NCBI GenBank assembly: GCA_951406725.2
Contig: OX597818.1
Span: 117,738,001-117,802,000 of the forward strand
DNA: 64,000 bases
From: Octopus vulgaris
Taxonomy: Eukaryota
Reading direction: 5' to 3'
In this document: positions 1 to 64,000 of the stretch, one piece after another
Numbering within the stretch: position 1 is the first letter of the stretch
How the letters are laid out: each line of letters opens with the position of its first letter
Program-made: the position numbers and the translations under genes
Notes under the pieces: model-generated
Told to the model about the DNA's origin: nothing
The model's input: only the letters and a program-made list of their open reading frames with translations
Databases searched by the model: none

Positions 1-22
1 TTTGTGCTTTCTTATTTGGATT

Positions 23-98
<76 letters not shown>

Positions 99-140
99 GA
101 CTAGCTCACATGTATTATAACCCATGCTACTAAACGTTTG

Positions 141-349
141 ACGCATATGGAATCCATGTACGTTCTTCAGGCGGCAGCAACACCATCAGACTTAAGCAGT
201 TTAAATACTGGACAAAATTTAAAAACAAGGCGAAAGAAACCCAGTATCAGTTTTTTTCGCCCTGTTTTTAAATTCGGTCCAGTATTTAAACTGCTTAAGT
301 CCGATGGTATGGCTGCCGGCCGAAGAACACACATGGGTTCCATATACGT
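141..349. repeat. Long imperfect palindrome (100-bp arms, 9-nt loop) between (TA)n tracts; MITE-like or hairpin element
   Basis: 141-240 is the ungapped reverse complement of 250-349, with 13 mismatches counted by eye. Confidence 0.9.
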
Positions 350-493
350 GAGGTGGTCATAAAAAATAACATTTACTCTCGTTAGATGGAGTACTATTTT
401 TGGTGAACCTGTGCGTACGGACCTATTCATTATATATATATATATATATATATATAGGCACACACACATACATACACACGCACACACGCACAA

Positions 494-528
<35 letters not shown>

Positions 529-529
529 C

Positions 530-622
<93 letters not shown>

Positions 623-631
623 TGTATGTAT

Positions 632-900
632 AAGGATGAAAAGGAACACACGAGTTGATATATATGAAACAACAAGTCAGGATAGAAAATGCTAAAATAA
701 TTTTATAAAGAACATTTCAGTACCGGTTTCAGCCATTGAGACTTTTTCAACTGTAACAATTAAATAATTAAATTTAGAAAAATTAAAATGAAAGTTTTTT
801 TTTTAAAGAATATTTGTATAGTGTTCAAATATAAGTGGCGTTTTCCTTGTTTCTGCCTGTCTCGAAAGACAGAGACAGTATTTTCTATCCTGACTTGTAT

Positions 901-908
<8 letters not shown>
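632..908 (-). mobile_element. Short non-autonomous element with a minimal hammerhead-like motif and a ~32-bp inverted end duplication
   Basis: 662-693 is inverted relative to 877-908. The HHR-like motif lies at 718-753. A second family member is at 18688-18880. Microsatellites flank it. Confidence 0.65.
718..753 (-). ncRNA. Minimal type I hammerhead ribozyme-like motif, U3/A8 variant core
   Basis: Minus strand reads cag-UUGAAAA-aguc(ucaau)ggcu-GAAA-ccgg-UA-cug: stem I, stem II, palindromic stem III, GUA triplet. Confidence 0.6.
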
Positions 909-989
<81 letters not shown>

Positions 990-1004
990 CATATGTATAA
1001 CTTT

Positions 1005-1039
<35 letters not shown>

Positions 1040-1047
<8 letters not shown>

Positions 1048-1829
1048 AGGCGATTGAGTTCATGAAAACATATGTTAATATGCACCACATAAACCTGAAC
1101 TTTATGATACATACGAGAAAAACATTTATATTCAGTAAGGTCTCCGAATATTTCGATGCATGGATAAGATCGTATAACAGGGCGGACATCTGCGATCTTG
1201 CAGGTCTCTATATATTAAATGCGCTACGATCCAAGTTCCTATCTATATTGGCCGATGTCGAGACAATGGGTTGGGAATATCTCAATTCTCTGATGGTCAC
1301 ACTCATGATAAATTTTTGAAAAAACTCATTGATATCTTTTGTCAATTAGGCCTCACAGTCAATGTCACTTCTAATATGTCAGAAATCGATTTTTTAACGT
1401 TTCCCTAGATATATAACCCCGTTCGTATAATCCGAACCACAAACCAAACGAAAATCTCACGCATATATACAAACAGTTTTGTCAGTCCCCTATAGTGTTT
1501 AAACACCTGATATCTAATCGCTACTGTTCTAAAGAAATATTTGATAAAGCAACGCTCTGGTATAACAATGTTCTAGTTAGCAGTGGCTTCAAAGTTAAGA
1601 TACATAGTACCATTCCAAGTAAAAATATGAATAATGAAAATAGAGGCAAAAACAGACCTAGGCAAATACATGGTTCGGTCCCAGCACTTTGCCCTTAAAC
1701 ATTAAAGCTAACGTATCTAAGAAACCTCTGACTCTTTCAGATAAGCATTTCCCAGGATACCATATATACAGAAAGAATTTTAATAGATGCTCGATTGAAA
1801 TATCATAGAGCTACAGTGCCAGTGTGAAG

Positions 1830-1830
<1 letters not shown>
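1040..1830 (+). mobile_element. Degenerate Penelope-like retroelement RT/thumb fragment (Naiad-like motifs)
   Basis: Frameshifted translation [79 protein letters not shown] resembles PLE motifs FDVTMGSYDGAE.CELVGLYIL / YRDDGL / DKHFP...KIFNR.T.K.SYS. It ends in (CA)n. Confidence 0.8.
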
Positions 1831-1897
<67 letters not shown>

Positions 1898-2283
1898 TGA
1901 TTATTTGTCATATAAACTACGACGTTAGTGGCAGGATGCAGTATATGTGCTTCAGCCTATCGGAATTTTTTTTGCAGCGAGAACGATTTCATTCGTTGAA
2001 AATATAAGTAATAATCCTGTTACACTGAGAATCCTATTTCTGCTAATCAATTTCTGTTTCCTTTCCTATTTACTACGAACACATACATACATGCATACAT
2101 ACATACATACATACATACATACATACATACATACATACATAAACACATACACACACACACACATATATATATACTTACATACATACATACATACATACAC
2201 TCATACTTAAGACATATACACACATATATATATATACATATGTTATATGTACTTGCGCATAAACATACACACACACATATATA

Positions 2284-2787
2284 TCTATATATATAAAACT
2301 GTAGTTGTGTGAGTGTCTGTCCCCTTCGATTTAGATTCCTAACTCCTCCCACATTTTGCGGTGCAGTTTAACCAAATTCGGGTATCTCATAGTCGTGATT
2401 CATATCGAGCCCGTCTGACTATTAGCGCGCGTCAGCGATGAGTCTACGATTTAAAAATAATTTAACATCATTTTTTATTCCATTTTAATGCATAAAATGC
2501 ATCGTATGTCGATGGCGGCGGAGTTGGCGTCCACGCTCACAGCTCCACCTGTTTGCTTCTCCCCTTCCCTCCCTCGTGAAGCTGTGGGGAAGGGAGTGTA
2601 AAGAAATCAACGTCGTAATGCGTTGTGAAGGAAACCAGCGTTCTTTTAGAACAACGACTTCATGGCTTGAAGACACCAAAACAAAAATGGCTAAGAAAGC
2701 CCGAATTTATAAGGGAAGTAACTCTCTAAAAATGCTTATATAGTTATTTCCCTTACAAACCCGAGCAACGCCGGGCGATACTGCTAG
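2284..2787 (+). mobile_element. Non-autonomous Helitron, copy 1 of a tandem pair
   Basis: 5' TCTATATATATAAAA after an A; 3' hairpin cccgagcaacgccggg then CTAG (2784-2787). Confidence 0.85.
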
Positions 2788-3182
2788 TCTATATATATAA
2801 AAGTGAAGTTGTGTGTCTGTCTCCTACGATTTAGATTCCTAATTACTCCCACATTTTGCGGTGCAGTGTAACCAAAAGCGGGTATCTTATAGTCGTGATT
2901 CATATCGAGCCCTTCTGGGTATTAGCGCGCGTCTACGATGAGTCTACGATTTAAAAAAAAAATTACCATCAATTTTTTCCATTTTAATGCATTTTTTCGG
3001 TACTATATAAGGGAAGTAACTCTCTAAAAATGTCTACGATGAGTCACGATTTAAAAAAATTTACCATAATTTATTTTCCATTTTTAATGCATTTTTTGGC
3101 TATATTTTGGCTATAACTCTCTAAAAATGCTTATATAGTTATTTCCCTTACAAACCCGAGCAACGCCGGGCGATACTGCTAG
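2788..3182 (+). mobile_element. Non-autonomous Helitron, copy 2 (internally different)
   Basis: TC start directly after the CTAG of copy 1; same 5' ~170 bp and same 3' hairpin+CTAG (3179-3182) followed by T. Confidence 0.85.
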
Positions 3183-3311
3183 TGTATATATAAACGTTTA
3201 CATACGTAAGCACAGATAAATATGACTATTTGTAGGTAATTAAACATACATATTAATGAACTTATACATACACATGTTCAAGCACTTTAGCTATATATAC
3301 GCTGATACATC

Positions 3312-3366
<55 letters not shown>

Positions 3367-3382
<16 letters not shown>

Positions 3383-4062
3383 ATCTATTTATCTACCGTC
3401 AATATTGTCACGCCTCCTTCCTTCAAACGCGAAGGAAGAGCTATTTTCATCATCCTTGTGGCTATGGCGAAAGAATGTATGTGGTGGACGCGTCTGAAAG
3501 GATTGGAGACAAACACTTTTCTCTCTGGTCAATCTCTCACCAACTTCTTCAAGTATCACTTGAAGAGGAAAGTGAGAGTAGAGAAGCAAGTTTTGTCTAG
3601 CGAATGTTTTAAAAACAGATGGGTGAATGTAGCAGGCATGGGACGTATGAATGACGAAGCCACCTTGACTCTGATCCTATGAACCCGGAAATTTAAAACA
3701 GAGGGTTACCTACTTGCAAGCAAATGTGGTAACATGTAACAATATTGACCGAGGTTACCGTGGTCTTTTCCGTAGGCTTTTCTTCCCACGGATAAACCTT
3801 ATCTGCTTCCCCCTTTAAACCTTACATCATGACACTGTGATACACGATCCCTATTGATCGTTTTCCTTTTTTTGTTTTTTTTTCTTATTTTCTTCTTTTT
3901 TTCTTTTTTCGTTTCTTTTGTTTCTTTTCTTTTTTTTTCTTCTTTCCCTTTTACGATCCCTTTTGATCGAAAACCTACCTCACATTTTCCCCCAAAAAAG
4001 ATAGCTCTACTTTGTAATCTGTTCCGTCTGTGTGCAGCCCTGTGTGACCAATAAAGAAACAT
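3367..4062 (+). mobile_element. 3' end of an L1/Tx1-like LINE (ORF2 C-terminus plus 3' UTR), 5'-truncated
   Basis: Open frame ...IFIILVAMAKECMWWTRLKG...FKNRWVNVA...* (stop 3682) with the AK..W..R / F..RW pattern typical of L1/Tx1 ORF2 ends; T-rich UTR; AATAAA near 4050; sits between (TATC)n tracts. Confidence 0.6.
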
Positions 4063-4083
4063 ATTTACTTATTATCTGTCTGC

Positions 4084-4174
<91 letters not shown>

Positions 4175-4199
4175 CCTGTCAGTTTCACAAGACCTACTT

Positions 4200-4510
4200 G
4201 AATGTGTTGAAAACGATGAAATGATTTTGGAAGCTTTGCATAGAACTCTGAGGAAGAATCGCCAAGCTTTTGACAAAATTTGATGCAGATTCTCTGCTCA
4301 GCCTTCTGTGTCATGGTGAGTGCGACGATCACATGCTACACTCGTTCCTTTCAAGCACTACTGTACACAGCTGAAGCGAGCTAGAATATTAAAACTTAGT
4401 GCGCATTCACAGCAGAGAGGAAGCTCAATCTGTGAGAGAGGGTTATATTTATCGTGCTTTAGCTTTGTTACTATGATAACAGTCCGGATATTTATTGATC
4501 AGACCACGTA
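4200..4510 (-). mobile_element. mariner (Tc1/mariner) 5' fragment
   Basis: Minus strand TA+CGTGGTCTGATCAATAAATATCCGGACT terminal repeat; ATG at 4314 gives MTQKAEQRICIKFCQKLGDSSSEFYAKL (mariner HTH start); same family as 36348-37192. Confidence 0.85.
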
Positions 4511-4577
4511 GACTGAAACTTACAAGTATACATCACACATACACACGCTTCTCTCATACCCCTTTTCTGCGTGTATG

Positions 4578-4626
<49 letters not shown>

Positions 4627-4696
4627 GTGTGTTATTACACAAACGAACGTATAAACAAAAATTGTACACCAACTGACATATACCGGAATCGATATG

Positions 4697-4740
<44 letters not shown>

Positions 4741-5059
4741 TATATAGCTGAATTTTGGGTATTGATCCGTTTCCGTCTTTTATAATCTACATAATTTAAT
4801 ATCAAATATTCTGACTGTCGGAAAGTTTATCTGTAGGTTATATTTATCGACTTCATTAACTACGAATATCTCTTGATTTCTTTTGTCTCACTTTTTCATC
4901 ACCGAAGGAAAAATTTTCCTATCGACCGTGGATATTGGCTTCTATAAACATTCATAATTTCTATCCTTGTCTGCCGATATATCTGTATCTATCTATCTAT
5001 CTATCTACCTACCAGTATCTCTCTCTGTCTCTCTCTCTGTCTCTCTCTCTGTCTCTCTC

Positions 5060-5104
<45 letters not shown>

Positions 5105-5108
<4 letters not shown>

Positions 5109-5290
5109 TGATAATTTACCAAAAAACAAAAAACGAAGAGGGCTGTGTAAACAACAAACCGATGTATTTGTTTAACGCTCGGGAAGTGAGAAAGTCTTTT
5201 ACGTTTCGAACCTACGCTCTTCGACAGCAAGGAACACAGAAATAAACATAGAGAGAAAATAGAAAGGGTTAGTGGCTAGCCAGCAATCAT
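5105..5290 (-). mobile_element. Short HHR-motif element (CUGUNGA family) next to (TA)n
   Basis: 5196-5231 minus strand: cuug-CUGUCGA-a-gagc(guag)guuc-GAAA-cg-UA-aaag; homologous to 16885-17050 and 8945-9047. Confidence 0.65.
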
Positions 5291-5420
5291 ATAGATATAT
5301 ATAATCTGCATATTTATTTATATTTATGTATTCGTTATTTCTTAGTATGTCTACACATCTATATATCTGTATACAGGTATACTATTCTAGCGAACTATGC
5401 TTGTCTTTGAATATGTGCTT

Positions 5421-5474
<54 letters not shown>

Positions 5475-6324
5475 ATGTGTGAATAATCATAGAAGAGATA
5501 TACAAATTTTGAACGAAAACGGTTATCATTTCAGGAGGTAACAAGCGATTAATTGATATATGAGTTAGAAAAAAAAAAAGGAGGTAAATTTGCTTCGTGC
5601 CATATTTTACAGTTTTCTGTCTATATATTTTGATAAATGAAACAATAATGACGAATGAATGTTTATAATGTAAATATATATGCGAAATGACTGCAATAGA
5701 ATGAGATCTAAGCTTTTGCTTGTTTACATTTACCAAAAGAAAAGAAAAGAAAAAAATTCTGAGAGGTAAATTGGCTGAGTTTGTCCTTTATCATTCATTA
5801 AGATATGTTATTTGTGAGTTGTCATCCTCATTTTCATGTGTTCATTTTTTATGAGATTTTCAAACTCATTTTGTTTCGAAGTGTCCTTGATACTGAGGTT
5901 ATATTTCATGTGTTTGATACAACGTACAGGATAATTGATAAAGTGATGCACATAGATTAATCGAACATTTTTAGCGAAACATTCTCTCTATGCTTCCATT
6001 ATCTGTAGTCCATTATAAGCTGCTGGTATTCGTACCTGCTGCATGATTTGATGACCCCCTCCCCAAAAAACCCCACAAACTCTAATGTATTTCTTCGGAG
6101 AATCCTATTTTGTTGGATTTCTCATGGTTATGTACTGCGATAGAAATGTCTGCATAAGGGAAAGCCTGGTGCGCATATCACGGGATAATGTCGTTAAGTA
6201 ATCTAATGCCATTCCTGAGCAGACAGACCAAATCTATAATTAAAGGTACTGCAGCTATAAGTAGGATTAAAGCTACTGTGGTTATATCTGAGCGTCTTTT
6301 TATTTTTATTTTAACAGTTATTTT

Positions 6325-6637
6325 ATTTATGCACCCTGTTCAAGCCTAGCCAGGCTGATGGGCTCGGTTTCCTGGTTTCTGTGGCGTATGTGTGTGTCCT
6401 CACCAGCTGGACGGGACGCCAGTCCATCGCAGCATTACTCAAGAAACAGGAAGAAAGAGTGAGAGAAAGTTGGGGGTGAAAGAGTACAATAGGGTTCGCC
6501 ATCACCTCCTGCCGGAGCCTCATGCAGCTTTAGGCGTTTTCGCTCAATAAACACACACAGCGCCCGGTCTGGGAATCGAAACCGTGACCCTCGGCCCGCG
6601 AGTCCGCTACCCTACCCACTGGGCCATTGCGCTTCTA
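6325..6637 (-). mobile_element. tRNA-derived SINE (octopus OR-type head)
   Basis: Minus strand has A box tggcccagtgg and B box ggtttcgattccc; its tail is shared with 51700-51956 and its body resembles 25432-25723. Confidence 0.8.
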
Positions 6638-6689
6638 TTTTTTTCCAGTTATAATATATTACAAATTTAGTAATGCGTCTATATATCGT

Positions 6690-7471
6690 TCTATAATTAC
6701 TTTGATACTTAGGTGGGTGGAGTTAGTTACTTGCTGGATGCTCTCCATTACGCTCCTATCAGTTTCTAAATTACCGTTACTAGAGTCCGTCTTAACTATG
6801 ATATTAATGTCACCTACATACCTACTGTAGAGCAGAAGAGTTATGTACTGTTCTGGTAAGAATTGCTTAAGTTTTCTGCCGCACCAGGTCATGAAGAGGG
6901 CGGCCACATCTCCAGCTACACCGACACCAATGGCTGCACCTTGAACCTGCGAGTATAGTGTTTTTGTTAAAATTTACTATGTGGTTCTTCAAATTGGTTC
7001 TTACACTGGCCCCTATTGCATATGCAAGCATTTCTTTCACCTGATTTTTGTTCTCAGTGTCTTGGATGGATACGGTCCAGTTACTCCAGCGCTCTGGAGT
7101 GGTGCTTTTATTCACTGCTGAGGTGATTGTGGCTGGTCTTCCCCTCTGCGACCAGGTGATGTAGAATCTATTGATGTCACGGTCGTCTAAATAATCACTG
7201 TCGTAGCTTAGTCTAAGGAGGAGGCCCAGTTCCCTCGTGTTGACCTCACGGAACTCTACTTCACTCTCACAGATTACCTCAATGCATTTCTCCACAGCAA
7301 AATCTATGTCTATAGATGGGTAGAGTGAAATGACATCCATACTACCCGCTACACAACCTGTGAGATCGTTGGAGAGTTTGCAAGTACTGATTTTACTGAG
7401 GACACGCAGACATCTGGAGATATCTTTATGAGAGTCGTAACACTTGTGTGAAATGAAAAAGTTTTTAATGC
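6690..7471 (-). mobile_element. Inverted 782-bp duplicate of the PLE RT fragment at 9026-9807
   Basis: Identical 157-aa ORFs at 6867-7340(-) and 9157-9630(+); ends map 6690<->9807 and 7471<->9026. Confidence 0.92.
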
Positions 7472-8147
7472 TTTTCCAACGAAAAAGTAAGTATTAGCCT
7501 CATCACTTGACCTTCGAAAACTAACAGCTAAACGTCCCTCAAATTATTTTCTCTTGTCTGAATTAAGGAAGGATACATGTGGTAGTACACGCGTCCACAA
7601 AATGGGATTGTCAAAACTGGCATACGTATGATCATAAGGCTGGCATGAGTCTAATAAACAAAGACGATACAAGCAGCAACGACAAAATATCACAAAATAG
7701 CACAAACGACAACAGCCATTTCACGAATGGAGAAAACAAAGCCACTTTGACAATACATATAACGTACACAAAAAAAAAACTCAGTAAATTCTAGTTGTAC
7801 CATAAGCAACAAACATTTTAAAGCGTTTTCAACTTTTAACACCATTAAACAATTGGAACTAACAGTATTTGAATAATGATAAGAGTGTCAGCAGCAATGT
7901 GCAAATATCCTGGCCGAGATATAAATAAATATAGAAATTTTAAAGAATTAGAATGGAAAAAAAAATACCAGCAAAAACTTAAATATAATTATATATACGT
8001 TACAGTAAACTTGAAGAACGTCCGCAAGGATTCTATTATTTAAAGATATGATTCTCAACAATGGTACCAAAGAGAATACGAAGTAAGTGTGCCCTTACAT
8101 ACAAACATACATACACACTTATATATACCCACAAACACATAGATACA

Positions 8148-8190
<43 letters not shown>

Positions 8191-8296
8191 GTATACATAT
8201 ATACACACATAAACTCAGGCACACATACAAAGTGATATACAAGGCCGTGATAAACATACCCAGAGTGGAACAAGTCAATGACTGAATATATATATG

Positions 8297-8421
<125 letters not shown>

Positions 8422-8454
8422 TTATGTATATATATATGTATATATATATGTATA

Positions 8455-8506
<52 letters not shown>

Positions 8507-8944
8507 CAGATAGACACATACAAAATCATATACATATGAAGCCGAGAGAGTAAGAAAGAAAGAAAGAAAGAAAGAAAGAAAAAAAGAAAGAAAGAAAGAA
8601 CGAAAGAAAGAAAGAAAGAATGAGAAACTGAGTATTGTTGAAGTTGCAGTCATTTGGGCGTCAGAGAGAATAACATGCTGCATATGTAGCTAGTTTTGTC
8701 TTTCTGCATACAAAACACTCGCGGATGAAGGCAGAAATATAGAATGATGGATTCATAGTAAAAATTTAAAACGTCCCAATGAGAGCAATTTCATCTAGAG
8801 TTCAAATTTATCTATGGCCTACCAAAACGGTAAAAGGCTGAGTTCGAGGGGCAAGTGCCTAAATATTTCATCAGTTAGTTGTTTGCCCGTTCAAAGAAAG
8901 TAGATGGAAGCGTCAAACACAATGGAATTTCAGTGGCAAGATGT

Positions 8945-9047
8945 AGATCGCTAACCACTACGCATTCTTTATTTTCTCTCCTTGTTTCCTCCTGTGTTCC
9001 TTTCTGTGGAGAGCGTAGGCTCAACGCATTAAAAACTTTTTCATTTC
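8945..9047 (+). mobile_element. Damaged copy of the CUGUNGA HHR-motif element
   Basis: ccttt-ctgtgga-gagcgtaggctc is retained but GAAA is lost; upstream pyrimidine-rich segment matches the 5105-5290 and 16885-17050 copies. Confidence 0.6.
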
Positions 9048-10800
9048 ACACAAGTGTTACGACTCTCATAAAGATATCTCCAGATGTCTGCGTGTCCTCA
9101 GTAAAATCAGTACTTGCAAACTCTCCAACGATCTCACAGGTTGTGTAGCGGGTAGTATGGATGTCATTTCACTCTACCCATCTATAGACATAGATTTTGC
9201 TGTGGAGAAATGCATTGAGGTAATCTGTGAGAGTGAAGTAGAGTTCCGTGAGGTCAACACGAGGGAACTGGGCCTCCTCCTTAGACTAAGCTACGACAGT
9301 GATTATTTAGACGACCGTGACATCAATAGATTCTACATCACCTGGTCGCAGAGGGGAAGACCAGCCACAATCACCTCAGCAGTGAATAAAAGCACCACTC
9401 CAGAGCGCTGGAGTAACTGGACCGTATCCATCCAAGACACTGAGAACAAAAATCAGGTGAAAGAAATGCTTGCATATGCAATAGGGGCCAGTGTAAGAAC
9501 CAATTTGAAGAACCACATAGTAAATTTTAACAAAAACACTATACTCGCAGGTTCAAGGTGCAGCCATTGGTGTCGGTGTAGCTGGAGATGTGGCCGCCCT
9601 CTTCATGACCTGGTGCGGCAGAAAACTTAAGCAATTCTTACCAGAACAGTACATAACTCTTCTGCTCTACAGTAGGTATGTAGGTGACATTAATATCATA
9701 GTTAAGACGGACTCTAGTAACGGTAATTTAGAAACTGATAGGAGCGTAATGGAGAGCATCCAGCAAGTAACTAACTCCACCCACCTAAGTATCAAAGTAA
9801 TTATAGATTACCCCACTACGCCCCCCCCCCACCAACAATAGACTTCCCGTCCTTGATACTGAACTTTGATTAAAGACTGAACAATAGTGTGCAGCTCCTT
9901 CACTCCTATTACATGAAACTCATAGCTTCGAAATATATTGTTCCCAAGAACTCAGCTTTGTCTCACAACATGAAAATTAACATACTGATAGCAAACTTAG
10001 GACAACGAACAAAGTGTCCCCACTATGAAAACTCTATGAAACGAATATACTTGTACGGAGCTTCATGCCCCGCATGCAATTCTCTGGATATGATCAGAAA
10101 GATAGGGTTCGAGTATACAAGGGCACTAGAAAGAAATTAGAGAACGTTATATGAAATGATACCAGTGGTACCTGTCCTAGATATAGAGACAAAGAATGGA
10201 ATAGGATACAAAGAACTTGTGTCAAAGCAAACAGGATGAACACGTGGTATAAAACCGACAAATATCAAAGAGTGGTGTTTGTAGAGGCCATAGCTCATTG
10301 AGAACTAGGCCGTAGCTTTAGGAAAGCTCTGAATGAGACCAAACTCAACATTAAGATTGCTGAAAAACCAGGAAACTCCATCAGATCAGAACTATGTAGG
10401 ACATATCACTTTGAGAATACCATATGCACCAATGATAACTGCGTGGTATGTAGGATTAACCCAGGCATTAACCGTAGAACTAGAAATGTAGTTTCCAGCA
10501 TAAGATGCATAGAATGTGCTTGTAAAGACATGAACATGATATACATAGGGGAGACATGTGGGAGCATTGCAAAACGATTAAATGAACATTTGAGACAATA
10601 TGACGACAAATAACAGTCCTCCATACTCTACAAGCATGCCAAGGACCAGCATGGAGACAACCTGGGTCAACTTGACATCCGCATTTTATCCAAACACCCA
10701 AAGGACCCAACACTCAGACAAATACAGCAGTACGTCCTCATAAATGAAACTTCTCCAATACAAAATAGGAAATATACATAGTAGATATCATACCCACAGT
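9048..10800 (+). mobile_element. Penelope-like retroelement relic: RT plus GIY-YIG endonuclease, frameshifted
   Basis: GSMDVISLYPSID (RT motif A), QVQGAAIGVGVAGDVAALFM, LYSRYVGDINI (decayed YVDD), LPVLD; from 10425 CTNDNCVVC...NVVSSIRCIEC...IYIGETCGSIAKRLNEH...LYKHAKDQH (GIY-YIG). Confidence 0.9.
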
Positions 10801-11375
10801 TCATACAGGTTGCGTAGAATAGTTAATGGGCTGTTATGTAGATAGATGTATGTATGTATGTGTGTGTGTGTGTGTGTATCCATATGTATATAAGCATATC
10901 GATATGAAAGAAGACAGATAGACATACAGATGGATAGGTACATATGTTATATGAACAGAAAAGCACACATACACAGACATACACAAATGCAGACTGAATG
11001 ACATGACCATATGTAAACACACACTTTGCTTCACACAAGGACACATAGGAGACACACGTCCACACATATGGTGACACACATCCATACATACAAACACCGT
11101 GCACAGTTGCAAAAAAACTATACACACACATACATGCATACACACACATGCATGCAAACACACACACACACATACTGACCTACACGCATGCGCACAAACA
11201 AAACGAAAAAAGAACAGTGTGATAAATAAAGAAGGAAATGAGTGGAAATTTTACCGGTGAGTGTGTTAAATTATAAGGCACTAAAAGAGAATGTCTCTCC
11301 CCAGACACAACAGACTATGCTTCAGCACACGAACTCACATATACAATCTTCCAAACCAAATCCCAAAACGAAATA

Positions 11376-11580
<205 letters not shown>

Positions 11581-12451
11581 TGCATGCAAGCACACCTATG
11601 TACACGCATACATACCTACATACATACTTACATTCATTCATACATATATAATTCATACATTCATATATACATACATGAATGCATACAGTATCTATATCAT
11701 TGAGTACAAATTCATAAACACCGTCCTTTCTAATTGCATGTGACGGGAAAACCAAATATAAATTTACATATAAGTTGCAAAGCTTTCATATGTACATATA
11801 CACACGTATGAAATACACGTACTTCCTTACAGATAAAAGAAGTGAATAGCTACATAAATAGATGAAAACATACACAAATGCGCACATGCATACACATACA
11901 AGCAGATATGATCACGTGTATTTTTACGTCTATGCCATACAGAGTAGGCACGTTTAATGTATTTCGATGCTTATCATTATATATATTCTAAAGACGAATT
12001 CTTGCTAATATCAGATATGCTTATCTATTGTATGAGCTCTTGTTGTACATACAAGTACGCGCATGTATATAAGTGTATATATGTATGCATGTATATATAT
12101 AAATATGTGTGTATTTGTACCCATACGCCATCTGACCGAAAAGAAATACGTGAGACATATTGTGTTAAAACTGAATCACAAAATTTAAACAAAGGTAAAT
12201 ATAATAAAAGTATATATATATATATACATACATACATATATATATATACATGCATGAATATATATGTGTATATATATATATACATACATACATATATATA
12301 TATACATACATGAATATATATGTGTATATATATATACGTATACATATGTGCATGTATATATATACATACATATATGTATATATATATATTTATTTATTTA
12401 TATATATGTATATATATACATGTATATATGTATACGTATATGTATTTACAT

Positions 12452-12478
12452 ATCACAATTTATAGACATACGTATTTA

Positions 12479-12534
<56 letters not shown>

Positions 12535-12569
12535 AATATGCATACATACGTATGTCTATAAATTGTGAT
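12452..12569. repeat. Fold-back palindrome centred on a (TA)n tract
   Basis: atcacaatttatagacatacgtat... (12452-12485) is inverted at 12536-12569. Confidence 0.85.
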
Positions 12570-12666
12570 GGGGGATGGTTGAACTGACGTCGAAAAGTTA
12601 AAACATACGAAATACTAAGGTTATGGAAACAAAAATAGTAACGAAAAACATAAAAAACGCTCGTTG

Positions 12667-12730
<64 letters not shown>

Positions 12731-12750
12731 TGATAATAATAATAACGATG

Positions 12751-12838
<88 letters not shown>

Positions 12839-12903
12839 TAATAATAACAAGAACAAAACTACCTCCACCACCATCAATAACAACAACAAGGATGATAATA
12901 ATG

Positions 12904-12973
<70 letters not shown>

Positions 12974-12985
12974 TGATAATAACAA
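12667..12985. repeat. (TAA)n trinucleotide tract, interrupted
   Basis: Directly visible; explains the poly-I/poly-L ORFs. Confidence 0.97.
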
Positions 12986-13347
12986 TGTGAGTATAATAAA
13001 AGCAATAACAGGAAAAGTAACATAGCGAAGCCTTGGCATCCATAATAGCAACAACAATAATGTGTGCACCGAAAATAGACTGTGAGTGAAGTATGGTGTC
13101 AGTGGTGTCAAATGTCCTCATAACAAATATGCTATTGTCAAGGATGTTGCAACACTAAGAAACCTGTATGTAATATACGTACAAACACATCGCCGCACTG
13201 CCACCCACCCACACACACACACATACACACACACACATACACACACGCACACATACACACGAAAGAATAGAAACGCATAAAGACACACATATAAGCAAGT
13301 GGCTGTGTAAGTATGCGCATAGCATTATCTGTCCGTAAGAAACCTAC

Positions 13348-13391
<44 letters not shown>

Positions 13392-13621
13392 TATAATTAA
13401 TCAATATAGGGTGGCAAGGAAAATTTTGTAGAATTTTTTTGCCACCAGCGGCCCAGTGGGAAAAAATTAAATAGTCATAGACCATTTTTAAGTTCAACAT
13501 TAACAATTAAGGAACGGCCATAATAGGCCATTCACCCACTAGAAATAACAGCCAAAGCTTCTACCGCAAATAAAGATTAATTCCGTAAACAGGAGAAAAT
13601 TAAAAAAACATTTACCCTGTA

Positions 13622-13728
13622 ATTTCTTGTACGGTATACCGTTTCATCCGCTGTTTAATGGTAAACTAACCTGATTAAATTAAATCAAGCCAATCTTCCA
13701 TAAGCCCTCAGATTCTTCAGCAAGAAAT
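13622..13728 (-). ncRNA. Type I hammerhead ribozyme (left-arm copy)
   Basis: Reverse complement of 14123-14229. Confidence 0.82.
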
Positions 13729-14122
13729 AGCTCAAGTCGGAACAGATATTTACACGAGGCATACCCAACCCTGCCAAGGCAATATCTGACCTAAAATTTT
13801 CAAATCGTCGCACTCGCGCCAAATTTATCGGCAGCAAATAAATATAAGCCGTCGATTCCAATTACGGAATTAACCAAAAAATTCATAATTAATCAATATA
13901 GGGTGGCAAGGAAAATTTTGTAGAATTTTTTTGCCACCAGCGGCCAAACCCTATATTGATTAATTATGAATTTTTTGGTTAATTCCGTAATGGAATCGAC
14001 GGCTTATAATTATTTGCTGCCGATAAATTTGGCGCGAGTGCGACGATTTGAAAATTTTAGGTCAGATATTGCCTTGGCAGGGTTGGGTATGCCTCGTGTA
14101 AATATCTGTTCCGACTTGAGCT

Positions 14123-14229
14123 ATTTCTTGCTGAAGAATCTGAGGGCTTATGGAAGATTGGCTTGATTTAATTTAATCAGGTTAGTTTACCATTAAACAG
14201 CGGATGAAACGGTATACCGTACAAGAAAT
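14123..14229 (+). ncRNA. Type I hammerhead ribozyme with extended stem II
   Basis: Stem I auuucuug/caagaaau (8 bp), core CUGAAGA (14131-14137), stem II base aucug/cggau closing a 58-nt insert, GAAA (14206-14209), stem III cgg(uaua)ccg, GUA cleavage triplet (14219-14221). Confidence 0.85.
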
Positions 14230-14342
14230 TACAGGGTAAATGTTTTTTTAATTTTCTCCTGTTTACGGAATTAATCTTTATTTGCGGTAGAAGCTTTGGC
14301 TGTTATTTCTAGTGGGTGAATGGCCTATTATGGCCGTTCCTT

Positions 14343-14439
<97 letters not shown>

Positions 14440-14970
14440 TGTATATATATATATATAAATATATATATATATATTTATACATATACATACATGCTCACAC
14501 ACACACACAAACACTCACAAATACACACACACATATATATATATATATATATGCCTCTACGTATATACGCATCTATGTCGCTGAATTCCTTGTATATTTT
14601 GAATACTTAATGCCATCTGTTATTTAGCCTATATATTTTAGCCTATATTTAGCCTATATTTTTAGACCCTGTGTCTTATTGCTGAATTGTTTTATATCCT
14701 ATTTTGTTTAAACTATTTTCTCTCGTTTCTTTCATTTATTTGGATAATTTCTTTGGAAACATTCTTGATATTTCCGTATTTTGTGGTTGAGTTATGCAGA
14801 CAAATTTTACATTGCTCAATTCGGAACTCGTTAACTAAGCGAGAAGAATCTTAAGAATACCATAACATTACTAAGAGCATTGCTTTTCCATATTAATGTC
14901 AAAACTTTAAAATTTTATAAAAAATATTCCATTCACCATTTCTTTCAGATGATTGCAATGTAGGTTTCAC

Positions 14971-15163
14971 TCTTTTATCTCTTTTACTTGTTTCAGACAT
15001 TTGACTGCGGCCATGCTGGAGCAACGCTTTTAGTCGAGCAAATCCACCCCAGGACTTATTCTTTGTAAGCCTAGTACTTATTCTATCGGCCTCTTTTGGA
15101 CGTAAACACACCAGCATCGGTTGTCAAGCGATGTTAGGGGGACAAACACAGACACAAAAACAT

Positions 15164-15219
<56 letters not shown>

Positions 15220-15407
15220 ACACCTATACGACGGCTTCTTTCAGTTTCCGTCTACCAAATCCACTCACAAGGCTTTGGTCAGCCAACCTTGGGCAAGTAT
15301 CTTTTACTATAAGAAAACACTTGCCCAAAGTGCCACGCAGTGGGAATGAACTCGGAACTATGTGATTGGTAAGGAAGCTGCTAACCACACAGCCACTCCT
15401 GCGCCTA
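14971..15407 (-). mobile_element. SINE family A (tRNA-like head, internal TA/TG microsatellite, GTAAAAGA-type tail)
   Basis: Head ggcgcaggagtggctgtgtggt, B-box-like gagttcattccc, tail ...ccagcatggccgcagtcaaatg; about 12 copies in the window. Confidence 0.9.
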
Positions 15408-15886
15408 TGGTTTGTTCGTAACAATTTAATACGTAACTTTCAGAAACGTACCTACGTCTCTTCTACAAATTCATTCAGAGCTCAGCTCATTTCCTTTTAT
15501 ATCCTGGTATTCATGAAATAGATTAATAAATTTATTACTCATTTATTGAAATCGAAATAAGAGAATTTGCTTCAACCTTTAACCCACCCCCACATACACG
15601 CATATATGTATAACATATTATGATGTTATGCTAGTATCTAATTTAGATGCATTGTATCAAACTATGTCAAAAAGTCTCTGATTACACTAAAAAACTAATT
15701 TAATGGATTCTATTTTAGATAATGTCGAAACCATATGAATGACCAGACAGATATTTTGTTTTTTAACTTTGGAACGAAATGTATTTCTTTAGCGACATAT
15801 ATTGAGGAGTAAATTTAGCTTAAGCTTTAGGCGTGTGACTAGTGAGACTGTAGTTTCGTGTACAGAATGAAACTAGTTGCTATATA

Positions 15887-16469
15887 TCTAAATCTATAAA
15901 GATGAAGTTGTCTGTGTGTGTGTGTGGCAGGTTTGGTAGCCTTCAACTAACACTATCTCCTCCGAGACACTGCGGCGCAAGTTGACCGAAATTGAAAGTA
16001 TGATAGAAGAACGCTTGTTCTTCCTTCCGTAGAAGAAAAAATTGAAATCGGACCATGTTTATACCAAAAATTATTTACATCAAAAGTGTGCTTTTTTTCC
16101 ATGAAAATTCCTATTTTTTTACGATTTTTCGACTGCTGTGTCGCCATTTTACTTAATGAATACTGTTGCAGTGTTAAGTTCTTAATAGATTTTCAGTGCA
16201 GTTCGAAACTTGAGCTTCATTTTGCTTTAAATCTACGAGTAAATTTTTTTCTCCATAATGTTAATAGAAGGAATATTAACCAACACTACCAACAATTGAA
16301 GTCGGCATTACACATTTGCAGCACATTCAGAGCAAACTCGAGCATCGCCACGCTATACTTTTATTCATAGATTGAAACTATGTCAAAACTTTGTTAACGC
16401 GACATCAAAGTCTGCCGTTTTAAGCACATCTGAAAAACAAATACGAACAACGCCGGGTTATACTGCTAG
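15887..16469 (+). mobile_element. Non-autonomous Helitron
   Basis: 5' TC..tataaagatgaagttgtctgtgtg; 3' caacgccgggttatactgCTAG|T; homologous to 22914-23306. Confidence 0.8.
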
Positions 16470-16594
16470 TGAATAATAATTTGAAATCGCTGCTCACAGG
16501 GACGTTATATTCTTGAATGAATAATAGTTGTGGTTCAATATCATGGGAAACTGAAGGGTTGTTATGAACTGTACCTAAGAGACAGAAATATTAG

Positions 16595-16818
16595 AAGCAT
16601 GCATGTTTGTGTGGTTAGAAGTTTTCCATTGCAGTCACTGGTTTTGGATCGCTCTCATAGCGTGACATCATGGCAATGTATCTGCTTTTATAGCTTGGAG
16701 GCGACGAAAAGCCTTATGGATGATATTTGTTAGCTGTATGAAAAAACAAGGCATCAAAATTTCTCTTTTCGCATTTAGATCGTTGACTTTATCCATTAAC
16801 TGAAAGAAGCCCATCGTA

Positions 16819-16885
<67 letters not shown>

Positions 16886-17275
16886 AGGGAGAGTTTACGA
16901 AAAAAACAAAAGACGAAGACAGGTGGTGTACAAAACAAACAGATGTAATAGTATAACGCTCAAGAATAGAAAAAAGTCTTTTACGTTTCGAGCCTACGCT
17001 CTTCTACAGAAAGGGGCACAGAAAAAACAAGGAGAGAAACAAGGAGAGAAATATATATATATGTGTGTTTGTGTCTGTGTTTGTCCTCCCATCGCTTGAC
17101 AACTGATGCTTGTGTGTTTATGTCCCCGTAACTTAGCGGTTCGCCATAAGGGACCGATAGAATAAGTACTAGGCTTACAAAGAATAAGTCCTGGGGTCGA
17201 TTTGCTCGACTATATGGCGGTGCTCCAGCATGGCCGCTGTCAAATGAGTGAAACAAGTAAAAGAGTAAAATGAGT
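16595..17275 (+). mobile_element. SINE family A parts (decayed head, intact tail) with an HHR-motif element in the internal (TA)n
   Basis: ctgaaagaagcccatcgtata at ~16800; tail at 17060-17275. Confidence 0.75.
16885..17050 (-). mobile_element. Short HHR-motif element (CUGUNGA family)
   Basis: 16978-17013 minus strand: cuuu-CUGUAGA-a-gagc(guag)gcuc-GAAA-cg-UA-aaag, with perfect stems I and II. Confidence 0.7.
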
Positions 17276-17524
17276 AACTGGAAGACATGGTGCATGGCTT
17301 TTACTTAACGCTATAAAGATTCTGCAAGACTGACATAAGTTTTTAAATTTAAATCAAAGCAAGTCATTTTGAATGGGAGTTGGGTAATCTACATCTTTTT
17401 TTATCAACTTCCAAAGCCCGAATGACATAATTAAAATCGGCGACATTTGAACTCAAGAGCCTGAATAATACAAAGCATTTAATTCGATGCTTTCAGGATT
17501 ATAACAGTCGACTGCACAGAAGAT

Positions 17525-17820
17525 TGAAGGATGGGGAGGAGGCTGAAGGGATGAGGAGGATGAAGGGGAGGATGAAGAGGAGGATGATGAAGAGAGGAGG
17601 GTGAAGAGGGGAAGGGTGAAGAGGAGGATGAAGGAGAGGATGAAGAGGAGAAGGATGAAGAGGAGGCGGATGAAGAGAATGATGATGAAGTGGAGGATAA
17701 CTGTAACGTGGAATTATTAGGAAAGCGCAAACATCAACCAGTGATAAGACGTTATTACTGTAGGTTATGATGAAGATGATGAAGAGGTTAAAGTTATGAT
17801 GATGATGATGATGATGATGA
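17525..17820. repeat. Purine-rich GGA/TGA low-complexity tract
   Basis: Degenerate (gaggat/gaagag)n and (gat)n. Confidence 0.85.
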
Positions 17821-18445
17821 AAAGCAGTAAGAGGTTGGGGTGAGTAAGATAGTTCGCATAATGGCGAAAGGAAAGAGAGTGAGAGGAGGATTACGACGAC
17901 GATTATATCAACGTCGAAGATGATGCCGAAGTAATCTGATATTCCTGTTAATTTTCCGTATCGGCCAAAGTATCTATTACCGAAGTTGAGTGAATTGTAA
18001 TAAAACAGCCACCAACAGTAACCGTCTTAATTTATAAATGTATTAAAGAAACGACACTCGCAAATTAGATATTCAACAACGGAAGAAGATTTGGCGAAAT
18101 CGCTCTTCGTTGTATGTATAACGTCATAAAATATGGTGATAATTTTTTCATTTCGGTTATAAATATTAAACTTCAAGGAAATTGCTTCCTGGCCCTTTAT
18201 TATGACAAACGTGTGAAAGATTATTAATCCGTCATCAGCGGAGCAGCGAAATTCACGCTAACGAAAATTTGTTATCTTTTTAAGTCGATAAAACCGGGAG
18301 AATAAACGAAGTTACTAATTTTGCTATCAAATAAATAATATCAAGAAAAGTATGAGAAAAAGTAAGGATTAATAGCTTTTGTTATAGTTTAGAGTGGACT
18401 GTGTTAGACAGAATATATAATATGTATGTATGTATGAGAGGTATT

Positions 18446-18534
<89 letters not shown>

Positions 18535-18687
18535 CTGTGTGTGTGTATGTATGTATGAGAGGTATTAGTAATTAGAAGGCCCAAAAGTGGCAGGTAAGTG
18601 CTATGAACAAACCGTTCGATAGTGATACGAGTTAGGGTTCTAATGTGGGTCTTGTATCAGCATGCACACACATAAATATGTATATAT

Positions 18688-18880
18688 ATTTTCAACTGTA
18701 AATATGGAAAACAATTAAATTTTGGAAAAATTAAAAGTTTTTAAAAAGAATATTTGCGTAGTGTTCAAATGCAAAGTGGCATTTTCCTTCTTTCTGCTTT
18801 GTTTTCCTTGTTTCAGGCAGAAACAAAGAAAATGCCACTTGTATTTGAACATTACGCAAATATTCTTTTAAAAGACTTTT
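18688..18880 (-). mobile_element. Truncated relative of the 632-908 element with a fold-back duplication
   Basis: Matches 744-860; 18733-18797 is inverted at 18817-18880. Confidence 0.75.
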
Positions 18881-19027
18881 CATTTCCGTCTACCAAATCC
18901 TCCCACAAGGCTTTGGTCGGTCCAAGGCTACGGTAGAAGACTTCTGCTGAAGCTGCCATGCAGTAGGACTGAACTCGGAACCATGTTGTTGGTAAGCAAG
19001 CTTCTTACCACACAGCCACTCCTGCGA
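18881..19027 (-). mobile_element. SINE family A, head only
   Basis: Homology to the other copies. Confidence 0.85.
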
Positions 19028-19435
19028 CTATTGCTAAAGTATGTTAAAGTGTTACTATTAAAATATGTAGAAAACTGATCTGTACTACGAAAAATGTAAG
19101 AGTGTATATTTAGAACAGAGAGAAACAAAGATGTCAACCAGAAATAGCTTGTTAGTACCGCCAGCTATCTAGAAAGACATTTATCGGTCTCACATCGTGG
19201 AAGATAAATGAAGATTAAGTAGCTAATTTTTTAAAATTTTATGTTGCCGTATTCACCAATCAAACCGATCGCATTTGCTTACCGGCGATTCTTCCAATTT
19301 CAGCTGGCAAACACACACACACAGGCATACACACATATGCATACACAAATATGCAAGCAAACATGACGTTCACACACACACACACACATAGTCGCACAAA
19401 ATACACACATACTTGCATAGAAATCCAAACATTCT

Positions 19436-19498
<63 letters not shown>

Positions 19499-20091
19499 CA
19501 CTTTGCAAACAAAATCTCACGTAGTTTCTTATTCTGGAACAAACCTTTTCTCTCATACCTACAGGAATCAACGAACAATACTCTACGAAACGGAAGCCAT
19601 CTTCAAATGAAAGCTTGATGTCTTTAAACAGAACACGGTCGCATAAAATTTGTTTTGGAAAAGAATGTGTAGAGCAGTCGAGGCTGGAATGAATTTGATT
19701 ATAAATCTCTTCGATTAGATCTTACTAAAGAATTCACACACCTGCAATATTGTCGCAAAATAGAAAAAAATAGCTCTTAGTTCTCGTCAATCAAGCAACA
19801 TAAAGAGATACTTGCTACGACTTTTAATCTGATTGTTCAAAGACAGTCTCTGTCCGCGTAACCACTCAGTCACTATCTCTCTTTCTTTCCCCCCCTCTCT
19901 CTATATATATTTAGCTATCTTTTGCTATATATGTGTGTGTGTGCGTGTGTTATTTTATGTCTATGTATTTACGTACATTTGAATCAACGCAATCTTATGG
20001 ATATGTGTAACGGTGTATCCAATGTAGAATTGTAGAATTAGCAGTATGAAGCGACAGCAGAGTCGGGACGCAAATCTTCCTGTCAAACACA

Positions 20092-20225
20092 ACTGCTTGC
20101 TCTTAATGTAGTTCCCAGGGAGATTCAACATAACACAGAATGTTACCAGGCTGGCCCTTTGAATTATTTTTACAACGCAATTTTGCCAGGTAATTGGATT
20201 GGAGCAACGTGAAATAGAGTGTCTT
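20092..20225 (-). repeat. Inverted 134-bp duplicate of part of the neighbouring SINE (20551-20684)
   Basis: Near-identical reverse complement sharing copy-specific variants (ccaattacctgg, ggtaacattc). Confidence 0.85.
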
Positions 20226-20462
20226 CAACTGCCTTACAGTTGAACAATAACAAGATACATACTTTTACGATTTTTAGTGAGACAACTATGCATTCCTTTG
20301 AAACAAATTAGTTGTCTCTTGGTTCCCGAAATTTTAAATTCATTGCTTTGGAAGTTATTTTTTATTCCTTTCTGGTTACGTCCGAGGCCAGATTTGATTG
20401 AGCAGACAATAGACTGGTGATTAAAATTAGGTCCAATTTATGAAGCCGTAACGTTGAATGAA

Positions 20463-20790
20463 GTGAAGGTGCGTGACAGTGGTTAGGGCAATTGTCTGAC
20501 GATCGTAAGGTTGTCGGTTCAATTCTTGGCGCCACCTCGTGTCCCTAAGCAAGACACTCTATTTCACGTTGCTCCAATCCAATTACCTGGCAAAATTGAG
20601 TTGTAAAAGTAATTCAAAGGGCCAGACTGGTAACATTCTGTGTTACGTTGAATCTCCCTGGGAACTACATTAAGAGCAAGCAGTGTTTCTGGAAAGTTCA
20701 ACCAATTTGATATTAATTACACGAGCAGGCTCATCCGTTGATCGGTTCAACTGGAACACTCGACGTAGTAACAGACGGAGTACCAGTCAT
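20463..20790 (+). mobile_element. tRNA-derived SINE with CORE-like domain (family C)
   Basis: A/B boxes (agtggttagg; ggttcaattc), CORE-like gtgtccctaagcaagacact; homologous to 50452-50780. Confidence 0.8.
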
Positions 20791-21849
20791 CCTTCAATGT
20801 GAGTGATACTGTAGCTGACATTATCAAGTCGAGCTATGATTACATATTCTTATACTGAACAAAATAATTGCTCCTTCGTATTCTCAAAGACAGGCACTAA
20901 TTTTGGCTCCGCAGCAGTTGACACTGGTTAGTCGTTCTCTCACATGTTCCTTCTACAGTATAGCAAATAATGAGACGAAATGGAAGTCTTTAGAGTATTG
21001 TACAACATGGAACACAGCCTTTGCTTGATCCGATTTTTGTGCCATTTGTTACCCTTGTGTTGTGTATTTCGGCTTTTTAAGTTCTTACAGCAACACCAAC
21101 AACATCACTAATGCGAAATATGTGGCCTTTATGCAGCATTGGTGACGTGGAGAAGTTGTTACAGGCATGGGTATTTGACAGTCATCTTCCAAAAGTCTTC
21201 CCAAGGCCTGCACATACATGGGAAGATGAATGATTATATTAGATTGACAGAAGTGTGTCATAATACAGTGACAAACTGTATTACTAGGGAATTTGAATGC
21301 TTAGTCAGAAAAGAATATTAATGTACATAGCATTTATCATGGGGTCCATGAATTGTGAACAGATATATAAGTTAACCTCAGTGCGGGAAGCTAGTTTTTA
21401 TATTTGCCAACACTAAAAGCACTCATGGGCCTAATGGATGTTTTAAAGCAGATAATGGATAAAATAAATTTTGAGTTCAAATCCTGGCAAGGTGAACTTC
21501 GCCTTAAATCTTTTCCGTACTGTGGTAGATGGAATTCATTGAAGTCCTCCTTAGTATTGTGAAGGTGTATCGATTGTTTGCTGGGTAGAAATAATGACAG
21601 TTAATTCACAGATTTTAATTAACATAAAAACCGACTGAACAAGGTCACAAAGCTCAGAATATTATATCTCAAAGATATAAAAGGTAGGACCCTTATGTCG
21701 CTAATATAACACGAATCTAAAGCAAAGAGTTGGCAGTATTTCACTGTTACTTTCTTTTAGCGAACCCGGAAATATTGAAGGTAATTTCAAATAAAAATAT
21801 GACAGAAGTGAACACATGAGACATGGCGTTTCGTTGACTTAGTTTGCTG

Positions 21850-21852
<3 letters not shown>

Positions 21853-21882
<30 letters not shown>

Positions 21883-22025
21883 CTTCTTCTTCTTCTTCTT
21901 CTTCTTCTTCTTCTTCTTCTTCTTCTTCTTCTTCTTCTTCTTCTTCTTCTTCTTCTTCTTCTTCTTCTTCTTCTTCTTCTTCTTCTTCTTCTTCTTCTTC
22001 TTCTTCTTCTTCTTCTTCTTCTTCT
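21853..22025. repeat. Pure (CTT)n/(GAA)n tract, about 57 units
   Basis: Directly visible, uninterrupted. Confidence 0.98.
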
Positions 22026-22159
22026 AATCAGGACTCATGCCATTAGCCACAAAGAATAATCCTTAATTCGAGCCTACTCTAAGCTACCAAGAATGTATTG
22101 ACTAAAAAACTCCCTTTAAAATCATTGTACCACATGCTCACATTATTAATGTTATGAAT

Positions 22160-22360
22160 GGTGTATAGAGAAAATCGTTTGTGCGTCGAACAAAGTGCTT
22201 TGCGGTATTTGTTGTGATTCTTTACATCCTGAGTTCAAATTCCAAATTTGCCTTTCATCCTTTTGAGGCAAATAAAATGAAGTAACAATCAATCGCTCGA
22301 GTCGATATAATCGATTAATTTCAACCACACTGCATTTCTGGCTTGGTGCCTGTATCATAA
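22160..22360 (+). mobile_element. Degenerate SINE family D
   Basis: ctgagttcaaattcc...tttgcctttcatccttt...gtcgatataatcga matches the reverse complement of 60080-60250. Confidence 0.65.
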
Positions 22361-22913
22361 ACAATTACTCTTTATAATTGTTGAAGTTGTTAGGAATCCT
22401 TTGTATCGTGTTTTTTTTTTGTTCTTATTACCAAGATAATTCAGACAAATTACACTCGTCAATATAAAGTATGAATTGAAAAAATACTATCAATATTTGG
22501 TGAGTGATTATGTATGTATTTTCTCTTCCAATAACATTTATCATTGAGATGGCACGTAATAACAATTTTTCGATTACTGAGCATGGTTTGACTTTAACTA
22601 GAGTTCCGTTGCTATAATTACATGGAAAATTAATTTGATATTTCAGGTTCGATGATTCCGTTTGTAGATAGATTTTCTTTTTATGTTTTTCTCACTTAAA
22701 TGTTGATATTTATTTTGCAATCTATGTGAGTCATAACTACAACGATCCTACGTTTTTCTTTCGTTTTTGTTGTTTCATTTTCAAGCCTCAGTCCAATCTT
22801 TATCGAACTGACCGATGATCAAAAGCATTTTAGGTACCACAATCAGCCCATTTTTCTATTAACTAGGCTAATTAGGTCCTCAGGAGCCAATGCATTTATT
22901 GTTTTATAAGATG

Positions 22914-23306
22914 CTAGCAGTATCGCCCGGCGTTCCTCGGGTTTGTTTCGACCCTTTAGAATTGGAATTTTTGAAAAGTAAAACTTTTGCATTATGTAGC
23001 TTGTTGTTCTCTTTAAGTGGACATTTTTCTGGTTGAAATACACCGACAAATGGCAACACAGCAGTCAAAATATCGTAGAAAAATAGGGATTTTAATAGGA
23101 AAAAAGCACCTTTTCGATGTAAATAATTTTTGGTGTTAACATGGTCTGATTTGAATTTTTACTTCTACGAAAGGAAGAGCAACCCTTCTTCTATCATACT
23201 CTGAATCTTAGTCAACTTGCGCCGCAGTGTCTCGGAGGAGATAGTGTTAATTAAAGGCTACCAAACCAGCCATACACAGAAAACTTCAGCTTTATATAGA
23301 GAGAGA
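22914..23306 (-). mobile_element. Non-autonomous Helitron
   Basis: Minus strand ends cccgaggaacgccgggcgatactgCTAG and starts tctatataaagctgaagtt; homologous to 15887-16469. Confidence 0.8.
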
Positions 23307-23934
23307 TTGTGATGTAATTAAGCAGAAGTGGGGCACTTCTTTTAGCAAGGTGTCATTCATTTTCAAGTTTCTCGCTGTGATTTGACAGCTATTTTTAATA
23401 GACCGAAAGCTCACACGGACACGTATTGTTGGTTAAACATTTGAAAATTTTGCATTTGTTCTGCGCTAATCTTCATTCTCCATACTTCAGAGTTATATGT
23501 TTACATATGTATATTCGACGGAGTAAGAAGAAAGACTCCATTCTCTTTTTAACCTTCTCCAGTCTCTGACTATCCCTCCATATTACTTTCTATAACGAAT
23601 TTGTAGAATTTTTGCAATGCAAATTGTCGGAACAAATCATTCTTTCCTATATTCTCAGTTCAAGTTTGAAAAGCCTAACTTGGACTTTCGTCGTTCCAGA
23701 ATCAATAAAATAAAGTTCGTATATACACACGAACATGCATACATATATACATATATGATGATGATGAAGACGATGGCTGCTAACTCGTGACCGAGGAATA
23801 TCATCATTGACCATTCCTCATACAAAAAGTCAGCAATGCTTGAGGCTGCTGCAGCAGCAGTCGGTTTCAATCGGATTTGAGTTTGCGGCTTCCATCCTCG
23901 ATGCGACGTCCTTCAACTTGACAGGCCAACGGAT

Positions 23935-24395
23935 TATCATCATCATCGTAACCACCATCACCACTACCAACCTCCTCCTCCCCTCTCCCTTCTCCCTTCT
24001 CCCTCCTTCTCTCTCCCTCATCATCATCCTCATCATCATCCTCACTACCACCACCATCACCGTCATCATCACCACCACCATTATCATAATCATCATAGCT
24101 ACCACCACCACTTCCTTCATACTCTTCTTCATCCTCCTCCTCCTACTCATCATCATCATCATCCTCACTGTTACCACCACCGTCACCATCACCACCTACT
24201 CATCATCATAACTACCACCATCATTACAATCCTCCTCCCCCTCCTCCTCATCACCATCATTCTCGTCATCATCCTCACTACCACCCCCACAGCTACCATC
24301 ACACCACCAGTATCATCATCATAATCATCATCATCCTCACCACCACCACCACCATCAACATTACCACCACCATCATCATCTTCATGATCATCATG
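23935..24395. repeat. Degenerate (CAT/CAC/CCT)n trinucleotide region
   Basis: Directly visible. Confidence 0.9.
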
Positions 24396-25207
24396 GTTTG
24401 TGAAGTATTTCAAGCCTTCCACATCTTTAAAATTCAAGTACGTACACACTCTGAAAAGTTACAGGAAAACGCTCAATCTACGAGAAGTGTGAAAGATTAA
24501 TTCCATATAGGTGGCGTTTGGTGTCAGATACTCCCACTGTGTCGTCATATTCACGGCTAATTGGAGGAAATTAATGAGTTAATAGATGCTTTCTGCAACA
24601 TTGACTAACTTCTTAAACTGACAGAATTTTCTAACAACTTTTACAAATCCCAGCATTACTGTATATACACGATACATTGGCGATGATTGTGATTATATTC
24701 AATCTTTGAATGTCTTTTAAAGACGACTTTACCTATATTTTCAGTTATACCAATTAGAAATGAGGTGATAGACGCAGTTATTTGCTCCCCTGGGCGTTAT
24801 TATTTTAATTTAAAGAGCAAGTCTTTATACCTCTTTTACAGTTGAGACAGCTTCTCGACAATTGACATATAGTATTGTCATGTCGATAATTAGTGCGGTA
24901 TTGTCACATATGTCATGGACGTGAATTCAGAATAATTACATGCTATCTTGTCTTTTTTATGTATGATATGAAAGAGAAAGTTTAAGTCAAAGATACAGAT
25001 TGTATTTGTGATATCATTTTTTTTTTTTAAGATTAATTAGCTGCAATAACAATGGCACAAGTTTAACTGGCTGGAACAAATGATATAGACTTGACCGTCA
25101 AGAGTATTACTGCCCAAACATTTATTCCTGAGCACATGTGTTCATATTTAATAGCATACGGAAAATCTCTCTCTCACACACACACACTGATTTCGAAAGA
25201 GTAATTA

Positions 25208-25275
<68 letters not shown>

Positions 25276-25431
25276 CCAGATGATAATTAACGCACAAACG
25301 CACATTCGCACATGTATACATTCACAAAGATTTCAAATAGCTATCATCGATATTAAGACATGTAACGGCATAATAATCTAATTTGATGCTAAGATGTCTC
25401 ACAATTTGATGTGAGATATCTTGGCCTTGTA

Positions 25432-25723
25432 GTGGAGGCACATAGCCTAGTGGTTAGAGAAGCGGACACTGGCGGTCGAGGGATCACGGGTTCGAATCTC
25501 AAACTGCGCAATGCGTGTGTTATGAGCGAAACACCTAAGCTCTACGCAGTTCCAACAGAAGATAATGGTGAATTTCTGCTGACTCTTTCGCCACAACTTT
25601 CTCTCAATCTCTCTTCCTGCATCTAGCTGCTCACCTGCGACGAACCGGCGTACCGTCCAATGAAACCGGGGGAAACTGGCCCTTATGAGCCAAGCATGTC
25701 TCGAGAAGTAACAAACAACAACA
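25432..25723 (+). mobile_element. tRNA-derived SINE family B
   Basis: gtggaggcacatagcctagtggttaga (A box), gggttcgaatctc (B box), (aac)n tail; homologous to 52290-52586. Confidence 0.85.
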
Positions 25724-25882
25724 AAGAATTTGACTTTGTATGAACTGATATAGAAACATTTAAAGAGCTATTTTTGCTGGAAATAAGAACCAATTGTCCT
25801 TCTACCAAAGTTTATTGCTTTAAATAATATTAAAGGATATAAATAATAAACGAAATATTAGACGTACTGGTAAAATAATATA

Positions 25883-26271
25883 CTCTCTTTTACTCTTTTA
25901 CTTGTTTCAGTCATTTGACTGCGGCCATGCTGGAACACCGCCTTTAATCGAGCAACTCGACCCCGGGACTTATTCTTTTGTAAGCCCAGTACTTATTCTA
26001 TCGGTCTCTTTTACCGAACCGCTAAGTAACGGGGACATAAACACACCAGCATCGGTTGTCAAGCAATGCTAGGGGACAAACACAGACACACAAACACACA
26101 CACGCGTATATATATACATATATACGACGGGCTTCTTTCAGTTTCCGTCTACCAAATCCACTCACAAGGCTTTGATCGGCCCGAGGCTATAGAAGAAGAC
26201 ACTTGCCCAAGGTGCCACGCATTAGGACTGAACCCACTGCGTGGCACCTTGGGCAAGTGTCTTCTTCTATA
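25883..26271 (-). mobile_element. SINE family A with a 5' fold-back inversion
   Basis: 26188-26221 is inverted at 26238-26271, replacing the A-box end. Confidence 0.88.
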
Positions 26272-26419
26272 TAAAGCATAAAAAATGATATATAAAACGA
26301 TATATGATATATAAAAACGACATAGTTTGAATGTACATCGGTATAGCTTCGCGCTTAGATATGAAGGGCTGAATGACAACAGCACCATCGCACAATACTT
26401 ATCGATATGAAGGACATTT

Positions 26420-26945
26420 TCATCATCATCATCATAATCATCGTCATCATCATAATCATCGTCATCATCATCATCACCATCACGGATCACATGATCATGA
26501 TTATGAGCATGATAATAATGATGATGAAGATGACAATGACGACAATGATGAAAAACATGACAATCATCATCATCATTACCCTCCTCCTCCTGCTCCTCCT
26601 CCTCATCATCATCATCATTCCAACACCACCATTGCTAACACCCATCATTATCGTCATCGTCATCATCAACATCATCATCATCATCAATACCATGAATATC
26701 ATCGTCTCCGTCGTCCTTCTCAACATCATCGTCGTCGTTACCATCAGTATAATTAACATCATCAACATAAACATCAACAACACCATCAACAACACCGCCA
26801 CCATCAACACCATCACTAACACCACCGATCACCATCATCACCACCACTGTGATCATAATCATCCCCAAAACAGCACGCATTCCCAATTTTCTCTTCATCA
26901 CCATCACCATCACCATCGCCAGCCTCCTAAGCTTCGTCTCCACCA
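26420..26945. repeat. Degenerate (CAT/CAC/GAT)n trinucleotide region
   Basis: Directly visible; source of the poly-H/I/D ORFs. Confidence 0.9.
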
Positions 26946-27337
26946 TAATGCTTCATGCATCCCGAGGTGACGTCAACGTCGAGACTGACAACTAAGATAA
27001 TAATAACAATAACGTCCATCACATGACAACCTAATCTCATGTTAGTTAAATAAGAAAACCTAACGGGCTGTTATTAGGACGGGCAATGGCAGCTTTGAAC
27101 AAATGGCTTTCTGTGTCTGCCTTTTCAGAAGCACCGATAAACCTAAGTGCGCGCGCTCGTGTATGTATTTATGTATGTTTGTATGTATATGTGTATAGAT
27201 ATAAATGTATGTATATATGTATTTATGTATGTTTGTATGTAAATGTGTATAGATATAAATGTGTGTATATATGTATCTATATATCCATGTATGTATATGT
27301 ATATATATATATGTATGTATATGTATGTATATGTATG

Positions 27338-27379
<42 letters not shown>

Positions 27380-27413
27380 TGTCTGTATATGTATATATAT
27401 GTATGTATGCAGT

Positions 27414-27476
<63 letters not shown>

Positions 27477-28275
27477 ATATATGTATCTGCATATATGTAT
27501 TTATAGGTATATATATATATATGTGTGTGTGTGCATATACATATGTATATATATATATTTACATAGATAGATAGAGGGATATATATGTATGTATATAAAT
27601 GTACATATATTAATATATGTGTGTGTGTGTGTTTGTGTGTGTACGTACGTCTACAGTATGAGTGTATGTGAGAGTGAGAGTGTGTACGTTTGTGTGTATA
27701 TATATACATATACATGCGTATGTATATTATAGATATAAGCTTATATATACATATACCTCAAACTAACATACGCATGAATGTGAGTTGGCCCGCACTCGTA
27801 CGGAAGCCTGTACGCACGAACCAGTGTGTGTGTTTGTGTGAGTGCGCGCGTGTGTAACTGTGAGCGCGCTTGTCTACATATTTGTATATTCTGCCCCAGA
27901 CGTTTTAATTACGGAAATAAATAATTACAAAAGAATAAAAAAAACGCTTATAAATACACAATAATTACGGAAATGAATGAAATAAAAATGTGAAAGCAGG
28001 TACTTCAAAACACGAACAAAAACCGAATATTTTGCAGAAAATGGGGCATGTCAACATCGGACACTATCTGATAACCCTCTTACTGCACCAAAAGTAGAAC
28101 ATCTCTTTATGAGGTTGCTTGATCTGTGGGCGACGACAACCAAATCCCCGTCAAATATCACCGTTTCTGTTTCTTAAAAACTCGACTGTTACAATAGATA
28201 ATGCATTCCCAATAATAGAAAGTGATTGAATGATGATAGTTTGTCTTCTGCCTGGTGGGCTTTAATCTTTTTTGA

Positions 28276-28322
<47 letters not shown>

Positions 28323-29142
28323 TATCTATATGTGTGTGTGTGTGTGTGCGTATGTGTGTGTGTCACATACCACATAAGCATTATGACTAAAAAGAAAGAG
28401 TTCGTTATTCGAGCCACATACGTCGAAACGTCCATCATGTATATACATATATACACACATATATATATATATATACCTGGATGGACGGATGGCTGGGTGG
28501 ATGCATATGCATGATGTGTGTGTCTAAACGCGTATGTATGTGTATGTATAGGTTATGATTCTTCCCAACCGAGAAATCTGACGGAATACATTGCAGCATA
28601 TCGGCAAAGCGATAATATACACTGTTCTTATTCTAAAAGACAGTCTTCCAGAAGAAACCCATGATGACGCCTGACACCAATAACAGAGAACCAGACATGT
28701 TTTTGACGAGTATTAAAAACAAAAGAACAAAACAGTAAAAAAAAATAAAGGCGTCCACCAATGAATCAGTTAACAATACTTGGAGTGTATTTGCTATCTT
28801 ATTCCATGTTCATCTTATGGCAGTTATTTTGTGTTTATTCATTTATTGATTTCACATACACTACGGCCATAACTAGTTTTAGTATGTTTTAATAACTACG
28901 TGAGTACATTAATGTACAATACACTAATGGACCAAGAGGAGTTGTGCTGCATTTCGTTGATATCTCTGCTTAATTACATCTCTTACACAAAGACTCACGC
29001 ACACACACATGTATGTGTGTGAGTGTGTGTGCGTCTCTGTAGAGATAAATTGATACATATGCGTTTGTATGTGCATCAATTGTGGTGTATGTATACACAC
29101 GCATACACATATGTATACCTATGTGTATATGTATATATATAT

Positions 29143-29561
29143 TTCATATAAAATCGGTCCTGTCTGTGTTTGTATGTGTGTCTTCTAGGATCTCGGGCAT
29201 CCTCCATCCGATTGCGCTCAAATTTGATATGTAGATACTGACGGTATCAGGGTATGTATAAGTCTTGAAAAATTACAAAAATTGATTCCAGGTGAGAATG
29301 CGATCGATAAAGCCGTACTCCCAGTCAATAGCCTTATCATTACTGGTACTTTAAACTCTTCGGTTGCATATTTGTGTGAATAAAATTGTTTTTGTTTGGA
29401 ACAGAAAAAAAGGCTATCTTTGTTTCTTCTTTTGCTGGCGTCTCAAATTTAAGTTAAATTAGTGTTTCTCAAAGGAGGTGGGGGCCTATGGGACGGTCGG
29501 AAAACTTGGCTTAAACGTTTGACAACTCATCACCGTCCATTGGACAGGGGGCGTTTTGCTC

Positions 29562-29562
<1 letters not shown>
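29143..29562 (+). mobile_element. Possible Helitron/DINE-like non-autonomous element
   Basis: Starts tcatataaaa..tgtctgtgtttgtatg, contains ccgattgcgctcaaatttgatatgtagat, ends gctcgt (decayed CTAG|T?). Confidence 0.4.
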
Positions 29563-29606
<44 letters not shown>

Positions 29607-29699
29607 CAAATAAAAGACAGAAGATGGAATATACGAGAATATATTATTAATCACAACAATTGTTTCGACACATTCAGCATCGACTCCTCTTGTGGGACA

Positions 29700-29815
29700 C
29701 ACAAAAAGTGGTACAGGAGCATCTATTTAAATATGGAAGATGGAGGTCCCAGATTCATGATATTAGTAGAAAGCACAGTTTTATATACATCTTTGTTCCT
29801 TTCCGCGTAAGATCT
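29700..29815 (-). mobile_element. RTE-like LINE fragment, paralogous to 31237-31303
   Basis: Shared ~67 bp cccagattcatgatatta..agaaagcacag...gcgtaagatct. Confidence 0.55.
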
Positions 29816-30047
29816 ATATGTATATACTGCATGCAATCATGGTTTACATTATATACTTTCACTTTATATGGTATATGTGCGTCTATTCGCATGTGCAATC
29901 CAACCATCTAGATGCCCATATCATTAAATACGTGCATTGTATCATCATATCAACTCGCTTAAAAACATATTCACATACTCAACTACATATAGATGTACGT
30001 ACATAAACATACATATGTATATACACGCACACACTGTTTCTGTATAT

Positions 30048-30539
30048 CTCTTTTACGCTTTTACATGTTTCAGTCATTTGACTGTGGCTATGCTGGAGCA
30101 CCGTCCTTAGTCGAGCAAGTCGACCCCACTCATTCTATCAGTCTCTTTTGCCGAACCGCTAAGACGTAAACACACCGCCATCGGTTGTTAAGCGATGGTG
30201 GGGAGACAAACACAGACACACAAACATATACACACATACACTCACACACACACATATATATATATATGTGTATGTGTGTATGTTTGTATATATATACGAC
30301 GCGCTTCTTTCAGTTTCCGTCTAGCAAATTCACTCACAAGGTTTCTGTCGGCCCGAGGCTATAATAGAAGACACTTGTCCAAGGTACCACGCAGTGGGAC
30401 TGAACCCGGAACCATGTGATTGGTAAGCAAGCTACTTACCACACAGCCACTCCTGCACCTACACAGCCACTCCTGCACCTACACAGCCACTCCTGCACCT
30501 ACACAGCCACTCCTGCACCTACACAGCCACTCCTGCGCC

Positions 30540-30541
<2 letters not shown>
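30048..30541 (-). mobile_element. SINE family A with a five-fold tandem 20-bp head repeat
   Basis: acacagccactcctgc[a/g]cct x5 at 30441-30540. Confidence 0.9.
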
Positions 30542-30570
<29 letters not shown>

Positions 30571-30699
30571 TAAGAGAGAGAGAGAGAGAGGGGCAGACAG
30601 ACAGATATACATACATGCATACAAATACAATTGTATGTACCTACAACCAACCATTACTTGTATTATCTTCTCGGTTTAGACAAAAGAGTATCCAATCTG

Positions 30700-32759
30700 T
30701 CACTCATTTACCTAATACTTATGTATCAAACTCTCTTTAGATTTACAGAGAAACCTATTATCTTAACACATTGCAACAAAATTTAATCAAACACAAAATA
30801 ATTGGTTTTGAAGTTTCCTTGTTTCCTATCTTGAGCTTGCGTTTTTTTTTAATTCTGAAGGCTTGATATTTTTTTCGTGCATTGTTATATAATTGTATCC
30901 GAAATTTAAGTACTGTGTCATACTTTCGATTCAATCGAGGAATGTTCATGTTAAAGGAATATTTGAATGGCATAAATTGGTTTCGGTTTATTTTGTATCT
31001 TAAGAAATATATCCAATCAATTCTTAGAACTTCACGATGTTGGTTGAATAGATATTCACTGGCTAGGCGTTTCTCATGCCACTAAATTATATTACAAGTC
31101 TCTCTAAAATGAAACAGCATATGAAAATCTTGCATACTATCTGAAATGCTATATTTGTGAAAATGAAGAACATTACAAATGGAACATATAACAAGAATCT
31201 ACTATTTCTATAGGTTTCCTACTAGGACACCAGATCCCAGATTCATGATATTAATAGAAAGCACAGCTTCATAGACAACTTTGTTCCTTTCAGCGTAAGA
31301 TCTTTCCCGCAATAGACATGTCACTGCAATTCACCGAAGATGTCAGCTGCTCTGGATAACATATTTACGATCTCGTCACCCAAAGAAGCATTTTGGGTAT
31401 TTTTACTCACCGAATGCGGAAATTATTTACAGACTTCTGATCATAAATGTTTTCTGCTACTTGATTTATTGCAAAAATATGTGTAAGTTGCATGAACGTA
31501 ACTGATGCATGGTATTTCAATTTGGAATTACTTCATTTATGTTTCTCTAAAACGATTAGACCAGAAGATTTAAAAGATTGCGACAAATGTTATACACTTA
31601 AATGAACTCTTGGTATGATTCTACAAGTACTGTCTTGCAAATACCTGGAATAAGAATTAATTTTGCCCCGTTTATTGTTCTTGCATTAAGTCTCTCCTGA
31701 TGAAACAATACCAACCTACTAGTAAGAGATAAAAACTTAAATTCTTTGTCTAAATCCGTAACCAAGTACGGTATATCTGAAAAAAATAAGGAAGAAAGAA
31801 AGCAGAGACTGCAACACGTTGCTCTCACTGAAAAGTCCATATAATAAATCTGTCCAGGTTAAATAGAGTTCTCATACCCCAATGAATGTAAATAATAACG
31901 TTAAAACTTTTATCCGATTGCTTTTAGAACTTTTCTCCTTGCTATATCGAATGTCATACCAAAATTCACGAAAACGATATATAATTAGTGATTTCTCTTC
32001 TATATCTGATTTGCTAGTTGTCAAAAAGTACATAGCACAGTAATGTTCCCTCAAGTTTAAATTAATGATAATAGTCGGCGTGAATTTGTTTTCTGCAACT
32101 TCACTCGCCAGTCTCCTCAGGATAAGATGAGCTGTGACTTTACATGTGTAACAAAGAAAGGTAAAGTTGCAATGCTTATCACGATTATATTTAATGGTTT
32201 AAAAATCAAGCGCTGGAAAACATGTTCATTGCTGCATATCAGCGAAGACATTTTCAAACATTTTTGGCTCAGTCTTTTTGAAATCACATCCGTAGACCTC
32301 TGAGCATGGGCTCTCTTGCCAAATAAATTTCGTAGACATGTTTTTCAGCATGAAATTATCCAAGTTTATATAGAGATGCCAGTGGCACTCTTTGTGGAAA
32401 GGATCACAGAATATCTTCGTTGACTTTCCTTGGAATAGCTTCAAATGATTTTTATCTGCTTCAAGAAATGAAATGAAAAATTTAAGTCGGAATATATTAA
32501 AGTTAAATACCATCACAAAAAGTGTAGAATAAATGTATTAATGGTAAATCTTGCTCCACTTCACGTCGAAACTTTCACTAAAGCTGTGAAAGTGCTAGGC
32601 GTAGGAGTGGCTGTGTGGTAAGTAGCTTGCTTACCAACCACATGTTTCCGAGTTCAGTCCCACTGCGTGGCACTTTAGGCAAGTGTCTTCTAATATACCC
32701 TCGGGCCGACCAAAGCCTTGGGAGTGAATTTGGTAGGTGGAAACTGAAAGAAGCCCGTC

Positions 32760-32815
<56 letters not shown>

Positions 32816-33950
32816 ATGTTTCTGTGTCTGTTTGTCCCCCCCAACCTCGCTTGACAACCGATGGTGGTGTGTTGACGTCCCCGTAACTTAGCACTTCGGC
32901 AAAGGCGACCGATAGAATAAGTACTAGGCTTACAAATAATAAGTCCTGGGGTCGATTTGCTCGATTAAAGGCGATGCTCCAGCATGGCCGCAGTCAAATC
33001 ACTGAAGCAAGTAAAAGAGAGAATGAGAGAGAACTAGGAATCGACCTAATGCATGGATATAATTAATGCAAGACGTTCGTGGTCGGTAGTAAAAATAAAT
33101 AACAAAAACACACTGGTATGTTTACTTAAAAGAACCATGAGGTGCCAGTTTAACCCATAACATTAGCTTACCGTTGCACAAAAAACACTTGTCTGAAAAA
33201 TTAGGGCCTGAATATTGAGTACATACTTTCCACAGGCGCTCTCCGTTCATTTCTACAAATGAATGAGCGCTCACAGGAATATTTTGTCACTACATTTAAT
33301 TGAAAGCACTTGCTATTCACATCGCTGCTAAGAAACATCAGGTCAGCAAACTTCGCTCTTTTAGCTGAAAGCAGAAGTATTATCTTATGTGATACGAAGG
33401 ATTATCTGATATGATAAAAATAGTCCAAGGTGAACATTAAATTCTCAGAGGACAGTTTGTTTATACTTCAGGTTATTTTTGCACAATATGCACTGATATT
33501 TGTTATATAAAATCCCACTGGCCATATGCTGACAAGCAAGATACACCATTGTGACTCTTAGGTTGTTTATGGACAATGCAAAGATCTCTATTCGGAATAA
33601 GGGCAATATAAGAAAGAGCTGCACATAATATGAATATATTTCTGTAATATTCAAATGGAATTTCCGCCCATTCCTTACAAGCGTTTACTATTTGAACAGG
33701 AAAAAAAAAGAAGCAAAGCAGTTTTATCAATCACGAATGCTTTCTATATACGACATCCTATCTCCTCTGTAAAACACAATACCCGTGCTATAAATACCTT
33801 GATATAAATGAAGATATATCATGCAAACTTGCTCTGAACAATAGCAGAATGAACAAAGATTAATACATCTGACTGAAAGGATATGGCAGTCATATCTTGT
33901 ATTTAGTATTGAGGCAATATCTCAAATCTCCTTTACAACACAAGGATTAT
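30700..33950 (-). mobile_element. Highly decayed RTE-clade LINE (APE through RT C-terminus), split by a SINE
   Basis: Minus translation at 31440-31260, SEVCK*FPHSVSKNTQNASLGDEIVNMLSRAADIFGELQ*HVYCGKDLTLK..KVVYEAVLS, matches the RTE pattern EVV..F.YLGS....ASLDDEI..R...A...FG.L...V....L.TK..VY.AV; weaker APE/RT remnants upstream; boundaries approximate. Confidence 0.6.
32597..33030 (+). mobile_element. SINE family A, full length
   Basis: Head, internal (TA)n and tail all present. Confidence 0.9.
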
Positions 33951-35005
33951 TTCGAATGTATGGGATACTTCCTCTATAGAGGAAATGCGTTTCATATATT
34001 TCAGACTACCAAGCAGCTGATGCCAACTGGGAGCATCCAGACGAATAGTAATAGTAACAAGGTCTACCGCAGAAAACAAGGGGTGAAAGTGTTTCATATC
34101 TACCAAGGCATACTTTAAGAGCCGTATGGTATCAATCAGGGAATATCAACGAAGCAACAGTAGTAGAAAAACACAGAAAAAACTAATTTGTAAGTAGTAA
34201 AAAGAACATGCCCTGGGTTGAAAGTGAACACCTCAAGAAGTACTCATTGTTTGAAGATCATACACGCGACCTCAGAATCTCTAGATTAGCATAAGCAAAA
34301 AACCGTATGCGAAACAACCAGAAACAATAAATAAATAAATAAATGAATAAATATTAATAAATAAATAAAAGTTATGCACGGATATGTTTTCCGTAAGCTT
34401 GAGTACAGTGCTAACTTAAACAGGAAATGTAACCTCTTTTGGACTTATGAAAGCAATGTTTTTGCAATCTAAGTGAAGGAGAAAGCTACAAATTACCTAA
34501 CGAACAAAAGAGGCAGTGAAGCCTGCAAACCTCACCAGATGCAGCCGAAAATGTTGTGGAAGCTATACATATGATGAGCAGCTGCTTAAATGTGTCATTG
34601 AAGCACTATCTTACAATGCGTTGTGATGCTGTTAAAGCTATATGTGTTGATGTTTGAAAGACTTCCGTGGAATACATATGGAAAATACTTTTTTGTTGAA
34701 TACGTACATAGCTATCAACACCCAGACTGTTGGTAAGGGGCATTCCTGTCAAAACCTCAGCCAATAACAAACCTAAAAGACTTGATACTATTGTTCAATA
34801 TGGAAAGGAATATAAATATGTGCAGTTAAAGTGACCATATGCACCGAAGAAGAAAATATTTGTTCACAAAATAATGGCAAAGAAATAATTTTGCCCAATA
34901 TTTCGAAACCTGCTACTAATCTTATAAAATTTTTAAAGTTACAGATATAACTACGTGGGAAGATTCCGATAGAAAAAACTCAAATACTTAAAAGTAAAGC
35001 TAACT

Positions 35006-35160
35006 GGCGTGACTGTTTGGTACGTAGCTTGTTTACCAACTACATGGTACCAGGTTCAGTCCCACTACCTGGTACCTTGGGCAGGTGTCTTCTGCTCTAG
35101 CCTCGGCCTACCAAAGTCCTGTGATTGGATTTGGTAGACGGAAACTGAAAGAAGCCCGTC

Positions 35161-35249
<89 letters not shown>

Positions 35250-35483
35250 TGTATATATGTAGTATTTATGTGTCTGTGTTCTTCCTCCGACTATCGCTTG
35301 ACAACCGATGCTGGTGTGTTTACGTCCCCGTAACTCAGCATTTTGGCAAAAAGAGACAGATAGAACAAGTACTAGGCTTACAAAGAATAAGTCCTAGGGT
35401 CGATTTGCTCGACTATATGGCGGTGCTCCAACATGGCCACACTCAAATTACTGAAACAAATAAGAGAATAAAAGAATAAAAGA
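35006..35483 (+). mobile_element. SINE family A, full length
   Basis: Homology to the other copies. Confidence 0.88.
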
Positions 35484-35529
35484 ACACCGACCTACATAAA
35501 TTAAGGATACCCTATCACGCTGAACGATA

Positions 35530-35965
35530 AATATATCGATCAGTTCGATCAGTCATCGAATTATGGTGTAAGAGTTGGGTACTCCGCTTATACGTCCATC
35601 TAAATAATCACCCTCAGAAAGAATGAGCGGGAAAGAATATGTGACAGTTAGGGCGCATTGAATAAGCGTGAACTCCGGAACAGGGACGCAAGGGATGAAA
35701 GCGGACCCTCTAAAATTTGGGCGGGGCAATGAAAACATTTTGAACCACTTGGGTCGGATTTGGGTTTGCTCTCACTGAGAAAATTTCTTTGTCGTACTTA
35801 TGTGAATAGCAGTTAAAAATCACTCAACAGGTTATCACATATTTTAGGCCTTTTCAGTTTCCTTCTGAAAGCATTCGTCAATCTCAGGATCTTTGCAGCA
35901 AGGGGTGTTTGAGTAGGGTGCTAAAGCAATGGTTGGAACCCAAATATCATGGTTCTCGACGATAC
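35530..35965. repeat. Unclassified ~440-bp interspersed repeat, copy 1
   Basis: Colinear with 40335-40790 (tcagttcgatc...gatgaaagcgg.ccctctaaaatttggg...ggttggaacccaaat). Confidence 0.85.
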
Positions 35966-36257
35966 ACATATTCATACGTTTATATTTAGGCATAAATGCC
36001 AACGCAAACATACGTAAATTCACACAAAGAGTCATAAAGCTGACATCGAATTCAGTTGCATCAGTTTAGCTTTTATGACTCTCTTTTAAAATGGCCATCT
36101 TCTACGAATAAATACAACCAAAAACCTGTTTAAAGAACAGTAGTAATAGAGCAACGAAACAAATCTGGTGAACAACATATATTAATGATATAAAAGAAGC
36201 CAGAGTTATCAGTCTCATCTTAAGATAATTTCAAAGTTAAAAAAAAAATGCATTTAT

Positions 36258-37465
36258 AGGCGCCGGCGTGTGTTTTGTGGCAAGAAGCTTACTTTCCAAA
36301 CACGTGGTGCACGGTTCATTCTCACTGCGAGGCAATTTTAAACAATGTACGTGGTATGATCAATAAGAAGCCGGACTGTTGCCATAGAAACAAAGGTAGC
36401 GTTAAGATGCTTGGAACAGATAGACATTGGACGATGTTCTGCATGTGCACTACGCTTCAACGTTGTAGCTCACTTCCACTGTTTACAGCAGGGCTTCGAA
36501 GGGAGGTGTGTAGCGTCTGACTGTTGCATTGGCCATGACACAGAAAGTTGAGCAGAGGATCTGTATCAAATTTTGCTAAAATCTTGGGGATACTTGCTCA
36601 TAGGACTACGAAAATTCCTCAAGATATTTTAATCGTTCTCGACACAATGAAGGAGCTTTTGTGCAACTGAAACCCCATTGGTGTCTTTTTGGTCGGTCAG
36701 TTGAAAGCAGTTTTCGCACGAACTTGGCAGAGACGCGTCTCATAGCCAAATCTTCAGCGATAATTGACTGAATTGAACCGTAACTAATCTGCACAACTTC
36801 TGTAATTCGCAGATGGTGATTCGATGGTTTCCCTTCACAGCTGCATGCACATCTGCGATGTTTTTCTCATTTCTGCTTGTTAGAGGTCCTCCAGAACGTT
36901 CGTCAATATCGACATTTTGCTGGTCAACTTGGAAACGTCTGAACAGCTCGTATATTTGCGTGGCGCTCATAGATTCCTCTCCATACATTTTCTGCAACTT
37001 TGCGATGGTCACATGCTACACACCTTCCTTCCAAGCATTGCTGTAAACAGCGGAAGTGAGCTAGAACGTTAAATCTCAGTGCGCAAGCACAGCAGAGACC
37101 AAGGTCAATCTTCGCCTACGGGCTTCACACTGCATGTTTTACATTCTTTCATTTGGCAATGATCCGGATACTTATTGATCAGACCTCCGATATATATTCA
37201 ACGAGGACACACACATATGTATATAAGTGTGTGCGTGTGCATTTTGATATATTTTTGTGTCCTTCCACAACCGCTTGAAAACTGATGTTGGCGTGTTTAA
37301 ACCTCCGTAACTTAGCAGTTTGGCATTAGGAATCGATAGAATAGTATCAGGCTTAAAAAGAATAAAGAATGGGCTGTAGTCAGTTCATTCTACTAAAAGT
37401 TTCACAAGGCACTGCTCCAGCATGACTGCAGTCACGTGACTAAAGGAAGGAAAAGACAAAAGATG
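36258..37465 (+). mobile_element. Old SINE family A copy interrupted by a mariner element
   Basis: Decayed head at 36258-36347 and tail at 37230-37465. Confidence 0.65.
36348..37192. mobile_element. Rearranged non-autonomous mariner: long inverted ends and transposase remnant split between strands
   Basis: TIRs tacgtggtatgatcaataagaagccgga / tccggatacttattgatcagacctccg. Plus strand 36535-36610 gives MTQKVEQRICIKFC*NLGDT. Minus strand 37003-36615 gives AKLQKMYGEESMSATQIYELFRRF...DERSGGPLTS...RRVSAKFVRKLL. Confidence 0.9.
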
Positions 37466-37665
37466 CCAGATGCCAATGAAATGAGAACATGTGAATGCTG
37501 CATGGCAGAGAATTCAACTAATTTTTGCAATTATTGGGCGATTTTGTATGCAAGAAATGTTCAGATACCATTTTTGTGAAACCATGGTTCAAAAAACCAG
37601 AAGTGAAGCAGCTATGTAGAACGTAGCACTTTCAAACCCTTCTTGGAACTGTTGGAATGTGTAAA

Positions 37666-39270
37666 ATATTTGAGAAACCATTCCTGTAGTCTCTGCTCAT
37701 ATATGGAGTCATGCGAAAATTTGTATATGAACATAAACGTGTCATAACATAAATTCACATTGTCTAGGACATGTATTAGTTATATAATATTTCGCAAAAA
37801 TACATACGTACCCTGAGACAGTGGAACGGTCACTCCATCATTTACGACGGAGATATATATTTGAGAAACCATTCCTATAGTCGGTGCTCATATATGGAGA
37901 GATACGTAAAGTTGTATATGAACATAAACGTGTCATAACATAAATTCACATTGTCTAGGACATGTATTAGTTATATAATATTTCGCAAAAATACATACGT
38001 ACCCTGAGACAGTGGAACGGTCACTCCATCATTTACGACGGAGATATATATTTGAGAAACCATTCCTATAGTCGGTGCTCATATATGGAGAGATACGTAA
38101 AGTTGTATATGAACATAAACGTGTCATAACATAAATTCACATTGTCTAGGACATGTATTAGTTATATAATATTTCGCAAAAATACATACGTACCCTGAGA
38201 CAGTGGAACGGTCACTCCATCATTTACGACGGAGATATATATTTGAGAAACCATTCCTATAGTCGGTGCTCATATATGGAGAGATACGTAAAGTTGTATA
38301 TGAACATAAACGTGTCATAACATAAATTCACATTGTCTAGGACATGTATTAGTTATATAATATTTCGCAAAAATACATACGTACCCTGAGACAGTGGAAC
38401 GGTCACTCCATCATTTACGACGGAGATATATATTTGAGAAACCATTCCTATAGTCGGTGCTCATATATGGAGAGATACGTAAAGTTGTATATGAACATAA
38501 ACGTGTCATAACATAAATTCACATTGTCTAGGACATGTATTAGTTATATAATATTTCGCAAAAATACATACGTACCCTGAGACAGTGGAACGGTCACTCC
38601 ATCATTTACGACGGAGGTATATATTTGAGAAACCATTCCTATAGTCGGTGCTCATATATGGAGAGATACGTAAAGTTGTATATGAACATAAACGTGTCAT
38701 AACATAAATTCACATTGTCTAGGACATGTATTAGTTATATAATATTTCGCAAAAATACATACGTACCCTGAGACAGTGGAACGGTCACTCCATCATTTAC
38801 GACGGAGGTATATATTTGAGAAACCATTCCTATAGTCGGTGCTCATATATGGAGAGATACGTAAAGTTGTATATGAACATAAACGTGTCATAACATAAAT
38901 TCACATTGTCTAGGACATGTATTAGTTATATAATTCTTCGCAAAAATACATACGTACCCTGAGACAGTGGAACGGTCACTCCATCATTTACGACGGAGAT
39001 ATATATTTGAGAAACCATTCCTGTAGTCGGTGCTCATATATGGAGAGATACGTAAAGTTGTATATGAACATAAACGTGTCATAACATAAATTCACATTGT
39101 CTAGGACATGTATTAGTTATATAATCCTTCGTAAAGATACACACGTATCCTGAGACAGTGGAAGAGTCACTCCATCATTTACGACGGAGGTCTATATTTG
39201 AGAAACCATTCCAATAGTCCCTGCTCCTGTATGGAGACCTACGAACTATCACTCCACCCATTACGATGGA
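37666..39270. repeat. Tandem array of a 191-bp unit (8 full copies plus a partial one)
   Basis: gagaaaccattcc starts at 37672, 37863, 38054, 38245, 38436, 38627, 38818, 39009 and 39200; inner copies nearly identical, outer copies diverged. Confidence 0.97.
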
Positions 39271-39289
39271 AACTGTTCTCGTTGATTTG

Positions 39290-39497
39290 ATGAGCTGGAC
39301 AGCCTGCTCGTTAAATTAACATGCAAGTGGCTGAGCACTCCACAGGCACGCGTAACCTTAAAATTGTTCTCAGGGAGAATTAGCGTGACACAGAATGTGA
39401 CAAAGCTGGACATTACCATCGTGAACCGAATGCTCTAACCTATTTCTTTATTTCGTGAACCGAATGCTCTAACCATTTAGCCACGCGCCTTCCACGT
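39290..39497 (-). mobile_element. SINE family C fragments (tail and deleted head)
   Basis: Reverse complement of parts of 50452-50780; 22-bp duplication tcgtgaaccgaatgctctaacc. Confidence 0.7.
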
Positions 39498-39747
39498 GTG
39501 AGCATATAAAACTTACATTCGCGCATTCATAAACTCACACACACATACACAAACACACACTAATATATACTGTTTACTTTTTACACGTTTCAGTCATTTG
39601 ACAGCGGCCATGCCGGAGCACCCGCTTTAGTCGAACAACATATGAAATATTAGGAAAGGAAAAAATTGTAGGTGTAGTCGATCTATAATTCATAATCCAG
39701 GTTGGTACAGATCCAATATGAATTATACAAATTGCTTCGGTCCTCAC

Positions 39748-39804
<57 letters not shown>

Positions 39805-39899
39805 GGTGTGTAAGTGTGTGTGTGTATAACCTATAAATTACCTGTATAAAAAAAGGTGATTTTAGCTGCTTCATCCTACATTGGAAAGCCTGTTGAATA

Positions 39900-39942
39900 A
39901 CCGTAATCGATTTTCGATTCTTCTTGAATTCTCATCAGAGGC
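39900..39942 (-). ncRNA. Minimal hammerhead-like motif with canonical CUGAUGA core
   Basis: gccu-CUGAUGA-gaauuc(aagaa)gaauc-GAAA-aucgau-UA-cggu; palindromic stem III; stem I weak. Confidence 0.5.
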
Positions 39943-40019
39943 ATCTTCATCAGTTTCAGCATTTACAGAGAAGTAAGTAGCCAATCTCTCTCTCTCCCCC
40001 TCTCTCTCTCTCTCTCTCG

Positions 40020-40059
<40 letters not shown>

Positions 40060-40067
40060 TTTTTTCA

Positions 40068-40279
40068 AAATGTGACCTCGTGTGTACCGTTGGCGATTTT
40101 TTTCCTCTGTCTTCCCTTCTCTGGATCTTTCCTTCTCCTATGTTTCCGACGAAGAGCTCCGCCCGAAACGTTAAACCCCCCTTCTTTCCTTCTTTCCTGA
40201 GCGTCCAATAATACTATATTTGTTCCACGTCCTCGCGTTGTTGTGTTTTTCTTTTGTGCTTTCTTGTTTGGATTAACTT

Positions 40280-40280
<1 letters not shown>
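40068..40280 (+). mobile_element. Short HHR-motif element (CCGACGA core) between (TA)n tracts
   Basis: 40142-40176 reads guuu-CCGACGA-a-gagc(ucc)gccc-GAAA-cg-UU-aaac; its 3' end matches window positions 1-24. Confidence 0.65.
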
Positions 40281-40333
<53 letters not shown>

Positions 40334-40334
40334 T

Positions 40335-40790
40335 TTCGGTCAGTTCGATCGTTCATTTCAATTATAGTGTCAGGTTCATTTGAATTATTGTATTGCCTTA
40401 GGTACTCCACAAATACGTCTACCTAAATAAACATCCACAGAGAGGATGAGTGTGGGAGAATATACGACAGCTTGGGTGCATTGAATGACCATGAAGTCAG
40501 GAAGAGGGATACAATGAATGAAAGCGGGCCCTCTAAAATTTGGGTGGGAATTTGAAAGCTCTTGGCTCGGATTTGGGTTTGCACCCACAAAGTACATTTC
40601 GTTCTCGTACTTATGTGAACAACAGTTAAAAATCACCCAACAGGTCCCCAAAAATTTTAGGCCTTTTCAGTTTACTTCAGAAAGCATTCTTCAATCCCAG
40701 GATCTGTATAGTTAGGGACATCTGAGCAGAGCGGTAAAGCAGTGGTTGGAACCCAAATCTCATAGTTGCACAGCGAAATTCTCGACGTTC
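40335..40790. repeat. Unclassified ~440-bp interspersed repeat, copy 2
   Basis: Colinear with 35530-35965. Confidence 0.85.
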
Positions 40791-41049
40791 AACACACACA
40801 CGCACACACACATATATATATATATATTGATGCAAGGTCAGCCTATATCACGGTAAGAAACTCAAATGAGAGTAACTGTATCAAACTCACGCATTCACCA
40901 AAGGCAAAATTTGATTGGCCATTGAAACAGTGACAAAAATGGCGGTTTCCCGAAATTTGGAGTAATTGGCGCTCAAAAGCACAAAGTTTTAAAAAATGCG
41001 TGTACATGTGTGTGTGCTTGTGTGCTCGTGCATGTGTGTATGTGAGTAT

Positions 41050-41090
<41 letters not shown>

Positions 41091-41708
41091 CGTAAGTGTG
41101 CGGGGTGTATGTGAGTGTGTGCGTACACACATTCTTTTTTGTGTGCATATACACCGATGCTTTTGGGGGAATTGAAACATATGACATACATAATATCGCT
41201 AGTTAACAAAATTTGAATTTTTTCACTCAGTAAATTACGCACGTGCAACATCACCATTCCTTTGTTTAATAGGCTGAATGCATCCCCAAGGCATTTGTAT
41301 TGCCAAATGAATTATAATTATGCTGGTAATGGAAATGCAATTATCAATATCCACGTTACTCCTGTGTTTATGTTCGTTGCGGCAAAATAATGCACACATG
41401 AATGGAACCAGTAGTAACGTGGACATTCCTGAAATGCTTGGGGATAAAGGTACCTCACCATGTAACCTATACGCACTCAAACACAGACCACACACATATA
41501 CGCAGACATATATGCATATGCACACTTGTATACACATTTATGCATATGTACATACACACACATATCTATACATATATATATACAGATATGTAATAGATAG
41601 ATGTATATACATACATATATAAGGGTATAGTTATATACATAGGCATATATGTATGCATATACATACATATGTAAGGGTATAGTTATATACATAGGCATAT
41701 ATGTATGC

Positions 41709-41739
<31 letters not shown>

Positions 41740-41901
41740 TACATATATGTATGCATATATATATGTATATATAAATATATATATACATACATATATATAC
41801 GCATACATACATACATACATATATATATATATATACATATGCGTGTGTATGTGTATATATATATGTATATATATATATAAATAGATGGATAAATAGATAG
41901 G

Positions 41902-41961
<60 letters not shown>

Positions 41962-42221
41962 CAGACAGGGGTAGAGATAGAGTGAGATATATAGAAAGAT
42001 AGAGAGAGGAAGAAAGAGAGGGAAAACGATATGAGTCGGTATGTGTGAGTAAGCGAATGTGTTTGGTTATTAATCCTGCTATGTTTGCACTTGTGCTAAT
42101 ACGAAGTCAATTACCCTCTTTATACATCTGTTTACACACACTTCATCATGACCTTACACCCTTCCACACAAACACACACACACATCTACACCACATACAC
42201 ACGTTATATATATATATATAT

Positions 42222-42260
<39 letters not shown>

Positions 42261-42492
42261 TACACGGAAAGTACAACGCCAGACTTATATAAACTTTTAT
42301 ATTCTCTCAAGCCGTGTCCCGTAACAAACAATAAACGCACGTTGAAGTACACAGATTCCCGAAATACAAGGAGATATTTACACATGTGTAAACACAAATA
42401 CTACACTTTTCATGTTGAAAGCACGAAGATGCCGAGATATGAACGACGATATGCTGGTAGACACGCATGTGTGCATCTTTATTAACGTGCAT

Positions 42493-42546
<54 letters not shown>

Positions 42547-42704
42547 ATCTACGTATATGTTTTCAGTTTCAAGTATATATAATAGGAAGTAAAAATAAAG
42601 TAACTGTACAAATAGGTATAAATATGAGGTTATATGTGTAACAATGTATCTCTCTCTCTATATATATATGTATATGTGTGTGTGTGTGTGTGTGCGTATG
42701 TATC

Positions 42705-42744
<40 letters not shown>

Positions 42745-42959
42745 TGCATGTATTTATGCGTGCATCGATGTGCATGTGTAAGCAAATATGTGGGTATGTT
42801 TCTATATATTTATTTATGCACATAATATATCGTGCGTGTTCTGAAAATATATAAAGTGTGTGTGTGCGTGTGTGTGTGTGTGAGAGAGAGAGAGAGGGAG
42901 AGAGAGAGAAACATACATATATACACATATGCATACATAAATATATAATACGTACATAT

Positions 42960-43013
<54 letters not shown>

Positions 43014-43985
43014 GTATACATATATGCATGATATATATAAATATAGCATGCATATATTACATATGTATATGCACATGTACCTCTGAAGGTATGCATTAAT
43101 GTGTGTATATATATACATATATATATATACATACACATACATATATATATATATATATGCATGTGTGTGTGTGCATGTGTATGTGTGTGTATATTCATGT
43201 ATGTACGAATACACATGCTTCCACACACACACACACATACCCATGCGTGCATATGCACACACATGTTCAGAGTTATACATATTACAAAAAAAAAATTAAA
43301 AATTAAAAAGTTACGAATCTGTTGCAATTCTGACAGAATACTTATTATTCCGAATATAATATTTAAAAAAGCAATTAGAAACAGCAAACAAGAAGAAGAA
43401 AAAGAACAACAACAACAACAAAGAACAACAACAAAAGCAACAACAAAACTCCCTAACGCGAACCATAAACAACAATAAACAAAACAAACAATAAACAAAA
43501 TAATAATAATCTGAAATATAACAAGCATATATCACTGATAATGGGTGATATACACTCTAACAAATGGTCAGTTGAATTTAGTGTATTTTTAAAGGCATAG
43601 ATATTGACATTATTATTAATCGACGTACCAGAATTTATAGTCTGACCTTCATTGAAACGCGTAGAAGCATGCCAGCGTCATTTTAACAAAGTCCATCATC
43701 GTACGTTATTCTTATTCCAACGAACGTTGCTGTTTGTTACTTTATGAAGACTTTTTAGCTTCACTTCTTTTTCTTCTTCTTCTTCTTCTTCTTCTTCTTC
43801 TTCTTCTTCTTCTTCTTCTTCTTCTTCTTCTTCTTCTTCTTCTATTTCTTCTTCTTCTTCTTCGACGTCGTCGTCGTCGTCGTCGTCGTTGTCATCGCCG
43901 TCACCCTCAACGTCTCCTTCTTTTCCTACTTTCTTTCTCTATTTTTTTTTCCTTCCGCTTCTAGGACATATTTTTCTGACTTTTC

Positions 43986-44041
<56 letters not shown>

Positions 44042-44374
44042 CATTCTTCTTATTATTTTTTTTTCTGGGACGTCCTCTTTCTTTCATCCTTTCTTTCTTT
44101 CCTTCTTGCTTTCTTTACTTTCTTTCTTTCTTTGTTTATTTTCTTATCTTTTCTCTTGCTAAGTTTTGTACCTTTTTTCTTTACTTCATCATCATCATCA
44201 TCATCATAATCGTCGCATTCGTAACGTTGTCATTGTCATCATCATCATCATCGCTGTCGTCGTCACGATTTCTTCTTATTTTTGTTACACTTTACTTTTT
44301 CTTTCTTGCTGTTCTTCTATGTATGCATGCATGCATGTATGCATGCATTTCTATATGCATGTATGTATGTATCC

Positions 44375-44447
<73 letters not shown>

Positions 44448-44518
44448 CTTACCTACCTATCTATCTATCTATCTATCTGTCTGCCTATATATCAACCTAC
44501 CTACTTACATACCTACCC

Positions 44519-44594
<76 letters not shown>

Positions 44595-44752
44595 GTCTCT
44601 CTGTCTATCTGTCTGTCTTATCTATCTATCTGTTTATCTATCTCCCTTCCTTTCTTTTCTCTTCGTCACTTTTCCTCCTTTACACTTTTAAAGTTTTGAT
44701 TTTTTTAAAATTCTTGTCTATGCTGAAAAATTATTATCTTTATCATTATCAA

Positions 44753-44822
<70 letters not shown>

Positions 44823-44943
44823 ATTATTATTATTATTACTACTACTATTATTATTATTGGTATTATTACTATTATTATCTTTAGTAGTAGTAGTTGTAGC
44901 AGTGGTAGCCCTGTTGTGGTTGTTAAAGCTCTTATCATTATTA

Positions 44944-45008
<65 letters not shown>

Positions 45009-45343
45009 TCGCTCCATGTTCTCCATCTCAATATTGTATATATGTGTATATATTTTCATATACACACACACTTTCGCACATTCATGAACGCATACATATA
45101 AATATACACAAACCCACAATCGCATAACACATACACATATATATACATAGCTATAATTATACAAGCATACACACACATATATATATTTATATATAACTTT
45201 ATATTTATATATACATACACACACATATGTATATATATTTATATATGTATATACATTGGTACATGTGTTTACACATCTGCACATACTCGCAACATACATA
45301 CATGTATACAAAGTTCATACCTACATACGTAAACACACAACAT

Positions 45344-45394
<51 letters not shown>

Positions 45395-45402
45395 CATAAA
45401 CG

Positions 45403-45433
<31 letters not shown>

Positions 45434-46054
45434 GCATGTAGACGCTCATATATACATACTTACGATTGCATCGCAGCAGAACCTCCTTTAACTACACAAA
45501 CCGCCTGCTCGCCAGCTTTCTCCTACGACTTCCCCCTTCATAAAATCTCTCTGTGCATATATCTATCTGTCTACCTATCTATCTCTATCTCTATCACCTA
45601 CCATTGCATTGCCATCACCGGCACCACCAGCACCATAACCATGGCCGACACATAAGTTTTAAGATATAAACTTCCAACACACACAGACACACACAACAAA
45701 ACCAGAAAACTTCCAGCTTCCTCTTGTTTGCACCGCCATCACAATTCACCACCACCACAACCGCTACCGCGAAAACACGCCCATCCATACCACCACCACC
45801 ACCACCACCACCACCACCACCACCACCACCACCACCACCACCTTCCGTCTGCACCAACGTTGCTTAGCTGTATATCACTTTCTCATATCTCTCCTCTCAC
45901 TACACCTCACTGCTCATTATCTTCAATTATTTCCTTCTCTTCCGCTCTTCCTCACCTCCTCTCGCTCACAAACACACACATATATAACCACATATATATA
46001 CATACAGAAATACATCTGCACAGATACACAAACACATACATACATCTATACACC

Positions 46055-46085
<31 letters not shown>

Positions 46086-46316
46086 TTACGCTCGGAATTT
46101 CTCTATATATGTTGATTTTTCTGTATTTTTTTCTAGCGTATTTGAGTTTTATACTTCCTTTCCTTGTCACTAAAGTTCTCCATTTCTTTCTCCGTGATTA
46201 TCTGCGCATGCATACATACATACATACATACACACATACATGCATACATACATATATATATATATATGTATGTATGTATATATGTATGTATATGTATATA
46301 TATGTATGTATGTATG

Positions 46317-46356
<40 letters not shown>

Positions 46357-46384
46357 CACATGTTCACGCACACATATATATATA

Positions 46385-46605
46385 TATTTCTCTATTGCCC
46401 ACAAGGGGCTAAACATAAAGGGGACAAACAAGGACAGACAAAGGGATTAAGTCGATTACATCGACTCCAGTGCGTAACTGGTACTTATTTAATCGACCCC
46501 GAAAGGAAAGGATGAAAGGCAAAGTCGACCTCAGCGGAATTTGAACTCAGAACGTAACATCAGAGACGAAATACTGCCAAGCGTGCAAACGATTCTACCA
46601 GTTCG

Positions 46606-46609
<4 letters not shown>
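46385..46609 (-). mobile_element. SINE family D
   Basis: gtcgattacatcgac...ggatgaaaggcaaagtcgacctc..cggaatttgaactcaga (B box on the minus strand). Confidence 0.8.
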
Positions 46610-46669
<60 letters not shown>

Positions 46670-46683
46670 AGGTATATGCGTAC

Positions 46684-46753
<70 letters not shown>

Positions 46754-47398
46754 ATATGTATATATATATGGAATTATATGCGTACATGTACGTACGTGCA
46801 TGTCTCTTCTTTACTTATGCATCACGTTTGTACGTCTGTAAATATATTTATATTTGTAGTTATCAATGCAGAAATATTTTCAATTTCTTAGTACTGTTGT
46901 CTAGTCATATTTTCAGTCTTACTCCTCCAACAGCTGTTAACACGTATGTCATAGCGAGAATACACACACACACACACACACACATACACACGCACGCACA
47001 CAGAGTCTGTCTTTCTCTCTCCTCCTCTCTCTCTCTCTCTCTCTTATCATACACAAACACATGCACTCACACACATACACACAGAGACACACACACCGTA
47101 ATACAGTAAATGTACAGATATACATCCATATACACACACACCAGAAAAACAAACGGTAAGACATGCAAACGCACACATACACTGAGATAGAGAAAGAGAG
47201 AGAGAGAGAGAGACGATGAGAGAGAGAGAGAGAGAGAGAGGGAGGGAGAGAAAGGAAGCTGGTGAATGGGTAGGAGGATGAAGTGACGGAGACAGAAGCA
47301 ATGAAAGTCCCAACAAATTATGTGGAGAGATAAATATTATAGAGAAGCTCACGCACATATATATATATATATGTACATATATACATATACACGTATCC

Positions 47399-47443
<45 letters not shown>

Positions 47444-47470
47444 TATATATACATATATACACACGCATCC

Positions 47471-47501
<31 letters not shown>

Positions 47502-47599
47502 CACGCATCCATATATATATATATGTACATATATATATACATATATACATATATATATATACATGCATCCTTATATATATATATATATTCTTTTCTTTT

Positions 47600-47995
47600 T
47601 TTCTGTTACTTGCTTCAGTCATTTGACTGCGGCCATGCTGGAGCACCGCCTTTAGTCGAGCAAATCGACCCCGGGACTTATTCTTTTTAAGCCCAGTACT
47701 TATTCTATCCGTCCCTTTTGCCGAACCGCTAAGTGACGGGGACGTAAACACACCAGCATCGGTTGTCAAGAAATGCTAGGGGGACAAACACAGACATACA
47801 CACACACACATATATATATATACATATATACGACGGGCTTCTTTCAGTTTCCGTCTACCAAATCCACTCACAAGGCATTGGTCGGCCCGGGGCTCTAGTA
47901 GAAGACACTTGCCCAAGATGCCACGCAGTGGGCCTGAACCCGGAACCATGTGGTTGGTTAACAAGCTACTTACCACACAGCCACTCCTGCGCCTA
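47600..47995 (-). mobile_element. SINE family A, full length, young
   Basis: Close match to 60820-61233. Confidence 0.92.
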
Positions 47996-48074
47996 TATAT
48001 GTACATATATATATACATATATACATATACATATATATATACATGCATCCATATACATATATATATACATGCAT

Positions 48075-48110
<36 letters not shown>

Positions 48111-48203
48111 GCATCCATATATATATAAATATATATATATAATTATGTACATATATAGATATACATATATATATACACGCATCCATATATATATATATGT
48201 ACT

Positions 48204-48235
<32 letters not shown>

Positions 48236-49632
48236 CACGCATCCATGTATGTGTTTATAATTTCTATTAATGACTGTTTCCCCCTCCCTTTGTTGACATC
48301 TTCCTTACTACTCTTGTCTCTTACTCTTACTCTCCCCTAATTCCTTTCCACCCCACCCTCCCCACTCAGGCTTTCTCTCTGTCTGTATCTCTCCTCCTTC
48401 TCTCCCCCCCTCCCCCCTCTCTCTCTCCTACAGATCTACACACGCGCAGACAGTCTCTCCTACCGCTTTCTTCCTCCCTCTATCGCTAATTCTATTCTGT
48501 CCTCCACCCACCCCCATTTCGTCTGGCCTCCACACACACACACACACACACACACACCTACACCACCTACAACTACACATACCCACATATTGTGTAACAC
48601 AGAGCCACCCTTAAGTACTCGTACCCTCCCTCGCCATTCAGTTTGTCTCCAGAAGTCGCGCGCGCTAACATTCACGAATACACTCACTCGTAAATACATA
48701 CACAAATACAAACACACACACACAAACACACACACACACACACACAAGCACACACACACTCACGTACACATACAGAAGCAAACTCACATACGCTCTCAAA
48801 AGTCACAGACTAGTCTCAAGATACACATCCCAAAACTTGATTTCGTAAGAACCACATGTGAGCGGTCGTTATATTCAAACAGCATTTTCCTTGCAGGAAA
48901 GATCTTTCGTGTTCGTGTGCGCGCTTGTTTGTGTTTTGTTTTGCTTCGTTTCGTTTTTTTCTTTAAAAAAAAAAAAAATTGCTCTTCCTCCTTATATTTT
49001 GTTCATTGTTGAAGTTTTGGTATTGTACTTTTAAAAAGCTGTATTTCTTTTCTTAACTCGCAGTAATATTGTTGTTCCAGTTACTGCTGTTATCTTTATC
49101 AATGTTTTGTTTTGCTGTCTGTAGTTACATCCCTTCCCAGACTTAGTGGAAATCCAGACACTTTTAACTTCATCTTTCGTCTTTACTGTGGCGATACAAT
49201 AAGCAACGTACAAGCAGTGAGATGTTTAAATATCAAATATAACTCATAATTTTAGACTGGTGTCTGTTTCAGATACTTATATTTTTTTTTGCTGTGCCCC
49301 TCCTCATAAAGAGGAAGACAGCCCTCACATGTTCGGCGATATCTATTGCTATATATGCAGGCATCGTACACCATGTTGACAAAATGAAGTAGCTTCTCGA
49401 CTGAATGTTATGTTGACAACAGGTCCCAGTGTTGGTCCACGGATATGCTCTCTTTGCGCATTATCTTATATTCAGCTGCTGGAAAAGTGTCTGCTTATTG
49501 GATGAGGCACATCCCCAGCCATATCCTCTTCAGCATTACTACTCCAAGATTTCAACTCAGAACTCATTGATCCTGAATTATACCATTCCCGAATGACTGT
49601 CACTTTGACACTGCTTGCCTATATAAGGACTA

Positions 49633-49700
<68 letters not shown>

Positions 49701-49739
49701 ACACATACACACACACATACATACACACATAGAAATTGC

Positions 49740-50335
49740 AAAACTCTACTGCAACGTATCATCAAATAAAAGGATGAGTCTCTATGAGCAGAAGAATATG
49801 CATGGATATGTTAGTAGAAAGCTCCGTGATGATTAACATCGATCATCAAAGCAATTTATCAATAGCCAGATTACTACCTTCCACTTTAAAGGGTATGCAT
49901 TTGCAATCCAGGAACAGAAAATATCAACCAAGTACCTGATGCACAAAAGGGATAGAGATGCCGTAAAATGCGACAACCGATGCAGACTTTGTGGAGTTCA
50001 CACTGAAGATATCACCCACATCATAAGCAATTGTCCGAAAATTCCATCACGGTATTCTCTACCGATGAGACATGACGTTGTAGCTAGGACAATCTATAAT
50101 GAAATCCGTTGGAAGGATAATCCCGAGGACAAAGAAATAAAAATCCACAATATGGTAGAAGCCATAGCCACTCCTAATGAAAAGGAATATTAGTGGAATA
50201 TACCAGTGAAGACCTCAATAAAATGTAAGTACAACAAGCCCGATATAATGATTTGGGATGGAGAATAAACTGGGCACAGTTGTAGAAATTAGCTGCCCAG
50301 TGGATGTTAACATAAACCTGAAGATCAGTGACGAA
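49740..50335 (+). mobile_element. R4/Dong-like non-LTR retrotransposon C-terminal fragment (CCHC knuckle plus restriction-like endonuclease)
   Basis: KNMHGYV, GYAFAIQEQKISTKYL, CRLCGVHTEDITHIISNC, RHDVVA, KPDIMIWD, VVEISCP; stops and frameshifts; directly follows a (CA)n tract. Confidence 0.85.
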
Positions 50336-50451
50336 GTGTACAAGTATCTTGAAGTATCTTGTGATTAATGATAATGTTGCATGCTTTGATGAAGTTAATA
50401 CATAAATTTTGCAAGTCACAGATGGCCATATTCAAAAGGAGTTATAACCTT

Positions 50452-50780
50452 GTGGAGGTGCGTGGCTTAGTGGTTAGAGCATTCGGCTCATACTGATAAA
50501 GTTGTGAGGTCAAATCTCGACGACGCATTGTGTCCTTGATCAAGACATTTTTATTTCACGTTGCTCCAGTCTACTCACCTGGCACAAATGAGTTGTACCT
50601 GTATTTCAAAAGGACCAGACTTGTCACATTCTGTGTCTCGCTGAAGTCCCCAGTGAACTCCGTTAAGTGTGCGTGTGTCTGTGGAGTGCTCAGCCGCTCG
50701 CATGTTAATTTCACGAGCAAGCAGTTCCGTTGATCGGATCAACTGGAACCTTCGTCGTCGTAACCGACGGAGCGCCAGTT
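50452..50780 (+). mobile_element. SINE family C (CORE-like)
   Basis: gtggaggtgcgtggcttagtggttagagc head; gtgtccttgatcaagaca; homologous to 20463-20790. Confidence 0.85.
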
Positions 50781-51634
50781 ACAACCTGTAATGTTTTTGC
50801 AGTAACAGTGCTAGCAACAGCACTTGCGATGCTTGGAATTCCTTAAATGGATCCGCAGTTTGGATGTGAAAACTAAGAATGTACAAACCCCAACTTCTGT
50901 CTTACGCATCAATAGTGACATGACACAGTCAGGATTGAAAGCGATCGACCTTTCAGCACCGCATCATATCATTCAGATGAAACTCTGTAGTAGGGTAAAG
51001 GAAAACATATAGAACTGGCGAGTAACACATAAAATAGCTCATCGAGCTTACACCTGCCCTATGTGACGCAAGAATACCTGGTCTTACATTCTTAAATAGA
51101 AGCTTAGAGAATAAACATTCACCGCATCAGCAGAATATTATGCATATAAAGATATCTGCAAGCTAGAGAATAACAATAACATTAATAAGAAGCATAGGAT
51201 TCCTAGACGTTGATGTACATTCATGCATACTTTAGTTGGCACAGGCATCCATGCATACATTAGTCGGCACAAGCATTGGTGCATATATAAGTCGGCATTC
51301 ATACATAAAAGGAATAAATATATCAATTATAATATTTCTTTCTTGGGCTCGATAAAATATGGAACGGTAAGTGCTGGCATCGAATAAATCTAATACAAGT
51401 TTTCCTCAAAGTATATGGTTTTGTAATTGAGCTACATATATAATTATTCAGAGTTTGATTTATACGGGGAGCAAAGAAACGTATTTTTAAAAATGTTCCT
51501 GTAATAATGTAGCTTTACTGTTAGAGTTATAAGGAAAGTTCTTTCACTCTTAAACCTGCTCAAAGTTACTTTGCTATGAAAAGAACATGTAGTTTTCCCC
51601 CACGTTATATATAATTAAAATATTTCAAATTTTT

Positions 51635-52109
51635 ACCACAGGTGAAGCTTGGGGGAGGTGGGGTCGAGTCAATTACATTAACTTCAGTGTTCAATAAAAT
51701 ATAATAAATGCGCCCTTTTAAAGCCTAGCCAGGCTCATGGGCCCAGTTTCCCGGTTTGTATGACGTACATGTTCCCCAGCTGGACGGGACGCCTATCCAT
51801 CGCAGCGTTACTCATTTTTGCCAGCTGAGTGGACTGGAGCAACGTGAAATGAGGTGCTTTGCTCAAGAACACAACGCATCGCCCAGTCCAGGAATCGAAA
51901 CCACAATCTTACGATCATGGTGCTGAGGCCCTAATCACTACGCCACGCGCCTCCACCTCCGTGTTCAACTGGTACTTAATTTACAGACTCCGTAAGGATG
52001 AAAAGCAAAGTTAACGTCGGCGGAATTAGAATTCATAACGTAGCAACGGGCGAAATGCCACTAAACATCTCACCCAGCGTGCTAACGGGTTTGACAGCTC
52101 GTCGCTTTA
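51635..52109 (-). mobile_element. SINE family D interrupted by an OR-type SINE
   Basis: Halves at 51635-51694 and 51957-52109. Confidence 0.75.
51695..51956 (-). mobile_element. tRNA-derived CORE-like SINE (OR-type tail) with target-site duplication
   Basis: Head gtggaggcgcgtggcgtagtg; TSD cttcagtgttcaa (51682-51694) / ctccgtgttcaa (51957-51968). Confidence 0.85.
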
Positions 52110-52124
52110 ATATTCATTGATATA

Positions 52125-52649
52125 ATTCTTTCTACTATAGCCACAAGGCCTGACATTCTACGGAGGGGCTAGTTGATTACATCGACCTCAGTACTCAACT
52201 GCTACTTATTATACTGATCCCAAAAGGATGAAAGGCAAAGTCGACCTCGGTGGAATTTGAACTGAGAACATAGCAACTGGCGAAATTGCTGTTGTTGTTT
52301 GTTCCTTCTGGAGCCACGCCTGGCTCATAATGAGCCGGTTTCCCGGTTTCCTTGGCGTATAGGTTCCCCACCTGGACGGGACGCCGGTCCGTCTCAAGTG
52401 AGCTGCAAGATGCAGGAGGAAAGAGTGAGAGAAATTTGTGGCGAAAGACTCAGCAGAAGTTCACCATTACCTTCTGCAGATGCCACGTGGAGCTTAGGTG
52501 TTTCGCTCATAAACACACACATCGCCTGGTCTGAGAGTCGAACCCGCGACCCAGCTGCTCTAACCACTAGGCTATGTTCGTCCACAACGGGTGAAATACT
52601 GCTCAGCATTTCGTCTAACGTGCTAACGAGTCTGCCAGCTCGCCGCCTT
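52125..52649 (-). mobile_element. SINE family D interrupted by a family B SINE
   Basis: Halves at 52125-52289 and 52587-52649. Confidence 0.78.
52290..52586 (-). mobile_element. SINE family B
   Basis: Reverse-complement homology to 25432-25723; degenerate TSD aactggcgaaat / aacgggtgaaat. Confidence 0.85.
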
Positions 52650-52909
52650 AATATTAATTAATATTATGCTATGTAAATTACATAGATATTTTTCTAAATT
52701 CGGTACGAGGCCCAAAATTTTCAGTTGGAATATATTGGTTACATAAGCCGAAGAATTCAACTAGAATCTATTTTATCGACCCTGAAAGAATGTAAGGCAA
52801 AATCGGTTCAACGGACTTGAAGTCAGAACGAGGCAGTAACTATTCTGCCAACTCCTCACCTTTTGTAAACTACATATGAAGAATAAATTGAATCATAACA
52901 GTAAATTGA

Positions 52910-53061
52910 AGGCGCGGGCGTGGCTGCGTGGTAAGAAGCTTGCTTCTCAACCGCGTGGTTCCGTGCCACCTTCAGCAAGTGTATTCTGCTATAGTCCCGA
53001 GCCGACCAAAAACCTTGCGAGTGGATTTGGTAGAAGGAAACTGAAAGAAGCTCGTCATATG

Positions 53062-53113
<52 letters not shown>

Positions 53114-53333
53114 TATATGTTTGTGTGTCTGTGTTTGTCTTCGAAACATCACTTGACAATCGACGCTGGTGTGTTTACGTCCCAGTAACTTAGCGCTTTG
53201 GCAAAAAAGTCCGATACAATAAGTACTAAGCTTACAAAGAATAAGTCCTGGTGTCGATTTGCTCGACTAAAGGCGGTACTCCAGCATGGCTGCAGCCAAG
53301 TGACTGAAACAATTAAAATAGAGTAAAAGAGAG
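52910..53333 (+). mobile_element. SINE family A
   Basis: Homology to the other copies, with a small head deletion. Confidence 0.88.
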
Positions 53334-54000
53334 TATATATATATATATTAATATAAGCATATAATGTTACAGCTATCGAAAAATATATATTAGCTTACTA
53401 TTCATACCAAAAAATGTTTTGAATTTAAAGCATCGCATTACTATTTGTTGCTCTAGATACTTACTTGTCTATCGATTTCATAGCTAGTACCTAGAAGTGT
53501 CGCCATTTTGATGAGATAAAAAGGGGTTCACCTTAATTAGCTGAACAGCCTATTTTCTATAAATGAGGGTGAGATTGAATATCTGATTGAGCTGAATAGA
53601 CCTATATAAAAGTATGACTAGATCGGAGCGCAGAATTGAGAAAAAGACACATGCCCTTGAGCTAATTCAATTTTTTCCCTGTCTGTTTCTAAATTGGTTT
53701 GAAACTCCCACTGTTTTGCAACTCGTAAATATTATGCTCCACATCCTCCACTCTTATCGCAATACTGGTGTAATTATTAAAGAGTAAGGCAAAATACACC
53801 GCGGTGTTTCCGGCTTTTTTACGTTTTGAGTACAAAACAGCGTGGAGGGCATCTTTGTTCTCCATGCTTTAAATTTCGAAACGAACTGTGCAATAATAAC
53901 GTAGTAGCATCGATGGTATCGTGGTTACACATTCCCCTCCTCACCCCTAAAATTGCTGGCCTTATGACTGAATTATAAACATTTATCGACGGTGGGGGTG

Positions 54001-54325
54001 GGGGAAATTTATTACCAGAATTATTACAGTGTTTGTAAAAAGCTTGGTGGTAACTCTTGCGATATTTTACATTCTGACTAGAAATTTTTCCGTTGTCAGC
54101 CTTGATTATCATCCTTCCTGGTCGGTAAAATAAAACTCCAAGCATATAGGGGTTGGGGGAAATTTATTGGCGGAATTATTACAGTGTTTGTAAAAAGCTT
54201 GGTGGTAGCTCTTGCGATTTTTTACATTCTGACTTGGAATTCTTCCGTAGTCAGCCTTAATTATCACCTTCCTGGTCGGTAAAATAAAACTCCAGGCGAA
54301 TAGGGACTGGGGGAAATTTATTGGC
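54001..54325 (+). repeat. ~155-bp tandem duplication of a decayed family D SINE segment
   Basis: ggggaaatttatt at 54001, 54156 and 54310; units contain ccttcctggtcggtaaaataaaactcca. Confidence 0.8.
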
Positions 54326-55526
54326 AGAAGTATTAAGGTGAAGGTGTGAAACATGATTATAAAAAATCGCTCAAAGCTAGGTATGAACAACATACTAACA
54401 CTTTCTTCAACATGTATAGAAAAAATAATGTTACTTCTCTGAAGCAGCAAATTTGTAAAACATGGGAGCTGGGAACTACGAATACAAGTTCCCGCTGGGA
54501 ATAACAGTTAATGACGCTGATTCTTCAAATTGACCAAAAGCAACACGAGACGTGTAGCCTCATGATACAGTAACTAAGTATATTCAACAGGAGGCTTACA
54601 ACATATTTGTTCACAAAACAGAAAATTTCCGCAGGAGCGCCGTATCAGAATAGTAGTAGACAAAATCTTTGGAGAAACGGCAATATTAATAAGGGTCATA
54701 ATTAGAGAGACAAGGAGGAAAATGGACAGGAAAATATAATTGATAGATAGCATGCATCTAAGAAGAAATTTCTGTTACAAAAACATGAAGGAACATGCAT
54801 CATAAAGTTTGTATTTCAACCAAAATCTCAATACATACATACACAGACACACACACACATACATACATACATACATACATACATACATACATACATACAT
54901 ACATACATACATACACACGTACATATAGAGAAAGAAACAGACACAGATACACACATACAAACATGCATGCATGTGTATATATACATCCATGCACTACCCA
55001 TACATACACACACACAGATGAATACATGACATAAGTACATAGGGATATATATATTTATATATATATCCGTATCTTTCTCACTATCTATATACCTCTATCT
55101 CTCTCTCTCTCTCTCTCTATCTATCTACCTACTTACCTACCTATTTATCTATATATCTATCTATCTACTTTATGGCTCGTACCTTTTCTTACTCCCCTGT
55201 ATAATTGTCAAGTTGCCTTCTCTCCGTCTCTCCATTTTAAAAAGAAAGTATATCGTTCTGTAATTTCGTATCTACTCTACATTTTTCTCCTCCGTTCTTT
55301 CCTGTCCTGTCCCTTCCCTCTCTGTGTCTCTGTCCCTCAATTTATTAGCTTCACTCTCCCTTTACTACAAATTTCAACATTCTCTCAACAAAGTATGCAA
55401 CCCCAGTTCTGCCATATCACATTGCTTATTTGATATTTGGAAACGGCAAAAGTTGACACATTCACACACACAACATACACTGACATATAACTTTTACATA
55501 TAACACCAACACACGCAAAATACACT

Positions 55527-55568
<42 letters not shown>

Positions 55569-55710
55569 ACGAAAACTACATGCAAAGTACTTGACGTGTA
55601 TACAACACACCCACGCAAACATTTGCACGCATACATACCACACATACATAATGAAACAGAAAACATGTAACAAAACGGAAACTTTCAATGGCAGTGGGTG
55701 TGTGTGTATG

Positions 55711-55744
<34 letters not shown>

Positions 55745-56012
55745 TACATAAATACATAAGCATATCATAAACATATGTATATATATATATGTATATTATA
55801 TATGCATATATATTCATATATACGTGTATGTATGAGTGTGTGTGTGTGTCTGTATACATGAATGAAAGTGTAGTAGGGTGTACATGCATATACATCATTG
55901 ACAAAGCAGTCGGCACATACTCTTATATCAATGGTAATCCGGTTGGCGTACATGCTTGTATATATATATCAATTACAAATTAGTTGTGTAATAATATTGA
56001 TGGTAAAACAGA

Positions 56013-56062
<50 letters not shown>

Positions 56063-57399
56063 ATGTAAATACATACAGCTAACTGTGACAGAGATGGTAA
56101 TACTTGTGCAGGCATACGCACATATTTACACACTCCCTCCGATCTCTCTCTCTTACCCAACATATATATAATACATATTTATATATATATATATTTATAT
56201 ATATATATACATATATACAAATATATATGTGTGTGTGTGTGTAAGCATAAAAATATAGATATATTTATATATTTAACATGCGCACAAATATATGTTTACA
56301 GCCAAAAATATAACTATATTAATAAAATATCCATATGCCATTCTACACTTGAAGATCTTCCTGTCTCATAAGTTACCTACTCAATCATCAGTGTTGCGGC
56401 AGAAATTTTAATATTAAGCATATCTAATTCCATGTAGCATGTCAGTGTTTGGTTTTTTTCTTGCAAAAGAAAGATAGATCGTTAAAACAAATGGAACCAT
56501 AAAAAATAAACCTAATTTATGCACATTCATGATGCGTTTAAATTCAGATGTAAATAAATTCCCATTAAACCTAATCTACTTCGTTGAGAAGGTACTAAAT
56601 AGATTTAGATTTTTAACTGTTCGAATATTTTACAACATCTAATTAAAAATCCAGTCACTTGTTAATGAGGCAAATCTTAATCTACTGGCATTCACACTCC
56701 GAAATATATATAGGTATATATTAGACATATATTTCACACTCCATTTGTTCGTTTCAATTTTGGTTGAAGCAGTCTTCCAAATTGAGTGCTAGTACAAATT
56801 ACATATCTATAATTACAAAACTTCTCTCCCGCCACTGATGATTATGTATGTAACACATGATACTTTGTAATCTCAAAGTCTGGAGATTGTACCGATATAT
56901 ACAGTTTTATTTGTAATAATTGAGTGTGTTGTTGCCGTTAACACTTACCTTAATTAGCCTTAGCTCATTAATTTGCTATACTGCATTTGAAATGGGAAGC
57001 ATATTTCTAATAATACTCATTTCCGTAGAGTCCGACATCATGTCAGTGGCGTCGTCTGCGTATGTGACACGCCTCTGCTGTGATCTAATTCCTGTGGAAT
57101 ACACTTCAAGCTCTCCAGCCCTCGCAGCAAATGTTCAAATGCGAATACATATAAAGGCTAGCTTAAGGTTACTCGCTCTATGCGCGGCTGAGAGTGTGGT
57201 TGTTACTTTCTGTTTCTTATCGCCACATTCTCTCTCTTTGTTTCTCTCTCCTTTCTCACTTTCCCACTCTCTTACACTTCCTTTCTCTCTGACACTCCCT
57301 CGCTTTGCCTTACTCTCTATCTCTCTCTCATTTATAAAAAACAAAAGATCTCGATTAAGTTGAGAAAGAAATTATTTTGAAAGATCAGTCATAAATATC

Positions 57400-58319
57400 A
57401 AGCAGTGACAACGGAAAGCACACTTGCCACTATTTGACCGATTAAAAATAAGGAAAAAAAAAGGATTTCTTTGTTAAATTTAGTACTTATTTGGGGAATT
57501 TTTCGACGATTGACCATGCAAATGAAAGCTGTAAATTTCTTTCAGAAAAAAACGAAAGCTGTAAACAATAAAAATTAAAAGGCAAAAGTGCCTAAAATGA
57601 GAAATTCTTTTCAATTTCAAATATCTTGCCTTAATTTTCAAAATTTCGAACCCATTTTCCGCGCTAAAATTACAAATCCGCTTCCACTTTACCATGTTGA
57701 AAATTTGATTGAAATCGGGCAGAAGGTGTCCAATCTAGACTCCCCAAGTGTCCCTAAAAATCAATAAAATCTCAGGTTTCACAGCAAAGCAACCACTGTA
57801 GCGCCCCAAAACATATCCCAATCAATTTCTCACCTCAAGTTACCCCCTCCTGAAAAATTTAATCCCCTTTCAGCCCCATTTAGACCCCTTTTTACATAAA
57901 AAATCCAATTTGCATCAGCGTTCGCGGGAATATTTAAACTTTTGCGGCTGTCAACGCTTTCTCTCTATAGACAGACGTACAGTGAGAGAGGTGGTGGGAG
58001 AAAAAGTGACAGAGAGACGAAGCTGTCAAATGTCGTTATAGAGAGAACGTGGAGGGAAGGAAGGAAAGAGACAGATCGAGGAGGACAGGGTGATATCCGA
58101 AAGGGAGAAACGACAAACACTTGTCAAAGTCTGGGTTTTGTTGCCCTAGTAACCACAGCTTTTGAGATAGTTTCTAACCTAGTCCAGTCGCATCCTCACC
58201 TCTTTTTCCATGTCCCTGTAAATTTTGGAGCCAATCCGACCCCATCTACCGGCCCTTAAACCGTTCCCATCCCAAAATGAGACAAACAAATTTTTCGCAT
58301 TTCAGCTTTATATATAAGA
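57400..58319 (-). mobile_element. Possible Helitron/Helentron-like element (only the 5' end is clear)
   Basis: Minus strand starts tcttatatataaagctgaaatg, like the other Helitron 5' ends here; no 3' CTAG hairpin identified; left boundary is a guess. Confidence 0.35.
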
Positions 58320-58439
58320 CGATTGTTACTGTTGTTTAGCCCTAGGAAACATCATTTCCAACTGGCTATACGACACAATATCTGTGTTCTAATATTTTCG
58401 AACAAGGTGTTCAGCATCCCCATCCAGGGCAAAGCAGCA

Positions 58440-59690
58440 TCTGTCGACTGGTTCCTGGGTTAGTGCCCTTTATCAGTACAGAGTAGCCGTAACACCGCGC
58501 ACATCTGCTTCGAATAAGAGAGCTCTAGTCACTGCTCTCCGTCGCAAATCGAATTCTAGCTTTGTTGCCGTTATGTGCCCCCGCTACTCCTGCCCAACCA
58601 TGGCTTTTGAGCCTTCATACTTCAGCTCACGCATTCTAGATCATACAATGCAACCTTCGTCTTCACGCCGAAAAAATTGTCAAGTGTCATTCGCCGCTAA
58701 CACGTCCTTCGGTATTCCTCTTCTATGTGCCACTTCTAAGTTACTAACTAGTTTATTTTCTATTCTATTGTTCTCTCAGGCAATATCTTTCCTAAAATTA
58801 ACTGATATCTCTGTGATTTTTCTTTTTAAGGAAATCGTCACCTTTTGCTGATGATAGACCGCGTCGATTCTCACTTAACTAGTATGGTAATCCGATCCTT
58901 GATATCTTTCAATGTGGGGAAGGATCTGTTTATTTTCCTGTAGCCGGATCCTTTTCTAATTGTGTATTCTAAACTGACTTTAAGGGTCGCAAATTCGTAA
59001 CCTGAATAGGCAGCAACCCGAAACAGAGCAATTTATTCTATGCCTATCTCTTAGACTGATAAAAACCCTGTCTGAGAATGACCTGGATTACCCACTGTAA
59101 TTTGACCATGTCTGTATTGGTGTATTAGGAAATCAAAGCGAAACCTGTCGTAGAGATGGACATGTCTTGGAGAGTTTGCGAGGCCTTTGCACCCTACCCT
59201 CCAATCACGTACTCACACACAATCCTTGCGTGTGTCCATGATCTCATTCCACTTGTCCACTAACAGAAGTGAGCGAGGTGTTTCAAGAAAAGTCTTAAGA
59301 TGTATAAACAACCACTAATCTTAAGGTTGCACTGTTGCCTTCCTTGCTACGTACGTACAAGTCCACTAACCTACCGTCCGTGTCTATGAAATCGGTATTC
59401 GCTTTCACGTTAAGGTCTTTCGGAAACAACATTGTGATGCCACTTGGTCCAACTGGAGGGTACATGAACCGCGTGGTCCTTCAGAAGCAGAGAAAGCGAT
59501 TGCGTTTCGGAAATTCTAGTGTGAATGATGGCTACTGTATGTAGATCTAGTAACCCGAGGCCGTTGAGCAGATGACACTTCCTCCCTGTCCTCATGTCAT
59601 GAACATTTATACAGCATATTCTTAGAATTTTTTGATGAGGGAAAGACACTAGCTACCCTAGTCTTTGGGTGGTCACTTTTCAGGCCTCTG
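58440..59690 (-). mobile_element. Decayed L1/Tx1-like LINE ORF2 N-terminus (APE endonuclease region)
   Basis: ILRICCINVHDMRTGRKCHLLNGLGLLDLHTVAIIHTRI (APE motifs I/II), DGRLVDLYV, TWSNYSG*SRSFSDRVFI. Confidence 0.65.
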
Positions 59691-59869
59691 CATGGGCCTT
59701 TTTATATTCTTTTTTATTATAACGTTTTGAACCCCCCCCCCCACACACACATCATGGGAGAAATGTTTCCTCAAAATATGTTACGTGGTGGGAGTTATTC
59801 TTACCAAAACTATCCCTTCTGATGCTTTGGAAATGATAACAGCGTCAGGACCCTTGCAATAATAATAGT

Positions 59870-60300
59870 TTCAAATGTTGGTAAATGGTCAGCAATTTTT
59901 TGAGAGGACGTTAGTCGATTACATCGAATTTAAAAAACTTGGCTGAATTTAAACTTAGGACATAAAAACGGACGAAATGCTACTAAACGTTTTTCCAGCA
60001 CGGTAACGATTCTGGAACTTCGTCACCTTGCTTCTTAATATTGGTTAAAACTTTGACACAAGGCCAGCAATTTCGAGCAATGGGCTAAGTTGATTACATC
60101 GACCCCAGTGCGTAACTGGTACTTAATTTATCGATCCCGAAAGGATGAAAGGCAAAGTCGACCTCGGAGGAATTTGAACTCACAACATAACGGCAGACGA
60201 AATATGGCTACGCATTTCGCCCAGCGTGCTAACGTTTCTGCCAGCTCAAATACCGCTAAGCGTTTTTTCCGGCACGGTAAGGATTCTGGAAGCTCACCCC
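59870..60300 (-). mobile_element. Two tandem family D SINE copies
   Basis: gattacatcga...ggatgaaaggcaaagtcgacc...gtgctaacgtttctgccagctc; partial copy at 59870-60030. Confidence 0.78.
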
Positions 60301-60819
60301 TTTACAACTTAAATTTAATTTTGCAAATCAGAAATATTTACACGAAAGTCTTTAAGGGGAAATAAAACATGAAATGCAACTCTTTACTAAGGCACGTTAG
60401 GACATCAGGCATACCTATTCGACTCTAATGCAAGTATTGTTGCCTCATGTTCCCAGGAACCAGTTATTTGTATGTTGAATAGGTTGGTGTAGATAAACAC
60501 CTAATCCTTCAGAGCAGAGTTGTTTCAGTTCGTTATTTTATACTTCTATTATTTATACTAAGACCCCGTAACTTATTTCTTTCCTGTGTTACAAACTCAA
60601 GCTGCACCTCTGTTATCATTTATCGCACCACAAATACACGATTTTATCTATTAGTGGTCGGTCTGAATTTCGAAGGACGTTGAATCGCACTTCTTCATCT
60701 GCCTAATAACTTTTAGGTGTCATTGCCTTTTATGCAACAGCTGTTGTTGATATTTTCATTTTGCAGTTGTTGTTTAGTCCCAGGCAATTCATACAAAATT
60801 AAATTCCAGCCAAAACTAC

Positions 60820-61233
60820 GCAGGAGTGGCTGTGTGGTAAGTAGCTTGCTAACCAACCACATGGTTCCGGGTTCAGTCCCACTGCGTGGCATCTTGGGCA
60901 AGTGTCTTCTGCTATAGCCCCGGGCCGACCAATGCCATGTGAGTGGATTTGGTAGACGGAAACTGAAAGAAGCCTGTCGTATATATGTATATATATATAT
61001 ATATGTATGTGTGTGTTTGTGTGTCTCTGTTTGTCCCCCTAGCATTGCTTGACAACCGATGCTGGTGTGTTTACGTCCCCGTCACTTAGCGGTTCGGCAA
61101 AAGAGACCGATAGAATAAGTACTGGGCTTACAAAGAATAAGTCCCGGGGTCGATTTGCTCGACTAAAAGGTGGTGCCCCAGCATGGCCGCAGTCAAATGA
61201 CTGAAACAAGTAAAAGAGTAAAGAGTAAAGAGA
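60820..61233 (+). mobile_element. SINE family A, full length, young
   Basis: Intact head, B box gggttcagtccc, (gagtaaa)n tail. Confidence 0.92.
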
Positions 61234-61900
61234 GATAGTGCGTTACCAATATGTGGGATTACGTTATCCAATATGTTCTCTCCTTATTTGTTACGTCAAA
61301 ATGCGATTTGCAGACGATATGATGGTTTCATCTAATAAGGTCAATCAGCCACGTAAAGGCTTACCCTTCGGCACGTTTTGCTATCAGCAGAGGTGAAACA
61401 TGGTGGATATAGCGTTGCATGGTTCTGATACTTATTGTTAAGCGTGATTAAATGAATATTCTCCAGTCACAATCTGACAGATGCCTATTTATTCAATGCA
61501 AATTTGATGCCTTTTCTGACCCCACAGAAATGGCCTCTGCGTTGGTATGCGTTGTTGCACCTGCGATCTGTATTTAATTACCATGAATGGGTATTACAGG
61601 TGGGTGGTAGTGAGGATTTGTATACGAAGGGAGAGATATACATTTCGTGAGCAAATAAAAATTAGAAAAAATATAAAAATATAATATGGCGGTTGGATTA
61701 TATTATTGGAGAAAGAAGAAACAGCAAGCGTTTACTACTGAGAACTTCTTTGGGGCAAAATGAAATGATAATTGGTGATGGAGGAAGGAAATTGGAAAGA
61801 AAATGTTATTAATTATGAAGAATAAAACAAATCGAAAACGAGGCTAATGAGAAAGTTGAAGTGGGTGGGTCAAACAATAAAATCGGGAAGAATATTAAAA

Positions 61901-62260
61901 GTGTGGCTGTGTGGTAAGTAGGTTGTTTAGCAAGCACATCGTTCCAGGTTCAGTTCCACTGCGTGGGCCCTTGGGCAAGCGTCTTTTACCCACCAAAGCC
62001 CTGTGAGTGGATATGGTAGACGGAAGGTGAAAGAGGTTTGTCATTTATACATATATATATGTGTGTGTGTATGTTTGTGTGTCTATTTTTGTCCCCCAAC
62101 ACCGCTTGACAACCGATGCTGGTGTGTTTACGTCCGCGAAACTTGGCATTTCGGCAACAGAGCCCAATAGAATACGTACTAGGCTTACAAAGAATAAGTC
62201 CTCGGGTCGATTTTTCTCTACTAAAAGCGGTGTTCCAGCATGGCCGCAGTCAAATGACTA
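61901..62260 (+). mobile_element. SINE family A abutting the PLE
   Basis: Homology to the other copies; tail cut at the PLE junction. Confidence 0.85.
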
Positions 62261-63850
62261 AACTAAATTTAGTCGTTTGTTGTTTTTTATGCTATATTTG
62301 TTTAATATGTTTTTCATTTTGGGGCTTTGTAAGGATATTGGTAGGTTTGAATGTATGGTTTGGAACATGTTGGTAACTCCAGGGTTGTGCATGTTTATAA
62401 AAGGGATAATGTTTTCTTTGTTTTTTGTTTTGGGTGTCCTGAGTTGGTCGATGTCTAGTTTTAATGCTCTTGTGATTCCTTCTATAGGTTTAAGGGGGTA
62501 TTTTTGCTCTTGGAGGAAGTTTTTAAGTTCATCTAGTCTTATTAGTCGTATTTGTGAATCAGTTACTATGCTACATATTTGTCTTGCCATACTATATGGG
62601 ATGTTTCTTTTTGTGTGTGATGGGTGACAGGAGTGGAAATTTAAATATTGGTGTGTGTCAGTTTTTTTTGTAGTGGATGTCTGTTGTGACGATGGAGTTG
62701 TGTATTTTGATGTTGATGTCTAGGAAGGGAAGTTCGTTGTAGCTGGTATCTATTGTGAAGTTGATAGATGGATGCAGCGTATTGAGGATGTTGTGGAATG
62801 TTCGTAGGTCTTCTTCTGATCTGTTCCAAAAGATGAAGCAGTCATCGAGGTAGCGTTTCCACTTTTTCTTGATGTCTTCTTTGAAGTCGTGTTCGAAGAC
62901 TTTCCCTATTTCATCGTATAGTTTGTTCTCCAGGAAACCCATCACCAGGTTGGCATATGAAGATGCGAAGTTTGTACCCATAGCCGTGCCTTTTATCTGT
63001 CGGTATGTCTTGTTGTTGAATGAGAATGTATTTTCTTCGAGTATTAATTGGGTGGCTTGGGTGATAAAGTTTGTCTTGAAGCGTTCATCTATAAGTTCTC
63101 TGTATTTTTCTATCGATTGTTTTATTGCTTCTAGACCTAGGGTGTGTGGTATGTTTGTGTATATATTTGTGACATCAAAGCTTGCAAGTATGGTGTTTTT
63201 CGGGACTGTATTTGGAATGTGTGTGAGGAAGTCTATGTCATCCCTTATGTAGCTTGGTATCTGTGGGCATAAAGGTTTGAGGGGTATATCTATGAAGTGG
63301 CTTAGTTGTTGTGTTGGTACCTGGGGTCCTGCCACTATTGTTCTCATTGTGAGGTCTGCAGGCCTTTGTATTCTTATATAGTGGTTCCTCTGTTCCTTTA
63401 TGGCTCTCTGTATTTCAGAACTTTTATGAATTTTAGGTAATCCATAAAAATTGCTTTCTTTGGTTCTTGAGTTGTATAGATAGTCTTTTTCCTTATCTGT
63501 AAAGGAGTCCTGGTATTTATTAACTAAAGTTCTTATTTTTTTTATTGTTGATTTCTCCGGTGGTGTTGGTTCCTCTTTATAGTATGTCTGGTTGTTCAGT
63601 AACTCCAGTATCTTTTCTTTGTCGTAATCTGTATCCATAATTACTATTGCTCCACCTTTGTCAGCTTCTTTTATAATGATTGACATGTCATTTTTCAGTT
63701 TTTGTAAGGCTTGTTTTTCTCCTCTGCGGGAGATTCTGTTTGCATTTGTGTGTGTGGAGAGGGAATTTGGATATTGTCTCTATGTATGCGTCAAGGTGTT
63801 TGTCACTTCTCGTGTAAGGGCTGAAATGGGATTTTTTTCTTAAGATTGAG
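62261..63850 (-). mobile_element. Penelope-like retroelement (Poseidon/Neptune-type RT), truncated at both ends
   Basis: RT ORF at 62658-63686; frameshift at the T-run near 62662-62669; continues TDTHQYLNFHSCHPSHTKRNIPYSMARQICSIV; no GIY-YIG left. Confidence 0.93.
62658..63686 (-). pseudogene. PLE reverse transcriptase core, 342-aa open segment
   Basis: IIIKEADKGGAIVIMD, FYGLPKIHK, LASFDVTNIYTNIPH, YRQIKGTAMGTNFASSYANLVMG, WKRYLDDCFIFW, LPFLDINI. Confidence 0.92.
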
Positions 63851-63854
63851 TTAT

Positions 63855-63908
<54 letters not shown>

Positions 63909-63921
63909 TGTATATACACAT

Positions 63922-63958
<37 letters not shown>

Positions 63959-64000
63959 TTCATACATATATGTATATACACATACAAATATATATATATA

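Follow-up and report, generated by a model that had tools for sequence, protein, structure and literature searches.

The hammerhead unit and its surroundings

The window analyzed here, a 64-kb stretch of the Octopus vulgaris genome, carries a minimal type I hammerhead ribozyme motif on the minus strand at positions 718–753, which was delimited by its exact 36-mer, by shuffled controls, and by a structural scan. The 36-mer occurs only once in the window and was matched in 0 of 100 shuffles. In Hertel numbering, stem I comprises 3 bp (C753-A752-G751 with C720-U719-G718), and the core UUGAAAA occupies 744–750 (U3 at 750, then U4, G5, A6, A7, A8 at 745, and A9 at 744). Stem II (731–743) has 4 bp (743–740 with 734–731, one of them the U·G wobble 741/733) and a 5-nt loop, and G12–A14 lie at 730–728. 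They are followed by the palindrome ACCGGU (722–727, from A15.1 at 727 to U16.1 at 722), which is predicted to form a 6-bp helix III between two copies. From the hammerhead numbering, cleavage would take place 3′ of A17, between 721 and 720 (triplet GUA, H17 = A721). The sequence has the general hammerhead form Y3-U-G-A-N-R8-A, GAAA, and U-H with a Watson–Crick 3–8 pair, which is here U3–A8, and with A as H17. Two traits of the minimal hammerhead consensus are absent, as there is no unpaired base between 9 and 10.1 and as the 10.1–11.1 pair is A–U. Rfam searches of the window at the gathering score and of positions 630–910 at E-values up to 10 returned no hammerhead family. An earlier note on this DNA had described a minimal hammerhead with a UUGAAAA core and all three stems at this place; motif and core are as claimed and stems I and II are present, whereas stem III cannot form in the monomer, where only 2 bp would be left around a 2-nt loop.

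The chance level was assessed by a relaxed scan for minimal hammerheads on both strands of the window in comparison to 40 block-wise dinucleotide shuffles. The scan gave two matches, 718–753 on the minus strand and a second one at +10298. U–A-core matches arose with a mean of 0.3 per shuffled window; strict U–A matches (palindrome of at least 4 nt, stem II of at least 4 bp, stem I of at least 3 bp) occurred in 0/40 shuffles, and strict matches with any core in 1/40. The match at +10298, also with a U–A core, lies inside the reading frame that leads to the CxxC and GIY-YIG sequences of a broken Penelope-like element (PLE) and was rejected as a chance match, because its UGA is an in-frame stop of that frame. 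Solely as a null, a less strict pattern, open to any letter at positions 3 and 8, was run on metagenome data, and the resulting 65 loci had mixed 3/8 combinations (UG 22, CA 16, CG 16, UA 11), with a stem II of at least 3 bp in only four of the 65 and in 0/11 of the U–A ones. None of these loci came from the hammerhead family; their best blastn matches to the unit described below spanned 25–39 nt at E-values of 1e-4 or weaker and were essentially the searched motif or A/T runs, and a metagenome scan with the family pattern gave 0 matches. The sequence at 718–753 is a genuine hammerhead motif that exceeds the chance level.

The motif is part of a unit of about 200 nt that resembles a PLE pseudo-LTR (658–860, minus strand), and it is located 96 nt from the unit 3′ end. 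The 5′ start of the unit is common to three arms in the window, and an extension of 26 nt that resembles a PLE tail (632–657, minus strand) is found on the hammerhead arm only. Head to head with the unit lies an inverted 36-nt copy of the unit 3′ end (877–912, plus strand; 92% complementary to 658–693), with a hairpin at the junction (857–872; z = −3.08, 3/200 shuffles being equally stable). Both flanks are microsatellites in the tandem-repeat listing, (TA)n/(TG)n on the left (494–629) and (TA)n on the right (905–1047), and the window as a whole is microsatellite-rich (157 tandem-repeat rows). A second copy of the unit at 18689–18800 (minus strand) stops after A9 at TA-rich sequence and has an inverted arm of the unit 5′ part (18814–18885, plus strand), which is followed by a dispersed repeat; no hairpin is found at the junction of this locus (18689–18885). 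The truncated minus-strand relative that the earlier note had placed near 18688–18700 is real, as CAGTTGAAAA occurs twice in the window, at the hammerhead and at 18689–18698, where it ends after A9. The alignment of 744–856 with 18689–18797 gave 78% identity. Head-to-head inversion is thus seen at 2/2 unit loci in the window, and neither locus is tandem.

The dispersed repeat of about 150 nt (18878–19031), a putative octopus SINE, is present at about 10 other places of the window with 69–85% likeness. The window further contains a 209-nt near-perfect palindrome at 141–349 (84% to its own reverse complement, MITE-like), inverted arms at 13506–13880 and 13971–14345 (375 nt, 97% complementary, 90 nt apart), and a tandem array at 37666–39237 (191-nt unit, 8.2 copies, 97% matches), in which the relaxed scan found no hammerhead. 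The broken PLE has inverted arms at 6690–7474 and 9023–9807 (785 nt, 100% complementary, 1548 nt apart), and its ORF remains extend to about 10780, with CxxC and GIY-YIG-like sequences. The perfect identity of the arms in an otherwise decayed element suggests a recent conversion or an assembly artefact, and the relaxed scan found no hammerhead near the 3′ end of this element. A U-rich tract at 751–790 (minus strand), whose final CAG forms the 5′ strand of stem I, resembles by eye a 3′ splice site. The intron of D. virilis Penelope ends at the equivalent place (PMC4209133, in the part available), and by analogy splicing could replace stem I here as well.

Constancy of the U3–A8 core in the family

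Relatives of the unit were collected from the contigs of 4 of 24 public runs (four organism labels, four studies) by alignment to positions 680–810 at 80% identity; the first of these runs may be the source of the window itself. The numbers of aligned contigs were 1850, 1760, 1282, and 707 per run, and variant letters were reported from 2% of depth upwards. None of the 13 core positions, positions 3 and 8 included, had an alternative letter at or above this floor in any of the four runs. U3–A8 is therefore a trait of the family and not a decay of the window copy, and the source elements carry U3–A8 for C3–G8, which is what the earlier note had claimed and had proposed to examine by tabulating these two positions. 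The same note regarded the trait as being under selection. Variable places made up 11 of the 115 well-covered positions (709, 710, 713, 714, 718, 725, 731, 733, 735, 743, and 758), and those within the hammerhead were 718, 725, 731, 733, 735, and 743. When the core (0/13 variable) was compared to the other hammerhead positions (6/23), p was 0.052, but p was 0.25 in the comparison to all other positions (11/102). As most family positions are equally invariant, selection on the core is no more than suggested by these data, and the wording of the note goes beyond them.

The variable places are informative with regard to the structure. The U·G wobble at 741/733 is the window copy's own change, since U–A is found in 94–98% of the family depth, and besides 733 this copy also differs from its relatives at 758. 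The 10.1–11.1 pair, which is A–U in the window copy, is G·U or G–C in relatives, with position 743 varying in 35, 6, 61, and 36% and position 731 in 15, 7, 14, and 14% across the four runs. Among the consensuses of loose contig ends, X1 and X6 have a loop II that is 2 nt longer and G at 10.1 while keeping U3 and A8, and X4 has the same longer loop II with C at 11.1; the shared insertion suggests that X1, X4, and X6 represent one subfamily. At least two other upstream sequences adjoin the same core, and the loose-end consensus X2, built from 7 records with an agreement of 0.8, has a different letter at G5. At stem I position 718, 2–22% of depth varies without a reported change of the partner. 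In the CpG of the palindrome, a change at 725 was reported (1–4%), which leaves a U·G pair in the dimer, and a change at 724, which leaves a mismatch, was not; this pattern is a weak hint that dimer pairing may have been kept.

The family shares are weighted by depth, rare variants are lost from contigs, and relatives under 80% identity lie outside the alignment, so that a C3–G8 ancestor would be beyond the view of this analysis; summed contig depth also does not equal copy number. No C3–G8 sister was found among the relatives within 80% identity in the four runs, and 3/8 covariation is for this reason not observable within the family.

Predicted folding and pairing of two copies

Folding energies were calculated with a model that has no term for tertiary contacts of the core. 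With its 2-bp helix III, the active fold of the monomer is disallowed by the energy model, and the stability of the monomer fold does not exceed that of shuffles (z = −0.16). For two copies that pair via ACCGGU, the model predicts a duplex of −8.3 kcal/mol with pair probabilities of 0.74–0.80, and −13.9 kcal/mol for the double-hammerhead geometry. In silico, dimer pairing through the palindrome would hence be favourable. The dimeric cleavage proposed in the earlier note is in line with this duplex and with the literature on related elements, but the hammerhead has no tandem partner within the 64-kb window. No joints were reported in the contigs on 680–810, a 131-nt stretch that is too short for a 200-nt period.

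As H17 is an A, U3 is able to pair with A17 and to extend stem I. For the monomer (−4.4 versus −2.1 kcal/mol) as well as the dimer (−16.1 versus −13.9 kcal/mol), the model gives this alternative a lower energy than the active geometry. In a 201-nt context, the predicted pair probability is 0.01 for stem I and about 0.5 for stem II. The U3–A17 pairing is predicted to be inactive and should damp cleavage, and it mirrors the inactive C3–G17 form that has been proposed for hammerheads with G17 in the accessible part of PMC3884650.

Penelope-like relatives and competing explanations

The available parts of PMC3846280 and PMC8557442 describe PLE pseudo-LTRs that measure about 200 bp, have an adjacent inverted copy, a one-sided tail of 30–40 bp, and palindromes at the junction, and also exist as solo copies. 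The octopus unit is like them in its inverted arm, its one-sided tail, its length of about 200 nt, and its junction hairpin, the latter at one of two junctions. According to Craig et al. (2021, PMC8557442), PLEs of the Hydra clade target (TA)n, and their hammerheads, which often lie about 90–105 nt away from the 3′ end, have a short stem II, a variable 10.1–11.1 pair, and, in 12 of 26 rows, an A at position 17. The (TA)n target, the spacing of about 100 nt, the short stem II, the variable 10.1–11.1 pair, and the frequent A17 are all found with the octopus unit, as are an inverted 5′-truncated copy and a one-sided tail, and several Hydra rows likewise lack the unpaired base and the G10.1–C11.1 of the consensus. 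In contrast, the core is CUGANGA in 34/34 rows of the table in PMC8557442 and UUGAAAA here. The hammerhead of Hydra-1_oBim from Octopus bimaculoides differs in sequence from the motif, and four short motifs of the unit were absent from the octopus entries of the supplement, in which line breaks can hide matches.

By analogy, our best guess for the parent element is a Hydra-clade PLE, and the features that point to this clade are only the target and the hammerhead geometry of the unit, which itself has no coding part. The coding marks of the Hydra clade are RWK and DKT motifs, a CxCX5C linker, and an endonuclease that lacks CCHH. The idea that the unit 5′ part encodes the C-terminal end of a PLE protein was rejected, as protein searches gave no relative: proteins of 71–2000 aa yielded no candidate, which is weak evidence, and none of 120 PLE-type proteins matched. 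No reverse transcriptase (RT) or endonuclease ORF linked to the unit was found. Across the (TA)n from the hammerhead unit lies a decayed PLE RT fragment (about 1048–1810, plus strand), which by eye was likened to the Hydra-1_Obim protein; a Pfam search with a 78-aa piece of it gave no match. Its orientation would suit an ORF that is preceded by an inverted pseudo-LTR. Because 140 nt of (TA)n lie in between and the fragment, which begins within the RT, has decayed much further, it is probably a separate insertion into the same microsatellite. Another PLE-type RT fragment at 62264–63855 (minus strand; Pfam RVT_1, E = 1e-8), the 3′ side of which is cut by the dispersed repeat, has mollusc relatives; among the best 120 of 276 matches, the highest identity (83%, with 61% of the query covered) is to Octopus bimaculoides, which points to an octopod as the probable host.

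The novelty implied in the earlier note is not supported, as the 3–8 exchange itself is already published (PMC3088659, PMC4209133). Perreault et al. (2011, PMC3088659) reported U3–A8 covariation in several natural hammerheads, with activity in vitro in earlier work; in the available part of that paper, these variants share the 3/8 covariation with the octopus motif without a tie to PLEs or a combination of U3 with A17. The statement of the note that U3–A8 is tolerated thus agrees with the in vitro activity, but in the accessible part of a pairwise mutational scan of another hammerhead, only the G3–C8 swap rescued the 3–8 pair (PMC9901934). The closest comparison is with the U3–A8 minimal hammerheads in Cercyon-type PLEs of Schistosoma mansoni, for which about 1,300 matches are given (Cervera and De la Pena, 2014, PMC4209133) and of which row S. 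mansoni(4) of the alignment carries the identical UUGAAAA core. In the same source, the S. mansoni minimal hammerheads are inactive as monomers and weak as dimers and trimers, and PLE minimal hammerheads cleave weakly even with C3–G8. Like the octopus motif, the U3–A8 hammerheads of S. mansoni are minimal type I hammerheads with U3–A8 and a palindromic 15.2–16.2, occur mostly as solo copies, and are proposed to act as dimers. Unlike them, the octopus motif, which is from another phylum, has a 4-bp stem II, no unpaired base before 10.1, a 6-nt palindrome, and mostly A–U or G·U at 10.1–11.1, and its H17 is A, whereas the two S. mansoni U3–A8 rows have U and G. The unpaired base between 9 and 10.1 and G10.1–C11.1 are consensus traits in PMC4209133 that are also absent from its M. 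japonicus row. Cephalopods do not occur in the available part of this alignment and 'octopus' does not occur in the searchable supplements, while supplement file 1 may add species.

The overall explanation that we favor, and consider probable though by no means certain, is a genuine minimal hammerhead in the pseudo-LTR of a high-copy octopod Penelope-like family with weak, dimer-dependent cleavage; in this explanation, we infer the parent element, its transcription, dimer formation, and cleavage. The unit would be the 3′-end pseudo-LTR of a PLE, and the window copy, which has no ORF, would have inserted head to head into a TA microsatellite. Two copies, present on one tandem precursor RNA or meeting in trans, would pair at ACCGGU to form the 6-bp helix III, with an exchange of the 3-bp stems I between them, and the resulting double hammerhead would cut after GUA, between 721 and 720, and trim the element RNA. 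Cleavage is expected to be weak because of the 3-bp stem I, the absence of a visible loop–loop contact, a U–A pair that is weaker than C–G, and the U3–A17 alternative, and the expectation of weak and dimer-dependent cleavage is also based on the S. mansoni assays, the in vitro activity of U3–A8, and the PMC9901934 scan.

Reportedly, Lunse, Weinberg, and Breaker described in 2017 PLE-associated hammerheads with a diminished stem III that cleave as dimers, and these would share the short stem III, the PLE association, and dimer cleavage with the motif analyzed here. Their list may include this octopod hammerhead family, on which we found no literature; the published O. vulgaris repeat paper does not mention 'hammerhead'.

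The explanation to be weighed most carefully against a cleaving hammerhead is that of a catalytically dead relic, in which U3 and A8 were fixed by chance in one source element and trapped as U3–A17, with the unit spreading because PLE enzymes would copy it whether or not it cleaves. We hold this to be unlikely, albeit with several arguments on its side: U3–A17 is favored in silico in the manner of the C3–G17 trap proposed in PMC3884650, most family positions are invariant anyway, Naiad PLEs multiply without canonical hammerheads (PMC8557442, which treats the need for PLE hammerheads to cleave as an open question), and PLE minimal hammerheads cleave weakly even with C3–G8 (PMC4209133). A relic would, however, not be expected to keep its core in subfamilies that differ in loop II length, in 10.1–11.1, and in upstream sequence, nor to have stem II changes that preserve pairing, and both members of the 3–8 pair were changed with retention of a Watson–Crick pair, as in unrelated natural hammerheads. 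That U3 and A8 result from decay of the window copy from a CUGANGA family consensus is hardly conceivable. This copy does depart from its family at 733 and 758 and relatives of less than 80% identity are outside the contig alignment, but C3 or G8 stays below 2% in all of the 1850, 1760, 1282, and 707 contigs, which contradicts decay for relatives within 80% identity, and the second copy (18689–18698) has the same core. A chance resemblance in AT-rich repeat DNA is only marginally more credible. Relaxed U–A matches do occur 0.3 times per shuffled window, the other real match at +10298 is due to chance, and the monomer fold is no better than those of shuffles, yet strict matches are found in 0/40 shuffles, the place of the motif close to the 3′ end of a PLE-like unit and its orientation speak against chance, its stem II variation preserves pairing, and the metagenome matches, in contrast, have mixed 3/8 letters and no stem II of at least 3 bp among the 11 with U–A.

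The nature of the unit could also be different. Retrozymes are tandem repeats with canonical type I hammerheads (PMC7229834), and they have been reported to derive from PLE pseudo-LTRs (bioRxiv 10.64898/2026.07.22.740005), in each case in the part of the source available. A non-LTR retrozyme or another non-autonomous repeat with tandem arrays and circular RNA, rather than a PLE end, would agree with the identical 5′ start of three arms, the lack of a detected ORF, and the reported PLE origin of retrozymes. Head-to-tail units with canonical type I hammerheads are, however, not what the window contains, since 2/2 loci are inverted head to head and the motif is minimal, and we regard this assignment as improbable. 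A more speculative extension of the preferred dimer-dependent hammerhead, on which we would place little weight at present, is that U3 functions as a built-in switch that pairs either with A17, which extends stem I and inactivates, or with A8 in the active form, so that a dimer or a protein would release cleavage.

What is new here is an octopod U3–A8 family with Hydra-clade-like geometry and a predicted U3–A17 trap, whereas the swap itself was known. In the parts of the literature available, the only two points for which we found no precedent are the U3–A17 trap and the probable parent of the Hydra type. An abundant octopod PLE-type family thereby joins the lineages with a U3–A8 hammerhead core, which is of modest import in itself, and such a family escapes searches for CUGANGA as well as the Rfam models. 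If the switch were true, core-encoded self-inhibition in a very high-copy cephalopod family would represent a hammerhead that is regulated in nature and on which the need of PLE ribozymes to cleave could be tested. The combination of a weakened core and a predicted U3–A17 trap in a family that has nevertheless spread widely permits a direct test of whether PLE hammerheads must cleave: strong dimer cleavage would point to a function, and no cleavage would point to PLE ribozymes as passengers.

Follow-up and report, generated by a model that had tools for sequence, protein, structure and literature searches.

The 64-kb stretch of Octopus vulgaris contig OX597818.1 that was analysed, here called the window, carries at positions 13393 to 14345 a feature which is almost certainly an animal non-LTR retrozyme. 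Most insertions of its family consist of two arms whose 5' ends meet inside and whose 3' ends face (TA)n. Of the two outer ends, one is formed by site A (q485-492) and one by site B (q379-389), which sits 106 nt upstream of site A; q denotes the position in the reverse complement of 13393-13884. Both target strands were very probably primed. The complete model, according to which a Penelope-like element (PLE) primes both nicked strands at two fixed sites on one circular RNA, appears reasonably probable. More tentatively, each insertion could be the footprint of one asymmetric PLE dimer on one ribozyme-made RNA circle, rolling from sites A and B. If true, this last reading would explain why all EN+ PLEs show tandem and inverted copies and a tail on one side, and the insertions would be genomic evidence of circular RNA reverse-transcribed into chromosomes.

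The element class is known already; countable insertion rules are added, namely one A and one B end, both arms of one haplotype and the whole array from one monomer. The rules bear on the copying of PLEs and retrozymes, and the value of the analysis lies there more than in the element itself. PLE insertions have been described with an inverted copy and a tail often at one end only, and how the tandem and inverted insertions are made within the PLE cycle is called still undefined (Craig et al. 2021, PMC8557442). Circular RNAs as templates of retrozymes are a proposal (Cervera & de la Pena 2014, PMC4209133; 2020, PMC7229834). The octopus family offers hundreds of young, short, fully assembled insertions in which rules can be counted, and with a putative 490-nt RNA and an intact 784-aa PLE in one genome the question is testable in vitro.

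Anatomy of the window copy and its ribozyme

The first-pass annotation had described a 492-bp unit followed by a repeat of its first 61 bp, a near-perfect inverted copy, (TA)n tracts on both sides and one type I hammerhead in each arm, and all of these were recovered (Table 1). The 61 nt at 13393-13453 are 100% identical to those at 13885-13945, at a spacing of 492, and the right arm matches the left arm in inverted orientation with 397 identities, one mismatch and a 1-nt gap. The A end of this copy is at 13393 and its B end at 14345. Since the left arm has its sense on the minus strand, the 61 bp are a 5'-truncated partial unit and do not form a fixed terminal repeat. The partial unit varies in length between loci, and judged by this repeat layout the family carries no true LTRs. 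Any target-site duplication would be masked by the (TA)n on either side.

Table 1. Features of the two-armed insertion in the window
Feature	Position	Strand	Basis
(TA)n target microsatellite flanking the insertion on the left; includes the element's first bases	13348..13395	.	tract scan
Full 492-bp unit, left arm; sense = minus strand	13393..13884	-	
Site A (q492), forming the outer (3') end of the left arm; reverse transcription likely starts here (start 1)	13393..13410	-	end comparison, site-A/(TA)n junctions
106-nt "tail" from site B (family mode q386) to site A (q492); at one insertion end only	13393..13498	-	
Left-arm hammerhead fold of type I, with the cut predicted at 13630/13629	13622..13728	-	descriptor scan, covariation
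Partial unit of 61 bp, truncated 5' (q432-492) and annotated first as the "direct repeat"; forms the left arm's inner end	13885..13945	-	
2 nt separating the arms, head-to-head junction	13946..13947	.	
Right arm, 398 bp: q473-492, then q1-379; sense = plus strand	13948..14345	+	
Right-arm hammerhead fold of type I, with the cut predicted to follow 14221	14123..14229	+	descriptor scan, folding
Site B (at q379 here and q386 in the majority of copies), forming the outer (3') end of the right arm; reverse transcription likely starts here (start 2)	14332..14345	+	
(TA)n target microsatellite, right flank	14347..14489	.	

Both strands of the whole 64 kb were scanned with a descriptor, and the two folds in Table 1 were the only type I hammerheads found. 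The motif has a stem I of 8 bp, the core CUGAAGA, GAAA, a stem III with palindromic loop and the cleavage triplet GUA; stem II is long, with 68 nt between core and GAAA. In unit coordinates the predicted cut falls at q255/256. The isolated region takes the hammerhead shape at a minimum free energy of -34.3 kcal/mol (z -4.2; 0/200 shuffles). Rfam returned no hammerhead match, neither at the gathering score nor at E ≤ 10, the latter giving only below-threshold hairpin matches over the palindrome centre; the miss is probably due to the 68-nt stem II region. For the short-stem-II pattern of this ribozyme, a possible pLTR ancestor, 0 matches were obtained.

Covariation was assessed in 13 copies of two families: 95.9% of the cells pair, and two-sided changes occur in 16 of 35 pairs, where slid controls reach 3 at most, the copies having been picked for diversity and being related, so that shuffle figures are not probabilities. 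The alignment fold of 14 units gave 97 pairs, 21 of them with two-sided changes, and one intact ribozyme haplotype is present in 166 of 181 spanning units. Judged from fold and covariation, self-cleavage is putative. When the whole unit is folded as a circle, stem I is predicted to be mostly unformed (pair probability ~0.02) and forcing the hammerhead to cost 3.2 kcal/mol, which could shield a circle or signal weak cleavage. The window copy has a single ribozyme per strand; since the two lie on opposite strands, this locus alone is unable to excise a monomer.

The repeat family and the Penelope-like elements of the genome

The genome (2.8 Gb in 227 contigs) was searched with the 492-bp unit, which yielded 235 matches distributed over 40 scored places, from 1,323 candidates, with tandem arrays at many of them; near-full-length matches at these places are mostly 97-100% identical. 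The proposal of a young, non-autonomous, multi-copy element with PLE-type insertions is supported, and the locus is not single-copy. The 27-nt ribozyme core occurs exactly 212 times genome-wide, 197 of the occurrences lying in the 56 stretches analysed. Arrays reach 14 units, and most of the 137 full monomers measured have a length of 485 or 491 bp. The longest ATG ORF in the array of locus L043 encodes 64 aa, and the GC content is ~37% (G or C in 178 of 486 yardstick columns). No ORF with reverse transcriptase (RT) and GIY-YIG domains was found in the element or joined to it at the loci examined, which speaks against the unit being the terminus of an autonomous PLE.

The wider clade includes subfamilies at 82-95% identity. 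Its site-A motif has 3,857 copies (control 2), and 744 exact site-A/(TA)n junctions were counted genome-wide (control 0), corresponding to at least 744 insertion ends. Site-B junctions number 404 on the forward strand, the 800 reverse matches having been counted double. Family 2 has a 482-bp unit at 65% identity, and family 3 has a hammerhead of its own. The latter, a third hammerhead repeat, has a shorter stem II and inverted arms in (TA)n (L094 1850-2500, L126 3380-4500 and L241). On contig C30 (G000:C30), the same insertion is present twice together with its flanks, inverted and 360 kb apart (L031 and L032), that is, as a segmental duplication; L032 was dropped throughout. The unit was compared with four of 21 listed sequencing runs, all four consisting of contigs. 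Close relatives of the unit occur under other species labels: contigs of runs X4 and X16 (organisms coded B and C) cover 28 and 29 of 29 unit bins. In run X1, whose RNA origin is a guess, one 521-nt contig spans the unit and goes back 492. Such a contig is expected alike from a circle, a tandem transcript or DNA and is therefore not counted as evidence.

Several PLE families were found in the same genome with one PLE protein query and a GIY-YIG profile search. One of them is an intact autonomous PLE of 784 aa with RT and GIY-YIG, whose insertions are head-to-head arms placed in (TA)n. Intact frames of 784 aa and of 781 aa are present in many copies and thus co-occur with the repeat family. Both ends of the 784-aa PLE were found at 17 of 46 loci, in the combinations long and short (15), long and intermediate (1) and short and intermediate (1), with no two ends alike. 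Its long end has 9 nt in common with site A of family 2 (17/5,000 shuffles; one of six comparisons) and 8 nt with site A of family 3 (106/5,000 shuffles), and nothing notable in common with site A of the window family (1,786/5,000 shuffles). As far as sequence goes, the 784-aa PLE is only a candidate partner. No homology to the unit of family 1 or 2, in a pLTR or elsewhere, was detected by blastn among the 60 best-scoring PLE loci of ~3-4 kb each, apart from one retrozyme fragment inserted in the flank of L232.

In the autonomous PLEs of this genome, motifs resembling the hammerhead are present whose cores are altered, to UUGAAAA in the 784-aa family and UUGAUAA in the 781-aa family and its relatives (L164-L179, L236, L239, L241 and L248). 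The window itself holds a broken PLE RT at 62258-63779 (-), in two frames and 48% identical over 353 aa to the 784-aa PLE, with an RVT_1 match. A second head-to-head inverted pair of 785 bp, 99.9% identical, lies at 6690-7474 and 9023-9807. It contains a frame of ~205 aa without a Pfam match, which we take to resemble a PLE-type RT fragment.

Arm ends, junctions and alleles

Ends were classed by script at 94 loci, comprising 39 best DNA matches, 16 exact-core loci and 39 site-A-motif loci of contig C1, overlapping C1 loci being merged beforehand. Both ends could be classed at 63 of the 94 loci, and of these 62 were A+B, one A+A and none B+B; at the other 31, one end (29 loci) or both ends (2 loci) stayed unclassed. 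The left end of the lone A+A case, L210, is site B by alignment, and L222 was scored A+B with a doubtful A call. On contig C1, with 53 A ends and 63 B ends, all 19 divergent end pairs within 10 kb are A+B (p = 1.7e-6), a test which shares a few loci with the 94-locus set. Family 2 loci have the A+B layout as well; they were found with an A+B query and were left out of the counts. Independent RNAs free to be primed at either site would give about half like-like ends, and the strict rule therefore suggests that either one asymmetric complex acts or the sites are used in a set order.

Arm lengths range from 0.03 to 14 units. Among 40 inner junctions, the arms overlap by at least two bases in 20 and by one base in 3, are blunt in 2 and carry inserts in 15. 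Matches below 87% identity were left out of the junction counts and those below 93% out of the allele counts. L086-L088, which are extensions of other loci, were dropped from both, and the degraded L074 from the junction analysis.

Across 55 loci, 69 locus-allele cases were fixed in all covering units, 57 were single and 2 were partial; 26 cases had a single covering unit. All 18 rare alleles seen at least twice and covered by both arms are present in both arms. In 41 of 43 loci, no arm from elsewhere is closer than the partner arm of the same insertion; about a third of these loci are uninformative, many of the youngest copies being identical. The two window arms have a rare stem II allele in common (14202 in the right arm, 13649 in the left), of which only three exact copies exist genome-wide. 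The only other locus exactly matching this rare core variant is L070 (4823-5018; G000:C1, ~189.29 Mb), a short B+A insertion that is perhaps a sibling of the window copy. A private allele was present in both arms and all units of L055 (8/8) and of L063 (4/4); such "private" alleles could stem from donor arrays absent from this single assembly. Array-wide alleles were also compared with A-to-I editing, and among 32 alleles A>G occurred 9 times against 4 for T>C (p = 0.048), with 8 for G>A.

Both partial cases lie in L034 (837-9168; G000:C1, ~195.86 Mb), where two sites occur in all four combinations along an arm of 14 units, the only such case. An insertion of an older subfamily is found ~290 bp away. 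The mixture may go back to a switch of template, to RNA bases that were read ambiguously, to a mixed donor or to the merging of haplotypes.

Template of reverse transcription and relation to known elements

In the favoured model of two-site priming on a circle, transcripts of tandem arrays would be cleaved by the ribozyme and would close into circles of ~490 nt, by analogy with known retrozymes. A PLE protein, likely a dimer, would nick both strands at (TA)n, which is the target observed. A single RNA would then be primed by one strand at site A and by its partner at site B, as A+B ends and allele sharing suggest. Each enzyme may copy round the template for as many units as the arm lengths give while displacing the cDNA of the other, and the two cDNA ends would be joined, often via the few shared bases seen at the junctions, by some repair route. 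This agrees with several properties of PLE proteins: the enzyme nicks and extends both target strands, two internal RT start sites define the tail, and a dimer is predicted (Frangieh et al. 2024, PMC11167929). According to the same source, the ribozyme is dispensable in vitro and the start sites of the anole PLE are alike on both strands, the latter being adverse to the model.

Of 36 A arms, 32 run through site B rather than stopping near it, and the predicted cut site is crossed cleanly, ~201 of 207 units being without change over q250-262. A circle closed at the ribozyme site would have a junction equal to the genomic tandem-array sequence, so back-splice reads would be uninformative. Inner ends of long arms (at least 1 unit) lie in q254-260 in 4 of 61 cases against 0.87 expected (p = 0.011); 15 of 61 fall in q255-292 and none in q178-244, both of these windows having been chosen post hoc. 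This gathering of inner ends at the cut and just 3' of it counts against the circle; it fits the 5' end of a cleaved linear RNA, a circle cut during copying, or stalling of the RT at the hairpin.

A linear multimeric read-through transcript, cut at its 5' end only and primed at the same two sites with the arms drawn from different units, is an unlikely template, though one to be taken seriously. Inner ends of long arms observed at the cut site (q255, 256, 257 and 258) speak for it, and the four haplotypes along one arm of L034, which are unlike the product of one clean circle, would be accommodated. Moreover, the anole PLE mainly uses uncleaved RNA in vitro (PMC11167929). Against it, a linear multimer cannot lengthen arrays or spread a new allele through a whole array, yet 69 cases are fixed and only 2 partial, and the reading of A arms through site B is likewise adverse to it.

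The monomer bottleneck and the ends at the cut site would both be accounted for if the RT jumped repeatedly from the 5' to the 3' end of a cleaved linear monomer, with no covalent circle. End-to-end template jumping is performed by retroelement RTs. PLE RTs are sister to telomerase RTs (PMC8557442). Jumping should leave scars at q255/256, however; none were found there, and rare changes are not enriched over the cut site (4/139 against 5.7 expected). We consider this template improbable.

Very improbable is an origin from one RNA-primed arm, with the inverted arm produced by cDNA fold-back or later DNA events and arrays grown by unequal crossing-over. It would explain alleles common to both arms and the junctions overlapping by at least two bases (20/40), and expansion at the DNA level is favoured for retrozymes, which are there derived from pLTRs, by Li, Clavereau & Pollet 2026 (bioRxiv 10.64898/2026.07.22.740005). 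Nevertheless, fold-back cannot yield 18 of 36 loci if the A arm came first, 25 of 36 if the B arm did and 7 of 36 in either order, and it leaves the stop of the second arm at the other fixed site unexplained; simple fold-back was rejected. That the palindrome is an assembly artefact or the unit a pLTR end of an autonomous PLE is hardly credible: although the palindrome is known from assembled contigs, its two arms stop at separate sites that hold across the family, dozens of loci repeat the layout with differing junctions, and at the loci examined the unit has no PLE ORF joined to it.

The family resembles known animal non-LTR retrozymes in several ways: its tandem repeats are non-coding and low in GC, each unit carries one type I hammerhead, copies are scattered as single units up to multimers, and PLEs are present in the same genome. 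The unit of 485-492 bp is above the 150-450 bp given for animal non-LTR retrozymes in PMC7229834 and within the 51-972 bp given in bioRxiv 10.64898/2026.07.22.740005. Unlike known retrozymes, stem II has a 58-nt extension and the motif is missed by Rfam. Inverted arms, fixed ends and a microsatellite target, all present here, are not described for retrozymes in the accessible text of PMC7229834 and bioRxiv 10.64898/2026.07.22.740005. The latter reports pLTR homology for 24 of 57 Xenopus retrozyme families, in contrast to none in the PLE loci compared here.

With EN+ PLEs the insertions share partial tandems, an inverted 5'-truncated copy, targeting of (TA)n microsatellites, a tail at one end only and, probably, two internal RT starts (PMC8557442, PMC11167929). 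The octopus unit differs in that it has no ORF and a tail of 106 nt against 30-40 in those sources, that the one-end-only tail was counted as a near-absolute A+B rule, and that rare alleles were found to be common to both arms. MRC1 and other non-autonomous PLEs of Chlamys (PMC8557442) have pLTRs and likewise form multicopy head-to-tail insertions; in contrast to the family here, their 3' ends resemble their autonomous family, and the clade is without canonical hammerheads. Outside supplements, Repbase/Dfam and most subscription papers, the literature search revealed no cephalopod retrozyme and no twin-priming or counted A+B account of PLEs; such a family, or the end counts of Fig. S2 of Frangieh et al., could stand in supplements.

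The layout also invites comparison with twin priming of L1. There, both target strands prime cDNA, which results in a head-to-head inversion, and the arms cover adjacent, non-overlapping parts of one linear RNA. In the octopus insertions, by contrast, the start points are both fixed, and the sequence covered by one arm overlaps with or repeats that of the other.

Two further tandem repeats are present in the window. An array at 37666-39237 has a 191-bp unit in 8.2 copies (97% matches) and lacks (TA)n flanks, and the descriptor scan gave no hammerhead in it. The other, at 53994-54335, has a 155-bp unit in 2.2 copies with 89% matches.

Follow-up and report, generated by a model that had tools for sequence, protein, structure and literature searches.

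A type I hammerhead motif with a long, unbranched helix II in an octopus repeat that resembles non-LTR retrozymes and was probably copied by Penelope-like enzymes

Non-LTR retrozymes of metazoans, as described in PMC7229834 and in a preprint (bioRxiv 10.64898/2026.07.22.740005), are low-GC, non-coding tandem repeats measuring a few hundred bases with a type I hammerhead ribozyme (HHR) in each unit, and their mobility has been proposed to depend on Penelope-like elements (PLEs). The repeat analyzed here resembles them in these respects and also resembles a mussel example that is described there as being without the usual loop–loop contact residues. It differs in unit length (475–497 bp, compared with 170–400 nt in PMC7229834 and 51–972 bp in the preprint), in a helix II of 46–69 nt that is not canonical, in a 4-bp stem III that forms a 10-nt palindrome, in a predicted Watson–Crick pseudoknot and in very regular two-armed insertions. 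HHRs in the pLTRs of Hydra-clade PLEs (PMC8557442) are likewise of type I, and those elements share with the repeat a (TA)n target, an inverted 5′-truncated copy, a “tail” and, in file S2 of that paper, 10.1/11.1 pairs other than G-C, with U·U being common. Their published loop 2 measures about 3–10 nt and their tail 30–40 bp, whereas the tail here is ~110 bp and the repeat has no ORF. The same file already tabulates PLE HHRs with U·U, C·A and A-U closing pairs and with a loop 2 of 29–35 nt. Among these are HHRs of spike-moss PLE-X1 elements, marked non-canonical, with a loop 2 of 29 and 35 nt, and PLE-X1_sTam has the A-U closing pair that is found here; however, they are shorter, they belong to EN-minus plant elements, and the table describes neither a rod nor a pseudoknot for them.

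Two further systems are related by shape. Watson–Crick pairing between the peripheries of stem I and stem II was described by Perreault et al. (2011, PMC3088659), where such pseudoknots are given for ~40% of HHRs and reported as activating at low Mg2+, with U·U tolerated at 10.1/11.1. In the repeat, the helix II partner would instead be an internal loop beneath an 18-bp rod, and the setting is a eukaryotic repeat; the text of that paper available to us contains no such case. The discontinuous CLEC2 hammerhead (reviewed in PMC6155905) also combines a large insertion in one helix with an otherwise normal core, but it is a single-copy type III ribozyme in a 3′ UTR, with 150–1500 nt inserted in helix I. 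The element class, the ribozyme class and the pseudoknot type are thus all known and the locus is not a new system, although it extends the known range of shapes of natural hammerheads. The element is unreported in the literature on octopus and cephalopod hammerheads, retrozymes and non-autonomous Penelope elements that was available to us; supplements to PMC7229834, PMC4209133 and the bioRxiv preprint could hold similar motifs. We consider it probable that a ~490-bp non-LTR retrozyme, likely copied into (TA)n by PLE enzymes, holds the type I hammerhead of this locus, and that helix II is a long unbranched rod whose inner loop is predicted to pair with bases 5′ of stem I, thereby bracing the active fold.

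The window is the whole stretch of Octopus vulgaris DNA that was analyzed, 64,000 nt in length (positions 117,738,001 to 117,802,000 of contig OX597818.1), and all coordinates without a contig name refer to it. A motif scan in which the length of helix II was left free found all elements of a type I HHR in place at 14123–14229 on the plus strand, with CUGANGA, GAAA and UH in order and stem I open-ended; folding and covariation were used as further evidence. Stem I (AUUUCUUG/CAAGAAAU, 14123–14130/14222–14229) is followed by the core CUGAAGA (C3 to A9, 14131–14137) and by a basal stem II (AUCUG/CGGAU with one G·U, 14138–14142/14201–14205) that encloses 58 nt and whose closing pair is A10.1 (14138) and U11.1 (14205). 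GAAA (G12 to A15.1) occupies 14206–14209, the palindromic stem III CGG-UAUA-CCG pairs 14209–14212 with 14217–14220 around a UAUA loop, and A14221, the last base of the GUA site, is residue 17, so cleavage would be expected 3′ of A14221. The core, the 8-bp stem I, the basal stem II, the GUA triplet, the cut position and the palindromic stem III had all been called in a first-pass annotation of the letters alone, and all were recovered by the scan. In 100 dinucleotide shuffles of the window the scan gave no strict match and 0.02 loose matches per shuffle, and the fold z of the hammerhead region was −4.66. Because the locus is an inverted repeat, a second, identical copy was found on the minus strand of the left arm (13622–13728, read from 13728 to 13622). 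The hammerhead itself, as a core with three stems, is real.

Stem II had been described in the first-pass annotation as branched, with two sub-hairpins in the insert. Folding of the locus, folds of the family members and covariation instead gave a single unbranched helix II of 68 nt (14138–14205, plus strand), in which the basal stem is followed by a 7×7 internal loop (14143–14149/14194–14200), an 18-bp rod with an A·A mismatch (14150–14168/14175–14193) and an apical loop, UAAUUU (14169–14174). The first proposed sub-hairpin (ggcuugauu/aaucagguu) is the top of this rod, with pair probabilities of 0.93–1.0, and the second (guuua/uaaac) had a pair probability of 0.0. A branched structure was calculated at −20.5 kcal/mol versus −36.7 kcal/mol for the rod fold and is thus ~16 kcal/mol worse. 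Helix II was a single hairpin in 35 of 35 and 23 of 24 distinct family sequences (58/59 unbranched), and in alignment A2 the rod was paired in 99% of cells, as against 82% for the second sub-hairpin, which had no covarying pair. Fold probability, energy, family folds and alignment therefore rule out the branched insert, whereas the accompanying proposal of a distinct architecture with a long helix II is supported. Helix II ranges from 46 to 69 nt among the family sequences. No member with a short helix II occurs among the 59, a count that is biased since the search patterns demanded 45–75 nt. The A-U closing pair, also pointed out in the annotation, is present at this locus in place of the usual, though not obligatory, G10.1-C11.1, but as a distinguishing trait it does not hold, since relatives have G-C, A·C, A·A and U·C: in 35 sequences the 10.1/11.1 pair was A-U (17), A·C (13), A·A (2), G·U (1), A·G (1) or G-C (1), and in 24 sequences of the K type it was G-C (16), U·C (3), A-U (2), A·A (1), G·U (1) or G·A (1).

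Rfam returned no hammerhead match for the window motif at either the gathering score or E ≤ 10, and searches with the inverted repeat gave only sub-threshold matches to miRNA-type hairpins. We infer that the length of helix II is responsible for the miss. Loop 2 is limited to 3–10 nt in the published PLE descriptor (supplement to PMC4209133), and the prediction that standard short-loop descriptors would overlook the motif was thus correct. The premise attached to it, that most PLE and retrozyme HHRs are minimal with a short stem II, is contradicted by the published descriptions, in which minimal PLE HHRs have a reduced helix III with a longer-than-usual helix II of 7–8 bp (PMC4209133) and retrozyme HHRs are called canonical (PMC7229834). 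The practical consequence is a blind spot: in this one genome, several hundred copies escape both Rfam and the published PLE descriptor.

The host is a young, non-coding tandem element of ~490 bp. Its youngest family, A, has units of 484–492 bp with the best copies 99% identical, and related families (67–95% identity) have units of 475–497 bp; spacing is 484–497 bp. GC content is 35–37% per unit, below the 45–50% bound used for retrozymes, the longest ATG-initiated ORF is 64 aa in the three monomers checked, and no LTR pair is evident from the layout of the unit. At other loci the units stand in tandem, each with a type I HHR, and by its sequence features the element fits the description of a non-LTR retrozyme given in PMC7229834 and the preprint. 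Exact patterns gave 194 family A ribozymes in the 2.8-Gb genome. A pattern with a second stem III matched 54 times and one for a third set of stem III variants 457 times; reversed-pattern controls gave 0 for all three counts, and 24 of 29 new loci from the group of 457 fit the monomer profile. Patterns for other variants of stem III or stem II found nothing new in the genome. Related sequence was present in runs of five organisms. Repeated hammerhead-like motifs with a long helix II that the monomer profile did not match were also seen at six loci (L073, L081, L085, L071, L090 and L077). Contig C1 holds a family A insertion (195860570–195868536) with 16 intact-core units among the matches listed, 3 minus and 13 plus, an array consistent with rolling-circle copying or with later array growth.

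At the window locus, a 5′-truncated right arm of 398 bp (13948–14345, plus strand) ends at a terminus designated T1, ~124 nt past the predicted cut. The left arm (13396–13945, minus strand) has a length of 550 bp, made up of a single unit of ~491 bp and a further ~59 bp, and is inverted head-to-head; it ends at a second terminus, T2 (CCCTATATTGATTAAT), ~235 nt past the predicted cut. The two halves of a (TA)n microsatellite target flank the arms at 13347–13395 and 14346–14430. The arms are 99.5% identical, with 2 untemplated bases at their junction, and both carry G14202, a base seen at this locus alone (A stands there in 50 of 52 copies); because of this identity and the shared private base, it is likely that a single insertion event produced both. 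In 36 insertions examined, 26 were two-armed and head-to-head (3 of them unresolved) and 10 were single-armed, and each of the 23 resolved two-armed insertions had one T1 arm and one T2 arm (23/23). T1 and T2 lie ~110 nt apart, 60 of 62 arms end in TA-rich microsatellite, and 3′ ends are fixed at T1 or T2 with 5′ ends scattered. For an anole PLE, two start sites of reverse transcription and a “tail” have been shown (PMC11167929), and PLE insertions are described as having an inverted truncated copy and a preference for (TA)n (PMC8557442). The two-termini pattern matches these features and is a Penelope-like signature, and the inverted 5′-truncated copy or partial tandem is the form expected of a non-autonomous PLE. 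Note that each arm at the window locus carries one ribozyme, so no unit-length RNA could be released there, and read-through of both arms is predicted by folding to bury the ribozyme in a duplex.

Pairing in the stems was counted on MAFFT alignments that were not fitted to the structure. Alignment A2 had 96% of stem cells paired with 8 two-sided changes and A3 had 94% paired with 12, 4 of them in the rod, kinship being ignored in both; slid controls gave 25–47%. The structure used for A2 counted one extra stem III pair that is possible solely in a dimer. Covariation within the insert, proposed beforehand as a check, was found in part: two-sided rod changes occur between families E and F (A3), but in families A–D/G (A2) the rod has one-sided wobble changes only. 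Across families down to ~67% identity, compensatory changes were found in all three helices, and contigs of related organisms showed paired changes at 14130/14222 and 14142/14201 and a stem III switched to another palindrome. The core stays intact while N7 varies (A, U or C) and stem III changes wholesale, yet remains palindromic; note that the family search patterns themselves demanded the core. Together, the intact core and the compensatory changes point to selection at the RNA level. They also bear on the reading of the repeat as a satellite or MITE-like sequence amplified as DNA, with the hammerhead a dead relic. Long tandem arrays such as the 16 units among the matches listed at the C1 locus would suit that reading, as would the fact that cleavage is known here by prediction from sequence, but 5′ truncation at random points, 3′ termini that are fixed, the T1/T2 rule in 23 of 23 insertions and the compensatory changes around an intact core make it very improbable.

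Stem III had been called self-sufficient, which its energetics do not favor. In the window the hairpin was calculated at −2.9 kcal/mol and the palindromic duplex at −18.8 kcal/mol; across sequences the ranges were 0 to −2.9 and −15 to −19 kcal/mol, respectively, and a perfect 10-nt palindrome was present in 26 of 35 sequences. With so weak a hairpin and so strong a duplex, by analogy with PMC4209133, stem III would favor dimeric cleavage in tandem units.

The internal loop of helix II is 4–5 bp away from the core, at the usual place of loop 2, and its 5′ strand is complementary to bases just 5′ of stem I. From covariation, a pseudoknot of 3–6 bp is predicted on the plus strand between 14117–14122 (core AGC, 14119–14121) and 14145–14150 (core GCU, 14146–14148). 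The strands read AGC/GCU at this locus; most families have GGC/GCC and family E has GGU/ACC, with 5–6 bp possible in several. Using 15 lineage representatives, with loop columns from MAFFT, the central 3 bp were paired in 44 of 45 cells (42 Watson–Crick) and C14147 was invariant (15/15). Permutation gave P 0.014–0.022 for the central 3 bp, with kinship ignored and the idea drawn from most of the same lineages; a four-pair window gave P 0.005–0.009 and a six-pair window P 0.02–0.09, again with kinship ignored. In five K-type loci taken after the idea arose, 14 of 15 central cells were paired. Locus L228 breaks one pair. Double changes from G-C to A-U (family A) and from C-G to U-A (family E) were each accompanied by a wobble form in a sister family. 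Earlier pseudoknot tests that were anchored differently, by a blind anchor, were non-significant, with P 0.07 in one and, in another where 3 of the 52 records were mis-anchored and 9 unanchored, P 0.13–0.23. A downstream invariant AGGG considered as the partner of the loop CC showed no covariation by eye, is placed by folding in a paired part of the following hairpin, and was rejected. On balance we lean towards a pairing of the internal loop with bases 5′ of stem I, and this predicted pseudoknot is what the present analysis adds. The earlier guess that the insert provides a tertiary contact thereby gains support in one specific form, a loop at the foot of the insert able to pair with that 5′ strand.

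The same 5′ strand is also predicted to form a competing hairpin (14115–14136, plus strand), in which AGC pairs with the core residues G14130, C3 and U4 and which would block the active fold. Its probability was 0.86–0.98 in constructs with upstream sequence. Family A in its natural context had a stem I probability of 0.00–0.16, at a cost of 3.7 kcal/mol, and is predicted to be mostly inactive; these folds were performed with ViennaRNA, which models neither pseudoknots nor dimers. Predicted stem I probability was 0.09 for the construct suggested in the first-pass annotation (14100–14260) and 0.96 for one spanning 14118–14235. Since the longer construct is predicted to misfold, a negative cleavage result with it would not refute the ribozyme. 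If true, these two folds would account for the ability of a helix II 3–4 times as long as usual to dock on stem I.

The same ribozyme and retrozyme could instead carry the rod as a separate protein-binding or regulatory module (for docking of the PLE reverse transcriptase, as an ADAR substrate or as a stabilizer of circles), with the GG/CC match incidental and cleavage dependent on a dimer or on protein. The rod apex, UUUAAUUUAAU, hardly varies between families that are ~70% identical, stem III stays palindromic, one PLE HHR is reported to be protein-assisted (PMC11167929), and A-to-G-like runs occur in RNA contigs, all of which would fit. We nevertheless judge such a module unlikely, given that helix II varies from 46 to 69 nt with the length of the rod, that the fixed termini are found away from the rod, at 124 and 235 nt downstream of the cut, and that the pseudoknot covaries at P of about 0.015 (kinship ignored).

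ORF-bearing Hydra-type PLEs in the same genome have pLTR HHRs with a helix II of 16–21, 39 or 67–70 nt and closing pairs other than G-C; the clade was called by eye, from a comparison of motifs with Hydra-1_Obim in the PMC8557442 supplement, and a Pfam search with the Hydra-type ORF gave no match. Because these close relatives span 16–70 nt in helix II, the arm is expandable. That range would also suit a neutral origin of the rod, as an AT-rich expansion of loop 2 by hairpin growth or slippage that is kept paired only to spare the core, and so would an apex composed of UUAAU repeats in varying number and the many rod changes that are wobble only. Neutral growth seems improbable to us in view of the conserved apex and internal-loop residues, the two-sided rod changes between E and F, and the missing short forms among the 59 sequences, the last being biased by search patterns that demanded 45–75 nt. 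It is compatible with the pseudoknot and touches the distal rod alone.

The motif CCCT-W2-3-ATT[TG] ends the L177/L176 Hydra-type lineage at 7 of 16 junctions, compared with 31 of 36 retrozyme junctions and, among the other (TA)n junctions, 2 of 1840, these classes partly containing the motif by definition. In this lineage, which has intact frames of ~840 aa, the terminal motif resembles T2. A monomer profile (nhmmer) detected no nucleotide homology to the fetched Hydra-type UTRs beyond that motif; among PLE clades, the survey covered Hydra-type elements. Long-helix-II HHRs and the shared terminal motif make Hydra-type PLEs the likeliest mobilizers, and whether they are the partner of the retrozyme seems to us evenly poised. 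The 23/23 rule of two termini, together with intact Hydra-type ORFs in the same genome, makes the mobilization of an animal retrozyme testable in vitro. ORFs beside four insertions (L046, L019, L101 and L174) were considered as parts of the element and rejected as neighbors or interrupted hosts.

We tentatively propose, while regarding it as somewhat less than an even prospect, a PLE-linked hammerhead subtype in which loop 2 has turned into an internal loop engaged in a Watson–Crick pseudoknot, a freely extendable rod stands above it, and the partner strand 5′ of stem I switches from this activating pairing to an inhibitory hairpin over the core and back. It would be common to the retrozyme superfamily and, as regards the long helix II, to Hydra-type PLEs. 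Were this true, descriptor surveys would undercount PLE ribozymes, possibly including Naiad “half-core” cases, and a compact retrozyme, an intact PLE and two defined priming sites would be available for reconstituting mobilization. File S1 of PMC8557442 gives the label HHR_half_core to Naiad_Ovul and to seven further Naiads, with core halves 35–50 nt apart, and these may be long-helix-II hammerheads. Six short motifs of the element were absent from the text of that paper's supplement searched for similarity to a Naiad 3′ end.

Element contigs were present in 3 of 4 RNA or presumed-RNA runs, a count based on contigs only; X20, the sole run on record as RNA, had 0. In run X8 (presumed RNA), one 521-nt contig closes on itself with a step of 492, which fits a circle or a tandem. 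Contigs of runs X12 and X14 compared with window positions 13396–13947 had loose ends and A-to-G runs on either strand, as expected of ADAR hyper-editing of dsRNA from inverted arms; alleles or subfamilies could also give such runs. Copies with a 5′ end exactly at the cut were not enriched, with 4 matches representing 3 events, two of them with microhomology; a control site gave 15 matches, and 6 of the 10 loci fetched look truncated. For marking of the cut site by truncated copies, the comparison is 3 events versus about 6 at the control site. Arms ending ≤16 nt past the cut numbered 7 of 58 where ~2 were expected, by a hand count with 15 pattern-selected rows dropped, a range chosen post hoc and some alignment artefacts. 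One PLE put to the test was able to insert without cleavage by its HHR (PMC11167929). The proportion of predicted retrozymes that prove active can be low, with only 1 of 9 from Xenopus cleaving in vitro (bioRxiv 2026.07.22.740005).

On the reading that we prefer, a retrozyme copied by PLE enzymes, tandem loci would be transcribed and the ribozyme would cut after GUA, with help from the pseudoknot and, probably, from dimers that pair through the stem III palindrome; in the subfamily of the window, the competing hairpin over the core would hold cleavage back. Unit-length RNA would then be circularized or the RNA left multimeric. A PLE protein with reverse transcriptase and GIY-YIG domains, most likely Hydra-type, would nick both (TA)n strands, and cDNA would be primed at T1 on one strand and at T2 on the other. 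The outcome would be a pair of arms that face outward and meet at their truncated 5′ ends, and the locus in the window would be a product of such two-site priming.

Other PLE sequences were seen in the window and in the genome. The window has a PLE of its own at 6690–10790, in which the free-helix-II scan found no HHR. It is a frameshifted element with a C-terminal EN (6690–7474, minus strand, and 9023–~10790, plus strand), whose inverted 5′ copy of 785 bp is 100% identical and lies 1.5 kb away. A PLE-type reverse transcriptase fragment of 373 aa (Pfam RVT_1, E 1e-8) occupies 62258–63779 on the minus strand. Elsewhere, nine loci (L137, L140, L142, L144, L145, L147, L151, L153 and L177) represent a young Hydra-type family with open frames of ~830–860 aa, a linker rich in Asn, an upstream HHR whose helix II is short, and no match in Pfam. 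Two Hydra-type lineages (L176 and L178–L197; L104, L125, L155 and L156) have pLTR HHRs with a 67–70-nt helix II, and in the former stem I is weak and the U·U closing pair conserved in 20 of the 20 copies shown. By eye, locus L198 is a 2.75-kb tandem segmental repeat whose Hydra-type pLTR bears a long-helix-II HHR and which also contains a tRNA-like sequence.
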